This document shows positions 1 to 32,000 of a DNA stretch of 32,000 nt, one piece after another (positions within the stretch are counted from its first letter, which is position 1; the number at the start of each line of letters is the position of its first letter). The stretch covers positions 480,001 through 512,000 of the forward strand of contig NC_008698.1 in assembly GCF_000015225.1 (NCBI RefSeq), in the 5' to 3' direction. This DNA comes from Thermofilum pendens Hrk 5 (GTDB taxonomy: Archaea; Thermoproteota; Thermoprotei; Thermofilales; Thermofilaceae). The position numbers and the translations under genes were made by a program. The notes under the pieces were generated by a model. It saw only the letters and a program-made list of their open reading frames with translations. It did no database searches and was not told the origin of the DNA.

Positions 1-619
1 TATTCAGGTTCTCCTCCGAGAAACCCGCTGAGCGTAGAAAGTCGACATCCCCTTTGAGGCTTCTCATTTCGTCGAGGATAGGTTTCGCGGTTATGGCTCG
101 TGCGAGCTTCTCAACGGCGTCTATGCCGAGCAACCTGTCTAAAACCCTGCTTCTAACGCTTTGACTCCCGTGCGCGAGTAAAAACAGCGTTACGTAGTTT
201 ATCGAAACACTGCGGGAAAACTCGAAGAAGTCCATCCCCAGAAGCTCCTCTACTTTCTCCAGTACCTTTGAAGACTCTCTCAGAATACCCCCGTCCGGGA
301 GCAGAACCTCCACTCTCTCCCTGCCCTCCTTCGAAAGTCTCCTCTCGATCCTGTAAACTCCTTCACCCTCCACTTCTAATTCGAGTAGAACCCTGAGAGA
401 CGCTGACGCCGAGTTAACTAGGTCCTTCTTCGTGTAGACCCTTCTCTCGATGTAGGAGTCGGTCCCGTACAGGGCATACTCTACTGCCGATAAAAGGCTA
501 CTCTTACCCGAGCCAACAGGCCCGGCAATGACTGTTACTCCGTCTCCAAACTCGACGCGAAAAGGATCTTTAAAGAACCTGTAACCCTCAACCTCCACCC
601 TCCGCAGGAGTACAACCAC
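1..619 (-). CDS. SMC/Rad50-like P-loop ATPase, N-terminal part; the gene runs off the window start. Its position matches arcadin-4 of the crenactin cluster.
   Basis: The minus-strand frame is open from 619 to position 1. Translation: VVVLLRRVEVEGYRFFKDPFRVEFGDGVTVIAGPVGSGKSSLLSAVEYALYGTDSY, an SMC/Rad50-type N-terminus with a Walker A motif. Start is GTG 619 (alternative GTG 598), overlapping the stop of the upstream 73-aa ORF. Confidence 0.7.
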   Translation of the reverse strand, partial: MVVLLRRVEVEGYRFFKDPFRVEFGDGVTVIAGPVGSGKSSLLSAVEYALYGTDSYIERRVYTKKDLVNSASASLRVLLELEVEGEGVYRIERRLSKEGRERVEVLLPDGGILRESSKVLEKVEELLGMDFFEFSRSVSINYVTLFLLAHGSQSVRSRVLDRLLGIDAVEKLARAITAKPILDEMRSLKGDVDFLRSAGFSEENLN

Positions 620-809
620 ACTCCCTCACCTTCTCCTCGATGACAGCCCTAACCCCCCTAGCACCACCCGTAGCAAAAGCCTCCAGCAACTCGTACGCGA
701 GCTTGAGCGCCTCAGGATCCTCTGACAGCCTACGCGCCAGCTGCTCTCTCAGGTAAGCCTCCACGCTCTTCCCAATGTACCTGCGCTCCGGACCCTCACG
801 CTCCTCCAC
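588..809 (-). CDS. Small hypothetical helical protein (73 aa) lying between the arcadin-2-like and SMC-like genes, i.e. in the arcadin-3 position
   Basis: ORF track. It is same-strand and tightly packed with its neighbours (25-nt gap upstream, overlap downstream). I recognise no family signature. Confidence 0.4.
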   Translation of the reverse strand: MEEREGPERRYIGKSVEAYLREQLARRLSEDPEALKLAYELLEAFATGGARGVRAVIEEKVRECGCTPAEGGG

Positions 810-833
810 TACTTCACCCCGGCGACCAGCCTC

Positions 834-1583
834 CTACCCGGATCCTCCCCGCCTCCTGGAGAGGAAGTCGAGCCAGGGATTATCGCGGGCAAAGGACGGA
901 AGCTCGGACTCATCGCCTCTCTCTGGGACCTTTTCCTCCGCGCGCCCCGCCCCTCCAGACGAGAGAATGCGCAACCAGGGGTTATCACGCGCGAAGGACG
1001 GTAGGTCGCCTGTCGATACCCCAGTAGCCTCGCCGCCCGGCACGGACACCGCTCGAGTCTCTCTTGCCTGCTCCGCACCTACAGAAAGGTCGCGTGTCGG
1101 AGAGTAGCCCAGGGGCGGGGGTAGCTGCTGAGCCCTGCTCTCTGAGGAGTAGCCTCCTAGAGCTGCGGGGTGCTTGTAGCTGGGCGTCCTGAGGGGGGCT
1201 GGAATTATCTCCACGACTCCCCCCTCCTCGGTAACGAGCAGTAAACCAGCTTTGTATTCGTCTTCAAACTCTCTCCTCAGAGAGTATCCCGTAAGCTTCA
1301 CCCAACCCTCCTCGTCCACCACTATGTACACTTTCCCATAGGAGGCATCGGCGCAAGTAGCGCCGGCACTCTTAACTCTTTGAAACATACTTCCCGTAGC
1401 CCCTGACCCTTCCGCGCCGGGCGCACCGCTCACGATCTTGAAGGCCACCCTAACCCCCGACCCATCAACCGCGGAGGCGTCGAAAGGTGGCTCCGCCTTC
1501 TCGAAGGCGCTCATACCAGCTTCCTTGGCGAAACGCTCGAGAGAGCGTATGATTCTCCGGCGCTTAACCTCCCCGCTATACAT
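834..1583 (-). CDS. Arcadin-2-like protein: globular N-domain, low-complexity linker and two C-terminal LPSFARDNPWL motifs
   Basis: 249-aa ORF immediately downstream of crenactin. An AT-rich TATA-like CTTTTTATATTCG lies in the 45-nt gap. The architecture (folded N-domain plus disordered tail ending in a short amphipathic motif) fits what is known for arcadin-2. The assignment rests on synteny and architecture only. Confidence 0.5.
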   Translation of the reverse strand: MYSGEVKRRRIIRSLERFAKEAGMSAFEKAEPPFDASAVDGSGVRVAFKIVSGAPGAEGSGATGSMFQRVKSAGATCADASYGKVYIVVDEEGWVKLTGYSLRREFEDEYKAGLLLVTEEGGVVEIIPAPLRTPSYKHPAALGGYSSESRAQQLPPPLGYSPTRDLSVGAEQARETRAVSVPGGEATGVSTGDLPSFARDNPWLRILSSGGAGRAEEKVPERGDESELPSFARDNPWLDFLSRRRGGSG

Positions 1584-1628
1584 CCCCTCCCATTTTCAGA
1601 ATATCCCGCGAATATAAAAAGAGCGCGA

Positions 1629-2921
1629 CTAGTAGTGGACCCCTCTCTTGTACCAGCCTTCACGCCTCTTCCAGTCCCACTCTACGTCCTCGGGTACCGC
1701 TATGCTGTAAACGATCGTACCCTTCCAGACGGAGTATAAGGGGTCTGAGACCAACCTCACGTTGCTTTCAATGCCGAGCCTCTTAAGCTCCAAAGCGACC
1801 TTCGTAGCACTATCGACCGCGACGTCCTCAAGTCCCTGGGGGACCTTCCAGGCGAAGTTCCCTCCGCTCAGAATTATGTCCTTGTAGAGTGCCGGCTGTA
1901 GCTCAGTGCTAGTCCTTGAAACCGAGTGGGTAATTGCCTGTACCAGCGGCATGGTGCCCCTCACTCTCTCGCCGCCCACCACCGTGTCCTTGGGCCTGGG
2001 CATGCCTCTCTTGTAGTAGCTCTCGAAGATTTCATGTTCAGGGTTGAAGATTATCTCTCCTATTAGGAACCTCGCCCACCCCATGTTACCCATATCCACT
2101 TGGATGACCGTTCCAGGAATGCTGAAAACAGTCCTGAACCTCTCCGGCTCCCTCCTAGCCTTCTCTATAGCCTGGTTTAGGTCCCGCGGAATTAGCCCCA
2201 CGGCTTCCTTAAATTGCCGCACAAACTTCTCTTCCCTGGCTCTATCCTCGTACCCAAGGTCCCTCAGAATCTCAGCCGCTATAGCGTCCGCCTCCGCTCC
2301 TCCCCTATTAAGCGCCACTATCGCGTTGCGTATAGGGTACATCGAGATGGGAGTTATCTGGGTGTTCCCGTGCCCCGACTCCACGACGACACAGGTAACC
2401 GTTTTCTCTGCGATAGCCACTGCTAGGGGTTGCGGTATAATCGTAACTGCCTTTACGACCTTCTCCTCTGCGTCAAGCCTCGCGTGAATTTCGAAGATAC
2501 GCTGATACATGTAGTCCGGGGCTATGGCGGAAAGCGCCGCCGTTACGAAGAAGCCGTCGAAATCCTTAGCCTTAGGCTTCGTAGTCTCGAAGCCATACCG
2601 CGTGATCTCGTAGAGAACTCTCCACGCGCGCTCGTCGTCCTTTTCGACAAGGCCGTCGCGCATAGGGTAGACCAGGTACCTACCCACGTCGTCTATACTT
2701 CCAAGGTACTTCGGAAGCTCCGGGCCCACGACGACCTCCTTCCTTACTCCAAATATGTCGAGCAAAAGCCTCGATTCTCCGGCGAGAAGCAGGCCCCTGT
2801 TATCTATGACTAGAGGCTTCTCGGCTACGGGACCGAACTTAAACTGGCTAGTACCGTAGTCCTCGCCGTAAGCGTACTTCCTCTTATACTCACTTATAGC
2901 CAAACCCGCCACCATGCACAA
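1629..2921 (-). CDS. cren-1: Crenactin (archaeal actin homologue)
   Basis: 430 aa. There is collinear similarity to Pyrobaculum crenactin as I remember it (YGxDxGTS...FGP, DDExAWRVL, ALSAxAPDYMY, IxPQPLAVAIAE, ESGHGNxQ, ALNRGGAEA, RFLIGEIxFxPxHE, ILSGGxFxW, RLVSxPxYSVWxG). The start could be M1 (2921) or M3 (2915). Confidence 0.9.
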   Translation of the reverse strand: MCMVAGLAISEYKRKYAYGEDYGTSQFKFGPVAEKPLVIDNRGLLLAGESRLLLDIFGVRKEVVVGPELPKYLGSIDDVGRYLVYPMRDGLVEKDDERAWRVLYEITRYGFETTKPKAKDFDGFFVTAALSAIAPDYMYQRIFEIHARLDAEEKVVKAVTIIPQPLAVAIAEKTVTCVVVESGHGNTQITPISMYPIRNAIVALNRGGAEADAIAAEILRDLGYEDRAREEKFVRQFKEAVGLIPRDLNQAIEKARREPERFRTVFSIPGTVIQVDMGNMGWARFLIGEIIFNPEHEIFESYYKRGMPRPKDTVVGGERVRGTMPLVQAITHSVSRTSTELQPALYKDIILSGGNFAWKVPQGLEDVAVDSATKVALELKRLGIESNVRLVSDPLYSVWKGTIVYSIAVPEDVEWDWKRREGWYKRGVHY

Positions 2922-3016
2922 GAGACCTAAAAGACTAAAAAACCCAGCGATCGCGCGCGATGCTCGTAACCGTCCGCGTCCACCTCACATGTGTAAAAGC
3001 TACTCCCCTAATACGC

Positions 3017-3046
3017 GGAGGGGGCCGGGCGCCTTTTCCTGCTGGT
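3017..3046 (-). repeat. Cassette 3' trailer element, copy A (ACCAGCAGGAAAAGGCGCCCGGCCCCCTCC on the minus strand)
   Basis: Lies 10 nt after the stop of the 3057-4565 ORF. It matches 20757-20787, 28060-28089 and the first 20 nt of 16397-16416. Confidence 0.8.
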
Positions 3047-3056
3047 CTTACCTCTT

Positions 3057-4565
3057 TTATTCTTGTGCCCCAGCTGGTTTAATTCTTAGCAGTTCTTCAA
3101 CCAGTTTGCGCGCAACGGGCTTAGCCTGCGCCTTTGCAACTGCGAAGCGGTAGAGTGCCTCCCAGAGTGTTGCATCCTCCGCCGCGTGCTCAAACAGAGA
3201 ACTTTGAGGAATTTCGTAGTAGAGCATCTCGCGCGTCGTGTGCGCGCGTGACTTGACGCGTGACCTGACAACCTTCACAGTCCACCCCTCCTCTACTGCG
3301 CGCTGGTACCAGCCTTGAGGCGCACTGTCAACGGGTATACGGGCGTATATGTAGGCGTACTTGCCGCCAACGGCAACCATAACGAGGTTAAGCAACGCTC
3401 CTGCCACCGGCGCGTAGAGGCCGAGCTCCTGGTAAGACCCCACTTTCTGTCCGGGTTTCCTACCCCTCTTACCCGGCGCTCCGTAGGCCACGAACAAGAT
3501 ATGCCTAACCTTCGCGCAACGCGTAACCTTGCCCACAAATGCTACGTATTCGCTGGCCCGTTCGACAGCAACGCGCGCGTTAAAGACAGCGCTCTCCGTC
3601 GGCAAGTAGACGTGCTCATGTCCAACCCTGAAGTAGAGCCATCGAAGCCTTAGAAAGTATTCGAGCTCGCCGTCCCCCAGGAAAGCGGTCGCCAGCGCCA
3701 CCGAGTCGCCGTTGAGCTCCTTGCACTCCTCTACGAGCCGGCGGAACTCTGCACGTTTAACCTCGCCGATAAGCCCTGAAGCCCAGCCTAGCTCCTCCTC
3801 GTAGCCGTAGATACTCACTCCCCACTGAAGGCTCAGCCTGGTGCTACCGAGAATACCCGCCGTGACACCGAGCCTGACATCGTCGCTTGGAAAGGCCGCG
3901 AGCGTCGATGGCAACTGCCAAGCCTGGGTAGTGCCGAAGGAGACGTAAGGATATCCTTCATGCGGCGGAGTGACGTCTGTGAGTAGCCACCCTCGTTGCA
4001 GGCTCCTAAGAACATCACTCGGAGTATTCACGAGAACCCTGGGAAACTCTGACTCGGTCCAGAAGCCTTTCAACGGGATGCGCACGACCCAGCGCGCAGG
4101 CTTGCTCACGACGACGTACCAGTTCTCGCGCGGCACGTACACGCGCCAGTGCCTTCCGTGCCTCTCAGCTCTAAGACCGTCCTCGGTAGCGTCGACGATT
4201 GCTTGTAGCCTTCCTCTGAGCTCCGTCACCGCGCTTCCCTCTCTCGGCCTGTTGTCATCGCTTAGCAAGAGGTACTTCCTCGCGTCGCTGTCGATGAAGC
4301 GGTAAAACCTCGGGTAGACTTCGTCCGGCACTACGCTCAGCGCGTGCGCCGCAAACCTGGTAAAGTCCCAGTTAATTTCGGTCACAGCATCATGCAGGCC
4401 GCGGTAGTGTATCTCGCCCCTCTTCTTCTTACCCCTGGACCTCCTCTTATCCTCCGTCCTGGTGGTGTAGAGGCTTAAAGCCGCACGCCTCCAAACCTCC
4501 TCCCTAACAACCTTCTCGACCTCCTCCCCCGCCGCTCCATTTCCCCTCATGTACTCTTCACCCAT
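3057..4565 (-). CDS. Large cassette protein, copy A (502 aa), a divergent paralogue of 19337-20755 and 26636-28054; function unknown
   Basis: Long ORF with motifs collinear to copies B/C: MRGNGAAGE vs MRGDGAGEG, RHWRVYV vs RRWRLYV, LQRGWLLTDVT vs AQDGWILGDAS, GTTQAWQL vs GTAQTWQV, LSLQWGVSIYG vs VSIMWQVRVHG, ATAFLGDGE vs ATYYAADGK. It has the same leader and trailer DNA. Confidence 0.8.
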   Translation of the reverse strand: MGEEYMRGNGAAGEEVEKVVREEVWRRAALSLYTTRTEDKRRSRGKKKRGEIHYRGLHDAVTEINWDFTRFAAHALSVVPDEVYPRFYRFIDSDARKYLLLSDDNRPREGSAVTELRGRLQAIVDATEDGLRAERHGRHWRVYVPRENWYVVVSKPARWVVRIPLKGFWTESEFPRVLVNTPSDVLRSLQRGWLLTDVTPPHEGYPYVSFGTTQAWQLPSTLAAFPSDDVRLGVTAGILGSTRLSLQWGVSIYGYEEELGWASGLIGEVKRAEFRRLVEECKELNGDSVALATAFLGDGELEYFLRLRWLYFRVGHEHVYLPTESAVFNARVAVERASEYVAFVGKVTRCAKVRHILFVAYGAPGKRGRKPGQKVGSYQELGLYAPVAGALLNLVMVAVGGKYAYIYARIPVDSAPQGWYQRAVEEGWTVKVVRSRVKSRAHTTREMLYYEIPQSSLFEHAAEDATLWEALYRFAVAKAQAKPVARKLVEELLRIKPAGAQE

Positions 4566-4652
4566 ACTACCACCCCTCCTTAAATGGTGGAGGGGGCGCC
4601 CTGCGAGGGCGCGGCATCAGGGGTCAGCGTGGAGGGAGAGGCCGGGAAAGAG
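4566..4652 (-). promoter_or_regulatory. Conserved cassette leader, copy A (palindrome GCGCCC-TCGCA-GGGCGC, then CCACCATTTAAGGAGGGGTGGTAG directly before the ATG)
   Basis: About 84% identical by eye over about 88 nt to 19248-19336. The proximal about 50 nt is also shared with 26585-26635. Confidence 0.75.
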
Positions 4653-4664
4653 TGTTGACCGAGC

Positions 4665-4895
4665 ATGAGTGACCCGAGGGTTACCGTGCGAACGATAGGC
4701 ACGTTGTCGAGGCTACTGGCGAGCACTCTTAGGCGTGACGGGCTGTACGAGGCTAGGCTCGTCGAAGCATTAGACGCAGTAGAGGAGTTCCTAGCCTCCG
4801 TGAGAGGCGCGACCCCGCGCATCGAGGAGGACGAAAAGCTGGCAAGAGAGCTGGAGGAGGACATCGAGGGGCTGAGAGGGCTAGGGCTAGTATAA
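4665..4895 (+). CDS. Small cassette protein, copy A (76 aa, helical, acidic C-terminal half), divergent from the large ORF
   Basis: ORF track. It has a close homologue without a start codon at 18824-19040 (minus strand) and a distant one at 26394-26618. A T-rich tract follows the stop. Confidence 0.6.
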   Translation: MSDPRVTVRTIGTLSRLLASTLRRDGLYEARLVEALDAVEEFLASVRGATPRIEEDEKLARELEEDIEGLRGLGLV

Positions 4896-4970
4896 AAATC
4901 CTTCTTCTTTTTCCTCTTCTCGCGAGCGCAAGGTTTTTACGGAGAGCCATAGCTATTCGCGCGGACATGT

Positions 4971-5378
4971 ATGAGCGAGACAATAGAAGTAGTCCTCGAA
5001 AGGTTTGGTTCAAAAGTGGCGCTCCTAGAGCTGTACGAGAGCCAGATACCACTCAACTTTGCCAACATCTCAAAGCTAAGCCAGGTAATCACGACAGCTA
5101 AGAGGCTCGGATCCCTAGTACTGCTGAGCATACCGGCTCAGCTTAGACCGGAGGGGACGATTATGACCTCCTTGAAGGCTGGAGAAGTGGTCGTAGTCCC
5201 AGTTGCCCGCTCGCTCGGCGTAGTGATAACCGATGTAGAAGCATTACCCCTAGAATCCTACAAGGCAGGAATCGTAAAAACGGGGTTAGAGAACCTCCGA
5301 GGACTGCGCGAAGGAACCATACTCAACGCGAAATTCTCCCTTAAGCAACTCGAGGAACCTCAACGACAACAATCTTAA
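4971..5378 (+). CDS. Hypothetical protein (135 aa)
   Basis: ORF track with coding-like composition. I am confident of no family signature; a cyclophilin-like small archaeal fold is only a guess. Confidence 0.55.
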   Translation: MSETIEVVLERFGSKVALLELYESQIPLNFANISKLSQVITTAKRLGSLVLLSIPAQLRPEGTIMTSLKAGEVVVVPVARSLGVVITDVEALPLESYKAGIVKTGLENLRGLREGTILNAKFSLKQLEEPQRQQS

Positions 5379-5402
5379 AAGTGCGCGAGCACTTCCTGCC
5401 AC

Positions 5403-5789
5403 GTGGCAAGCGAAGAAGTCAGGGTTGAGCCAATTCTAGCCGTGAAGCTTGCCTCGATCAACGACCTGGCTAGGCTGGCTAGCAGTGCGTCAACCATGGG
5501 ACACGTGACCTACGTGGTGCACTTTGCGGAAACACCTGAAAGGCACATCTACGGTATATTCATCGTCTTCAGGGATTACTACAAGCTCTACGGTCTCCCG
5601 ATGTTCTACTACATAGAGAGTAAAGAGGAGCTCAGGGGGAACTACATCCTCTTTAGGTCGGACGATTCCGGCGAGCAAGTGGAGGTATCTAAAGGCGCCA
5701 AGCCGGGCTACATAGCCATACCTATAGTCAACCTCGCCGGAAGAATCCCGATAGTAGCTTTAGGGGAAGTTAGACAGAAACAAAGCTAG
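5403..5789 (+). CDS. Hypothetical protein (128 aa, GTG start)
   Basis: ORF track. It is same-strand and 24 nt after the previous ORF. No recognised signature. Confidence 0.55.
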   Translation: MASEEVRVEPILAVKLASINDLARLASSASTMGHVTYVVHFAETPERHIYGIFIVFRDYYKLYGLPMFYYIESKEELRGNYILFRSDDSGEQVEVSKGAKPGYIAIPIVNLAGRIPIVALGEVRQKQS

Positions 5790-5804
5790 AGGCTGTAGCT
5801 CGCC

Positions 5805-6086
5805 TTACTTCTTTCTCTCGAGGACTATCTCGATTGTGCTTATGGTCCTCTCCTTGCCGGCTTCGCCTACTTTCTCGCTGCCGATTTTGATGCTGCTGAC
5901 GTCGACTTCGTCCTTCAGGAACCTGCTCCTCACTATCTCGGCTACGTCGACGGCCCTGCTTATGGCCCTTCCGCGAGCCTTTATGGAGACCTTCTTAGCG
6001 CCCTGGTTGAACTGTATCACTGCTGCAAGTACGTAGTTCATTACGCTCTTGTTTCCTACTAGCACGCTTCCTTCTGCTAGCGACAT
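5805..6086 (-). CDS. albA: Alba (Sso10b/Sac10b family) chromatin protein
   Basis: 93 aa: [49 protein letters not shown]...IEIVLERK is a typical Alba sequence. A TATA-like TTATAAA lies about 40 nt upstream on the minus strand. Confidence 0.93.
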
Positions 6087-6296
6087 GTCGGTTTCACCTT
6101 TGCACCCTTTGTGTGATGCGGGTCGTTTATAAGCTTAACGCGTGCTCGAATGCGTTCTAGTGCAGAGGCGATTGTTCCCACAGCGCGGGTAGAACAAGAA
6201 GCTCTTGCGGTCCCCAGCGGGACCTAAACAAAGGCATGCATAAAGCATTGCTAGTATTCTGGGTGCGCTCGTCGCGTACAAGCTAAGCTTGCGTGC

Positions 6297-7889
6297 CTAG
6301 AAAGAAGGTCTGATCTCCAGTGTGTAACCGTAGCGCCTAGCGATGCGTTCAAGCTTCCTTCGAGGTTTACCCGCAAGGTAGTTAAAACCGTCTACCGGGA
6401 CCTTGATCACAACGAGCGATTCGTTCTCGTCTATCACGAGCTCGTAGCCTCCGTCTCCGAGCATCTTGAAGAGAGCCTTCTCCAACGCGTTCTTCATCTT
6501 GTACCCCTCTATGCTCACCTTGCCTGTACCGCCCCGCTTAACGGGAACCACGAACGTCCTCTCGCCGAACACGTACAGCTCGTACTCAGGCTCTCCGGTC
6601 ATGAAATCCCTGACAACGACAACGGGTCTCGCCAGGTCCTCCTCCTTCAGCCCATGCGGTATCTTGACTGTAGTCTCCAAGGAGTATACCTTCTCAACCC
6701 TCCCGTGCTTCACGTAGATCACGGTGTCAATTATCGAAGGTATCATGCCGAGCTCCACTCTACCGATAAACCTCTGAACGGCGTCTATAGGCGAAGTCGC
6801 GTGGACAACTCCGACCATACCCACGCCGGCGAGGCGGAGGTCAGCGTAGAGCTCGAAGTCCTTCGTATCCCGCATCTCGTCGAAGAATGTGTAGTCAGGC
6901 CTGCTGAGTAGGAGCACGTCGTGTATCTCCTCGGAGGTAGCGTAGTTCCTAGAGTACTGCGTTATATCGGCGGGCAGGTGCATGTCCCTCGGAGACTCTA
7001 TGGTCTTAACGACTTTCCCCTTGCGGTAGTAGTACTCGGCGAGCGCCTGGGCGAACGTGGTCTTACCCATCCCCGGGGCACCCGCGATGAGTATACCCTC
7101 GGCCTGCTTCTCGAGGCGCTCTATGAGCTTCTTGGGCAAGTTGTAGTCCTCCAGGCGTAGCCGCGCAACAGGTCTAGTAGCAGTTATCTCGATGCCGTCC
7201 GAGAAGGGAGGCTTCGTTATGACTATCCTGTATAACCCTAGCTGCACTATGGTAACCCCCGTGCCCTCGTACTCTACGAACGCCGAGCTCCCAGAAGTCT
7301 TGACCATCTCGAATACTTGGCGCACGTAGTCCTCCATCTCCTCGCGCGTCAAAGGCTGGTCCCGTAGGCTAACGAAGGTCCACTGCCCAGGCACGCCCTT
7401 CTTCGCGTACGGCTTAGCTCCCTCCTTCAAGTGCACGCTCATAGTGTCGGGACCGAAAAGCTTGTCCAGGAAGAACTCGGCGCCTCCGCGCGGCGGGAGA
7501 AGCTCCACCTCCACGCCGAGCGCCCTCGCAACCCTAGCCGAAAGCTCGTCGCACGTTACCAGCACGCCGCCGTTCTCCACGGCAGTCAGCCTACAAACCA
7601 GGTCCGGGTTTAGGTCCCGCAAACCCCTCAGAGACACTGGGAGCTCATACACGTATTCAAGCTCCACTACTTCGGGCATCGAGTCCGCAACGTCTCTCAG
7701 CAGGTTAAGCTCCCTAACACCACTTACTCCAGCGCTTATCCCGCGGCGCGCCTGTTCCTCGAAGTAATTGAGCACATAGACAGGAATCAAGATACGCCCA
7801 GCTAACCTACCCTGCGCAACAGCCTCTCTGAGCGCGCCGCTCAGTATAGCAGACGTGTCAGGCACGTATACTTTTTCGTCGTGCTCCAT
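6297..7889 (-). CDS. PIN domain + PilT-like ATPase + C-terminal KH-like domain protein (COG1855-type archaeal ATPase)
   Basis: 530 aa with an N-terminal PIN-like region (VPDTSAIL...), Walker A GAPGMGKTTFAQALAEYY and Walker B-like YTFFDEMRD. Length and domain order fit the conserved archaeal PIN-ATPase-KH family. Confidence 0.85.
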   Translation of the reverse strand: MEHDEKVYVPDTSAILSGALREAVAQGRLAGRILIPVYVLNYFEEQARRGISAGVSGVRELNLLRDVADSMPEVVELEYVYELPVSLRGLRDLNPDLVCRLTAVENGGVLVTCDELSARVARALGVEVELLPPRGGAEFFLDKLFGPDTMSVHLKEGAKPYAKKGVPGQWTFVSLRDQPLTREEMEDYVRQVFEMVKTSGSSAFVEYEGTGVTIVQLGLYRIVITKPPFSDGIEITATRPVARLRLEDYNLPKKLIERLEKQAEGILIAGAPGMGKTTFAQALAEYYYRKGKVVKTIESPRDMHLPADITQYSRNYATSEEIHDVLLLSRPDYTFFDEMRDTKDFELYADLRLAGVGMVGVVHATSPIDAVQRFIGRVELGMIPSIIDTVIYVKHGRVEKVYSLETTVKIPHGLKEEDLARPVVVVRDFMTGEPEYELYVFGERTFVVPVKRGGTGKVSIEGYKMKNALEKALFKMLGDGGYELVIDENESLVVIKVPVDGFNYLAGKPRRKLERIARRYGYTLEIRPSF

Positions 7890-7960
7890 TACTTACTCGC
7901 GTGAAAGCGTCGTGCTAACCTTTTAAGCATTTCGATATAGTAAGAGTATTCTCGGAAACT

Positions 7961-7985
7961 CCAAGACCCCTCAATTTCTACTGCA
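7961..7985 (-). promoter_or_regulatory. ORB-like (origin recognition box) element 1
   Basis: The minus strand reads TGCAGTAGAAATTGAGGGGTCTTGG: a dyad-like TxCA-NN-GAAA followed by the G-string GGGGT. Confidence 0.65.
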
Positions 7986-8055
7986 ACACTTCTTCAAAAC
8001 CTAACTGTTTGATAGAACTCTTACTGTTTACGATCTCAAGTTTTCAATCCACTTC

Positions 8056-8081
8056 TTCCATAGGAAGTCAAGGGGTCTTGG
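8056..8081 (+). promoter_or_regulatory. ORB-like element 2 (inverted relative to element 1)
   Basis: The plus strand reads TTCCATAGGAAGTCAAGGGGTCTTGG. Its outer arm AGGGGTCTTGG is the exact reverse complement of 7961-7971. Confidence 0.65.
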
Positions 8082-8153
8082 AACGTTATACAGGAGCTCC
8101 CCGTTTATTCAGCTGTTTAATCGAATAACACCAGGAGAACCCGGGGTTTAAAT

Positions 8154-8175
8154 AACCCCTCGATTTCCACTGGAG
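8154..8175 (-). promoter_or_regulatory. ORB-like element 3 (best match to the ORB consensus)
   Basis: The minus strand reads CTCCAGTGGAAATCGAGGGGTT. It contains the TCCAGTGGAAA core and the G-string known from Sulfolobus, Aeropyrum and Pyrococcus ORB/mini-ORB elements. Confidence 0.7.
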
Positions 8176-8368
8176 TTCTGGAAAGAGAAAAGATCTTGGA
8201 TATAAGCTGTTTATTCCTGTGAATAAATCTCTTTTTATGAATAAAGTTGCAAAAATTCGAGAACAGAGTATTAAGGCAAAAAATAAGCGTTATTCCGTTT
8301 CTACGCGCGGCGTCTAACGTAAAAGATGGCTATATTAAGCCCCAAGGGCGCTTATACAAGGGTGTTTA

Positions 8369-8761
8369 ATGGCGCCTAGGATCAAGATAGAGGATACATC
8401 GGACACGGGCGAGAAGATAACGCTGACCATAGAGGGACCTGAGATAGACGAGACGAAGCTACTACAGCTCATTCAGGCTCTAAAGGCTATTAAGGGCGAG
8501 GAGCAACCTAGAGTTATCGAAGCCTCCGAGTCTATGAAGGCTAGGATTTGGAGAATAATAGTGGAGAACTTCGGCGACGGGACCTGGTTCAGCCTCCGGG
8601 ACCTTCACAACGTCGCCTTAAAGGAAATGCCCGACCTGAAGATAACCGCTGTGTCGACGTATGTTTCAAGGCTTGTTGCGGAAGGCAAGTTGATAAAACG
8701 CGGCACAAAGCCTAATACGCGTTACAGGGTCTACACGTCGCGCGTAACAGCGCGCGTTTAG
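8369..8761 (+). CDS. Small winged-helix DNA-binding protein (130 aa), hypothetical
   Basis: The C-terminal half (WFSLRDLHNVALKEMPDLKITAVSTYVSRLVAEGKLIKRGTKPNTRYRV) reads as helix-turn-helix plus a beta-wing. A TATA-like TATATTAAG lies about 30 nt upstream, so the transcript is probably leaderless. Confidence 0.6.
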   Translation: MAPRIKIEDTSDTGEKITLTIEGPEIDETKLLQLIQALKAIKGEEQPRVIEASESMKARIWRIIVENFGDGTWFSLRDLHNVALKEMPDLKITAVSTYVSRLVAEGKLIKRGTKPNTRYRVYTSRVTARV

Positions 8762-8763
8762 GC

Positions 8764-9336
8764 CTACTTTACGGAGACTACGAGAAGCTTCGCAATATCG
8801 CTCTTCGTAATTATCCCCTTGATCTTCATCTCGTCCTCCACCAGTACGGCGGGGACGCCTCTCCCGAGCATTCTGGCAACAACGCGTATCTTGGTCCCGC
8901 AGGATATTATGGGCAGGGGGTCCGACATTACGTCGGCAGCCGTGAGCTGGGCTGCGCGGGTATTTTCGCGTATGAATGCCCGTAGAACGTCGTCGTCGAA
9001 CACTGTGCCCAAGTTTTCGTTCGACGAGTCGTCTATGACGGGTAGCTGGCTGAAACCTTTCTCCCACATGATCCTAGCCACTTCGAGTAGGCTAGTGGAA
9101 GGCTTTACGTAGACGAGTGGCGACGACATAACCTCGCAAGCCGTGAGCTCCTCCTCCATGAAGCTCTCAAGCGCACGGTATATCTTCATGAGAGTGGAGA
9201 CTCGAGGGTTAACCTTGCCCGCCTCTATCCTCGCTATAAGGCTCTGGCTCACCCCCGCCCTTTGGGCCAGTTCAACCTGCGTTAACCCTGCGCGTAACCG
9301 TAGTAGCCGGAGTTCTTCGGGGGAGGGTATCGGCAT
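8764..9336 (-). CDS. XRE-type HTH + tandem CBS domain transcriptional regulator (COG3620-like)
   Basis: EELRLLRLRAGLTQVELAQRAGVSQSLIARIEAGKVNPRVSTL is a Cro/C1 HTH, followed by two CBS-like repeats. I prefer the ATG at 9336 (MPIPSPEEL) over the ORF-track start at 9372, because family members start just before the HTH and a TATA-like GTTAAAAATG sits about 30 nt upstream of 9336. Confidence 0.85.
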   Translation of the reverse strand: MPIPSPEELRLLRLRAGLTQVELAQRAGVSQSLIARIEAGKVNPRVSTLMKIYRALESFMEEELTACEVMSSPLVYVKPSTSLLEVARIMWEKGFSQLPVIDDSSNENLGTVFDDDVLRAFIRENTRAAQLTAADVMSDPLPIISCGTKIRVVARMLGRGVPAVLVEDEMKIKGIITKSDIAKLLVVSVK

Positions 9337-9377
9337 ACCAAAAAAGTAATAGGTTCGATGCATTTTTAACATTTGCG

Positions 9378-9425
9378 ATGATGAGTCCTAGCCTAGCGAT
9401 CTGTGAGCTGGAGCCTAAGTTCTGA
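9378..9425 (+). ncRNA. Weak candidate C/D-box sRNA
   Basis: C box ATGATGA (9378-9384), a 12-nt spacer, degenerate D'/C' (CGAT / TGTGAG) and D box CTGA (9422-9425). No convincing terminal stem. Confidence 0.25.
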
Positions 9426-9437
9426 GCGAGAAGCTGG

Positions 9438-9556
9438 TGGGCCCGCCGGGATTCGAACCCGGGACCCTTCCCGCACGCGTAGCGAGCTACGCGTGACCCG
9501 GTTATGAGCCGGGTGCTGTAGGCTCGGCGGGATCCACCTGGCTGAGCTACGGGCCC
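9438..9556 (-). tRNA. tRNA with anticodon CAT (elongator Met or Ile2-type) interrupted by two non-canonical introns; CCA is encoded at 9435-9437
   Basis: Minus-strand features: acceptor GGGCCCG/CGGGCCC, anticodon arm CCCGG-CTCATAA-CCGGG, and T arm CCGGG-TTCGAAT-CCCGG. About 16 extra nt lie in the 3' half of the D arm and about 29 extra nt in the variable region, including a perfect CACGCGTAGC/GCTACGCGTG hairpin. 119 nt minus 45 nt gives a 74-nt mature body. Confidence 0.85.
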
Positions 9557-9639
9557 TGCGTGGCTTGATATTGCAAATTACCTAATAAAGATTGCGCGGT
9601 AAACGTGCGCACGCGGACGCACGACTGTTTAGGCGCAGT

Positions 9640-10974
9640 TTAGACCTCTTTTAAAGCTTCCCTCAAGGATTCTTCTAGTATGCGTAGCCCGGTCTCCATT
9701 TCTTGCTGGGTTATTATCAGGGGCGGGGCTATCCGGATAGTGCTCACCCCGGCTCCTATCACGAGCAGGCCTTTCTTGAAAGCTATCTCGAGCGTTTTCT
9801 GCAGGAGCTTTGGGTTCGGGGAACCGTCTCTCGCGATGAGCTCTACGCCTATCATGAGCCCTTTCCCACGCACGTCTCCTATATAGGGTATTTCCTCCTG
9901 TAGCTCGCGTAGCCTCTTCATCGCGTATTCACCTACTCTCGTCGCGTTGTCCAGGAGTTTTTCCTCCTCTATTACCTCGATCGTTGCGAGAGCTGCGGCG
10001 CAGCTGACGGGGTTTCCTCCGAAGGTGGAGGCGTGGGAGCCCGGAGGTAGGTCCATGACTTCCGCCCTACCTATTATCGCGCCCAGCGGGAGCCCCGAAG
10101 CTATCCCCTTGGCTACGGCTATTATGTCGGGTTCCACTCCGAAGTGCTCTATCGCGAACCACTTCCCGGTTCTCCCGAATCCGCTCTGGACCTCGTCTAC
10201 CACCAGGAGTATTCCGTACTTGTCCGCTAGCTCGCGTAGCCTCTTAAAGAACTCGGGCGGCGGTACTATGTAGCCGCCTTCCCCCGCTATCGGCTCTACG
10301 ACGAATGCGGCGACCTCCTCTGGGGGTACGTACTTCTTGAGCATCCACTCTTCGATGAAGTCGACGCACCAAAGGTTGCATTCAGGGTACTTCTGCCTGA
10401 AGGGGCACCTGTAACAGTATGGATAGGGTGCGTGGAACACGCCGGGTAGTAGCGGGCCTAGGTGTCTTCTCTGTACTGGCTTGCTACTCGTGAGGGAGAG
10501 GGACCCGTACGTTCGCCCGTGGAACGAGCCGGCAAATGCGATTATGTAGGGCCGCGTGCCCCTGAAATGCCCTCTTGCAGTCTTTATTGCTGCCTCTATG
10601 GACTCCGTTCCGCTGTTCGTGTAGAACACCTTCTTCGGGAAGCGTCCCGGAGTTATCGATACAAGCTTCTCGGCGAGTTTGACGGGCTCCTCGTAGAGGA
10701 AGTCCGTCAAAGAGTAGTGAAGTAGCCTCTCTGCTTGTTCTTTTATCGCTTTGACGACTTTAGGGTGGCAGTGCCCCGTGTTCGTCACGCCTATCCCGGA
10801 GTTGAAGTCCAGGTAGACGTTTCCGTCGACGTCTTCGACCCACACGCCGTGTGCGCGCTTGGCGACCAAGGGGTACCAGCGCGCGAAGCTCTGCATCAAC
10901 AGTGCGGAGTCCTTTTCGGCGATCTTCCTAGAGTTAGGTCCCGGAGGCTCAACGATTATTTTCGGTCCGTTCAC
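9640..10974 (-). CDS. Class-III PLP-dependent aminotransferase (4-aminobutyrate/ornithine aminotransferase family)
   Basis: 444 aa with hallmarks GxxxxNxGHxHP, FxNSGTEsxEaAIKxAR, DEVQSGFGRTGKWFA and AKGIASGxPLGA (PLP lysine). Substrate specificity cannot be read from the sequence. Confidence 0.9.
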   Translation of the reverse strand: MNGPKIIVEPPGPNSRKIAEKDSALLMQSFARWYPLVAKRAHGVWVEDVDGNVYLDFNSGIGVTNTGHCHPKVVKAIKEQAERLLHYSLTDFLYEEPVKLAEKLVSITPGRFPKKVFYTNSGTESIEAAIKTARGHFRGTRPYIIAFAGSFHGRTYGSLSLTSSKPVQRRHLGPLLPGVFHAPYPYCYRCPFRQKYPECNLWCVDFIEEWMLKKYVPPEEVAAFVVEPIAGEGGYIVPPPEFFKRLRELADKYGILLVVDEVQSGFGRTGKWFAIEHFGVEPDIIAVAKGIASGLPLGAIIGRAEVMDLPPGSHASTFGGNPVSCAAALATIEVIEEEKLLDNATRVGEYAMKRLRELQEEIPYIGDVRGKGLMIGVELIARDGSPNPKLLQKTLEIAFKKGLLVIGAGVSTIRIAPPLIITQQEMETGLRILEESLREALKEV

Positions 10975-11034
10975 ATTAAAAATTTACGTAGATAATGATA
11001 TAAATTTGTTTGCCGAAAAATTGGCGAGAATGTT

Positions 11035-11592
11035 ATGAATGAATCAGTTGACGTGGTGTGGCTTGGGCGAGGAGGACAGGGTGCCGTTACGGCAGCGAGT
11101 CTGCTCGCGCAGGCAGCGGTGCTTAGGGGCAAGTATGCGCTCGCGATACCTTTCTTCGGAGCCGAGAGGCGCGGCGCGCCGGTCTTCGCCTACACGAGGA
11201 TAGCCGACGGGACCATCCTGAGCAGGGCGAGGGTGAAGAGGGGGGACATACTGGCTGTGTTAGACCCCTCGTTGCTCGGGCAGGTGAACGTGGAGTCTTT
11301 GCTTAAGCCGGGGGGAAGGATTGTTATCAATACGGGTGGTAGGCGCATCGAGGTGGGCGCGCGGGGCGAGGCTTACTGCGTGGACGCTGTGAGTATAGCG
11401 GATTCGCTTGGTCTGCGTCTAGCGGGCATCGTGTTGGTTAACATGCCGATGGTGGGGGCTGTCGGGAGGGTGTACGGCGGCGTCGGCCTCCCCGACCTCG
11501 AGTCGGCAGTAAAAGAAGTTATTAAGGTGCACGTAGAGAGAAACGTAGAGGCTGTAAAGAGGGGATGGGAGGGTGTCGGGCACTGCGAGTAA
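11035..11592 (+). CDS. 2-oxoacid (pyruvate/2-ketoisovalerate):ferredoxin oxidoreductase, gamma subunit
   Basis: 185 aa with the GRGGQG motif near the N-terminus. It is the first gene of a gamma-delta-alpha-beta operon. Confidence 0.85.
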   Translation: MNESVDVVWLGRGGQGAVTAASLLAQAAVLRGKYALAIPFFGAERRGAPVFAYTRIADGTILSRARVKRGDILAVLDPSLLGQVNVESLLKPGGRIVINTGGRRIEVGARGEAYCVDAVSIADSLGLRLAGIVLVNMPMVGAVGRVYGGVGLPDLESAVKEVIKVHVERNVEAVKRGWEGVGHCE

Positions 11593-11836
11593 GCTTCTGG
11601 CTAAACCGGTAGTTGGGGCTGTTGCAGCGGGTAGCTGGCGCACCGAGAGGCCCGTCGTAGACATGTCTAAGTGTAGGCTGTGCGGGGTCTGCTGGCTCTA
11701 CTGCCCCGACGGAGTTATAGAGATCGACGAGGATGCAAGGCTCGTTAAGATAGACTACGACTACTGTAAAGGTTGCGGTGTATGCGCCGCTGAATGCCCC
11801 TTCAAGGCTATAAGCATGGTGAGGGAGCATGAGTGA
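11573..11836 (+). CDS. 2-oxoacid:ferredoxin oxidoreductase, delta subunit (2x[4Fe-4S] ferredoxin-like)
   Basis: Two cluster motifs, CRLCGVCWLYCP and CKGCGVCAAECP. The GTG start overlaps the gamma stop. Confidence 0.85.
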   Translation: MSGTASKLLAKPVVGAVAAGSWRTERPVVDMSKCRLCGVCWLYCPDGVIEIDEDARLVKIDYDYCKGCGVCAAECPFKAISMVREHE

Positions 11837-12995
11837 CGGGGGAAAGAGGATACTCTTAACGGGTAACTACGCTGCCGCCTACGCCGCTAGGGACGCGGAC
11901 CCCGACGTCGTCTCCGCGTACCCCATCACTCCTCAGACCCCCGTTATCGAGAAGATAGCCGACTTCATAGCATCGGGAGAGCTAAACGCGAAGTTTGTAC
12001 GCGTAGAGTCGGAGCACAGTGCGATGGCGGCACTGATAGGAGCTGCGAGCGCGGGGGCCAGGACGTACACGGCGACTTCCAGCCAGGGTCTTTTCTACAT
12101 GTACGAGGTGGTATGGTGGGCGGCGGGAGCCAGGTTGCCCATAGTGATGGGCATAGTTACGCGCGCTCTTGGACCTCCCTGGAACATTTGGAGCGAACAC
12201 TCGGACTTCTACGCCATAAGGGATAGCGGCTGGAACATGTTCTTCGCGTCGAGCGCACAGGAGGTTTACGACTTGACGCTGATCTCGTACGGCGTCTCCG
12301 AGAATCCCGACGTGTTGCTTCCCTCCGCGGTCGGCTGGGACGCCTTCGAAGTGAGTCATACGTACGAGCCTGTCCACGTGCTTGGGAGGGAGGAGGCATC
12401 AAAAATCCTGCCTCCCAAGGGTGCCTGGAAGCCGCCGCTGACGCCCGAGGATCCCTCCTCTCTCGGGAACCTAGCCTACCCGGAGGAGTACGCGGAGGTC
12501 AGGCGGACCCTGAGGGAGGCCTCCGAGAAAGCCCTCGGAGTGTTCAGAGAGGTTGCAACCAGGTACTCGAGGATCACGGGGAGGAACTACGCGGGGCTCT
12601 ACGAGTGCTACAGGTGCGTCGACGCGGACGCGCTTATAATAGGGATGGGCTCCATAATAGGGGAGGTCTACAGGGCTGTCGATCTCCTCAGGGAGAGGGG
12701 CGAGAGGGTTGGAGCTCTAAAGCTCTGGGTCTACAGGCCTTTCCCATACGAGGAAGTCGCCAGGAGGCTGGAAAACGTCAAGCTCGTAGTAACCGTAGCG
12801 AGAGCCTCCGTGTTTGGTAGCCTCTCCCCCCTCGGCTTAGACGTTGCCTCGGCGATCACGCTAGGAGGTCTCGACGTGAAGCTCGTGGACTACGCGGCGG
12901 GCGTCGGCGGAGTGGACGTCTACGCGGAGGACGTGGTGGGGATGTACGAAAAGGCTAAGGCTTCGAGAAGCGGGGGTTTCTGGTGGGTGAGGTGA
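11829..12995 (+). CDS. 2-oxoacid:ferredoxin oxidoreductase, alpha subunit
   Basis: 388 aa: LTGNYAAAYAARDADPDVVSAYPITPQT...ESEHSAMAA is typical of the POR/VOR alpha N-terminus. It overlaps the delta stop. Confidence 0.9.
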   Translation: MSDGGKRILLTGNYAAAYAARDADPDVVSAYPITPQTPVIEKIADFIASGELNAKFVRVESEHSAMAALIGAASAGARTYTATSSQGLFYMYEVVWWAAGARLPIVMGIVTRALGPPWNIWSEHSDFYAIRDSGWNMFFASSAQEVYDLTLISYGVSENPDVLLPSAVGWDAFEVSHTYEPVHVLGREEASKILPPKGAWKPPLTPEDPSSLGNLAYPEEYAEVRRTLREASEKALGVFREVATRYSRITGRNYAGLYECYRCVDADALIIGMGSIIGEVYRAVDLLRERGERVGALKLWVYRPFPYEEVARRLENVKLVVTVARASVFGSLSPLGLDVASAITLGGLDVKLVDYAAGVGGVDVYAEDVVGMYEKAKASRSGGFWWVR

Positions 12996-12996
12996 G

Positions 12997-13899
12997 ATGT
13001 CGCACAAGGCCTTCCCGCGGGAGGAGTACATACTGAAGGGGCACGCCGCGTGCCCTGGTTGCGGCGCGACACTGCTACTGCGGCACGTACTGAAAGCCCT
13101 TGGACCCAACACGTACCTGGTTATCCCGGCCTGTTGTACGAGCGTGATAGCGGGACCACACCCTAGGTCTGCGTTCAAGGTGCCGGTGCTTCACATAGCG
13201 TTCGCTGCAAGCGCCGCTGCCGCATCAGGCATGGTGGAGGCGTTGGAGAAGCTCGGGAAGCCTGCGAATGTCGTCGTGTGGGCCGGGGACGGCGGGACGG
13301 TGGACATAGGACTCCAGGCCTTGAGCGGTGCGGCGGAGAGAGGACACAACCTCATCTACATATGCTACGACAACGAGGCCTACATGAACACGGGGATTCA
13401 GAAGTCAGGGTCCACTCCCTACAAGGCTTGGACCACGACGACTCCCACTGGGAATCTGAGTGTAAAGAAAGACGTACCGTCGATCATGGTGGCGCACCGC
13501 GTCCCCTACGTGGCTACGATAAACCCTGCCTACGTGAATGACCTCTACTACAAGCTTAGAAAGGCGGCGCAGATAAAGGGAGGGTTAAAGTATATCCACG
13601 CGTTCTCCCCCTGCCCTGTCGGGTGGAGGTACGACTCCAGCTTAACGGTCAAGGTTGCCCGCCTAGCCGTAGAGACTGGGGTGTGGGTTCTCTACGAGGT
13701 TGAGAACGGTATGTTCAGCCTTACGGGACCCAGCAAGGCCTTAGTAGACAAGAGCAAGAGGAAGCCCGTCGCGGAGTACTTAAGGCTTCAGGGGAGGTTC
13801 TCGCATCTTAAGGAGGAGGACATCGCCGAGATTCAAAGACTCGTTGACGAGCAATGGGAGAGAATCGCGGAGATACTACGGGAGCAGGAGAAGGGCTAG
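12997..13899 (+). CDS. 2-oxoacid:ferredoxin oxidoreductase, beta subunit (TPP-binding)
   Basis: 300 aa with an N-terminal Cys motif (ACPGCG...C) and the TPP motif GDGGTVDIGLQALSGAAERGHNLIYICYDNEAYMNTG. Confidence 0.9.
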   Translation: MSHKAFPREEYILKGHAACPGCGATLLLRHVLKALGPNTYLVIPACCTSVIAGPHPRSAFKVPVLHIAFAASAAAASGMVEALEKLGKPANVVVWAGDGGTVDIGLQALSGAAERGHNLIYICYDNEAYMNTGIQKSGSTPYKAWTTTTPTGNLSVKKDVPSIMVAHRVPYVATINPAYVNDLYYKLRKAAQIKGGLKYIHAFSPCPVGWRYDSSLTVKVARLAVETGVWVLYEVENGMFSLTGPSKALVDKSKRKPVAEYLRLQGRFSHLKEEDIAEIQRLVDEQWERIAEILREQEKG

Positions 13900-15510
13900 C
13901 GAGACAGCAAACGCCAGAAAGACTACGGCTAGGCTGTCCCTAGTGTTTTTCTTCGTTGCAACAGAGATGCGGCGGAGCATCTCGCCGTCCATGAACCTGC
14001 CTCTGAATGGCACTGAGCAGTAACCCACCCTAACCTTCGAGACGTTTTTCAAAGCTTTTTCAACGCAAGACATACAGGTTTCCAGGACTTTTTCGGGGCT
14101 CAGCGCTCCTACTGGGTAGTAGTCGACGTTCCTGTATAGCCCCGTGTATAGGTGGGTATCCGTAGTCGCGACCAAGACTTTTTCGAAGGACTCCTTGAAC
14201 GTGCGTAAAACGCGTTCCTTGAAGTCTGGCGTCATGTTGTTTCCGTCTATGCTCAGCAAGAGGAGTTTCTTGCCGGCTATTTGAAGCACGGCGCATGCAA
14301 CCCCGCCGGGACCTACGGAGGCTCCATCAGTGTATTCTACACGCGCGAAGCCGGCGTAAATCTCTCCCTCTGCTTCAACCTCCTCGGACGCCTCGTGAAT
14401 CGCGGAAACGATTTCGGCAATTTCGATTTCGTCGTCTTCGTCTATCTTCAGGTAGCCGGGAGCTATCATGTTGTGGAGGTCTACCGCTACGGCCCCCTCC
14501 ACGGCGTGGGACTCCTCCGAAACCCTGTACGGCAAGTCCTCCATGATCACCTGGGGGTCCAGGAACACCAGGTCCGGTATCTCGCCGAAAGCAAGCCTTA
14601 CAACGTCTACTTTTCCACTAGAGGAGTAGCCTAAACCGCACCTGTCAACCGCGGGGCTAGGCGTGCAGCTGCACACGGCGCCTGCCAGCTCCTCGGAGTA
14701 CCTGAGCCTGGGAAGATTTTCCGAGTGAGTACACGGAGCCTTCAAAAACAGCGTTGGTGTATCCCTACACTTCGCGATGAGTTGTGGCAGAGTGCTACTA
14801 CCCAAGTCTCTGAGAGGACCCGGGTGCACGTTGGAAATCACGAGGCGCCCGATTTCGCGATCGGCTGTGAACGAGTAGACATGTACCTGCAGGGTCCTTT
14901 CGACGGATATTCTCTCAAGGTATTCCTCGACCTCTGACCGAGCCCCCGAAAGGATGTACTTCAGGAACGCCTCGAGGAAGCCTACCCCGCTCACTCCCGC
15001 CGCCTTCCTTATCCTGCGGTCGACCACGAAGAATACAGTAGAAGACGCCAGGAAGAAGGCTGAGAGGATGTACAGTGCGCGGGGGTCGTTGTGCGCTACG
15101 GAGAACCAAAGGAAGTAGAGTATAGCCAGAGCGCCGGCTTTCCATACGCTTAGGATGCCGACTGCGAGCAGAAAGCCGACAAGCCCCTCGAGCACCGTGG
15201 CCAGTATGGGGGGCTTGCGGAGTACAAGCACTAGTGGGAGCATTGCGAGGTACAGGAGGAACACCCCTAGAGAACGCCTGAAGTTAAACACTCTCCTATC
15301 GCATACGTGGAGGTAGAGCGGGACGGCGGCTCCCAGTAAGAGCGAGTGAAGTAACTCGCTTGGCGGCACTCCTAGTAGCAAGGAGGCTCCAAGGGAAAGT
15401 AGTAGCAACGAGAATGAGATCGGTGCAAGAACACGTGTAGCGGGTAGCCTGATAATCCACTTATAGCTACTTTTGAATCCCTCGAAGTGGTCTCCATGAG
15501 TCCCAATCAT
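13876..15510 (-). CDS. Polytopic membrane protein with a large soluble C-terminal domain, uncharacterised (possibly the archaeal DUF2070/COG3356 type)
   Basis: 544 aa with about 6 hydrophobic helices in the first 170 residues and one at the extreme C-terminus. Its 3' end overlaps the POR beta 3' end by 24 nt (convergent). The family name is from memory only. Confidence 0.65.
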   Translation of the reverse strand: MIGTHGDHFEGFKSSYKWIIRLPATRVLAPISFSLLLLSLGASLLLGVPPSELLHSLLLGAAVPLYLHVCDRRVFNFRRSLGVFLLYLAMLPLVLVLRKPPILATVLEGLVGFLLAVGILSVWKAGALAILYFLWFSVAHNDPRALYILSAFFLASSTVFFVVDRRIRKAAGVSGVGFLEAFLKYILSGARSEVEEYLERISVERTLQVHVYSFTADREIGRLVISNVHPGPLRDLGSSTLPQLIAKCRDTPTLFLKAPCTHSENLPRLRYSEELAGAVCSCTPSPAVDRCGLGYSSSGKVDVVRLAFGEIPDLVFLDPQVIMEDLPYRVSEESHAVEGAVAVDLHNMIAPGYLKIDEDDEIEIAEIVSAIHEASEEVEAEGEIYAGFARVEYTDGASVGPGGVACAVLQIAGKKLLLLSIDGNNMTPDFKERVLRTFKESFEKVLVATTDTHLYTGLYRNVDYYPVGALSPEKVLETCMSCVEKALKNVSKVRVGYCSVPFRGRFMDGEMLRRISVATKKNTRDSLAVVFLAFAVSLALLLLP

Positions 15511-15576
15511 CGGGCTCGACGCAGACGCTCGCGATAAAAAGTTTAATGTTTATGCGGCACTGGTCTTAGGGTCTGC

Positions 15577-16350
15577 ATGGGCGCGCACCGCGAGGCCCCC
15601 TGCGAACGGCTCGCTAAGGAGGTTTCCGTGGCATTCGTAGAGCCGCTTTACGAGCAAAACATAGGTTACATTGCCCGCTCCATGAAGAATTTTTGTCTCG
15701 CGAAGCTCTACCTGGTGAAGCCTAGGTGCAGCGTGGGGCTTGAGAGCAGGAGGTACGCGATGCACGCGGCGGACATAGTGGAGAACGCCGTGATCGTTGG
15801 AAGCCTCGGCGAGCTCGTAGGTATGCACGACCTAGTTGCTTGTACAACTGGAGTTAAGGGGAAGCCACCCCTGCGGAGGTACGTATCACCTGGCGAGATG
15901 GCTTCTCTCTTTGCCGAGTCTACGGGGTCTAAGCTCGTCGTAATAGGCAGGGAGGACTGGGGGCTTAGCGCGGAGGAGCTTTCAATATGCGACATGCTTG
16001 TAACTATAGAGGCGAACCCCGAGTACCCGTCGCTTAACGCTTCCCACGCCGCCGCGATAGTATTCTACGAGCTTTTCAACAAGTATCACTCGGTTCAGCA
16101 GAGCTTGGAGAGGCCGCCGAGAGAGGAAGTGGAGGCTTTCCTGAAGCACCTCGGAGACCTTACCACGCTACTAGGCTACGATGAAACAAGGTCTGAACGC
16201 CTCCTGCTCTCGATTAAACGTTTGCTAGCCGAAACACGTTTCTCGAAGACGGATCTGAGGATTCTCTTCGGGCTCGTGAGAGACAGTTTGGAGACCATAA
16301 AGCGTACACACCGAGAAAGCGCGCGAATAACGCATAAGCAGTCGAAGTAG
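15577..16350 (+). CDS. SPOUT (SpoU/TrmH-class) RNA 2'-O-methyltransferase, TrmJ-like
   Basis: VAFVEPLYEQNIGYIARSMKNFCL...LVKP, then LVVIGREDWGLSAEELSICD and the IEANPEYPSLNASHAAAIVFYE knot motifs. Confidence 0.8.
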   Translation: MGAHREAPCERLAKEVSVAFVEPLYEQNIGYIARSMKNFCLAKLYLVKPRCSVGLESRRYAMHAADIVENAVIVGSLGELVGMHDLVACTTGVKGKPPLRRYVSPGEMASLFAESTGSKLVVIGREDWGLSAEELSICDMLVTIEANPEYPSLNASHAAAIVFYELFNKYHSVQQSLERPPREEVEAFLKHLGDLTTLLGYDETRSERLLLSIKRLLAETRFSKTDLRILFGLVRDSLETIKRTHRESARITHKQSK

Positions 16351-16396
16351 CGCGCAAGCCTAGTCGCGCGCGGAACTAGGACGATTAAAGCGGAAA

Positions 16397-16416
16397 ACCA
16401 GCAGGAAAAGGCGCCC
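16397..16416 (+). repeat. Solo copy of the cassette 3' trailer (ACCAGCAGGAAAAGGCGCCC)
   Basis: 20/20 identical to the minus-strand reading of 3027-3046, with no adjacent cassette ORF. Confidence 0.7.
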
Positions 16417-16476
16417 AACAGCTCCTTTGCACGCGCGAAGTACCTGTTCTACACGCACCAGGATCGCGAAAACATA

Positions 16477-16490
16477 AAAGTATATAAGCC
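16477..16490 (+). promoter_or_regulatory. TATA box/BRE candidate for the L10e gene
   Basis: AAAAGTATATAAGC lies about 45 nt upstream of ATG 16533. A GAGGTGA Shine-Dalgarno-like motif lies 9 nt before the ATG. Confidence 0.5.
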
Positions 16491-16532
16491 ATGTACTAGT
16501 GCTATGAGTAGCTTGGTAAGAGGTGAGTGTGA

Positions 16533-17039
16533 ATGCCTCTAAGACCCGGTAGGTGCTACAGGCACTTTGGTACTCCACCGTATACACGCCTTGAGTACAT
16601 AAAGAGCAACCCCCCAGTACTTATTCCGAAGTTTGATCTAGGCAACCCTAAGGGGAACTTCAACACTGTCCTCAAGCTCGTGGTTATGAGACCCGGGCAG
16701 ATAAGGGCTAACGCGCTCGAAGCTGCCAGGCAGCATGCCAACAAGTACCTAACGGCGAAGGTCGGGGAGGCAAACTTCTTCCTCAGAGTGGCGGTGTTTC
16801 CGCACCACATCCTCAGAGAAAACAAGATGATGGCCATGGCGGGCGCGGACAGGCTTCAGGACGGCATGAGGCTTTCCTTCGGAACCCCCGTTGGGCGCGC
16901 AGCCAGGGTGGAGGCGGGTCAGATCGTTATGCTCGTCAAGGTCGATGCTAAGAACATTGACCATGCGAAGGAGGCTTTGAGGAGGGCTGCCTCGAAGATA
17001 CCTCTTCCCAGCAGGATAATAGTGGAGCAGGCACAGTAG
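16533..17039 (+). CDS. rpl10e: Ribosomal protein uL16 (L10e)
   Basis: [28 protein letters not shown]... is the canonical L10e N-terminus. Length is 168 aa. Confidence 0.95.
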
Positions 17040-17076
17040 GGGCGAGCTTCTTGTCTAGTGCCCGGGGTTCGGCGGG

Positions 17077-17784
17077 TTGCAGGAGGTTCATAGGAAGCGA
17101 ATAGAAGTAGCGATAAATGTATGGGGGGAAATTCTCGAGAAAACCTTTGAGAACAGGGAGCAACTGGTCTCCTACCTCGAGGCTGTGTACAGGGAGAATA
17201 GACTCGAGCCCATACGCGGGAAGACCCGTATAAACATCTATGATAAAGAGCTTGCCACGCTGTACCTCGTGGGCAAGTACGGTCTAGCACTGGAAGACGA
17301 GATTTCTAGCTTCTCCGACCTCTTCCACGTTGAGATAAAGGCGGACAAGGTTCTATCGAGGGTTCTCTCCGGCGAGGATCCGAGGAACGCCGTGGTTTCA
17401 GAGTTCGGTTCAACAGAGGAGGATAACGTCTTTAGGGTTTTACGCCTAGCAATGACCGCGGTAGTTCTGGGATTCATGGACGAAGAGACCTTCATCAGGG
17501 TGCTCGAGTCGTTTGAAAAAGCTTTCCCAGAGCTGGACCGCAACTTTACAAGTTTTAAGCGGTTCTACATAGCTTTCAGGCTAGCTGAGAAGATAGCGGC
17601 GGGAGAAATAAGGAATAGGCTGGAGAAAGAGGCCTATAAACATGCGCTGTGCGTAAAGCTGAACGCCGAGAAAGCGGCACCTCCGGACTCGTTTATACGT
17701 GACATAGCAGTGAATGCGCTTAAGGTGCCAGAGTTCAAGGTCAACAGCGCGTTGAGCCTACACGCGCACGAAAGAAGTTCTTGA
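17077..17784 (+). CDS. Conserved-looking hypothetical protein (235 aa, TTG start)
   Basis: ORF track. It is helical and has no signature I can name with confidence. Confidence 0.55.
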   Translation: MQEVHRKRIEVAINVWGEILEKTFENREQLVSYLEAVYRENRLEPIRGKTRINIYDKELATLYLVGKYGLALEDEISSFSDLFHVEIKADKVLSRVLSGEDPRNAVVSEFGSTEEDNVFRVLRLAMTAVVLGFMDEETFIRVLESFEKAFPELDRNFTSFKRFYIAFRLAEKIAAGEIRNRLEKEAYKHALCVKLNAEKAAPPDSFIRDIAVNALKVPEFKVNSALSLHAHERSS

Positions 17785-17791
17785 CGAATCG

Positions 17792-17805
17792 CTAAATATA
17801 TATAC
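17792..17805 (+). promoter_or_regulatory. TATA box candidate for the S26e-trmY pair
   Basis: CTAAATATATATAC lies about 40 nt upstream of ATG 17840. Confidence 0.5.
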
Positions 17806-17839
17806 TGTGGCACTATGAAGAGGACGGGTGCTGTGATTT

Positions 17840-18133
17840 ATGCCTAAGAAGAGGAAGAGCCGCGGGCGTCACAAGGGCGACAAGGGTAAGGAGGACCTGG
17901 TGCAGTGCGACGAATGTGGCGCCCTTATTCCGAGGTCGAAGGCTGTTAAAATCACCAAGCCAGTAATGCCCATTGATCCTCAGCTGGCAAAGGAGCTTAG
18001 AGATAAGGGAGCGATACTCCCGCAGTACACTGTTACGAAGTATCTTTGCCTTAGGTGCGCGATCCACCGTGGGATAATCAAGATTCGCCCAGAGGAGGAG
18101 AGAAAGTCCCAGAAAATCAACTTGCCGTTCTAA
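17840..18133 (+). CDS. rps26e: Ribosomal protein eS26 (S26e)
   Basis: MPKKRKSRGRHKG...VQCDECGALIPRSKAV...LCLRCAIHRGIIKIR: a zinc-ribbon S26e signature. Confidence 0.95.
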   Translation: MPKKRKSRGRHKGDKGKEDLVQCDECGALIPRSKAVKITKPVMPIDPQLAKELRDKGAILPQYTVTKYLCLRCAIHRGIIKIRPEEERKSQKINLPF

Positions 18134-18134
18134 G

Positions 18135-18767
18135 ATGTCTTTAGAGGTTTTAAGGGAGCTCGTTTTCAGAGAGAAGTTTAGCCGTGTATTCGTGGTTTTT
18201 TCAAACACGGCTGCCACGGCTCCTGTATTCACGGTGTCCACTTTAGCCACGCTTGGCGGCAGGATGGACGTCGTCGCGAGGTCCCTTATCAACGCTCTCT
18301 GGGATCTCGAGAGCCAGAGGTTCAACACGCTTCTCGTAGCTTTGCTGAACGGTCCACCGAATCCTCCGCTAGGCCTCTACGCGTGGAGGGTGCCCGCTGG
18401 TGGCAAGAGATCCGAGGGCTTTTTCGGTGGGCTAATACTCGAAGCCCTTTCCGGCAAGAAGGTAGATGGGCTACTCGTGGAGAAGGGCGCCCGGCTTGTA
18501 GACGTTGTATCGTTGCTCAAGGGGGCCGGCTACCCCGTATACCTGCTCGACGAGAACGGTCTTAGCTACGCCAACGTCAACCTCGAGGAGCCGGTAGCCT
18601 TTGTGCTAGGTGACCACATAGGGATACCCGCGGACCTTCTGCGCCAGGTAACAAGACTAGTAGACGGAGTGATAAGCATCGGGAGAACTCCCTACTTAAC
18701 GAGCCACTGCATCGCTTTCGTACACGAACTGCTTGACCGGTCGTCGCGTCTACGCCGCCACGCGTAG
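18135..18767 (+). CDS. trmY: tRNA (pseudouridine54-N1)-methyltransferase TrmY (SPOUT, DUF358)
   Basis: GGRMDVVARSLINAL, GPPNPP, PVAFVLGDHIGI and TSHCIAFVHELLD line up with M. jannaschii TrmY motifs (GRLDLLCRCV, GQPNPP, PVFIIGDHIGI, ANHCITIIHNVLD) as I recall them. Confidence 0.85.
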   Translation: MSLEVLRELVFREKFSRVFVVFSNTAATAPVFTVSTLATLGGRMDVVARSLINALWDLESQRFNTLLVALLNGPPNPPLGLYAWRVPAGGKRSEGFFGGLILEALSGKKVDGLLVEKGARLVDVVSLLKGAGYPVYLLDENGLSYANVNLEEPVAFVLGDHIGIPADLLRQVTRLVDGVISIGRTPYLTSHCIAFVHELLDRSSRLRRHA

Positions 18768-18823
18768 AAGCGCCCACGTTTACAAACCAGGGAAAAAGGA
18801 AGAAAGGAATAAAAAGGGGGTTT

Positions 18824-19040
18824 TTATGCCAGCCCTAGCCCTCTCAGCTCTTCGACGTCCTCCTCCAGCTCCCTTGCTAACTCCTCGTCTTCCTCGACTC
18901 TCGCCGGAGCGCTTCTCACGGAGGCTAGGAACTCCTCTATCGCGTCCAACGCCTCTACCAGCCTAGCCTCGTAGAGCCCGTCACCCTTAAGAGTGCTCGC
19001 CAAGAGCCTCGAGAGAGCGCCGATAGTCCTAACGATAACG
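18824..19040 (-). pseudogene. Small cassette protein, copy B: 5'-truncated, with no start codon
   Basis: The minus-strand translation ...RVIVRTIGALSRLLASTLKGDGLYEARLVEALDAIEEFLASVRSAPARVEEDEELARELEEDVEELRGLGLA* is about 80% identical to 4665-4895. The frame has no in-frame ATG/GTG/TTG upstream of the homologous region, and homology ends at the GCGCGCGCG tract near 19041-19049. Confidence 0.6.
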
Positions 19041-19247
19041 CGCGCGCGGGTTCTTTGACAACGACGGCGTTGAGGAGGTGTTTTTGTGGCTTTTGGACAA
19101 GTTGCCCAGCGTGAAACACTACACCTTCGAGTACAGCTTACCTCCGAACCTGCGCGCCTCTTTTGAGAAAATAGTGCACGAGATACTGCTCGCCTAAGTT
19201 AGAGTCCTAAACCCCCAGCCTGAAAAGTATCTTTTTTTGCCGCCCCC

Positions 19248-19336
19248 CTCTTTCCCCGGTCCCTCCCTCTACGCTGACCCCTGATCGCGCGCCCGAATAG
19301 GGCGCCCACCCCACCATTTAAGGAGGGGTGGTAGGT
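19248..19336 (+). promoter_or_regulatory. Conserved cassette leader, copy B
   Basis: CTCTTTCCCCGGTCCCTCCCTCTACGCTGACCCCTGATCGCGCGCCCGAATAGGGCGCCCACCCCACCATTTAAGGAGGGGTGGTAGGT followed by ATG. The palindrome GCGCCC-GAATA-GGGCGC is at 19289-19305. Confidence 0.75.
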
Positions 19337-20755
19337 ATGAATGAAGTAGTAATGAGGGGGGATGGAGCGGGGGAGGGGGTTGAAGAGTTCGACGAGTGGT
19401 TTATTCGCAGGAAGATCGAGGAGCTCCTGAGGAAGGCGCTGTTTCCGCCCAGCGGCTATAGGGGTCTAAAGGCTACGCACAGCAAGGTTGCACGGGAGCT
19501 AGCAGAAATAAAGGCCAACTATGTGCAATACGGCGAGGCCTACGTCGAGCACGTCGACAGGCTCAGGGAAGGCGAGGAGAAGGCCTACAGAGAGGCGGAG
19601 AAAGCGATGCAAGAAGCCTTAGAGCACGCAGACGAACTCGAAATCAAGAGAACAGGGAAGACGACGTGGAAGGCTAAGCTCCCAGGCAGGAGATGGAGGC
19701 TATACGTTTGCAGAACACCAACCGGGCACTGGCAGGTCGAGGTCGCCCTTCTCTTCAAGGTCGCCGAGCTCAGGCTATCCGATACATTAAGGCTTCCGCC
19801 TGAGCTACTCAGAGCGGCCCAGGATGGCTGGATTCTTGGCGATGCGTCGTACATCGCAAACAAGAAAGAAGTCAAGATGGGTACAGCGCAGACGTGGCAG
19901 GTTGCCTCCTTTCCCGGTTTCTGGCCGGGAAAGGAGGTAGTGATCTACGTTAGAAGCGTAGTGATCCACGAGTCTCACGTCAGCATAATGTGGCAAGTGA
20001 GAGTACACGGGGTTCGCGACGTGCCCCGATGGTGGAGGCTAAGGAAGGAGGAGAAGCGGAGGATGGCAGTCGCCGAGATTGAGGAGGCAAACAAGGGCAA
20101 TATAGATGAGCGAAGAGCCGTTCGGATCGCAACGTACTACGCCGCAGACGGAAAGTATCCAGGATCAAACTCGGCCCTCCATTATCTGGATTTCGCGGTT
20201 GGCCGAAGATCTCGCCGAGTTAGAACGGAGCAATCCGTCAGGGTTGCGAGGCTTCTCTACGAGAAAGTGCCGCAACTATTAGCATTCATGGTCGCGTCGG
20301 GTTGCAAGAAAGCAGAGTTCTTAGCGAGCCTGGCATCCGTGAAGCCGCGACACTACGCGCCTCGCTACCTGGAGGTGTGCGGTGTTAAAATGAACCTGCG
20401 GCTCGCAGGCCCTAAGAACCGCCGCTACCTTATGGCCCAAGTATACATCACGCGCAATAACGAGGAGATGCTTCGCGATTTCCCCGAGAGGGCGAGGCGC
20501 GAGGGTCTAGAAGTCAGAAGGGTGAAGGTGAGTAAGAGGTATTGGGGTTACCGTGCTGGCGAAAAATCGCTAATGAAGTATGCTGACCGATATCCGCACG
20601 TCTACGACACTTTGATCGAGTTTGTCCAAGAAGAACTTCAAGCAACGCCTCCCGACCACCCCGCCCGCCGAAGCATAGAGCGCCTCTTGGAACGCCTAAG
20701 GAAGGCGAAGGAGGAAGCGCTCAAAAAGCTGGGGCACCAAGACGCTAAAGCATGA
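19337..20755 (+). CDS. Large cassette protein, copy B (472 aa from ATG 19337); function unknown
   Basis: Roughly two-thirds identical by eye to copy C along its whole length. ATG 19337 aligns with the starts of copies A and C; the ORF-track GTG at 19328 lies inside the conserved leader. Confidence 0.85.
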   Translation: MNEVVMRGDGAGEGVEEFDEWFIRRKIEELLRKALFPPSGYRGLKATHSKVARELAEIKANYVQYGEAYVEHVDRLREGEEKAYREAEKAMQEALEHADELEIKRTGKTTWKAKLPGRRWRLYVCRTPTGHWQVEVALLFKVAELRLSDTLRLPPELLRAAQDGWILGDASYIANKKEVKMGTAQTWQVASFPGFWPGKEVVIYVRSVVIHESHVSIMWQVRVHGVRDVPRWWRLRKEEKRRMAVAEIEEANKGNIDERRAVRIATYYAADGKYPGSNSALHYLDFAVGRRSRRVRTEQSVRVARLLYEKVPQLLAFMVASGCKKAEFLASLASVKPRHYAPRYLEVCGVKMNLRLAGPKNRRYLMAQVYITRNNEEMLRDFPERARREGLEVRRVKVSKRYWGYRAGEKSLMKYADRYPHVYDTLIEFVQEELQATPPDHPARRSIERLLERLRKAKEEALKKLGHQDAKA

Positions 20756-20756
20756 A

Positions 20757-20787
20757 ACCAACAGGGAAAGGCGCCCGGCCCCCCTCC
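20757..20787 (+). repeat. Cassette 3' trailer element, copy B (ACCAACAGGGAAAGGCGCCCGGCCCCCCTCC)
   Basis: Starts 1 nt after the stop codon and matches copies A and C. Confidence 0.8.
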
Positions 20788-20825
20788 TCATTAAAGTACT
20801 CGTGAAGCTCGCGCGCTCGCGCCGG

Positions 20826-22685
20826 TCAAACCAGTAGCTCCTCCACACTTCTAACCACGGGCCTTGAGGCTGTCTCCGCGAGCACATCCGGGCCGACGCT
20901 GGATGCCGCGCGGTACACAAGCTTAACCCTCACGAGCTGTTCCACGCCGGTTGAAAGGCACTTCGGGCACCGCAAAGCCTTCGATACGAAAACGTGTCCG
21001 CACGCGGTGCAGTGGTACAGGCTTGTCTTCGTGAAGGTTACTGTCCTTAACCCTCTTTTCGCGTAGGCCTTCAGCACTACAAGCATGTCGGCCGGCGATA
21101 AACTGGTAAAGCGGATCTCGGGTACGCTCACGAGCCCGCCGCTACCGTGGAGCGCCGACTCTAGTTGCAAGATGCTCTTTGGGGTTCTTCCCGTCTTGGC
21201 GTTGTAAACAAAGGGGGATAAGTCGTTGACGTACTCGGGATACTTGGAGCGCCAGACTCTCGCCGTCGTCGCTAGGTGCGGACTGGGGGAGAAGTACGCG
21301 TGAACAGCGTGCACGTCACCCGGGCTCGCGGCTAGTCCTGCCAGCGTGGTTATAAACCCGGTAGCCCCCCGTACGAGTAGCTCCCTGTAGGTACTGCTAC
21401 CCAGAGCGTCGACGTACTCGGGCCGCTCCTGGAGAAGCGCGGCCTCGTAGCCTGCGTAGCAGAACTGGAAAGCGTAGCTAGCCTCGCTCAGCCTACCTCC
21501 AAGGACCCGCGTAAGCAAGGTTGTTCTCCTCTTAAGTTCGTTGATTAACCCGCCAGATTTCTCGAGAACCTTTTCGAGTAAAACCATGGGATCCTCTATG
21601 CCTGCCAGGCTTCTGTATAGGACTGGAAGCACGAACGTCGCGGCGCCGAGATGCACCCATGGCTTGCCCCCCGTTGGGACGGAGAAGAGTCCTCCCGAAA
21701 TAACTTGGTCTTGGAACGAGAAGACCAGTGGAAACCCGCTGTTAAACATCTTGGAAAAAAGCCTATAGTCCTCCTCTCCGAGAGAGTCCACGTCGCTAAT
21801 ACGTATCTGGAAAAGCGTACCCGGGGAGGGCAAGCTCCCCTCTAAGAAGCCGGAAAGAGCTTCTCGAGCATCCTCCCCGTAATCGAGGTAGAGTGTTAGA
21901 GAAACTCTATCCCCGAGAAGGCTCACAGCTGCAGATATAAGCTCTCTATCCGCGCTCGGCGATAACACGAGCTCGTCGTAGAGCCTGCTATACCTCGCCA
22001 GGAGTCTCAGATCTTCCATAGAGTCCACGCCGAGGTAGAGAGCCTTAACCCCCGTACTCCACTTCGCATCGAAGAGCAGTATTCCTCTCTCCAAGGGCTC
22101 CAGCAGCCCAACCCGAGCCAAAAGATCAACGTCTACCTTCTCCTTCCACGATGTGCTTTGCCCGGAGAACTCGATGCTCACCGGGACCTCTTCGCGTGTA
22201 CACCCCTTGGAGAAGGTTGCGCTGAGGACAGCCAGCTTCACAACGTGCTCTGGGATGTAGCTGTAGTGGCAGTGCTTCTCTATGAATGACAGGCTATCAA
22301 GCATGATGTTGTTTTTCAGCTTCCTGTGCGTTCCGGGTTTGCACAGTAAGTCTATGAGGGACGAGAGGTACTCTCTCAGCGGGATGGAAATGCCGCTCGC
22401 AAGGAGCACGGGGCGCTCCAGGTACTCGTTTGTTTCCAGTGAGAGAGCATCCACGATCTCCAAGACTCGTAGCCCGACGGTTGACAGCGTGTAGTAGTCG
22501 CCTTCCTGTACGACTATCCCGGCTTCTTTCAGTTGGCGGAGGTGGAAGGCTAGCTTCTCGGGGCTTACGTCGAGGTAAGATGCGAGGTCTCCGAATCTCA
22601 GCTTCCTCCTATCCCTGAGCAACCTCATTGCTTGAAGCCTTATTTCGTTCGATACTGCTTTAAGCAACCTGTAAACATGAACCAT
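20826..22685 (-). CDS. ArsR-type winged-helix protein with a large C-terminal domain ending in a CxxC...CxxC zinc ribbon; the tail resembles anaerobic ribonucleotide reductase (NrdD) without the radical glycine
   Basis: N-terminus: SNEIRLQAMRLLRDRRKLRFGDLASYLDVSPEKLAFHLRQLKEAGIV (ArsR/SmtB HTH). C-terminus: HGSGGLVSV...LVVLKAYAKRGLRTVTFTK...CTACGHVF...CPKCLS...VRVKLVY. Confidence 0.75.
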   Translation of the reverse strand: MVHVYRLLKAVSNEIRLQAMRLLRDRRKLRFGDLASYLDVSPEKLAFHLRQLKEAGIVVQEGDYYTLSTVGLRVLEIVDALSLETNEYLERPVLLASGISIPLREYLSSLIDLLCKPGTHRKLKNNIMLDSLSFIEKHCHYSYIPEHVVKLAVLSATFSKGCTREEVPVSIEFSGQSTSWKEKVDVDLLARVGLLEPLERGILLFDAKWSTGVKALYLGVDSMEDLRLLARYSRLYDELVLSPSADRELISAAVSLLGDRVSLTLYLDYGEDAREALSGFLEGSLPSPGTLFQIRISDVDSLGEEDYRLFSKMFNSGFPLVFSFQDQVISGGLFSVPTGGKPWVHLGAATFVLPVLYRSLAGIEDPMVLLEKVLEKSGGLINELKRRTTLLTRVLGGRLSEASYAFQFCYAGYEAALLQERPEYVDALGSSTYRELLVRGATGFITTLAGLAASPGDVHAVHAYFSPSPHLATTARVWRSKYPEYVNDLSPFVYNAKTGRTPKSILQLESALHGSGGLVSVPEIRFTSLSPADMLVVLKAYAKRGLRTVTFTKTSLYHCTACGHVFVSKALRCPKCLSTGVEQLVRVKLVYRAASSVGPDVLAETASRPVVRSVEELLV

Positions 22686-22826
22686 TACGAGAGGTAAAGC
22701 GATTGAGCGATTTATGCCTCACGCGGTTCTTGGAGTCGCGCAGTCATGTTAGAACAGTAATACCTTCTTCTAATCCTTCTTTAGTATCTGAAACTCGTTA
22801 GAATAGCGTGAAGCCCCAAGGTCTAC

Positions 22827-23198
22827 GTGGTGCAGGTCCCCGTATACAGGGATTACAACGAGTTCAGCGTGCGCGTAGTGCAGGCCTTGCTCGAGATGAT
22901 AAGGCATACCCGCGGTAGCATAATTACCTTCAACGCCAAAAAAGTCGCCGTGTTTGCAGGAATAGATACTCAACCGGTAGTACTGACTCTCGTGAAGGAC
23001 GTCTTGGAGAGGCTGAGGGAGAAGGATTACGTCGTCGTGCTTGGTAAAACAAAGCACGGAGTAAAGTACGCCGTAAAGAAGGATACTCCTCTCTGGGTTC
23101 TCGCGAAGAGCTACGAGAAAGTGGTTATAAGGAACCTGGAGGACTTGAACATGATCCTAGAGAAAGTTCAGCAAGCCCGGACAGCACTCAGAGTGTGA
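22827..23198 (+). CDS. Hypothetical small protein (123 aa, GTG start), possibly winged-helix-like
   Basis: ORF track. An antisense ORF at 22770-23057 competes with it. The plus-strand ORF is preferred because of its length and composition. Confidence 0.45.
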   Translation: MVQVPVYRDYNEFSVRVVQALLEMIRHTRGSIITFNAKKVAVFAGIDTQPVVLTLVKDVLERLREKDYVVVLGKTKHGVKYAVKKDTPLWVLAKSYEKVVIRNLEDLNMILEKVQQARTALRV

Positions 23199-23247
23199 AT
23201 ACAGCTTGAACGAAAAATTACTTTTTAAGTTGCGCCTCCTTCTCTAA

Positions 23248-23586
23248 TTGGTGGATGCGGAGACAGTTAGAGAAGTGTTGCTACTCGCCGAGTCTCTCGC
23301 GGCAAGGGAGGGGCTCGTGGCACCGAGCGTGGGGCAGGTAGTCGTATCCGGGGAGCCTCCGGGAAGCGGCATGGTGAAGGTTTACGAGGGAGTGTGGGTA
23401 GATCTGGTGTCCGAGAGTATCTACGTCGAGGAAGGCACATTGGACAACGTTGTTTTTAGGCTTCTCGTGGGCTACTTCGCGCTCTCAGTGTACAAGAGCT
23501 TCGGGAAGATACACTGGGAGGTTGCACGTGACCTAGCAAGGAAGCATTTCTTCACTGTCCTAGTGAAGCTGGTGCGCGCGCGATGA
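23248..23586 (+). CDS. Hypothetical protein (112 aa, GTG start)
   Basis: ORF track. Its stop overlaps the start of the next gene (ATGA at 23583-23586), suggesting co-translation with the THUMP methyltransferase. Confidence 0.5.
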   Translation: MVDAETVREVLLLAESLAAREGLVAPSVGQVVVSGEPPGSGMVKVYEGVWVDLVSESIYVEEGTLDNVVFRLLVGYFALSVYKSFGKIHWEVARDLARKHFFTVLVKLVRAR

Positions 23587-24593
23587 AAGAAGTGCGCATA
23601 CTCGCTACCACCGTGCAGGGACTTGAGTGGTTTGTCTGCGAGGAGCTCCGCGAGATATGCGGAGAAGTAAGGGTTTTCTCGGCGCGCGAAGGGTCGGGGA
23701 GAGTTATCGCCGAGATAGACGAACGGTGTTTAGCGATTCTCATGGAGAAGGCGCGGTCGGTCGAGAAAGTGTACTTGTTCTTTGGCGAAGCGGCATCGAT
23801 AGAGGAGGCGGGAATCGACCTTTCGGAGAAGCTGAGAGAATTCTCAGGTTTCTTCAGGTTCTTCTCTGTTCACGCCGAGAGGATAACTAAGGATATCGAT
23901 CTAACGTCCCTAGAGATAGCCGCTAAGATAGGGGAAATGGTAAAGACGAGGCTGAATCTCGACGTCTCGCTGGACTTTCCAGACATACCCGTGTACGTTG
24001 AGTACGAGAAGGGGGTTTACAGGTACGGTGTAGACCTTTGCTTCCACCGTAGCCTTAGAGACAGACCCTACAGGAGATTCATCCATAGATCCGCGCTCAA
24101 CCCCCTGATTGCCTATGCCCTCTGCCGCGCGGTGCGCGGTGGGAAATCCTTATGGGATCCCTTCTGCGGTAGCGGAACCATACCGCTGGAGTGCCTAGAA
24201 GTCTACCCCTGGGCACGCGCTGTATGTAGCGATGTAAACGCGGAGTTTATTGCTGGAGCATTGCAAAACTCTCTCGCGGTGGGCAAGGAGCTAGATCTTG
24301 TGGTTTCTGATATCAGGAGTGCTCCCTTAAGGTCAGGCTCCATCGATGCTGTCGTGACGAACCCACCGTTCGGGATAAGGGAGAAGGCTGTGGGAGGGCT
24401 CCGGAAGGTTTACGAGGCTCTCTTCACCGAGGCTTCCCGCGTCCTCGTCCAAGGGGGGAGGCTTGCCGTACTTACGCCCCACAGAAAGCTCGTCGAGAGC
24501 CTTGCACAGAAACACTCGTTCTTGAAAGTAGGAGAGTGGAGGCTGAACGAGGGAGGATTACTGAGTTACATGCTACTCTACTCGAGAGAGTAG
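23583..24593 (+). CDS. THUMP-domain RNA (guanine-N2) methyltransferase, Trm11/Trm14-like
   Basis: 336 aa with an N-terminal THUMP-like region, SAM motif I DPFCGSGTIPLE and catalytic VVTNPPFG. Confidence 0.8.
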   Translation: MKEVRILATTVQGLEWFVCEELREICGEVRVFSAREGSGRVIAEIDERCLAILMEKARSVEKVYLFFGEAASIEEAGIDLSEKLREFSGFFRFFSVHAERITKDIDLTSLEIAAKIGEMVKTRLNLDVSLDFPDIPVYVEYEKGVYRYGVDLCFHRSLRDRPYRRFIHRSALNPLIAYALCRAVRGGKSLWDPFCGSGTIPLECLEVYPWARAVCSDVNAEFIAGALQNSLAVGKELDLVVSDIRSAPLRSGSIDAVVTNPPFGIREKAVGGLRKVYEALFTEASRVLVQGGRLAVLTPHRKLVESLAQKHSFLKVGEWRLNEGGLLSYMLLYSRE

Positions 24594-25636
24594 TAGAGCT
24601 CGGCCAGAGCTCCTCCAAATGGTTTTAGCTTGCGGCCTGCCTCGCTTTCCTCGGGTACTATGAATATCTTGCCGTTCCGGGAAAAAACTTCGCCTAAGAC
24701 TTTGAGTACTCTCTCCCTAGACTCCTCGCCGAATAACAACGCATCCGACACTATGAGCGTCTTGACGATCCCCCACTCGGCTACTTTCTCGACATTTTCA
24801 AGCCCAGCGACCGCCTTGCCCTTACCGCTGAAAAGCTCCTGGAGCACTCTCTCTACCTCTGCGAGCTCGAGGGGTAAGCGGACGGAGCTCAGGAGCTCCC
24901 TTGATTGACCGCCCCTGAGCAGCTCGTAGATCCCCGCTTCCCCACCTTCTGATACCTTGACGACCCTAGCCTTAACGCCGAGCTCCCCTAATACTCTTGA
25001 AACCACTTCCGCAAGTCTCTCGTTAACCGCGACCACCACCTCGTCTACATGTTCAGCTCTCCCGCTCTCGAAAATTCTCTGCACTATAGACGCTATTGGT
25101 TCTCTATACCGCTCGTCGAGGCTGCTTTCCTTCCCTCTGCCTACAGGCGAATAGCCAACCACGGCTCTTACCTCGACGCCTACGGGAGAAAGGTAGCCGA
25201 CCGCCACCTCCTCGTCACCGACGCTGATCAGAAGAACTCTTCTTATCTTCGACGCAGCCTTTTCAAGGATGTTTCTCGTAAATCCGTCTATCCCGCTCTT
25301 CTTCACGATCTTAACGCGGTCTCCAACCCCCACCTGTATCGTGTGAAACGATCCCTTCGCGTAAACCTCCTCGGGCGCCTCGACAACCCTTCCCGTGAAC
25401 CTCAGCTTCTCGGAGAACTTGGCGTAGGAGACCTTCTCCACCTCTACTCCGAGGTAGACTGGAATCCTCTCGCCGCGCTCCTCGCCCGTGGCCCGCTCGA
25501 TCCTCAACTGGCGCGTAGTCCAACCATAGACTACGTCACCTTTACGTACGAGTAGAAACAGGTAGTAGAGATCCTCTAATACCTCGACCACGAGTTCGAC
25601 CTCGCCTCTCTCTTGGTTCAACCCCAGTACCCTCAA
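24578..25636 (-). CDS. pelA: Pelota (Dom34) mRNA surveillance / ribosome rescue factor
   Basis: RVLGLNQERGEVELVVEVLEDLYYLFLLVRKGDVV... is a typical Pelota N-terminus. I prefer TTG 25636 (352 aa), which overlaps the nep1 stop, over the ORF-track ATG 25699, which adds 21 non-conserved residues. Confidence 0.9.
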   Translation of the reverse strand: MRVLGLNQERGEVELVVEVLEDLYYLFLLVRKGDVVYGWTTRQLRIERATGEERGERIPVYLGVEVEKVSYAKFSEKLRFTGRVVEAPEEVYAKGSFHTIQVGVGDRVKIVKKSGIDGFTRNILEKAASKIRRVLLISVGDEEVAVGYLSPVGVEVRAVVGYSPVGRGKESSLDERYREPIASIVQRIFESGRAEHVDEVVVAVNERLAEVVSRVLGELGVKARVVKVSEGGEAGIYELLRGGQSRELLSSVRLPLELAEVERVLQELFSGKGKAVAGLENVEKVAEWGIVKTLIVSDALLFGEESRERVLKVLGEVFSRNGKIFIVPEESEAGRKLKPFGGALAELYYSLE

Positions 25637-26331
25637 TGCGAGGCACCCCACACCGATACGTGTTCTAGCGAGACTACAACCTCCGCGACCACCGTCCACG
25701 CGGGGAGGGCTTCGCGGAATATGGAGTACTCCTCTGCTTCGATGCTGAGCACTTCCTTGCTGAACTCCCCCCTCTGGAATGCTCCTATTATCACGGCCGG
25801 CACGTCTGAGCCGGCAATCCTCCTAGCGAGGTCTAAGGGCTTTACGGGCTCGCCTTTCTCGCTAAGCCTGTACACGGCGTCCACACCCATCTCTTTCAAA
25901 ACTTCGCCGAGGTTTCTCCCCGTGCGTAGCTTCGCGAGAGGCTTCTCGGAGCCCGGCGGTACCTGTCCCTTCTCTAGTAGTTGTTCGAAAAGCCCCACGA
26001 ACCTGTTGTAGTTCCTCGGAACCACCATGCTGGGGTCCAGTTCGACGAGCTTACCGTCGTACGTGTGTATAACGGTATGCAGGTAGCCTAGCCTGTTGAG
26101 CACGGAGTCCTGGGCCACCAGGAGGGAAACGTGCACTATGTCCGGTCGACCCCTCTTCCAGTACTCGTTAAGCGTCTTCATCGCCGCGTAGTGCACCGAG
26201 ATGTCCAGCAGCATCCTTCCTGGGTTTTTGCCGCGCCGCTTCGCATGGCTCTTCACGGCTGGGTGGCTCCAGAGCTCCCTCGGTACCAGCTCTAGCCCGG
26301 CGTCCGCCAATACTAGGACCAACTTCTTCAT
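25633..26331 (-). CDS. nep1: Ribosomal RNA small subunit methyltransferase Nep1 (Emg1/Mra1, SPOUT)
   Basis: LVLVLADAGLELVP...RGKNPGRMLLDISVHYAAM...RGRPDIVHVSLL: Nep1 signatures. Length is 232 aa. Confidence 0.9.
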   Translation of the reverse strand: MKKLVLVLADAGLELVPRELWSHPAVKSHAKRRGKNPGRMLLDISVHYAAMKTLNEYWKRGRPDIVHVSLLVAQDSVLNRLGYLHTVIHTYDGKLVELDPSMVVPRNYNRFVGLFEQLLEKGQVPPGSEKPLAKLRTGRNLGEVLKEMGVDAVYRLSEKGEPVKPLDLARRIAGSDVPAVIIGAFQRGEFSKEVLSIEAEEYSIFREALPAWTVVAEVVVSLEHVSVWGASH

Positions 26332-26393
26332 CTTGTACTCAGCGCGCGAACGGGAATAAAAAAGTGAGGTTTTTTACGCCAGCCCGGGCTAGG

Positions 26394-26618
26394 CTATTCT
26401 CTCAGCTTTTCAAGCGCCCTTACCGTCGCCAGGGCTACCTCGTCCTCGGGGTAGAAGACCTTGACCTCGTCCACGCGGAAGCGCTCCACGAAGGCCCAGA
26501 CGAATGCCGCGATGAGCTTCCCCAGGAACTCGGCGTCGCTGCTCGCCTCAAGCCTCGCCACACCCCTGGCTTTGAAGGTCGCGGTTGCGCGCCCGCAGAG
26601 GGCGCCCCTTTCCACCAT
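26394..26618 (-). CDS. Small cassette protein, copy C (divergent; start uncertain)
   Basis: It occupies the same divergent position as 4665-4895, with weak collinear similarity (ARLEASSDAEFLGK vs ARLVEALDAVEEFLAS; PEDE...LEKLRE vs EEDE...IEGLRG) and a similar 3' flank (GGCTGGCGTAAAAAAC vs GGCTGGCATAAAAAC). The ATG at 26618 lies inside the large gene's leader, so the true start may be internal (for example the GTG of VARLE). Confidence 0.35.
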   Translation of the reverse strand: MVERGALCGRATATFKARGVARLEASSDAEFLGKLIAAFVWAFVERFRVDEVKVFYPEDEVALATVRALEKLRE

Positions 26619-26635
26619 TTAAGGAGGGGTTAAGT
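26585..26635 (+). promoter_or_regulatory. Conserved cassette leader, copy C (proximal part only)
   Basis: Palindrome GCGCCC-GCAGA-GGGCGC at 26589-26605, then CCACCATTTAAGGAGGGG and ATG 26636. The distal leader seen in copies A and B is absent. Confidence 0.7.
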
Positions 26636-28054
26636 ATGGGTAGGGAAATGATGGGGTATGGGACTGTGGCAGGAGGGGTCGAAGAGTTCGACGAGGAGTT
26701 CGTCCGCGGGAAGCTTAAAGAGCTTCTAGAGAAAGCGTTGTTTCCGCGCGGCAACTATAGGGGGCTCAAAGCTACTCACGAGCAGGTTGCGCGGGAGCTA
26801 GCAGAAATAAAGGCCAACTATGCGCAATACGGCGAGGCCTACGTTGAATACGTTGGCAGGCTCGGGGAAGGCGAGGAGAAGGCGTTCAGAGAGGCGGAGA
26901 AAGCGATGAGGGAAGCCCTGAAGCGTGTAGACGAACTCAAGATCAAGAGAACAGGGAAGACACGGTGGAAGGCGAAGCTCTCCGGTGCGAAGTGGAGGCT
27001 CTACGTGCACTTGAAGCAAAGCGGATACTGGAGTGTTGAGGTTCGCTTGTACATCAGGGTCGCTAAGCTAAGGCTTCCCGATACCCTGAGGATTCCACCC
27101 GAGCTACTCAGAGTAGCGCAGGAGGGTTGGGTCCTGGGCGATGCTAGCTACGACGCAGACCGCGGAGAAGTTAAGATGAGTACTTCGCAGAGCTGGCAGG
27201 TTGCCTCCTTCCCTGGTTTCTGGCCGGAAAAGGATGTAACCATCTGCGTTAAAAGCGTAGTGATCAACGAGACAAGAGTCAGCGTTACGTGGTACGTGGT
27301 TGTTAAGGGTGTTCGCGATGCGCCTCGCTTGTGGAGCCTCCCCAAAGTGGTGAAACAGAGGATCATCTTGAAGGAGATAGGAGGGGCGAACGAAGGAAAA
27401 GTCGACATCGTCAGGGCGCTAAAGCTTGCACTGCTATACGCCGCTGATGGGGAGTATCCAGGGCCAAACTCGGCTAAACACGTACTGGAATTCGCAGTCG
27501 GCCGAAGATCTCGCCAAGTTAGAACTGGGGGCTCGGTCAGGATTGCGAGGCTTCTATACAAGGAGGTACCGCAACTCTTAGCATACATGGTTGCGTCGGG
27601 CTGCAAGAAAGCAGAGTTCTTAGCTAGCCTGGCATTCGTGGAGCCCCGCCCGTACCGCCTCTCGCTGCGGTACTTGGAAGTCGCCGGCGTACGGATGAAC
27701 CTGCAACTCGTAGGCAATAAGAACTACTACACTCTTGCGGCGCGAGTGTATATAACCGAGGATAACGAGGAGATGCTTCGCGATTTCCCTGAGAGAGCGA
27801 GGAAAGAGGGTCTTGTAGTTAAAAAGATGAAGATAGCCAAGAAATACTACTGCTACTACGCCGGTATGCGGGAGCTGACGGGGTACTGCGATAAACACCC
27901 GGAGGCCTACAACACCCTGATCGACTTTGTTCAAGAAGAGCTTGAAACAATGCCTCTAGACCACCCTGCCCGCCGAAGCGTAGAGCGTCTCTTGGAACGC
28001 CTAAGGAAGGCGCGAGAAAGAGCGCTTAAAAAGCTGGGGGCAAGGCAGGAATAG
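26636..28054 (+). CDS. Large cassette protein, copy C (472 aa from ATG 26636); function unknown
   Basis: Paralogue of 19337-20755. The ORF-track TTG at 26585 would translate the conserved leader, so ATG 26636 is preferred by alignment with copies A and B. Confidence 0.85.
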   Translation: MGREMMGYGTVAGGVEEFDEEFVRGKLKELLEKALFPRGNYRGLKATHEQVARELAEIKANYAQYGEAYVEYVGRLGEGEEKAFREAEKAMREALKRVDELKIKRTGKTRWKAKLSGAKWRLYVHLKQSGYWSVEVRLYIRVAKLRLPDTLRIPPELLRVAQEGWVLGDASYDADRGEVKMSTSQSWQVASFPGFWPEKDVTICVKSVVINETRVSVTWYVVVKGVRDAPRLWSLPKVVKQRIILKEIGGANEGKVDIVRALKLALLYAADGEYPGPNSAKHVLEFAVGRRSRQVRTGGSVRIARLLYKEVPQLLAYMVASGCKKAEFLASLAFVEPRPYRLSLRYLEVAGVRMNLQLVGNKNYYTLAARVYITEDNEEMLRDFPERARKEGLVVKKMKIAKKYYCYYAGMRELTGYCDKHPEAYNTLIDFVQEELETMPLDHPARRSVERLLERLRKARERALKKLGARQE

Positions 28055-28059
28055 GGTAA

Positions 28060-28089
28060 ACCACCAGGGAAAGGCGCCCGGCCCCCTCC
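28060..28089 (+). repeat. Cassette 3' trailer element, copy C (ACCACCAGGGAAAGGCGCCCGGCCCCCTCC)
   Basis: Starts 5 nt after the stop codon and matches copies A and B. Confidence 0.8.
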
Positions 28090-28159
28090 TCATGCGCGAT
28101 GCGCGCACAATCGCGAATAATCAAAGATTTATTCATGGCGGCGTGTCTAGCTATCTGGG

Positions 28160-28531
28160 ATGAAGAGGGACGAGCGCGAAATCAGGGATCTTGCAAGGCA
28201 AAGGATTAAGAGGCTCCTGGAGTTCGCCGCGAAGGTATATCGCGTAGAGCCGCGCCTCGCCGACAGGTACGGCGAGCTGTCCCTGCTGATAGCTAAGAAG
28301 GCGCGGCTCCACTACCCGGACTTCCTCAAGGCTAGAGTGTGCAGGAAGTGCGGAGCCTTCCTAGTCGTGGGTTTCTCCGCAAGAGTAAGAGTGAAAAACA
28401 GGGGCAAGATGAAGTACATCGCGGTTACCTGTCTCAGGTGCGGCTACACGAGGCGGTATCCCTTGAAGAGGAGCGCCGTGCCGCCGAAGCCCTGGTACGT
28501 GCTTTACGGAGAGGTGGCCGGGCATGATTAG
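28160..28531 (+). CDS. rnp4: RNase P protein component 4 (Rpp21/Rpr2)
   Basis: RIKRLLEFAAKVY...ADRYGELSLLIAKKARL, then zinc ribbon CRKCGAFL...CLRCGYTRRYP. A TATA-like AAAGATTTATT lies about 30 nt upstream. Confidence 0.9.
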   Translation: MKRDEREIRDLARQRIKRLLEFAAKVYRVEPRLADRYGELSLLIAKKARLHYPDFLKARVCRKCGAFLVVGFSARVRVKNRGKMKYIAVTCLRCGYTRRYPLKRSAVPPKPWYVLYGEVAGHD

Positions 28532-29999
28532 AGTTAGGGGGATTCACAGCACGGCGATAGCGGGGCTCTTGGACGAGGCTGGTTTCCGCTTCGCGGACCT
28601 CAGCCAGGAGCTCCTGGCGCGTATCCCCCAGCTGAGGGTGGAGGAACGCGTTCTCGTCACCGTTAAGGACACAGATGACAGGAGCGGCGTAGTAGTACTG
28701 GGCGACCGCGCTGTTGTCGAAAAAGTGGCATACCTCCTCCGCGCGGTCATCCCGGGAGCTCTAGTTAGCTACGTGGGCGAAGGTCCCTATACGACGTACG
28801 CGGTGAGGCTTCTCTCGAGGGTGGAGGGCGACGTCTACGAGGCGGAGTATTCGCCCGGGAAACGCACGACGGTCAAGCTTCGTCGCCCTCACGTAGAAGG
28901 CGAGGTGATAATGGCCCACGTGATCAGGGCCTCCCCGGAGGCCCCCTTGCTAAAGGAGGGGGTGGCGATTACGGGGAGCCTCGTGAGGCTGGTACAGTTC
29001 GACAGGCACAGTGTAAGCGAGCACATCAGGGACGAGAACCTTAGACTGCAGCTGTTAACGCTCGCTATGACGAGCGCGCCGACGGGGTGGGGTGTTCACT
29101 TCAGGAGTGCGTCGAAGAGGGCGAGCATAGTCGACGTAATGGCGGAGATTAAGGCTCTAAGCGAGAAGGCCGAGAAAATCCTTAAGGAAGTCGCGCCGAA
29201 AGAGCCCGGCGTAGTTGTTCCCGGTGAGGCGATAGCGATAGTAGAGATCCCGGCGGACGCGTCGATACGGATGGATGCGCTTCGATCGCGCTACTACCCG
29301 ACGCTACCGCTCCACCACCTTCTTAAGCGGCTGGGAGACGACGAGCTCAGCAGGGCTGTAGATTTCTCGGAGAGGCTCCTCGCAGGTTGCGAGAAGTGCC
29401 TATCGAGTACGGGGGCAATAGAGGTTTTCCTGGAGAGGCTCTCCTCGCTTAAAGGGCGCCAGGTAAGCGTGTTGCACAGGAAGGTCGCGGGCGCAGGCCA
29501 CGTTTGGAGCGCTGAAGTGGAAAGCGTGAAAAGAATGACTGTCGTTTTGAAGCGTGTAGTATCGTCGCCAGGTCTATACGACGGCTTCGAAGGCTTAAAG
29601 CGAGAACCTGGAGATGTTATCCGCTCATATACCTGGCTTTTCGGGAGGGCGGTCGTCCACTTTTACACTTCGGCCCGGGGAGAATTGAAGGGGGTATACG
29701 TTAACATAAATGCTCCGGTATTCTTCGCCGGCAACGCTAACACCCTTGGCTACGTAGACCTAGGGGTAGACGTTACCCGTGCAGCAGATGAAGAGCCGAA
29801 AGTAGTGGATCTCGCCGAGTTCCTAGACCTCGTGGAAAGAGGGGTTCTAGACAAACAGCTAGCAGGTAGCTACCTAGAGTTCGCGGAGTCCGTGAAGCAT
29901 CTCTTGGAAAAGGATATTGGGGAAGATCTCCCGGCTAGGATTATGCAGGCACAAAAAAGCATATTTTCATTTGAAACGGACAAGCTATTAGCAGTGTGA
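28524..29999 (+). CDS. fau-1: FAU-1-like RNA-binding protein / probable ribonuclease (RNase E/G-like N-domain plus a DUF402-like C-domain)
   Basis: MIRVRGIHSTAIAGLLDEAGFRF... resembles the Pyrococcus FAU-1 N-terminus as I recall it. The C-terminal YVNINAP...YVDLGVDV is DUF402-like. It overlaps rnp4 by 8 nt. Confidence 0.7.
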   Translation: MIRVRGIHSTAIAGLLDEAGFRFADLSQELLARIPQLRVEERVLVTVKDTDDRSGVVVLGDRAVVEKVAYLLRAVIPGALVSYVGEGPYTTYAVRLLSRVEGDVYEAEYSPGKRTTVKLRRPHVEGEVIMAHVIRASPEAPLLKEGVAITGSLVRLVQFDRHSVSEHIRDENLRLQLLTLAMTSAPTGWGVHFRSASKRASIVDVMAEIKALSEKAEKILKEVAPKEPGVVVPGEAIAIVEIPADASIRMDALRSRYYPTLPLHHLLKRLGDDELSRAVDFSERLLAGCEKCLSSTGAIEVFLERLSSLKGRQVSVLHRKVAGAGHVWSAEVESVKRMTVVLKRVVSSPGLYDGFEGLKREPGDVIRSYTWLFGRAVVHFYTSARGELKGVYVNINAPVFFAGNANTLGYVDLGVDVTRAADEEPKVVDLAEFLDLVERGVLDKQLAGSYLEFAESVKHLLEKDIGEDLPARIMQAQKSIFSFETDKLLAV

Positions 30000-30000
30000 G

Positions 30001-30513
30001 GTGGTGCGTTTGGACGTTCTATGGGCGCCTTGGCGAATGGCCTACATCGAGTATGCGAAGATAGAGCGGGGAGAGGGGTGCTTCATATGCAAGGCTGTTG
30101 AAAGCTCCGAACTCGAAGAGAACCTGGTGGTCTACAAGGGAGAGAAGATCATCGTGATGCTAAACCGCTACCCCTACAACACGGGGCACCTCTTAGTCGC
30201 TCCTACGAGGCACGTAGCAGATTTCTCGCAGTTGTCGGACGAGGAACTGTTCTCGCTCGCGAAAGCGGTCTCCCTATCGCTGGAGCTTCTGAAGAAGGCT
30301 CTCTCCCCCGATGGCTTCAACGTGGGAGTAAACCTCGGCCGGGTCGCGGGAGCAGGACTAGAGTCGCACCTACACGTTCACGTAGTCCCGAGGTGGAACG
30401 GAGACACGAACTTTATGCCGGTAATTGCCGATGCGAAGGTCATACCGGAGGCTTTGAAGGACACGCGGCGAAAGTTGCTGAAGCACGTCGACGTCTTCGA
30501 AGGCTTACGCTAG
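30001..30513 (+). CDS. HIT-family nucleotide hydrolase/transferase (Ap4A phosphorylase-like)
   Basis: NRYPYNTGHLLVAP and the histidine triad HLHVHVVPRW. GTG start lies 1 nt after the fau-1 stop. Confidence 0.85.
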   Translation: MVRLDVLWAPWRMAYIEYAKIERGEGCFICKAVESSELEENLVVYKGEKIIVMLNRYPYNTGHLLVAPTRHVADFSQLSDEELFSLAKAVSLSLELLKKALSPDGFNVGVNLGRVAGAGLESHLHVHVVPRWNGDTNFMPVIADAKVIPEALKDTRRKLLKHVDVFEGLR

Positions 30514-30533
30514 GTTGTGCAAACCGGCGCGCG

Positions 30534-31805
30534 CTACTTCACGAATCCGTAGCCTATGAGCCTCCACTTGCCGGCTAGTTGCCTCGAAATCGCTACGCGT
30601 GTGCCAGTCTCTGCGACCACGGGGATTTTTAGCTTCATGTGTGCTACGTTGTCCCTGACGCTTGTAACTGCACCTATGGAGAGCGCTGTCCCCACGTTAA
30701 CCATGAGTATCTCGCCGGCTCTCACGGGTTCTACTTTCATCGGCTTGTCTAGACCTACAACCCTTTCGAGAAGGTTTACTTCGATTTCAAGGTCGTAGAG
30801 TGTCGGCGGAAGTGTGCCGGGATACCCTACCACGTTGCCTATCAGGTTGTCCGCCTTAGTTACGCTGGGGTCGAGAGTTGTACCGACGGCTACGAGTCCG
30901 CCGGGGTATGCTTTCTCGAGCGGCTGGTCGCCTGTCTTAAGGGAGGTTATGGTCGTGTATACCGGTTCGTAGACTTCCTGTCCGTCCTTCTTGATTTTAA
31001 TGCCGGGTCTTATCTCGATCTCGTGCCCCACTTCAAACCTTCCCTGAACGATAGTTCCGCCCAGCACTCCTCCCACGAGGTCTTTTGCGTTAGTTCCAGG
31101 CTTGTTAACATCGAAGGATCGTATCACGAACATCCTAGGGGGTTTAGAGAAGTCTCTCCTAGGCGTCGGTATGTACTCTTCGATAGCCCACACGAGGGCG
31201 TCTATGTTCGCCTTGTGTAGCGCGGATACGGGGACTATAGGCGCGTTCTCCGCCCAGGTACCCGCTATGAACTTCTTTATCTCGTTGTAGCTTTCCAAGG
31301 CTCTCTCCTTGGACACAACGTCTACCTTGTTCTGCACTATGACCAAGTTTCTGACGCCTATGATCGAGAGGGCGGTGAAGTGTTCCCTCGTCTGGGGCTG
31401 GGGGCACTCCTTGGTGGCATCCACGACGAGCAACGCTCCATCCATCAGCGCCGCCCCAGCGAGCATTATGGACATCAACATCTCGTGTCCAGGGACGTCT
31501 ATGAAGGAGACTTTCCTCACGAATTCTAGCGGAGACCCGCAGTACTTGCATTTACCGTCTTTCGGCATGGTAGCGCTAGTGTAGTAGGCTTGCGGCGGCG
31601 GGCACTTGGGACACTTATAGATAGCTGTATCGGCGTAGCCGATCTTCAGCGTGATACCCCTCTTCAACTCCTCGGAGTGCCGCGACGCCCAAACCCCCGT
31701 TAAGGCTTCGATAAGCGTGGTCTTCCCGTGGTCCACGTGACCACTAGTACCTATGTTCACAAGGGGTTGCTTCTTGAGAGCTTCTTGGAACTCGTCCTCG
31801 CTCAT
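30534..31805 (-). CDS. eif2g: Translation initiation factor aIF2 gamma subunit
   Basis: NIGTSGHVDHGKTTL (G1), the zinc knuckle CPKCPPP...CKYCG, DVPGHE and NKVD. I prefer ATG 31805 (preceded by GAGGTAAT and a TATA-like TTATAGAG near 31848-31855) over the ORF-track GTG 31838. Confidence 0.93.
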   Translation of the reverse strand: MSEDEFQEALKKQPLVNIGTSGHVDHGKTTLIEALTGVWASRHSEELKRGITLKIGYADTAIYKCPKCPPPQAYYTSATMPKDGKCKYCGSPLEFVRKVSFIDVPGHEMLMSIMLAGAALMDGALLVVDATKECPQPQTREHFTALSIIGVRNLVIVQNKVDVVSKERALESYNEIKKFIAGTWAENAPIVPVSALHKANIDALVWAIEEYIPTPRRDFSKPPRMFVIRSFDVNKPGTNAKDLVGGVLGGTIVQGRFEVGHEIEIRPGIKIKKDGQEVYEPVYTTITSLKTGDQPLEKAYPGGLVAVGTTLDPSVTKADNLIGNVVGYPGTLPPTLYDLEIEVNLLERVVGLDKPMKVEPVRAGEILMVNVGTALSIGAVTSVRDNVAHMKLKIPVVAETGTRVAISRQLAGKWRLIGYGFVK

Positions 31806-32000
31806 ATTACCTCGCGCGCGTTTTTCGTCTACGGACACGTGTACTCTATAAGTTGTGTCGATAAAAGCCTTTGCACCACGCGCGCGTCAAGTATCAGGAG
31901 GAGGTTCCTCAGCATTTTAGCGCGCGAGGAAATGCTTAAAGCGTGCTTAGAAGTCGATGCTTGGAGGTCGATGAGTAGCTTGTACAATCCTCACGAGTTC

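Follow-up and report, generated by a model that had tools for sequence, protein, structure and literature searches.

Among prokaryotes other than the Asgard archaea, crenactin is the nearest relative of F-actin, and arcadin-2 is, to our knowledge, the only one of its regulators for which the mode of binding has been solved. A 17-residue peptide (17-mer) of Pyrobaculum calidifontis arcadin-2 (Rkd2) was found to depolymerise crenactin filaments on its own, and forms a 1:1 complex with crenactin that has a Kd of 31 nM and a structure solved at 1.6 Å (PDB 5LY3; PMC5173319). [quoted passage not shown] This mode of action has been compared with that of thymosin beta4, which binds the groove with high affinity and so holds monomers in the unpolymerised state (Izore et al., 2016; PMC5173319). 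Thymosin beta4 nevertheless differs from arcadin-2 in being a single-site binder of unrelated sequence, and the arcadin-2 peptide lies in the groove in the opposite orientation (PMC5173319).

Two further systems provide points of comparison. Tandem WH2 and beta-thymosin proteins such as Spire, Cordon-bleu, ciboulot and VopL/VopF carry short helical peptides repeated about every 30–40 residues along a disordered chain, and these peptides, like that of arcadin-2, target the hydrophobic cleft at the barbed face. In ParR, a C-terminal helix enters the groove of ParM (PDB 4A62), so that here too the C-terminal peptide of a partner protein is inserted into the groove of a prokaryotic actin. Herein, a crenactin-adjacent protein is described that carries the arcadin-2 motif twice.

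Gene order and identity of the crenactin-adjacent protein

The window, i.e., the whole stretch of 32,000 nucleotides that was analysed, contains a crenactin gene followed by a 249-aa reading frame after a gap of 45 nt (Table 1). The crenactin frame aligns end to end with P. calidifontis crenactin (4cj7/5ly3/5mw1) in a phmmer search of the PDB sequences (E = 2.2e-117). Further downstream, the arcadin-3-like frame stands in the same place as in the clusters of Thermoproteaceae, and in an assembly of the same species (L083) the arcadin-4 position is taken by a gene whose 791-aa product has the domains SMC_N and AAA_23; only part of this gene falls within the window. The resulting order of crenactin, arcadin-2, arcadin-3-like and SMC-like genes on the minus strand is that of P. 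calidifontis, T. tenax and Vulcanisaeta.

Table 1. Features of the crenactin region, in window coordinates (aa, residues of the 249-aa protein).
Feature	Position	Strand	Evidence or remark
SMC/Rad50-like ATPase, 5' part, at arcadin-4 position	1..619	-	runs off the window; coordinates mapped from L083
Arcadin-3-like small protein, 73 aa	588..809	-	NCBIfam NF053562 (Rkd3), 26.6 bits, E = 4.6e-6, below curated cut-off
Divergent arcadin-2 homologue, 249 aa + stop	834..1583	-	N-domain profile match; directly downstream of crenactin
Basic C-terminal tail RRRGGSG + stop codon	834..857	-	orthologues have [KR][KR]G-type tails; P. calidifontis ...RSKR
Motif copy 2, terminal, SELPSFARDNPWLDFLS	858..908 (aa 226-242)	-	motif HMM, 41.7 bits
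Spacer between copies, SGGAGRAEEKVPERGDE	909..959 (aa 209-225)	-	sequence not conserved
Motif copy 1, internal, GDLPSFARDNPWLRILS	960..1010 (aa 192-208)	-	motif HMM, 41.4 bits, i-E = 2.9e-11
Pro/Gly/Ser-rich low-complexity linker	1011..1199 (about aa 129-191)	-	stands where most orthologues have a coiled coil
N-terminal alpha/beta domain, common to all arcadin-2 proteins	1200..1583 (aa 1 to about 128)	-	hhalign, family alignments
Crenactin, called gene 424 aa from TTG at 2903	1629..2921 (ORF 430 aa)	-	PDB, Pfam Actin

The sequence-only reading had placed the 249-aa protein at the position of arcadin-2. Judged by an N-domain profile match, by synteny and by its conserved C-terminal motif, it is a real but very divergent member of that family. 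The reference was the P. calidifontis locus, located through a crenactin 100% identical to 4cj7, where the 203-aa protein encoded downstream (WP_011850311.1) scores 300 bits against the curated arcadin-2 equivalog NF053561 of NCBIfam (cut-off 290). The last 17 residues of this protein, RGGIGENEWVKILRSKR, run from R to R and match the published R187–R203 peptide (PMC5173319). When a profile of 76 crenactin-adjacent proteins, the window protein included, was compared by hhalign with the arcadin-2 proteins of P. calidifontis and T. tenax, the two were matched over 105 columns with a probability of 98.6% (E = 1.4e-15), pairing residues 14–140 of the window protein with residues 7–116 of P. calidifontis arcadin-2.

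Single-sequence and curated-family searches returned little. BLASTP gave no significant alignment between the window protein and P. calidifontis arcadin-2, a word-indexed homologue search matched the protein to itself alone, and Pfam and NCBIfam scans assigned it to no family. NF053561 matched neither the window protein nor its nearest relative even at E <= 10, and it scored only 38 bits against Vulcanisaeta arcadin-2; evidently it was built on Pyrobaculum-like sequences. A search of PDB sequences with the 249-aa protein gave no match in a library of entries of at least 20 residues, for which the 17-residue peptide of 5LY3 is too short. One Pfam hit on the motif, L51_S25_CI-B8, was sub-threshold and was discarded as spurious.

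In its general build, the window protein resembles P. calidifontis arcadin-2, sharing the place beside crenactin in the arcade cluster, a homologous N-domain, a variable middle and a C-terminal helix with a tryptophan, together with the core N-x-W-[VL]-x-[IF]-L of the crystallised peptide. It differs in carrying two motifs instead of one, in the extended LPSF half of the motif, and in a Pro/Gly linker in place of the coiled coil. Arcadin-2 normally carries a single motif, and a search of the literature found nothing on a duplication of it or on the other carriers of the motif described below.

The C-terminal motif and its duplication

To place the motif within the family, crenactin neighbourhoods were collected from one genome per GTDB species, which yielded 80 loci from Thermofilaceae, other Thermoproteia, Bathyarchaeia, Nitrososphaerota/Caldarchaeales, Culexarchaeia and Brockarchaeota; the best matches of the crenactin scan were Thermofilaceae MAGs with 72–79% identity, which assigns the window to that family. 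The sequence-only reading had suggested counting motif copies per species. Exactly one C-terminal motif was found in the crenactin-adjacent gene at 73 of the 80 loci and no match at the other seven, and among the roughly 80 orthologues this species alone has two copies. Absence of the motif from orthologues, which the sequence-only reading had named among the grounds for refutation, is therefore not observed; the motif is the conserved C-terminal element of the family, with the consensus [LV]P[SDE][FY]xx[DNG]NPW[LIV]xxL[SA]x[RK]. In 47 aligned orthologues, Thermoproteaceae included, the N, the W and the second L never vary, and the two prolines are almost invariant. The nearest relative (L081), whose crenactin is 87% identical, has a single copy, LPSFIQDNPWLRILSRERKR, as do L082, P. 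calidifontis, T. tenax and Vulcanisaeta.

Whether the motif resembles the Pyrobaculum arcadin-2 peptide had been left unconfirmed in the earlier reading, and the alignment now supports the resemblance. Anchored on the tryptophan, the window copies read DNPWLRILS and DNPWLDFLS against ENEWVKILR of RGGIGENEWVKILRSKR, so that all three share the core [DE]N[PE]W[VL]x[IF]L. The C-terminus of Vulcanisaeta arcadin-2, LPDFLSNNPWVDVLRKKGGGSG, with its motif LPDFLSNNPWVDVLRKK, bridges the window and Pyrobaculum forms. The LPSF half occurs in the majority of lineages and also in Vulcanisaeta, is degenerate in Pyrobaculum and Thermoproteus, and is absent from the crystallised Pyrobaculum peptide. Homology to a peptide crystallised in the crenactin groove thus marks the motif as the predicted crenactin-binding element of the family.

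Within the 249-aa protein, the 11-residue core LPSFARDNPWL occurs at aa 194–204 (window 972–1004) and again at aa 228–238 (window 870–902), and the 14-residue versions of the motif are LPSFARDNPWLRIL (window 963–1004) and LPSFARDNPWLDFL (window 861–902). The period from start to start is 34 residues, with 23 residues between the end of one core and the start of the next and 17 between the 17-mers; the distance of 20 residues given earlier needs correction. Copy 2 holds the ancestral C-terminal position seen in the 73 orthologues, and the internal copy 1 has all of the family-invariant residues P, N, P, W and L.

The codon usage of the two cores is exactly as first listed: six of the 11 codons differ (CTA/CTT, TTC/TTT, GCG/GCC, CGT/CGC, AAC/AAT and TTG/CTC), and every difference is synonymous. 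At the nucleotide level, the two 33-nt stretches differ at seven positions, six of them third and one first codon positions, and Monte Carlo simulation gave a probability of about 2.5e-5 or less that seven random substitutions in 33 nt would leave the peptide unchanged. Nei-Gojobori estimates for the core reach pS = 0.75, which is saturated, against pN = 0–0.04, and pN rises to 0.18–0.31 once flanking residues are added, which confines the conservation to the motif. The seven silent differences, the saturated synonymous sites and the equal fit of the copies to the motif profile support purifying selection on both copies, as the sequence-only reading had proposed in preference to a recent duplication of DNA.

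Furthermore, L083 and L084, which are independent public assemblies of this species, encode the identical 249-aa protein, and an assembly artefact is thereby ruled out as the source of the duplication. The gene in L083 departs from that in the window by three silent changes, one of which falls in codon L204 of motif 1. These observations bear directly on the idea that the internal copy is a functionless, neutral relic of a DNA duplication, for which its presence in only one known species could be cited. A relic of this kind would have had to accumulate synonymous change up to pS 0.75 with no amino-acid change in 11 residues, while its flanks diverged (pN 0.31), and to remain identical in protein sequence between strains despite silent changes. 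The codon pattern rules out a recent duplication and effectively refutes the relic, which is extremely improbable.

With respect to age, crenactin of this species and of its nearest sequenced relative differ by pS = 0.795, also saturated and similar to the 0.75 of the motif copies. By this measure the motif duplication is old, and with synonymous sites already saturated between the species it may have preceded or followed the split from the nearest relative.

Possible roles of a second motif copy

By homology, each window motif should act like the P. calidifontis 17-mer, and we infer that each binds the crenactin groove in this species, with two protomers possibly engaged at once. The protein probably binds crenactin bivalently, with both copies functional, providing sequestration or capping with double capacity or high avidity. 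According to this proposal, the binding module LPSFxxDNPWLxxLS was duplicated in cis in this lineage, and purifying selection maintains the function of both copies, which lie on a disordered tail with a period of 34 residues. Each arcadin-2 molecule would then offer two groove-binding peptides. Indirect support for the engagement of two protomers comes from the recurrence of tandem motif arrays, at the matching spacing of about 34 residues, in an unrelated protein family. The most likely outcome would be that two crenactin monomers are bound or sequestered, or that one is held with higher avidity through rebinding, and the capping and depolymerising activity of the single-motif protein would be strengthened by the second copy. 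A naturally bivalent arcadin-2 would also offer a simple test system for asking whether multivalent groove binders alter crenactin in the way that tandem WH2 proteins alter actin.

When crenactin was fused to full-length arcadin-2 in AF2, crenactin was folded, the arcadin-2 part remained below pLDDT 50, and the motifs (33–40) were both undocked. In a fusion of crenactin to aa 149–249, the stretch aa 227–243 covering motif 2 reached pLDDT 50–70 with a helix at PWLDFLSRRRG, and motif 1 and the linker stayed at 25–31. This ordering of the terminal copy only, seen at moderate confidence, is what would be predicted for a groove that accommodates a single motif and prefers the terminal copy with its basic tail. 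The second model could also be read to mean that the two copies have diverged in their partners, so that only the terminal copy, with its RRR tail, binds crenactin, and the internal copy, continuing as RILSSGG, serves another partner or acts as a lower-affinity regulatory or autoinhibitory site. Basic residues do follow the terminal copies in all families and Ser/Gly the internal ones. However, a model containing a single crenactin has room for one docked copy in any case, the two copies are equal against the family profile, and their 11-residue cores are identical even at the A and R positions, which vary freely between species. Divergence of partners is therefore a very unlikely account of the second copy.

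The spacing of the copies raises the further question of geometry. A tail acting as a nucleator or bridge in the manner of tandem WH2 would hold two subunits in a defined arrangement, either across the strands or as a barbed-end-capped dimer, and thereby seed or crosslink filaments. A period of about 34 residues lies within the range at which repeats follow one another in tandem WH2 and beta-thymosin proteins, and it recurs in the unrelated viral arrays described below, where the start-to-start spacing is 30–40 residues and mostly 33–37. In addition, the flexible spacer, with its length of about 20 residues, could bridge a subunit distance of either 25.6 Å or roughly 51 Å (PMC5173319). The likeness is one of architecture only: the sequences are unrelated, with no Pfam WH2 or thymosin match in the window protein and no LKK[TV] after either helix. 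Moreover, a peptide in the groove leaves no steric room for the D-loop of the adjacent subunit, and it depolymerises filaments in published assays, so that two groove-occupied monomers cannot make a longitudinal contact with each other. A nucleating or bridging role consequently appears rather unlikely, and the bivalent sequestering or capping protein continues to be preferred.

The linker invites a different explanation, in which a Pro/Gly-rich segment replaced a coiled coil that would oligomerise the protein and so display several tails, and bivalency was restored by duplicating the motif in cis. The middle region of the window protein contains 24% P+G and its longest P/G-free run is 12 aa, whereas such runs extend over 30–89 aa in most orthologues. 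In a PDB profile search with the family alignment, moreover, the only matches were to coiled coils, at profile positions 128–187; no match bore on the fold of the N-domain. However, three of the nearest relatives (L081, L004 and L009) are likewise without the coiled coil and manage with one motif each, so the duplication is not a necessary consequence of its loss. The published complex was furthermore described as 1:1. Compensation of this kind is accordingly considered unlikely, and a bivalent binder with two working copies is retained as the preferred reading.

Motif carriers beyond arcadin-2

When 1.8 billion representative proteins were searched exhaustively with HMMER, only 16 matches were returned, several of which span both motifs. 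The proteins with tandem arrays are 297–388 aa long and consist of an N-terminal Zn ribbon, a coiled coil, a winged helix and a tail with two to three copies of LPSFxxDNPWLxxL[SA]. The Zn ribbon corresponds to PF22415 (Pyrobaculum spherical virus ORF131-like; 32.9 bits in P0130), and the winged helix matches HTH_20 weakly (17.7–20.5 bits, below cut-off) as well as phrog_2440, a transcriptional regulator. Relatives without the tail stop right after the winged helix, which identifies the motif array as an add-on module. As in the window protein, the motif copies within the arrays combine saturated pS with low pN. Conservation of the internal copies indicates that a free C-terminus is not required and that multivalency has been selected repeatedly.

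One array protein (P0227) is encoded on a 15-kb contig (L137) together with a DnaA-like initiator (phrog_5484, 2e-26), an integrase (phrog_9208, 9e-40), several genes matched by PHROG only, and a weak match to the fusellovirus capsid protein VP2. On this gene content the contig is a fusellovirus-like virus or provirus; a scan of viral_contigs for the family with winged helix and tandem motif gave no match. A single C-terminal copy is found in a 217-aa protein with an HTH and a coiled coil, which matches Sigma70_r4_2 at 31 bits, above the cut-off, and belongs to a cluster annotated as Thermofilum sp. (MCC6003055.1). A search for crenactin at the loci of the carriers other than arcadin-2 found none.

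From these occurrences, it may tentatively be proposed, as a possibility somewhat on the doubtful side, that LPSFxxDNPWLxxLS is a portable peptide for docking onto crenactin whose use extends far outside arcadin-2, and that its tandem arrays, encoded by viruses or proviruses of archaea that possess crenactin, are an archaeal counterpart of tandem-WH2 arrays. The viral and Thermofilum carriers would resemble ParR in joining a putative groove-binding peptide to a predicted HTH or winged helix and a coiled coil; in the window protein, unlike ParR, Pfam and NCBIfam scans recognised no DNA-binding domain. By analogy, these carriers may act as ParR-like adaptors, linking the DNA of viruses, plasmids or chromosomes to crenactin filaments, or they may be effectors with which viruses take apart the cytoskeleton of the host. 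If the peptide is indeed portable, the two-motif arcadin-2 could be a cellular version of the multivalent viral design. The peptide, found singly or in arrays on predicted DNA-binding proteins of viruses and Thermofilum, would then serve as a sequence tag for crenactin partners in genomes, and would provide a concrete way into the question whether crenactin moves DNA. Single C-terminal copies also occur in small proteins encoded in a conserved cassette, with a tyrosine recombinase on one side and a 189-aa protein on the other.

Carriers of the crenactin-binding motif outside arcadin-2

The LPSFxxDNPWLxxLS peptide of arcadin-2 recurs in several further protein contexts (table). One family is built from a Zn-ribbon (PSV ORF131-like), a coiled coil and a winged-helix domain, and terminates in an array of two to three LPSFxxDNPWLxxL motifs in tandem, at a spacing of 30-40 aa. 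One of its members is encoded on a fusellovirus-like 15-kb contig that also carries a DnaA-like gene, an integrase and a VP2-like gene, and relatives without the tail are found on contigs L095, L096 and L109.

Other carriers hold the motif as a single copy. The 217-aa protein lies in chromosomal surroundings, its cluster being annotated as Thermofilum sp. (MCC6003055.1), and it may be a DNA-to-crenactin adaptor. In the recombinase cassette, the small protein (56-170 aa) ends in GLPSF[AV]QDNPW[IL]xILS[KA][KR][HQ]*, and the conserved 189-aa protein that follows has no family match. The recombinase itself (PF00589) is 81-94% identical across contigs and may be either of the chromosomal XerA type or the integrase of a mobile element.

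Features in the crenactin neighborhood and among motif carriers
Feature	Locus	Coordinates	Strand	Description
502-aa ORF	Window	3057..4565	-	Inside the 1.9-kb segment 3017-4926
Two small ORFs, 135 and 128 aa	Window, upstream side of crenactin	Region 4971-5789 / 5805-6086	(+) / (-)	Divergent orientation; no family matches
93-aa ORF	Window, upstream side of crenactin	Region 4971-5789 / 5805-6086	(+) / (-)	Lies where related contigs have a called Alba (PF01918) gene
Tandem-motif Zn-ribbon/winged-helix proteins P0123, P0125, P0128, P0130, P0131, P0227	L088-L093; L137	e.g. L088 726-1892; L137 6171-7310		
217-aa HTH protein	L128/L129	9434-10087	+	Sigma70_r4_2-type HTH, coiled coil, one C-terminal LPSFVQDNPWIEILSRTRVP
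Recombinase cassette	L118-L134	e.g. L120 8982-10738		Tyrosine recombinase, then small motif protein, then 189-aa protein

Organization of the arcadin cluster and its upstream flank

In Caldarchaeales and relatives (L064, L068, L074, L075 and L077) crenactin is preceded, on the same strand, by the motif-bearing arcadin-2 gene instead of being followed by it, so gene order in the cluster is not fixed. Whereas arcadin-1 adjoins crenactin in Pyrobaculum and Thermoproteus, no arcadin-1 (PF18653) gene was evident beside the window crenactin.

Between crenactin and the upstream genes sits a 1.9-kb segment (3017-4926) that is missing from the same-species contig L083, with flanks 99.3-99.6% identical on either side and a 3-bp overlap at the junction; a second same-species contig (L084) stops 70 bp inside it. 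No clear terminal inverted repeats were seen at the segment, and its 502-aa ORF has no match in Pfam, NCBIfam or PHROG. The segment probably represents a mobile element or an insertion that varies between strains.

Motif region and linker of the window arcadin-2

A sub-threshold Pfam match to L51_S25_CI-B8 (21.9 bits) falls on the motif at 837-911 (aa 225-247), and is likewise sub-threshold in the viral Zn-ribbon/winged-helix proteins; this identity was rejected as almost certainly a chance similarity to a short motif. In the window crenactin, the segment presumed to form the D-loop (…AGESRLLLDIFGV…, near aa 40-52 of the 430-aa ORF) contains LLLDIF, whose hydrophobic pattern is common to PWLDFL in motif 2 (arcadin-2 aa 236-241). 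Such a likeness would be expected of a peptide acting as a mimic of the D-loop helix whose place it takes. The D-loop is unchanged in the nearest relative, yet the motif there reads WLRIL, so that no clear D-loop/motif covariation emerges between the two. While most arcadin-2 orthologues possess a central coiled coil, the window protein instead has a low-complexity linker rich in Pro, Gly and Ser (1011-1199; aa 129-191), and the coiled coil is likewise replaced in the nearest relative (L081) and in loci L004 and L009.

Follow-up and report, generated by a model that had tools for sequence, protein, structure and literature searches.

Three copies (A, B, and C) of one species-specific two-gene module were found in the window of Thermofilum pendens, that is, in the whole stretch of 32,000 nucleotides that was analyzed. 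The core of the sequence in front of the large gene (the leader) and the block behind it (the trailer) were conserved under selection, and they bracketed large ORFs of mosaic structure. The module was repeated in the genome, and its leader held a TATA-like box at a promoter-typical distance from a start codon. On balance, with a confidence slightly above even, the leader and the trailer were considered to be the shared promoter/operator region and the 3′ boundary of the module, respectively.

The module comprised a gene of 68-76 aa, a control region of 75-100 nt, an ORF of ~480 aa, and a trailer of 35 nt. The control region was flanked by divergent genes, with the small gene on one side and the large gene on the other. 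In module A, the small ORF (4665-4895, plus strand) encoded 76 aa, the N half being basic (pI 11.3) and the C half acidic (pI 4.2), and it was followed on its 3′ side by the T-rich, terminator-like left end of the module (4896-4930, plus strand). The control region (4566-4664, minus strand) lay between this divergent partner gene and the large ORF (3057-4565, minus strand), which was listed with 502 aa and whose true start is probably the second ATG, at 4550. The trailer (3015-3056, minus strand) formed a conserved 3′ block immediately past the stop codon. In module B, the small ORF (18824-19044, minus strand) was located from translations and was separated from the leader (19252-19336, plus strand) by an insertion of ~205 nt (19045-19250), which appeared as a gap in the A/B alignment. 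No ATG, GTG, or TTG was present before codon 18 of this small ORF, which was annotated with 59 or 70 aa and was identical to Tpen_0550 (P0102). The large ORF of module B (19337-20755, plus strand) had its second ATG at 19352 and was followed by the trailer (20756-20790, plus strand). The third copy, C, had been overlooked in the sequence-only reading and consisted of a leader core (26589-26635), a large ORF (26636-28054), and a trailer (28055-28090), all on the plus strand. Its nucleotide sequence matched that of B with 82% identity, and, besides the trailer, it had in common with the others just the ~45 nt of the leader that are proximal to the ORF. A small-ORF homologue was absent upstream of module C, and tblastn of the window gave no third small ORF. 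The trailers of B and C were delimited by repeat search and alignment, and the large ORFs of these two copies were of one type (B/C type), with 67% amino-acid identity. Within the window, the neighbours of the modules were housekeeping genes (crenactin, L10e, S26e, RNA methyltransferases, Nep1, and pelota).

The copy number of the module was about 15 per T. pendens genome according to the homologous proteins (14 large and 17 small). A word-indexed search with the large ORF returned 14 proteins, some of which are probably alternative annotations of one gene; all were annotated as T. pendens, the 100% match of ORF A, a hypothetical protein, included. A profile search of the word-indexed database with a wide alignment gave the same 14 proteins and nothing more. 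DNA pattern scans of genome and metagenome collections, from which T. pendens DNA beyond the window was not retrievable, gave no further copies. The 17 small-ORF homologues were 59-88% identical, and 16 of them were annotated as T. pendens, while one was encoded on an ENA metagenome contig. In a full HMMER scan, distant relatives of the large ORF were detected in Pyrobaculum, Vulcanisaeta, Infirmifilum, and hot-spring metagenomes, all without the small-ORF partner. Sequences of the T. pendens type were the only ones in which the small partner gene, the conserved leader, and the conserved trailer were found. Neither module protein matched Pfam, NCBIfam, PHROGs, or PADLOC models, and the defence-system and phage family libraries gave no matches to them. 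A type II toxin-antitoxin module was considered and rejected; the genes are divergent rather than arranged in an operon, and there were no toxin-antitoxin, defence, or phage family matches. The comparison was widened by two short external contigs, each of which carried a small ORF and a leader together with the first part of a large ORF. L003, an ENA metagenome contig of low coverage with an in-frame stop, carried an A-type large-ORF start, and L004, a Logan contig, carried a start of the B/C type. The comparison set consisted of five leaders (A, B, C, L003, and L004) and three to four trailers.

The sequence-only reading had started from the claim that the ends of copies A and B are far better conserved than the protein between them. 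The likeness of the two leaders was borne out by an inverted-repeat search, in which 83 nt (4567-4649 vs. 19252-19334) were aligned with 86% identity. The trailers of A and B were alike as claimed, with 27 nt at 93% identity, and the matches were 40 nt at 85% for A-C and 29 nt at 97% for B-C. The ORF bodies of A and B were indeed far apart, with an amino-acid identity of 25%, yet they were homologous (E 4e-19). In the sliding-window comparison of A with B, which had been proposed as a check, the identity was 0.76-0.82 in the leader, about 0.4 (the chance level) in the ORF body, and 0.70 in the trailer. The core 19-mer CCACCATTTAAGGAGGGGT occurred exactly three times in the window against an expectation of 0.02, and the trailer 17-mer occurred exactly three times against an expectation of 0.2. 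The similarity between A and B extended beyond the leader, with 81% identity over 227 nt across the divergent small ORF (4675-4901 vs. 18818-19044), and it reached about 20-30 nt beyond the small-ORF stop. The similar block spanned the small ORF, the leader, and then the first ~12 codons of the large ORF, and in B it was interrupted by the insert described above. T-runs followed the small ORF in A, B, L003, and L004. Between B and C, most of the upstream DNA was less conserved than the ORF. The claim that the ends are conserved better than the body was valid only across the deep split between the A type and the B/C type and did not apply to the B-C pair.

To evaluate selection on the ends, the synonymous sites of the genes beside them served as the neutral reference. 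The values of dN/dS, a check that had been suggested with the original observation, were 0.18 for the small ORF (A-B) and 0.30 for the large ORF (B-C), indicating that both are real coding genes. The divergence at synonymous sites (pS) was 0.46 for the small ORF in the A-B comparison, 0.50 for the large ORF in the B-C comparison, and 0.70 for the large ORF in the A-B comparison, where the synonymous sites were saturated. The divergence of the leader core was 10-15% among A, B, and C, and that of the trailer was 3-7% (A-B and B-C comparisons). The differences between the core or trailer and the synonymous divergence of 46-70% gave Fisher p values of 1e-3 to 1e-11. Since the synonymous sites of the flanking genes differed by 46-70% and the core differed by far less, the core was under selection, and the functional constraint on the ends that the earlier reading had offered as one of two explanations was substantiated. 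Among the five copies, two of which were L003 and L004, 29 of the 42 positions of the leader core were invariant, with the pattern CGCCC-N5-GGCGCCC-N4-5-CCACCATTTAAGGA-NN-GGT. The remaining differences were clustered in the 5 nt loop of the dyad, the 3-4 nt spacer, and the purine tract. Four kinds of dyad loop were seen in the five copies (TCGCA, GAATA, GCAGA, and TCGCG), and conservation within the core was lowest in the purine tract (GGAGGGG, GGACGGG, and GGAAAGG). In the A/B leader, the segment of ~25 nt at the distal end was not common to C or L004 and was present in L003 at most in part; this segment may be younger and reflect recent common ancestry instead of constraint.

The geometry of the leader core fitted that of a promoter. 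The TATA-like box CCACCATTTAAGGA (ATTTAA), located at 4577-4590 (minus strand) in module A, at 19311-19324 in module B, and at 26612-26625 in module C, was identical in 5/5 copies. It started at -20 from the first ATG (ATG1) and at -35 from the second ATG (ATG2); among the other window genes with a recognizable AT-rich box, most had it starting at about -28 to -38. The box was AT-rich and lay at the genome-typical distance from a start codon, as is characteristic of an archaeal TATA box, and no purine-rich BRE was evident beside it. These features suggest that the ATTTAA box serves as the TATA box of the large gene. The in-frame second ATG was found at +16 in A, B, C, and L004 and at +19 in L003, the first ATG was replaced by ATT in L004, and a Met at codon 4-7 was near-universal among the family proteins. 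The true start of the large gene is probably the second ATG. Alternatively, the box could lie in the 5′ UTR, with GGAGG as the Shine-Dalgarno site for ATG1; the position of GGAGG 9-10 nt upstream of ATG1 is in line with this, but the low conservation of the purine tract within the core argues against it. A short ORF on the opposite strand, starting from the conserved ATGGTGG, was discarded because neither its frame nor its peptide was conserved among the copies. The scans for bacterial-type promoters and terminators, which are not applicable to archaea, gave nothing. The annotation of two Hrk 5 entries (708 and 556 aa) reads through the control region. One Hrk 5 copy, Tpen_0646, seems to lack the TTTAA box, as judged at the protein level from a read-through annotation.

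The second element of the core was the dyad GCGCCC-N5-GGGCGC, which was located at 4596-4612 in leader A, at 19289-19305 in leader B, and at 26589-26605 in leader C. In the window, it occurred only in the three leaders (3 matches, 0.27 expected). The half-sites were invariant in A, B, C, and L003, and L004 had one change per half-site. The dyad is most likely an operator. The ATTTAA box was quasi-symmetric and no other AT-rich element was present between the divergent genes; hence, the box may also serve the small gene, with the dyad near the transcription start of that gene. If a shared factor binds to the dyad, the obvious candidate is the module's own small protein, which is helical and 68-76 aa in length. 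Pfam and PDB profile searches with the small protein were negative for known DNA-binding folds. A ribbon-helix-helix regulator was among the candidates tried, and it was rejected after hhalign comparisons with CopG and Arc and a Pfam search at E<=10 gave nothing.

The structure of the large protein was explored via an AF2 model of ORF A based on a 36-sequence alignment (pLDDT 86, pTM 0.69). The top two Foldseek matches among the BFVD viral models were LAGLIDADG endonucleases (E 7.7e-4 and 9.4e-4, prob 0.99-1.0), with many more below them. Against the PDB, I-SceI, I-WcaI, the bI3 maturase, WhiA, and PI-SceI were among the best matches, with prob up to 0.90 (0.84-0.90 for the first three) and E >= 0.045, and an earlier low-confidence model led to the same fold families. 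The LAGLIDADG fold consists of two alpha-beta-beta-alpha-beta-beta-alpha domains packed via the two LAGLIDADG helices. Only eight residues were invariant in the alignment of the 36 family members, including G192-W193...D197 and D298-G299. The D197 and D298-G299 motifs were 101 residues apart, each at or just past the end of a helix, and D44 and D145 of I-SceI have the same spacing of 101 residues. Two motifs with acidic ends were present, motif 2 reading LLTxxLGDG and motif 1 being degenerate (GWxxxD). In hhalign, motif 2 aligned with the genuine LAGLIDADG motifs of both I-SceI and I-DmoI, although the match was not significant. No LAGLIDADG Pfam match was obtained for any of the 36 family members at E<=1, and LAGLIDADG chains were absent from the PDB profile search at E<=10. 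The fold matches, which were of borderline significance, suggest that the core of the large protein is probably LAGLIDADG-like, with a double domain that may have nuclease activity, although the sequence profiles were negative or non-significant.

The trailer started at the stop codon with the pattern A[AG]ACCA-N-CAGG[AG]AAAGGCGCCCGGCCCCCTCC. Its sense strand was free of T-runs and structure, and on the opposite strand, a G+C-rich block preceded TTT(T)CC. The DNA similarity began about 25 nt within the ORF and crossed different reading frames. A motif AAACCAG..GGAAAAG (AAACCAG..GGAAAAGG) was present in the trailer, past the small-ORF terminator, and in a solo trailer-like sequence, AAACCAGCAGGAAAAGGCGCCC (16395-16423, plus strand), which lay between the SpoU-methylase and L10e genes without a family ORF. 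The statistics of this repeat were marginal, with p values of 0.003-0.007 in 3/16 comparisons. Its occurrence at both module ends is compatible with a putative module boundary or target site. The trailer would then be a boundary of the module at the DNA level, and it may act as a terminator or insulator against antisense read-in or as a recombination or target site.

The same features bear on an explanation that was judged unlikely but worth weighing, namely, that the conserved ends are the functional ends or the target of a mobile element, with the module spreading through homing or through insertion at specific sites. On this view, the LAGLIDADG-like protein would recognise or cut the trailer, and perhaps also some of the leader or of the left end; alternatively, these sequences would be an att-like core that is duplicated when the element inserts. 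The scattered, intergenic location of the copies among unrelated housekeeping genes agrees with this explanation, as do the endonuclease-like fold of the large protein with its invariant acidic residues, the solo trailer-like sequence in an unrelated intergenic region, the direct repeat past the small-ORF stop and in the trailer, and the likeness of the 3′ ends of the ORFs across reading frames. However, the end repeat was short, purine-rich, and marginal after multiple testing, and the module had no integrase, transposase, or terminal inverted repeats. Moreover, homing leaves the invariant TATA-like box and the dyad at promoter-typical distance unexplained, and no relatives of the module were found in viral, plasmid, and phage collections by DNA pattern scans and tblastn. 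An insertion sequence or transposon was rejected, with the inverted similarity between leader and trailer at chance and a transposase or integrase domain absent from both ORFs.

The large ORFs were mosaics of two or three deeply diverged types, as read from a segment-wise identity table of the family proteins. The exchange of ORF bodies between conserved ends, which was the other explanation offered in the earlier reading, was confirmed by the mosaic proteins P0013, P0014, and P0002. Residues 1-365 of P0013 and P0014 were B-type (50-73% identity to B and about 26% to A), whereas residues 383-502 were A-type (69-85% to A and about 25% to B). The main breakpoint coincided with a low-confidence linker at 364-381 of the AF2 model. 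In P0005-P0012, the first 300 residues were A-type and the C-terminus was of a third type (36-61% to A), and P0002 had an A-type body carrying the first 17 residues of B. These mosaic segments indicated that recombination between copies was frequent and that the constant ends bracket interchangeable ORF segments. With recombination between copies so clear, the likeness of the ends might be purely historical, with recent conversion or recombination beside old ORF types and unselected non-coding sequence. The A-B likeness did form one long block from the small ORF to the first ~12 codons of the large ORF, and the distal leader was common to A and B only, and to L003 in part, as such a history would have it. 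This explanation was nevertheless considered quite unlikely. Within the same block, the synonymous sites of the small ORF differed by 46%, whereas the 83 nt leader, 13 nt away from that gene, differed by 14% between A and B (p 5e-5; core p 1e-3). The differences in the core were clustered in the loop and spacer instead of being evenly spread, the core was intact in copies from two other datasets beside both ORF types, and the trailers of B and C were 97% identical against a synonymous divergence of 50%. A single recent conversion tract, which the sequence-only reading had named as the outcome that would empty its observation of meaning, was disfavoured; the block pattern, the presence of the core beside both ORF types, and its survival in other datasets argue for site-specific constraint.

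Under the preferred reading, that of a shared promoter/operator region and a 3′ module boundary, the CCACCATTTAAGGA box of the core would drive a leaderless or short-leader mRNA whose translation begins at the conserved second ATG, and the dyad, which lies about 20 nt before the box, would be the operator for a factor common to all copies. All copies would share one trans-acting machinery, and the cis sites would be kept constant by purifying selection because every copy answers to that machinery. The ORFs would have split into deeply diverged types and been reshuffled repeatedly by recombination between copies, for which the constant ends may provide homology anchors while being homogenised by recombination themselves. 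A further reading, which was regarded as highly doubtful, is that the large genes of the modules are free-standing genes for LAGLIDADG-type endonucleases, which form a self-diversifying family and cut the constant ends of paralogous modules. The cut would fall in the trailer, in the dyad, or in the solo site (16395-16423), and repair from another copy would produce the mosaics and occasional ectopic spread, while the small protein, basic at its head and acidic at its tail, would act as a regulator or inhibitor of the module. If true, this would amount to intragenomic homing between archaeal paralogues, with ends that are both control and recombination sites.

It is very improbable that the leader and trailer act as RNA, either as a structured 5′ UTR with two hairpins or by 5′-3′ pairing of GGAGGGG with CCCCCTCC. 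Two adjacent hairpins were predicted for leaders A and B, the strand towards the small ORF folded somewhat better than shuffled sequences (z -2.6), and GGAGG was at Shine-Dalgarno distance before ATG1. However, the proposed structure and covariation check, carried out with RNAalifold, spoke against a conserved fold; in the two hairpins, 1/17 pairs was double-changed, the covariation term was +1.64 (unfavourable), there were no compensatory changes, and the pairs of hairpin 2 were broken in L003 and L004. The folding energies were not unusual, with z values of -1.3, -1.3, and +0.3 for the sense-strand leaders and at least +0.4 for the trailers, which were unstructured. No Rfam family or tRNA was found in control region A. 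The complementarity between the trailer core CCCCCTCC and the GGAGGGG of the leader, which had been put forward as a basis for pairing, was at chance level in both orientations (p 0.02-0.4), and the purine tract was the very part of the core that varied most. When the TTTAA box is taken as the TATA box, GGAGGGG falls outside the mRNA of the large gene. The suggestion that GGCGCCC at both ends allows recognition by one factor was not supported either, the similarity between leader and trailer being at chance. The trailer as a degenerate second leader was likewise dropped, the direct and inverted repeats between leader and trailer not being significant.

The module family is confined to one archaeal species save for a few distant relatives, and it occupies roughly 1.5-2% of the genome. 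If the promoter/operator reading is right, the modules would offer a natural test bed for an archaeal promoter and operator, with one 42 nt core at about 15 loci, a new and highly divergent LAGLIDADG-like branch with extra domains, and a clear example of a hyperthermophile in which paralogues recombine in a modular fashion. The annotation can be corrected in two respects, namely, the start codon, which is probably the second ATG, and the two Hrk 5 entries that read through the control region. If the ends prove to be nuclease or recombination targets, the module would represent a new kind of archaeal selfish element.

The module was compared with four known systems. The best-matching core fold was that of the LAGLIDADG homing endonuclease genes (I-SceI-like, monomeric, double-motif), which like the module are free-standing, intergenic, and multi-copy. 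Unlike these enzymes, the large protein has an additional ~180 aa on the N-terminal side and ~120 aa on the C-terminal side, and unlike homing endonuclease genes, the module gene lies outside an intron or intein and is paired with a small gene and a conserved promoter/operator. Furthermore, ~15 paralogues in one genome are unusual for free-standing LAGLIDADG genes. The paREP families of Pyrobaculum (e.g., PaREP2b), which have been termed "putative transposons" (PMC3558965), are also lineage-specific, multi-copy ORFs of unknown function in Thermoproteales that are tied to genome plasticity. PaREP2b (PF07775) gave no match for A, B, and C, and 35/36 family members had none even at E<=1; one distant relative, P0028, had a weak PaRep2b match (E 0.0035, 16.4 bits vs. 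a cut-off of 20.4). In contrast to the paREP families, the module has a small partner gene and a conserved leader and trailer, none of which were seen beyond T. pendens-type sequences. The module resembles divergent regulator/target pairs in its short intergenic region with one quasi-symmetric TATA-like box and an adjoining dyad at promoter-typical distance, but it differs from them in being repeated ~15 times and in having no recognizable DNA-binding domain besides the LAGLIDADG-like core. As in cassette-type variation families, constant 5′ and 3′ ends bracket alternative, deeply diverged, mosaic ORF segments. Unlike in cassette systems, each copy seemingly has its own promoter instead of a single expression site with silent donors, and programmed switching is not evident in T. 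pendens, which is a free-living hyperthermophile. The family itself is undescribed, and the phenomenon combines known kinds, namely, a module that is repeated as a selfish element or as a paralogue, conserved ends with cis-regulatory roles, recombination by segments, and possibly a free-standing LAGLIDADG gene.

The final ~25 nt of the large ORFs in modules A, B and C, the three window copies of a small ORF paired with a divergent large ORF, had the string AAA.AGCTGGGGCA(C)CAAG in common (window 3060-3085, 20725-20755 and 28025-28054, respectively). The reading frame of this string differed between A, B and C owing to indels, and because of these shifts the end of the large ORF is conserved as DNA and not as protein. 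A purine-rich short direct repeat, AAACCAG(N2-3)GGAAAAG, of marginal significance, was present at both module ends, that is, past the stop of the small ORF on the left and in the trailer, the ~35 nt block 3' of the large ORF stop, on the right. The repeat was located at window 18783-18823 and 20757-20775, at about 375-395 of the Logan contig L004 and at about 440-470 of the ENA metagenome contig L003. The trailer also occurred once on its own (AAACCAGCAGGAAAAGGCGCCC, window 16395-16423), away from any ORF of the family, in the interval that separates the SpoU-methylase gene from the gene for ribosomal protein L10e; 22/23 positions were identical to trailer A. This solo copy may represent an empty target, a relic or the footprint of an excision.

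The small-ORF side of modules B and C was also characterized. An insertion of ~205 nt with lower GC (window 19045-19250) was found between small ORF B and leader B, the control region ahead of the large ORF. Small ORF B had no ATG, GTG or TTG start ahead of codon 18, and its database annotations differed (59 aa for Tpen_0550 vs 70 aa). Upstream of copy C, the expected place of the small ORF was occupied by an unrelated ORF of 74 aa (window 26394-26618, minus strand), a possible gene, which gave no family match and whose ATG start lay within the conserved CCACCAT (ATGGTGG when read on the opposite strand).

The N-terminal extensions of two annotated Hrk 5 large proteins, Tpen_0646 (P0005, 708 aa) and Tpen_0892 (P0006, 556 aa), correspond to translation across the control region and across the small ORF in antisense; hence, both starts are probably mis-annotated. 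The PPFKE (CCACCATTTAAGGAG) core was visible on back-reading P0006, and P0005 seems to be without the TTTAA box, the TATA-like element of the leader core.

A Vulcanisaeta MAG contig (L005) carried two distant relatives from the large-ORF family less than 4 kb apart, at 3-479 (minus strand) and 3977-5473 (plus strand), indicating that multi-copy occurrence is not restricted to Thermofilum.

Trailer A was followed, 100 nt downstream, by an actin-family (crenactin-like) gene with the same orientation (window 1629-2921, minus strand), whose AT-rich promoter box came after the trailer. A very AT-rich region of 60 nt (window 10975-11034), from which the aminotransferase gene and the pyruvate:ferredoxin oxidoreductase gamma gene diverge, looks like a classic bidirectional promoter and provided a useful internal reference for TATA-to-ATG spacing.

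Follow-up and report, generated by a model that had tools for sequence, protein, structure and literature searches.

A predicted oriC1-type replication origin in Thermofilum pendens Hrk5 that lies beside a conserved winged-helix gene and apart from orc1

ORB/Orc1 origins are the textbook type of archaeal replication origin, and we know of no experimentally mapped replication origin in Thermofilum. As a reference, we reconstructed oriC1 of Sulfolobus islandicus from oligonucleotides tabulated in the supplement of Dhanaraju et al. 2025 (PMC12141716): this origin consists, in order, of ACCCCTTCGGTTCCATTGGAG, a duplex unwinding element (DUE) of about 93 bp that contains ucm, and TCTCCAAATGAAATACTGGGGT, with the dyads turned toward the DUE and the G-strings outward. 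ORB3 and ORB2 are its two essential boxes (PMC12141716), and ucm, i.e. ATTATACAAA(AG/CT), is the essential binding site of UBP (PMC12141716 supplement). The ORB motifs used by Ori-Finder 2 derive from DoriC; they include a 'Common' motif, TCCA[CG]T[TG]GAAA[TC][GA]AAGGGGT (PMC4164010 Table 1), and a Sulfolobaceae motif, TCCA[AG][AT][TG]GAA[CA][CT][GA]AAGGGGT (PMC4164010). In Aeropyrum pernix, the orc1/cdc6 genes adjoin neither origin (PMC5333045), and both origins are active as judged from marker-frequency analysis (PMC10769869); since these origins do without it, an adjacent orc1 is dispensable for an ORB origin. An origin unlinked from orc1 is also suspected in Thermoproteus tenax (PMC3189178).

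The locus described here is a 479-bp gap (7890-8368) in the window, i.e. the whole 32-kb stretch of T. pendens Hrk5 DNA that was analysed, and is located between the gene of a PINA-like ATPase and a hypothetical gene of 130 aa, which we named p130. The proteins encoded on either side are identical to ABL77942.1 and ABL77943.1 of T. pendens Hrk5. We predict that this gap is an oriC1-type chromosomal replication origin, a reading that we consider probable. The initial annotation had presented the gap as the longest and most AT-rich non-coding stretch of the window. Its composition agrees with the second half of that description, as its GC content of 0.40 is the lowest of any 400-bp bin in the window (0.557 overall), but the first half does not stand: the stretch 18768-19327 is devoid of ORFs of 80 aa or more over 560 bp. 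The gap contains three full boxes in the order -,+,- and possibly a degenerate fourth. The features of the locus are the following (conservation is given as majority-base frequency):

6297-7889, minus strand: PINA-like PIN/ATPase/KH gene (ABL77942.1, annotated as a PINc/VapC-family ATPase), on the side where other lineages carry orc1 and outside the predicted origin proper
7961-7985, minus strand: ORB box E1, core 7966-7985 TGCAGTAGAAATTGAGGGGT; weakest box, 2 mismatches; conservation 0.76
7986-8055: AT-rich spacer, 70 bp long with 34% GC, faced by the dyads of both E1 and E2; candidate duplex unwinding element
8056-8081, plus strand: ORB box E2, core 8057-8076 TCCATAGGAAGTCAAGGGGT; conservation 0.87
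8085-8092, plus strand: ucm-like motif GTTATACA, 8 bp past the G-string of E2; resemblance only
8114-8121, minus strand: ucm-like motif in inverted orientation, TGTTTAAT; counterparts of the TGTATAAT type occur at +36 to +44 in related cassettes
8131-8148, plus strand: degenerate fourth half-box CCAGGAGAACCCGGGGT, weak, its G-string abutting that of E3; conservation 0.63
8143-8159: palindrome GGGGTTTAAATAACCCC, with a TATA-box-like core between two G-strings; overlaps E3
8154-8175, minus strand: ORB box E3, core 8155-8174 TCCAGTGGAAATCGAGGGGT; best conserved (0.92) and nearest p130
8176-8300: second AT-rich block, on the dyad side of E3, with 29% GC at 8176-8240 and two copies of TGAATAAA
8369-8761, plus strand: p130 (ABL77943.1), winged-helix protein of an unannotated family, divergent, next to the outermost ORB

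The letters of the three boxes, at the positions and on the strands given above, agree exactly with those quoted in the initial annotation. When the pattern TCCANNGGAANNNNAGGGGT was searched with up to two mismatches in the whole 32-kb window, three matches were obtained, all inside the gap (0.24 expected; none of the 100 shuffles used as a control reached three), and the boxes displayed 0, 0 and 2 mismatches, the last figure being that of E1. The archaeal ORB layout ascribed to these elements was recovered with the published consensus as well as with a box of S. islandicus: E3 agrees with the 'Common' motif in 18 of 20 positions (20 of 20 for its orthologues in two Thermofilaceae MAGs, L001 and L002) and ORB3 of S. 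islandicus oriC1 (CTCCAATGGAACCGAAGGGGT) at 16 of 21. The Thermoprotei locus L218 carries CTCCACAGGAAACAAAGGGGT. Sequence comparison confirms the three repeats as genuine origin-recognition boxes. A repeat search also found the inverted pair formed by E1 and E2, whose outer arms (CCAAGACCCCT / AGGGGTCTTGG) match at 11 of 11 positions and extend to 19 nt at 84% complementarity.

On the plus strand, E1 reads ACCCCTCAATTTCTACTGCA and E2 TTCCATAGGAAGTCAAGGGGT: their dyads point inward and their G-strings outward around 7986-8055. This spacer, described from the outset as AT-rich and faced by both dyads, has 34% GC compared to 55.7% for the window. The resulting polarity, E1-spacer-E2, is that of ORB3-DUE-ORB2 in Sulfolobus oriC1, which resembles the T. 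pendens locus in two further respects, namely three ORBs, each combining a TCCA..GGAA dyad with a GGGGT G-string, and ATTATACA-type motifs nearby. By contrast, orc1-1 is immediately adjacent in Sulfolobus and absent at the T. pendens locus, the Sulfolobus DUE measures about 93 bp as against 70 bp for the spacer, and ucm is found inside the DUE (between ORB3 and ORB2), whereas the ucm-like motifs of T. pendens are located on the G-string side of E2.

These motifs recur among the nine cassettes that we aligned (see below): a ATTATACA-like motif (at most one mismatch) is present at +8 after the E2 G-string in six of the nine, with an inverted copy 36-44 bp further on. At the same stringency, ATTATACA has 11 matches in the window, 4 of them in the 479-bp gap, which is thus enriched in this motif. 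The ATTATACA-like motifs sit in the E2-E3 interval, outside the E1-E2 spacer, and also resemble the archaeal TATA box; their likeness to ucm is a resemblance, not a demonstration. Because they are located between E2 and E3, and not between E1 and E2 as is the Sulfolobus ucm, the interval that would melt is left uncertain. Note that sequence conservation extends to the E2-E3 interval, whereas the E1-E2 spacer keeps its length in the nine cassettes but not its sequence. No UBP homologue was found among the neighbouring genes (p128 and p135 had no PDB match). The second AT-rich block reported past E3 is present as well, with both copies of TGAATAAA and a GC content of 29% at 8176-8240; unwinding might take place in this block instead of, or in addition to, the spacer, or else the block may be regulatory or form an untranslated leader.

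The palindrome GGGGTTTAAATAACCCC is found in seven of the nine cassettes, its TTTAAATA core having a majority frequency of 0.90. That this TATA-like palindrome drives a small RNA is pure speculation; no Rfam family matched in the gap or in the window. TATA-like sequences can be read near 7921-7928 and 8331-8340, outside the box cassette, and are likely to be the promoters of the two flanking genes. A scan of the locus for sigma-70 promoters and terminators yielded nothing useful, sigma-70 models not applying to archaeal promoters.

Conservation of the cassette in related genomes was assessed with an alignment (A2) of nine cassettes: that of the window and those of L001, L002, L211 (Infirmifilum lucidum), L212, L214, L151, L084 and L182. 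The -,+,- triplet (p130 being on the plus strand) recurs in the eight other cassettes, with box starts 97-108 bp apart in these relatives; the two corresponding distances in the window are 91 and 98 bp. Majority-base frequency amounts to 0.92 in E3, 0.87 in E2 and 0.76 in E1, compared to 0.48-0.65 in the flanks and spacers (0.48-0.53 in the spacers that flank E1). Conservation in related genomes, which had been put forward as a check, was therefore observed: the boxes, their order, polarity and spacing are kept in the nine cassettes while the spacers drift. Since this holds for loci that span 37% to 56% GC, what is under selection is the boxes together with their polarity and spacing.

The genes next to the cassette vary. 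In L001 and L002, the triplet precedes the PINA-like gene; in I. lucidum (L211), the MAGs L214 and L212 and the metagenome locus L151, it precedes p130 homologues. In L212, the boxes and p130 are retained and the PINA-like gene is not adjacent; in L084 and L182, the cassette is present though both neighbours differ. As 16 further Thermofilaceae/Thermoprotei loci with a PINA-like gene had neither boxes nor an AT-rich upstream region, the cassette goes with p130 rather than with the PINA-like gene.

The boxes were also sought beyond these relatives, by scanning metagenomes with the 21-mer box TCCAGTGGAAATNNAGGGGTT alone, which returned at least 120 loci, i.e. a sample chosen by the box itself. 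Most of these listed loci have clusters of two to five boxes. Among the 120 listed, at least 46 have an Orc1/Cdc6 ORF (one was confirmed with Pfam as Cdc6_lid + Cdc6_C), while the small (DP1) and large (DP2) subunits of PolD are encoded in at least 18 and at least 13, respectively. A p130 homologue is found in at least 28 of the 120 listed loci, with a box 90-207 bp before the start codon in 27 of 28, and in 21 of these 28 listed p130-positive loci orc1 lies beyond the boxes (p130 <- ORBs -> orc1). The origins of Nitrososphaeraceae (Thaumarchaeota) illustrate the likeness to the T. pendens locus: they have the same 21-mer, and a p130-family gene diverges, with unchanged polarity, 80-221 bp from the outermost box. 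They differ from it in that orc1/cdc6 is found directly across the boxes, with the polD genes close, and in that their boxes include direct repeats 61 bp apart instead of a -,+,- triplet about 100 bp apart. The fit to the consensus, the inverted pair with its AT-rich spacer, the conservation of the cassette and the presence of the 21-mer beside orc1 and polD elsewhere thus give in silico support to the Orc1/Cdc6-type origin proposed in the initial annotation.

The same data bear on the possibility that the repeats are not initiator sites but operators through which a transcription factor, for instance p130 or the HTH-CBS protein encoded further downstream, controls the divergent genes. The boxes do lie between two divergent genes, p130 is a winged-helix protein, and a TATA-like element overlaps E3. 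Yet the boxes fit a pan-archaeal ORB consensus and adjoin orc1 and polD in other lineages, the cassette survives both the replacement of the PINA-like gene (L212) and the change of both neighbours (L084, L182), and the likely promoters, near 7921-7928 and 8331-8340, are outside 7961-8175. We therefore regard operators as highly improbable and retain origin-recognition boxes as the identity of the repeats.

No orc1/cdc6 gene accompanies the boxes in the T. pendens window. Neither a Cdc6 nor an AAA_22/Cdc6_C Pfam match was obtained for the 30 larger ORFs of the window, and an HMM built from the origin-adjacent Orc1 proteins of the ORB-selected loci found no match in the window. Pfam and the HMM thus both bear out the statement that orc1/cdc6 is missing nearby; what does not hold is the treatment of the 130-aa neighbour as incidental, p130 being a conserved origin-flanking gene. 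T. pendens has been reported to possess three Orc1/Cdc6 homologues (PMC3984812). As the window has no orc1/cdc6, the initiator would have to act in trans, and would be one of these three paralogues, whose gene would be separated from the boxes by more than 8 kb to the left or more than 24 kb to the right.

The gene orders described above suggest how this situation may have arisen. The ancestral order would be p130 <- ORBs -> orc1, an arrangement that Nitrososphaeraceae, among other lineages, still display; Thermofilaceae would have kept the p130 side and had the orc1 side replaced, mostly by the PINA-like gene. The locus would then be a canonical orc1-linked origin of which Thermofilaceae lost only the orc1 side, which would explain why no initiator gene is adjacent and would provide a concrete case of an origin uncoupled from its initiator gene. 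A. pernix oriC1 is likewise a crenarchaeal ORB-type origin without adjacent orc1/cdc6 (PMC5333045), but the A. pernix origin has been mapped experimentally and co-crystallised with ORC1, whereas the T. pendens locus is a prediction only. T. tenax, which belongs to the same order as T. pendens, also has an ORB locus, whose authors left the location of the origin open (PMC3189178).

By analogy with oriC1 of Sulfolobus and Aeropyrum (work summarised in PMC12141716 and PMC5333045), each box would bind one monomer of an Orc1-1-type initiator with a fixed polarity, the dyad being contacted by the winged helix and the G-string by the AAA+ domain. In its ATP-bound form, this initiator would recruit MCM to the AT-rich spacer between the inward-facing boxes, and replication would run bidirectionally from this spacer.

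The organisation of the window is compatible with an origin in the gap. Cumulative GC skew reaches its minimum at 7.6-10.8 kb, within a window of only 32 kb in which the turn also tracks gene orientation, and a tally from the window ORF list shows that the minus strand carries 88% of the coding bases to the left of the gap, and the plus strand 58% of those to its right; the skew minimum and the divergence of genes from the gap constitute weak evidence. Another putative T. pendens origin has been proposed by Gao: it is tRNA-adjacent and shares tRNA-like sequence (PMC4009838). Since no tRNA gene is found in the 32-kb window, Gao's origin lies elsewhere. A preprint on T. adornatum cites the DoriC entry AORI10010034 for T. 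pendens (bioRxiv 10.1101/2021.04.30.439615), and the origin predicted here is a new, or possibly already databased, example of the ORB/Orc1 type.

The existence of another putative origin, together with the loss of linkage between orc1 and the boxes, raises the question of whether replication normally starts elsewhere, the gap being a dormant or relic origin, or an Orc1-binding site kept for some other role, e.g. in regulating genes or organising the chromosome. Haloarchaea provide documented cases of dormant origins (PMC4595724). Such a status is nevertheless unlikely in our view: purifying selection clearly acts on the boxes, on their polarity and on their spacing in diverged genomes, the AT-rich spacer between the inward-facing boxes has been retained, and the tRNA-adjacent alternative, as it rests on a shared tRNA sequence, is itself weak evidence. 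The gap thus provides a precise, testable oriC1 candidate for T. pendens, the tRNA-adjacent alternative being of doubtful value.

The gap lies among conserved core genes. The PINA-like protein matches NCBIfam PRK13764 (NF010335, 680 bits) and gives a score below the cut-off with the Holliday-junction branch-migration ATPase PINA (equivalog score 562, cut-off 800). These family matches, and the winged helix of the AlphaFold model of p130, agree with the earlier description of the neighbours as a PIN-ATPase-KH gene and a 130-aa winged-helix gene. To the left of the PINA-like gene are found Alba, two small unknown genes, crenactin and, past the window edge, an SMC-like gene; to the right of the gap, p130 is followed by genes for an HTH-CBS regulator, an aminotransferase and pyruvate:ferredoxin oxidoreductase (POR). 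The core genes around the gap (Alba, crenactin, the PINA-like gene, the aminotransferase and POR) are syntenic across Thermofilaceae.

This conserved core-gene context runs counter to the idea that an integrated plasmid or virus brought the cassette as its own origin, or that the cassette is a dispersed mobile repeat, an idea suggested by four loci (L084, L085, L182 and L184) in which the same cassette is found amid unrelated hypothetical genes. There are no integrase or tRNA genes nearby, and the copies present in the window are all in one gap. Among 80 other fetched loci, exact box matches were found only at the orthologous sites of L001 and L002 (four isolated matches with one or two mismatches occurred elsewhere), and viral contigs gave only eight single, unclustered matches, which are uninformative in themselves. 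We give a mobile nature of the cassette hardly any credence, and keep to a chromosomal origin.

The less expected result is the p130 family rather than the origin itself. Over all the loci listed or retrieved, 37 p130-family genes have an upstream box, and in each case it is located on the opposite strand, 80-221 bp away from the start codon. The 37 cases include six loci that were picked by protein homology alone, independently of the box (I. lucidum, three Thermoprotei/Thermofilaceae-type MAGs, a Nitrososphaeraceae MAG and a Bathyarchaeota contig), and all six have upstream boxes. The family counts 129 representatives at the 50% identity level and 375 clusters at the 90% level, and ranges over Thermofilaceae, other Thermoprotei, Bathy-, Verstraete- and Culexarchaeia, and Nitrososphaeraceae. 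No match to p130 was found in Pfam, in NCBIfam or among PDB sequences, and all member names found read 'hypothetical protein'. From these comparisons, p130 emerges as a conserved origin-flanking gene, of which we found no description and which stays with the boxes where orc1 does not.

The AlphaFold model of p130 (pLDDT 77) consists of an N-terminal beta-hairpin and helix followed by a C-terminal winged helix, the latter predicted with confidence. A Foldseek search with this model returned only generic winged-helix proteins (Fur, MecI, ArsR, MarR), all with E > 0.008. We rejected every specific identification of p130, among them those as UBP, as WhiP or as a Cdc6 winged helix, as there was no specific sequence match and the Foldseek matches were generic. 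A WhiP-dependent origin of the Sulfolobus oriC3 type, which has non-ORB repeats and, next to them, the Cdt1-like whiP gene with tandem winged helices, was also set aside on the strength of the box sequences and the predicted domain structure: the boxes are canonical ORBs, and the p130 model has a single winged helix with a small N-terminal beta-hairpin/helix domain.

As the position and polarity of p130 are fixed even where orc1 has left, this gene may be functionally coupled to the origin. The family might be an unrecognised origin-associated DNA-binding factor of TACK archaea, a proposal that we make tentatively and that is open to considerable doubt. It is a lead in any case: this winged-helix gene, unannotated yet conserved, accompanies ORB clusters in several archaeal phyla and may encode an origin accessory factor comparable to UBP, which was found in Sulfolobus in 2025. 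The haloarchaeal oapABC genes call for caution here: they are described as conserved genes that adjoin the major origin (Wolters et al. 2019, cited in PMC10927574), and OapA, a small GTPase, as driving vesicle formation (ArvA; PMC10927574). Although likewise origin-adjacent, oapABC belong to unrelated families (small GTPase, DUF2073 and DUF2072); since oapA turned out to be vesicle-forming, adjacency alone does not prove a replication role for p130. One possibility is that p130 binds the ucm-like and palindromic E2-E3 interval and thereby modulates origin firing; another is that its expression is coupled to the origin and timed to the cell cycle under the control of Orc1.

The triplet of ORB boxes that makes up the candidate origin, in the same minus, plus, minus arrangement, was also found on four metagenome contigs with a GC content of 0.45 (L084, L085, L182 and L184), where it contains GGGGTTATTTAAACCCC and the ATTATACA motif. 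On three of them it lies as follows:
L084, 5540-5745: ORB triplet
L182, 6196-6399: ORB triplet
L184, 1909-2112: ORB triplet
None of the four contigs carries a gene for p130 (the winged-helix protein encoded on the right flank of the origin gap), a PINA-like gene (as found on the left flank) or an HTH-CBS gene, and in L084, the only one of the four for which ORFs were listed, the neighbours of the cassette encode unrelated hypothetical proteins. The ORB cassette therefore occurs in a second setting, which is genomic or perhaps extrachromosomal.

Within the candidate origin, box E3 is overlapped by a further element:
8143-8159: palindrome GGGGTTTAAATAACCCC
The core of this palindrome, squeezed between two G-strings (the GGGGT element of ORB boxes), is a perfect archaeal TATA-like sequence, and the palindrome is kept in seven of the nine aligned cassettes. 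With about 210 bp between it and the p130 start codon, it does not readily qualify as the promoter of one or the other flanking gene.

The 3' end of p130 directly adjoins a convergent regulator gene:
8369-8761, plus strand: p130
8764-9372, minus strand: HTH_3 + CBS regulator
This pair is kept across Thermofilaceae and other Thermoprotei (L001, L002, L151, L211, L212, L214 and L218). An alignment of the p130 family shows that the Nitrososphaeraceae members (e.g. L086 3323-3850 and L159 1063-1662) possess a C-terminal extension, absent from the Thermofilaceae members, which terminates in the conserved peptide TVYDLHL or TVYDLRL and looks like a short protein-interaction tail.

A 1.9-kb segment (3017-4926), located between the crenactin gene and p135, a small gene left of the origin gap, is missing in L081, a 99.4%-identical contig from a different sequencing run; contig L082, which shows 100% identity, breaks off at 3086, slightly within the segment. 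The segment contains two ORFs, neither of which matched Pfam or NCBIfam:
3057-4565: ORF of 502 aa
4580-4864: ORF of 94 aa
A search for terminal inverted repeats found none. Possible explanations for the segment are an insertion specific to the strain and a repeated mobile element.

Elsewhere in the window, a 560-bp stretch of ordinary GC content (18768-19327, about 0.55) contains no ORF of at least 80 aa and matched no tRNA or Rfam family; its length exceeds that of the candidate origin gap. Finally, crenactin, 249-aa, 73-aa and SMC-like (791-aa) genes form a conserved cluster (834-2921; L081 6123-8688) 5-9 kb from the candidate origin, adjoining the genes for the PINA-like ATPase and Alba. 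Genes related to the chromosome and to cell shape thus cluster in the neighbourhood of the candidate origin.

Follow-up and report, generated by a model that had tools for sequence, protein, structure and literature searches.

Three divergent gene pairs and their flanks

The window, a stretch of 32,000 nucleotides of the Thermofilum pendens chromosome, contains three units (A, B and C), each with a large ORF, a divergent small ORF, a leader, a trailer and a T-rich tail (Table 1). The units were found at the positions given in an earlier note, with B and C as direct repeats at a spacing of 7299-7305 nt and A inverted. The description of a mosaic cassette of two genes, present in several copies and bounded by conserved non-coding ends, was borne out by alignments, BLASTP and string counts. 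The units are lodged singly in intergenic gaps between housekeeping genes, and the flanking genes were not duplicated along with them. On the minus strand, the unit C tail carries TTTTTTATT, which precedes the Nep1 start codon (26331) by 24-32 nt.

Table 1. Features of the three units and the solo trailer, in window coordinates.
Feature	Position	Strand	Description
Unit A trailer AGACCAGCAGGAAAAGGCGCCCGGCCCCCTCC	3017-3056	-	Abuts stop codon; inverted-repeat pairs; 22-nt consensus, 1 mismatch
Unit A large ORF	3057-4565	-	502 aa, A-type subfamily, P0009, LAGLIDADG-like protein (predicted)
Unit A structured leader	4506-4655	-	P1 around HP1 (4596-4612) and HP2 (CCCCUCC/GGAGGGG)
Unit A small ORF	4665-4895	+	76 aa, acidic, P0088, no recognisable domain
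Unit A T-rich tail	4896-4925	+	3' of small ORF; terminator-like, A5-N-T5 then T run
Solo trailer remnant	16395-16416	+	SpoU-methylase / L10e intergenic region; 22-nt consensus, no mismatch
Unit B T-rich tail	18781-18823	-	3' of small ORF
Unit B small ORF	18824-~19044	-	N-terminally truncated; annotated 59 or 70 aa (P0099, P0090)
Unit B inserted unrelated DNA	19045-19251	+	Between small ORF and leader, ~207 nt
Unit B structured leader	19245-19394	+	P1, HP1 (19289-19305), HP2 (CCACCCC/GGGGUGG)
Unit B large ORF	19337-20755	+	472 aa, B-type subfamily, P0001; the modelled protein
Unit B trailer	20755-20788	+	Repeat pairs, trailer alignment, 22-nt consensus
Unit C T-rich tail	26350-26393	-	3' of small ORF
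Unit C small ORF	26394-26618	-	74 aa, P0103, highly divergent or degenerate
Unit C leader core	26585-26667	+	HP1 26589-26605, HP2; P1 5' arm largely lost
Unit C large ORF	26636-28054	+	472 aa, B-type, P0004
Unit C trailer	28058-28089	+	Repeat pairs, trailer alignment, 22-nt consensus

The large ORFs belong to a set of 21 T. pendens paralogs (P0001-P0021). Their close relatives were found nowhere but in T. pendens, and the expansion is species-specific. BLASTP gave 67% amino acid identity between the large proteins of B and C and only 25% (E 3e-19) between those of A and B, in agreement with the two-thirds identity and the remote similarity estimated before. Seventeen distinct loci could be placed by accession (11 small-ORF and 12 large-ORF accessions, 6 of them adjacent pairs), and 10 of these loci lie within ~120 consecutive genes.

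About 20 paralogs of the small ORF exist, all in T. pendens, and the small ORF adjoins a large ORF in 6 of the 11 cases checked by accession number. The small ORFs of A and B were alike, as the earlier note had stated, with 83% amino acid identity (BLASTP) and 81% DNA identity over 227 nt. That of unit C was very divergent, as also stated: its match to A and B was marginal (E 0.03, BLASTP), its DNA could be aligned with theirs at the 3' end and terminator only, its reading frame begins within the leader, and no other paralog is of its type. A small ORF of ~75 aa had been ascribed to every unit, which is true of A and C. In unit B, however, the first codons are gone, and homology to A stops at 19044; the inserted DNA carries a 49-codon C-terminal ORF fragment (19048-19197, + strand) with no family match. 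Between copies, the small protein keeps 80-90% identity, as opposed to identities down to 25% for the large proteins. It had no homolog outside T. pendens-like sequences and no match in Pfam, PADLOC or PHROGs. Apparent small ORFs upstream of metagenomic relatives were considered as partners and rejected as junk translations of conserved non-coding DNA.

Units A and B have the small ORF, leader and trailer in common, with large ORFs that are only 25% identical; the parts of a unit thus have discordant histories. The proposed mosaicism was also seen in three chimeric paralogs (P0006, P0007 and P0008), which are B-type to ~residue 330 and A-type beyond, a sign of recombination. Both genes are under purifying selection, with a dN/dS of 0.31 for the large ORFs of B and C and 0.18 for the small ORFs of A and B. 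Synonymous differences amounted to ~0.49 per site; set against this, the leader was 86% and the trailer 93-97% identical. The GC and GC3 contents of the copies equal the host values, indicating that the copies are old residents.

The 22-nt trailer consensus occurs four times in the window against 0 expected, the fourth being a solo trailer that the earlier description lacked. The ~25 nt before this solo copy resemble a decayed 3' end of an A-type ORF. The trailer is specific to T. pendens. The idea that it is a degenerate leader was rejected, as the leader covariance model gave no match there and the trailer had no significant fold of its own.

The unit edges showed no evident target-site duplication or terminal inverted repeats. 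As for features of IS/DDE transposons, no transposase family was matched, the two ends of a unit do not form an inverted repeat, and no duplication is shared by the flanks. The window contains no tRNA gene, and the trailer is not tRNA-like. Distant relatives of the large gene are abundant in hot-spring metagenomes, with at least 444 loci. The large gene and leader are present in distant relatives and the small gene is absent. The relatives include frameshifted copies, multiple copies per contig and copies beside tRNA genes; in two of them (L084 and L064), the gene is flanked by 23-24-nt repeats whose reverse complement reads as a tRNA 3' end.

Predicted fold of the large protein

Searches with the large ORF returned no match in Pfam, NCBIfam, PADLOC, PHROGs or PDB sequences. 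Profile searches of PDB sequences gave coiled-coil or designed-protein noise only. None of the 20 T. pendens members reached the threshold of Pfam LAGLIDADG_1, _2 or _3, and sub-threshold LAGLIDADG_3 matches appeared in 4 of 64 family members (best E 0.01). We found no relatives in the plasmid collection by tblastn or in viral contigs by protein patterns, and no description of the family in the literature searched.

AlphaFold models of the large protein had pLDDT values of 86.5 and 85.8. In both models, DSSP assigned two alpha-beta-beta-alpha-beta-beta-alpha units, each opened by a motif helix: H155-167, E171-174, E178-183, H186-195, E200-211, E214-224 and H237-252 in domain 1, and H258-271, E284-288, E291-295, H297-332, E344-357, E364-371 and H376-388 in domain 2. 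Motif 1 is Q-x-G-W-x-x-x-D (G164, W165 and D169; helix 155-167), and motif 2 is L-L-T-W-W-L-G-D-G, which reads A-T-Y-Y-A-A-D-G in T. pendens (D271 and G272; helix 258-271). These five residues were invariant in sets of 31 and 64 sequences, and T183, Q188 and K325 were also invariant over the 64. The two motif aspartates lie ~100 residues apart, each at a helix end and at motif position 8. The large protein adds an N-terminal coiled coil with a small beta sheet, as well as an exchangeable C-terminal module.

In a Foldseek search against the PDB, the best 34 matches were all LAGLIDADG proteins, with I-Tsp061I (E 2.3e-4) and bI3 maturase (E 2.5e-4) at the head; WhiA was also among the fold matches. 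The full-length model gave the same picture, and a search of BFVD again returned LAGLIDADG (E 1.2e-4, probability 1.0). The TM-scores were low (0.2-0.39) and the rmsd high, and therefore the modelled two-domain arrangement is not superposable globally on known enzymes. The predicted fold and the two invariant motifs together place the large protein in the LAGLIDADG superfamily, as a probable, previously unrecognised and very divergent double-domain member. The earlier note had recognised no transposase, integrase or known defence signature; the absence of a nuclease signature holds at the sequence level and not at the level of predicted fold and motifs, which match LAGLIDADG homing endonucleases. 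Likewise, the family is undescribed, as the claim of novelty had it, but it appears to fall inside a known superfamily. The models provide a fold and a candidate activity for proteins labelled hypothetical, 21 in T. pendens and those of the metagenomic loci, which no family library covers.

A conserved structured leader

The leader is a conserved element of ~150 nt, in which two hairpins, HP1 and HP2, sit inside a long stem (P1). The palindrome GCGCCC-N5-GGGCGC by which the leader had first been described is present, but it corresponds to HP1 only, whose arms (GCGCCC/GGGCGC) are invariant, within this larger folded element. The 3' arm of HP2 is a Shine-Dalgarno-like GGAGGGG. The second ATG of the large ORF sits in the 3' arm of P1, which codes for the conserved N-terminus M..RG.G of the large protein, and the leader of unit A spans both candidate start codons of its large ORF.

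The leader string CCACCATTTAAGGAGG has three exact copies in the window (0.15 expected with up to 3 mismatches), and the palindrome also occurs three times (0.27 expected). In 478 kb, 17 of 21 such palindromes were located just upstream of a family ORF. Conservation of the ends extends beyond the three copies: over-extended annotations of P0013 and P0014 run in frame through the leader, and the leader core is kept in the distant metagenomic relatives. No metagenome contig matched a strict form of the leader pattern. Genome contigs, among which T. pendens is absent, gave five matches to the 18-nt leader string, in unrelated organisms and taken as chance, and 19 viral-contig matches to a 16-mer were also judged to be chance.

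We built a covariance model from the metagenomic relatives alone, leaving T. pendens sequences out. Its top matches in the window were the three T. pendens leaders (unit A, 4562-4616, E 1.3e-6; unit B, 19285-19342, E 1e-6; unit C, E 2.6e-5), followed by a match with an E of 0.17. All 23 matches in the family loci fell on the sense strand, and 22 lay directly 5' of a family ORF. Of the alignment cells, 97% were paired, compared with at most 55% when the partners were slid; compensatory changes were seen in 11 of 31 consensus pairs, and the covariation score was reached by none of 500 shuffles. Fold z-scores ranged from -3 to -9 (unit A, -3.0; unit B, -3.7), and the unit C leader had a z of -1.1. 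Short folds of 60-110 nt were not significant, the signal appearing only with the long stem included. In 20 of 24 sequences, which are related to each other and so are not 24 independent trials, the better fold was that of the sense strand rather than the antisense strand, and G-U pairs made up 106 of 870. The structure is kept across proteins that are only 20-30% identical and in other genera. Rfam 15 gave no leader match at the gathering score in the window, and a permissive search returned chance hairpin-like matches. The leader is thus a new conserved structured element that can be searched for by covariance model. It may not be transcribed, and the concordant changes in its palindromic arms could stem from a co-evolving dimeric DNA-binding protein.

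Interpretation and comparison with known systems

We propose, with about an even chance of being right, that each unit is a copy of a selfish, free-standing endonuclease-like cassette with a folded translational-control leader. Traits expected of a selfish element are the insertion between housekeeping genes, the solo trailer remnant, the frameshifted copies and the multiple copies per contig among relatives, and the large number of metagenomic loci (at least 444). The cassette core would be the ~1.45-kb gene for a putative LAGLIDADG-fold nuclease that keeps both motif aspartates, moving by break and repair. The leader would act in the mRNA and hold translation of this potentially harmful nuclease low, by self-regulation or by silencing read-through transcripts. 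The T. pendens lineage would have added the divergently transcribed 76-aa acidic protein and the 32-nt trailer marking the 3' edge. The small protein is near-identical between copies and so would have to act on something common to them, be it the leader, a host factor or the conserved catalytic core. The cassette would then have multiplied to ~21 copies in intergenic gaps among housekeeping genes, with leader and trailer serving as homology arms, so that ORF segments could be swapped between copies by gene conversion. Multiplication of free-standing LAGLIDADG-type genes in an archaeal chromosome, rather than in introns or inteins, would be unusual. The copies bracket essential genes, and inversion, deletion and gene conversion in this genome probably occur preferentially at them. 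Should the proteins prove to cut DNA, one organism would hold ~20 naturally diversified, hyperthermostable meganuclease scaffolds. In a more speculative extension, which we hold to be quite improbable, the leader is more than a brake on translation, and the protein recognises it as an RNA or DNA partner beside every copy, through the invariant GCGCCC/GGGCGC hairpin or the duplex palindrome, and triggers exchange of ORF segments among the ~20 loci via the leader and trailer arms. If true, this would be a self-targeted cassette-shuffling system that diversifies DNA-recognition specificities, loosely like mating-type switching by the LAGLIDADG-derived HO endonuclease.

A domesticated function would also account for purifying selection on ~20 copies that have diverged. 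The large proteins could be non-moving, non-cutting, LAGLIDADG-derived regulators that bind specific DNA or RNA sequences, on the model of WhiA or intron maturases, and arose by ordinary duplication, with the leader as a shared regulatory region and the small protein as a co-regulator. This explanation, which we consider rather unlikely, is consistent with the host-like composition, the lack of target-site duplications or inverted termini and the presence of WhiA and bI3 maturase among the fold matches, and the proteins themselves could bind to the hairpins of the leader. However, WhiA and the pure maturases have usually lost the motif aspartates, both of which are invariant in our 64 sequences. 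The single scattered copies in unrelated gaps between housekeeping genes, the solo trailer remnant, the relatives with frameshifts or beside tRNA genes and a species-specific expansion with no close relatives elsewhere are also at odds with domestication.

Toxin mRNAs are known in which the ribosome-binding site is buried in structure, and the burial of the ribosome-binding site and start codon in the leader would be comparable. In a toxin-immunity or defence-like system, the large protein would be a toxin with nuclease activity, the acidic small protein would inhibit it or mimic DNA, and the leader would limit toxin translation, with addiction maintaining the copies. A small, very acidic partner adjoining the large gene (6 of 11 by accession) and purifying selection on both genes are in line with this, but we judge it improbable. 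The genes are divergent and not co-transcribed, neither protein has a match in Pfam, PADLOC or PHROGs, and the usual features of a type II toxin-antitoxin pair are thus missing. Furthermore, small proteins that are 80-90% identical beside large proteins diverged down to 25% argue against specific pairwise neutralisation, the distant relatives keep the large gene and leader without the small gene, and in unit B the small gene is truncated while the large gene is intact.

The earlier note had guessed at a paREP-type family, and UniProt indeed calls paralog P0002 PaREP2b. If the cassette were this Pyrobaculum repeat family, a putative transposon that is already named, nothing here would be new. 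PaREP2b elements are described as putative transposons linked to Pyrobaculum genome differences (PMC3558965). The two families are alike in being multi-copy and group-specific in hyperthermophilic archaea, in having frameshifted relatives and in a weak similarity of the C-terminal module, seen as sub-threshold matches (16-18 bits, profile positions ~109-170) in three distant relatives. We nevertheless find this identity very unlikely: none of the 20 T. pendens members matched the Pfam model (PF07775), even at E 10, the best relative reached 17.6 bits against a cut-off of 20.4 over ~60 of 512 profile positions, and what is shared is the exchangeable module at the C-terminus rather than the core. 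It is hardly credible that the units arose by ordinary segmental duplication of a pair of hypothetical genes, with a promoter and a terminator as flanks, and the evidence already disfavours it. B and C are indeed direct repeats 7.3 kb apart and 10 of the 17 accession-known loci are clustered, but flanking genes were not copied with the units, the unit parts have discordant histories and the leader structure is kept across 20-30% identical proteins and other genera.

WhiA and the maturases bI3 and I-AniI, non-cutting or RNA-binding LAGLIDADG derivatives, were among the fold matches, and a protein that bound the folded RNA of its own leader would be maturase-like. Unlike them, the large protein keeps both motif aspartates and has neither an intron context nor a WhiA-type helix-turn-helix tail. 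Control at the 5' end is known from fold-back inhibition of the IS10/IS50 type, from toxin mRNAs whose ribosome-binding site is buried and from I-TevI, which represses itself at its own operator. The likeness to these systems lies in a long inverted repeat at the 5' edge of the gene that pairs with the start-codon region and a hairpin that holds the Shine-Dalgarno-like sequence. The T. pendens leader differs in its long stem and two stacked hairpins, one with an invariant 6-bp stem, in its conservation across genera and in having no Rfam match and no associated transposase.

Almost all fold matches of the large protein, the best ones included, are LAGLIDADG homing endonucleases or their relatives. 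Closest among known systems are the intron-encoded archaeal enzymes I-Tsp061I and I-DmoI and the monomeric types I-OnuI and I-SceI. LAGLIDADG homing endonucleases have the same two pseudo-symmetric alpha-beta-beta-alpha-beta-beta-alpha domains that are predicted here and the same motif helix per domain, ending in an invariant Asp, with ~100 residues between the two. In contrast, the T. pendens protein has no sequence-model match, low TM-scores and an activity that is only predicted. It also differs in its ~470-500 aa, with the extra N-terminal coiled coil and sheet and the extra C-terminal module, and its genes occur outside introns and inteins, in ~21 diverged copies in one chromosome. Free-standing homing endonuclease genes of phages occupy intergenic gaps between conserved genes. 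The T. pendens units are similar to them in lying as single genes between housekeeping genes and in the mosaic exchange of modules, and their conserved flanks could likewise provide homology for repair. They differ from the phage genes in residing on a cellular archaeal chromosome, with many paralogs, a partner gene and a folded leader.

Cassette copies in Thermofilum pendens

The earlier note had described three copies of a two-gene cassette (units A, B and C), in which a small ORF is divergent from a large ORF, with a leader between them and a trailer after the large ORF. All three were found where it had placed them. Their large ORFs matched T. pendens proteins with 100% identity, and the window is chromosomal DNA of that species. 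BLASTP comparisons agreed with its estimates: the large ORFs of B and C, put at about two-thirds identity, were 67% identical, those of A and B were indeed only remotely similar (25% identity, E = 3e-19), and the small ORFs of A and B were 83% identical, with that of C showing hardly any similarity to either (E = 0.03). The proposed mosaic pattern also held, in that A and B have the small ORF, leader and trailer in common but not the large ORF, and B and C have only the large ORF in common, not the small one. Compared with shuffled sequence, the window was far richer in the leader string, in the palindrome and in the trailer. The gene layout needed correction in two units. In unit B both genes are present, but the small ORF is N-terminally truncated and is set apart from the leader by ~207 nt of unrelated DNA; within this insert is the C-terminal fragment of an ORF (49 codons, FFDNDGVEEVFLWLLDKLPSVKHYTFEYSLPPNLRASFEKIVHEILLA), for which Pfam gave no match. 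The small ORF of unit C is present, but it starts inside the leader and aligns with those of A and B at the 3' end only. A fourth, solo trailer, with 0 mismatches to the 22-nt consensus, lies between a SpoU-type methylase gene and L10e. It follows ~25 nt resembling a decayed end of an A-type ORF (A-type and B-type being large-ORF subfamilies) and has the look of a relic left behind by a cassette since lost.

Positions of cassette features in the window
Feature	Position	Strand
Unit A large ORF	3057-4565	-
Unit A small ORF	4665-4895	+
Solo trailer	16395-16416	
Unit B small ORF	18824-~19044	-
Unit B insert	19045-19251	
Unit B large ORF	19337-20755	+
Unit C small ORF	26394-26618	-
Unit C large ORF	26636-28054	+

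The units occupy short gaps between housekeeping genes, among them those for crenactin, Alba, an RNA methyltransferase, an ArsR-like protein, a THUMP methyltransferase, a pelota/eRF1-like protein, Nep1, the RNase P Rpr2 subunit, L10e and eIF2-gamma. The three insertion points are at crenactin (upstream), RNA methyltransferase/ArsR-like and Nep1/Rpr2. These neighbors were not co-duplicated with the units, and neither target-site duplications nor terminal inverted repeats were evident at the unit edges in the window. The T-rich tail of unit C (26352-26364) has the minus-strand sequence CTTTTTTATTCCC. It lies 24-32 nt ahead of the Nep1 start codon (26331), so an essential neighbor may draw its TATA box from the cassette end.

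The large paralogs recovered by word-indexed searches, 8 of B-type and 12 of A-type, were all from T. pendens. One more, P0021, came from an exhaustive profile search and represents a third subtype in this species. The small ORF has ~20 T. pendens paralogs, 75-90% identical among themselves, and one from a 528-bp ENA contig. Adjacency was read from GenBank and MAG protein accession numbers, which follow gene order. By this measure, six of the 11 small ORFs looked up adjoin one of the 12 large ORFs looked up (units A, B and C and the large/small pairs P0012/P0091, P0010/P0092 and P0005/P0110), and the partners of the other five may be among the nine further large paralogs. The resulting 17 distinct loci with known accession all lie between ABL77670 and ABL78618, 10 of them within the ~120 consecutive genes ABL77852-ABL77971; the distribution of the cassette in the genome is regional, not random. 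The annotations of the large paralogs P0013 and P0014 are over-extended and translate the leader in frame (one reads 'GAPPPPFKERLSM', equivalent to GGCGCCCCCCCTCCACCATTTAAGGAG), showing that the conserved leader claimed for the window copies is present at other copies as well.

The dN/dS ratios were 0.31 for the large ORFs of B and C and 0.18 for the small ORFs of A and B, indicating that both genes encode working proteins. Synonymous differences in these comparisons were near 0.49 per site, so the leader (86% identity between copies) and the trailer (93-97%) must be constrained or homogenized. Three large paralogs, P0006, P0007 and P0008, change subfamily at about residue 330, with B-type sequence before it (50-88% identity) and A-type sequence beyond (70-90%). 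The composition of the cassette is that of its host.

Predicted fold of the large protein

The large protein had no match in Pfam, NCBIfam, PADLOC, PHROGs or PDB sequences. An AlphaFold2 model based on a 20-paralog alignment was confident (pLDDT of 86.5), and a core-only model (residues 148-420) had a pLDDT of 85.8. The predicted structure comprises a helical hairpin (residues 20-96), a four-stranded sheet (residues 102-146), two alpha-beta-beta-alpha-beta-beta-alpha units (first helices at 155-167 and 258-271) and a C-terminal alpha/beta and helical part. Both leading helices are closed by LAGLIDADG-like motifs, 'QDGWILGDA' and 'ATYYAADGK' in T. pendens, the counterparts of which in the relatives are 'LQLGWRASDE' and 'LLTWWLGDG'. 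Residues G164, W165, D169, T183, Q188, D271, G272 and K325 were invariant in 31 and again in 64 sequences.

Nearly all Foldseek matches of the full model were LAGLIDADG enzymes, with weak scores (best 5.7e-3). With the core model, ranks 1 to 34 were all LAGLIDADG-fold proteins, led by I-Tsp061I (2.3e-4, probability 1.00) and the bI3 maturase (2.5e-4) and followed by the I-OnuI family, WhiA and PI-SceI; matches in BFVD were I-SceI-like, DOD-type and intein-borne endonucleases (E = 1.2e-4). The Foldseek TM-scores were only 0.2-0.39; agreement is seen in the local fold string and not in the global superposition. None of the LAGLIDADG models in Pfam was reached, with sub-threshold matches in 4 of 64 members. 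The large protein very probably has a LAGLIDADG fold. Both motif aspartates are kept, which argues that DNA cutting may still be retained; in WhiA and pure maturases, both are usually lost. In a per-member Pfam scan of the aligned metagenomic family ORFs, one member matched a GIY-YIG catalytic domain (E = 6e-4); over-extension or fusion of that ORF may account for the match.

A conserved folded leader

The palindrome GCGCCC-N5-GGGCGC singled out in the earlier note is real and repeated, but it is only one hairpin (HP1) of a larger conserved folded element. It was found upstream of 17 of 74 family ORFs; in all, the 478 kb contained it 21 times, these 17 included. In two metagenomic loci on one 170-kb contig (L041 and L053), the ORFs are 68.5% identical, and a 32-nt upstream block carrying the same palindrome as in T. 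pendens is 97% identical. Directly after the palindrome lies a 7-bp hairpin (HP2), the arms of which vary by clade with complementarity kept, and a long stem of 20-45 bp (P1) encloses both hairpins.

HP2 arms and 150-nt fold z-scores of leaders
Leader	HP2 arms	z-score
T. pendens unit A	CCCCUCC/GGAGGGG	-3.0
T. pendens unit B	CCACCCC/GGGGUGG	-3.7
T. pendens unit C (5' arm lost)		-1.1
Main metagenomic clade	CCCCGGA/UCCGGGG	
L036 group (z-score, L036)	CCCGGGC/GCCCGGG	-4.7
L035		-6.8
L048	CCCUGGG/CCCAGGG	-8.9

Across 16 metagenomic sequences, 97.1% of cells were paired, compared to at most 55% with the 3' partners slid, and the covariation score was 0.144 versus 0.036 in shuffles, none of the 500 shuffles attaining 0.144. 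When trained on these 16 sequences only, a covariance model returned the T. pendens leaders as its top three matches in the window (E = 1e-6, 1.3e-6 and 2.6e-5; next E = 0.17). In the metagenomic loci it gave 23 matches, all on the sense strand and seven outside the training set; 22 were immediately 5' of a family ORF, the exception being a second match in L050. RNAalifold kept 31 pairs across 12 sequences, with compensatory changes in 11 of them. The sense fold was better than the antisense fold in 20 of 24 elements (mean 6 kcal/mol), and 106 of 870 pairs were G-U. This suggests that it is the transcript, not duplex DNA, that is under selection, although the sequences compared are not independent. 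No Rfam family matched the leader.

The T. pendens leader has the Shine-Dalgarno-like GGAGGGG as the 3' arm of HP2. The first ATG falls within the leader junction, and the second ATG with the next ~10 codons ('MRGNGAAGEE') forms the 3' arm of P1. The N-terminus of the large protein is thus conserved but disordered (pLDDT below 50 for residues 1-14) because its codons form this arm. The trailer ends in 17 nt (GGCGCCCGGCCCCCTCC) that are similar, in direct orientation, to the HP1 3' arm together with the HP2 5' arm (GGCGCCCCCTCC; e.g., 3017-3036 versus 4575-4601) and also complementary to GGAGGGG.

Relatives, origin and the PaREP2b family

An exhaustive search gave 44 representatives of the large-protein family from Pyrobaculum, Vulcanisaeta and Infirmifilum MAGs and hot-spring metagenomes, and a pattern scan confirmed at least 444 loci in JGI metagenomes, 80 of which were retrieved. 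Some contigs carry two or three copies, and several copies are frameshifted. No family copy was found on viral contigs, and the metagenomic loci held no homolog of the T. pendens small ORF. Recurrent short 'ORFs' upstream of the metagenomic copies were rejected as translations of conserved non-coding DNA.

Several loci showed further features. In L084 (4897-4920 and 7337-7360) and L064 (523-545 and 2760-2782), 23-24-nt direct repeats (CTGGCGGGCCCGGTGGGATTCG), interpreted as a tRNA 3' end in reverse complement, bracket a ~2.3-2.4 kb segment that holds the family ORF, an att-like duplication with no integrase inside. tRNA genes lie ~30-120 nt from the 3' end of the family ORF in L089, L094/L097, L045, L040 and L036, and in L036 the tRNA gene overlaps the end annotated for the ORF. 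Of 60 loci scanned, at least 6 have such tRNA-adjacent copies, far more than expected from the tRNA density of such genomes. A CRISPR array of eight repeats (L035, 2-569; sub-threshold Rfam match to CRISPR-DR27) ends ~900 nt before the folded leader that precedes a family ORF.

The simplest account of the units is a selfish, free-standing LAGLIDADG-type gene cassette. The folded leader would keep its expression low; in T. pendens, the cassette would have gained the small partner gene and the trailer and then multiplied, with segments exchanged between copies via the conserved flanks. The main rival is domestication, in which the proteins would serve as DNA- or RNA-binding regulators. A toxin-immunity module is a weaker reading because the small protein fails to vary in step with the large one and is absent from the relatives, and because unit B pairs an intact large gene with a truncated small one.

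PaREP2b (Pfam PF07775) is a Pyrobaculum repetitive family, the elements of which have been called putative transposons (PMC3558965). The suggestion of a paREP-type family found some backing in one large paralog named PaREP2b in UniProt, but no T. pendens member matched PF07775, and by this model test the large-protein family does not belong to PaREP2b. Beside the family copy in L084, a 197-aa ORF (7453-8046, minus strand) matched the family profile weakly (E = 3.7e-7); by eye it seemingly holds two copies of the family's C-terminal module alone, and it may be a link to the PaREP2 families. Sub-threshold PF07775 matches occurred in three distant relatives, always at profile positions ~109-170 and always in the C-terminal module, and the cassette family and PaREP2b may thus have one small module in common.
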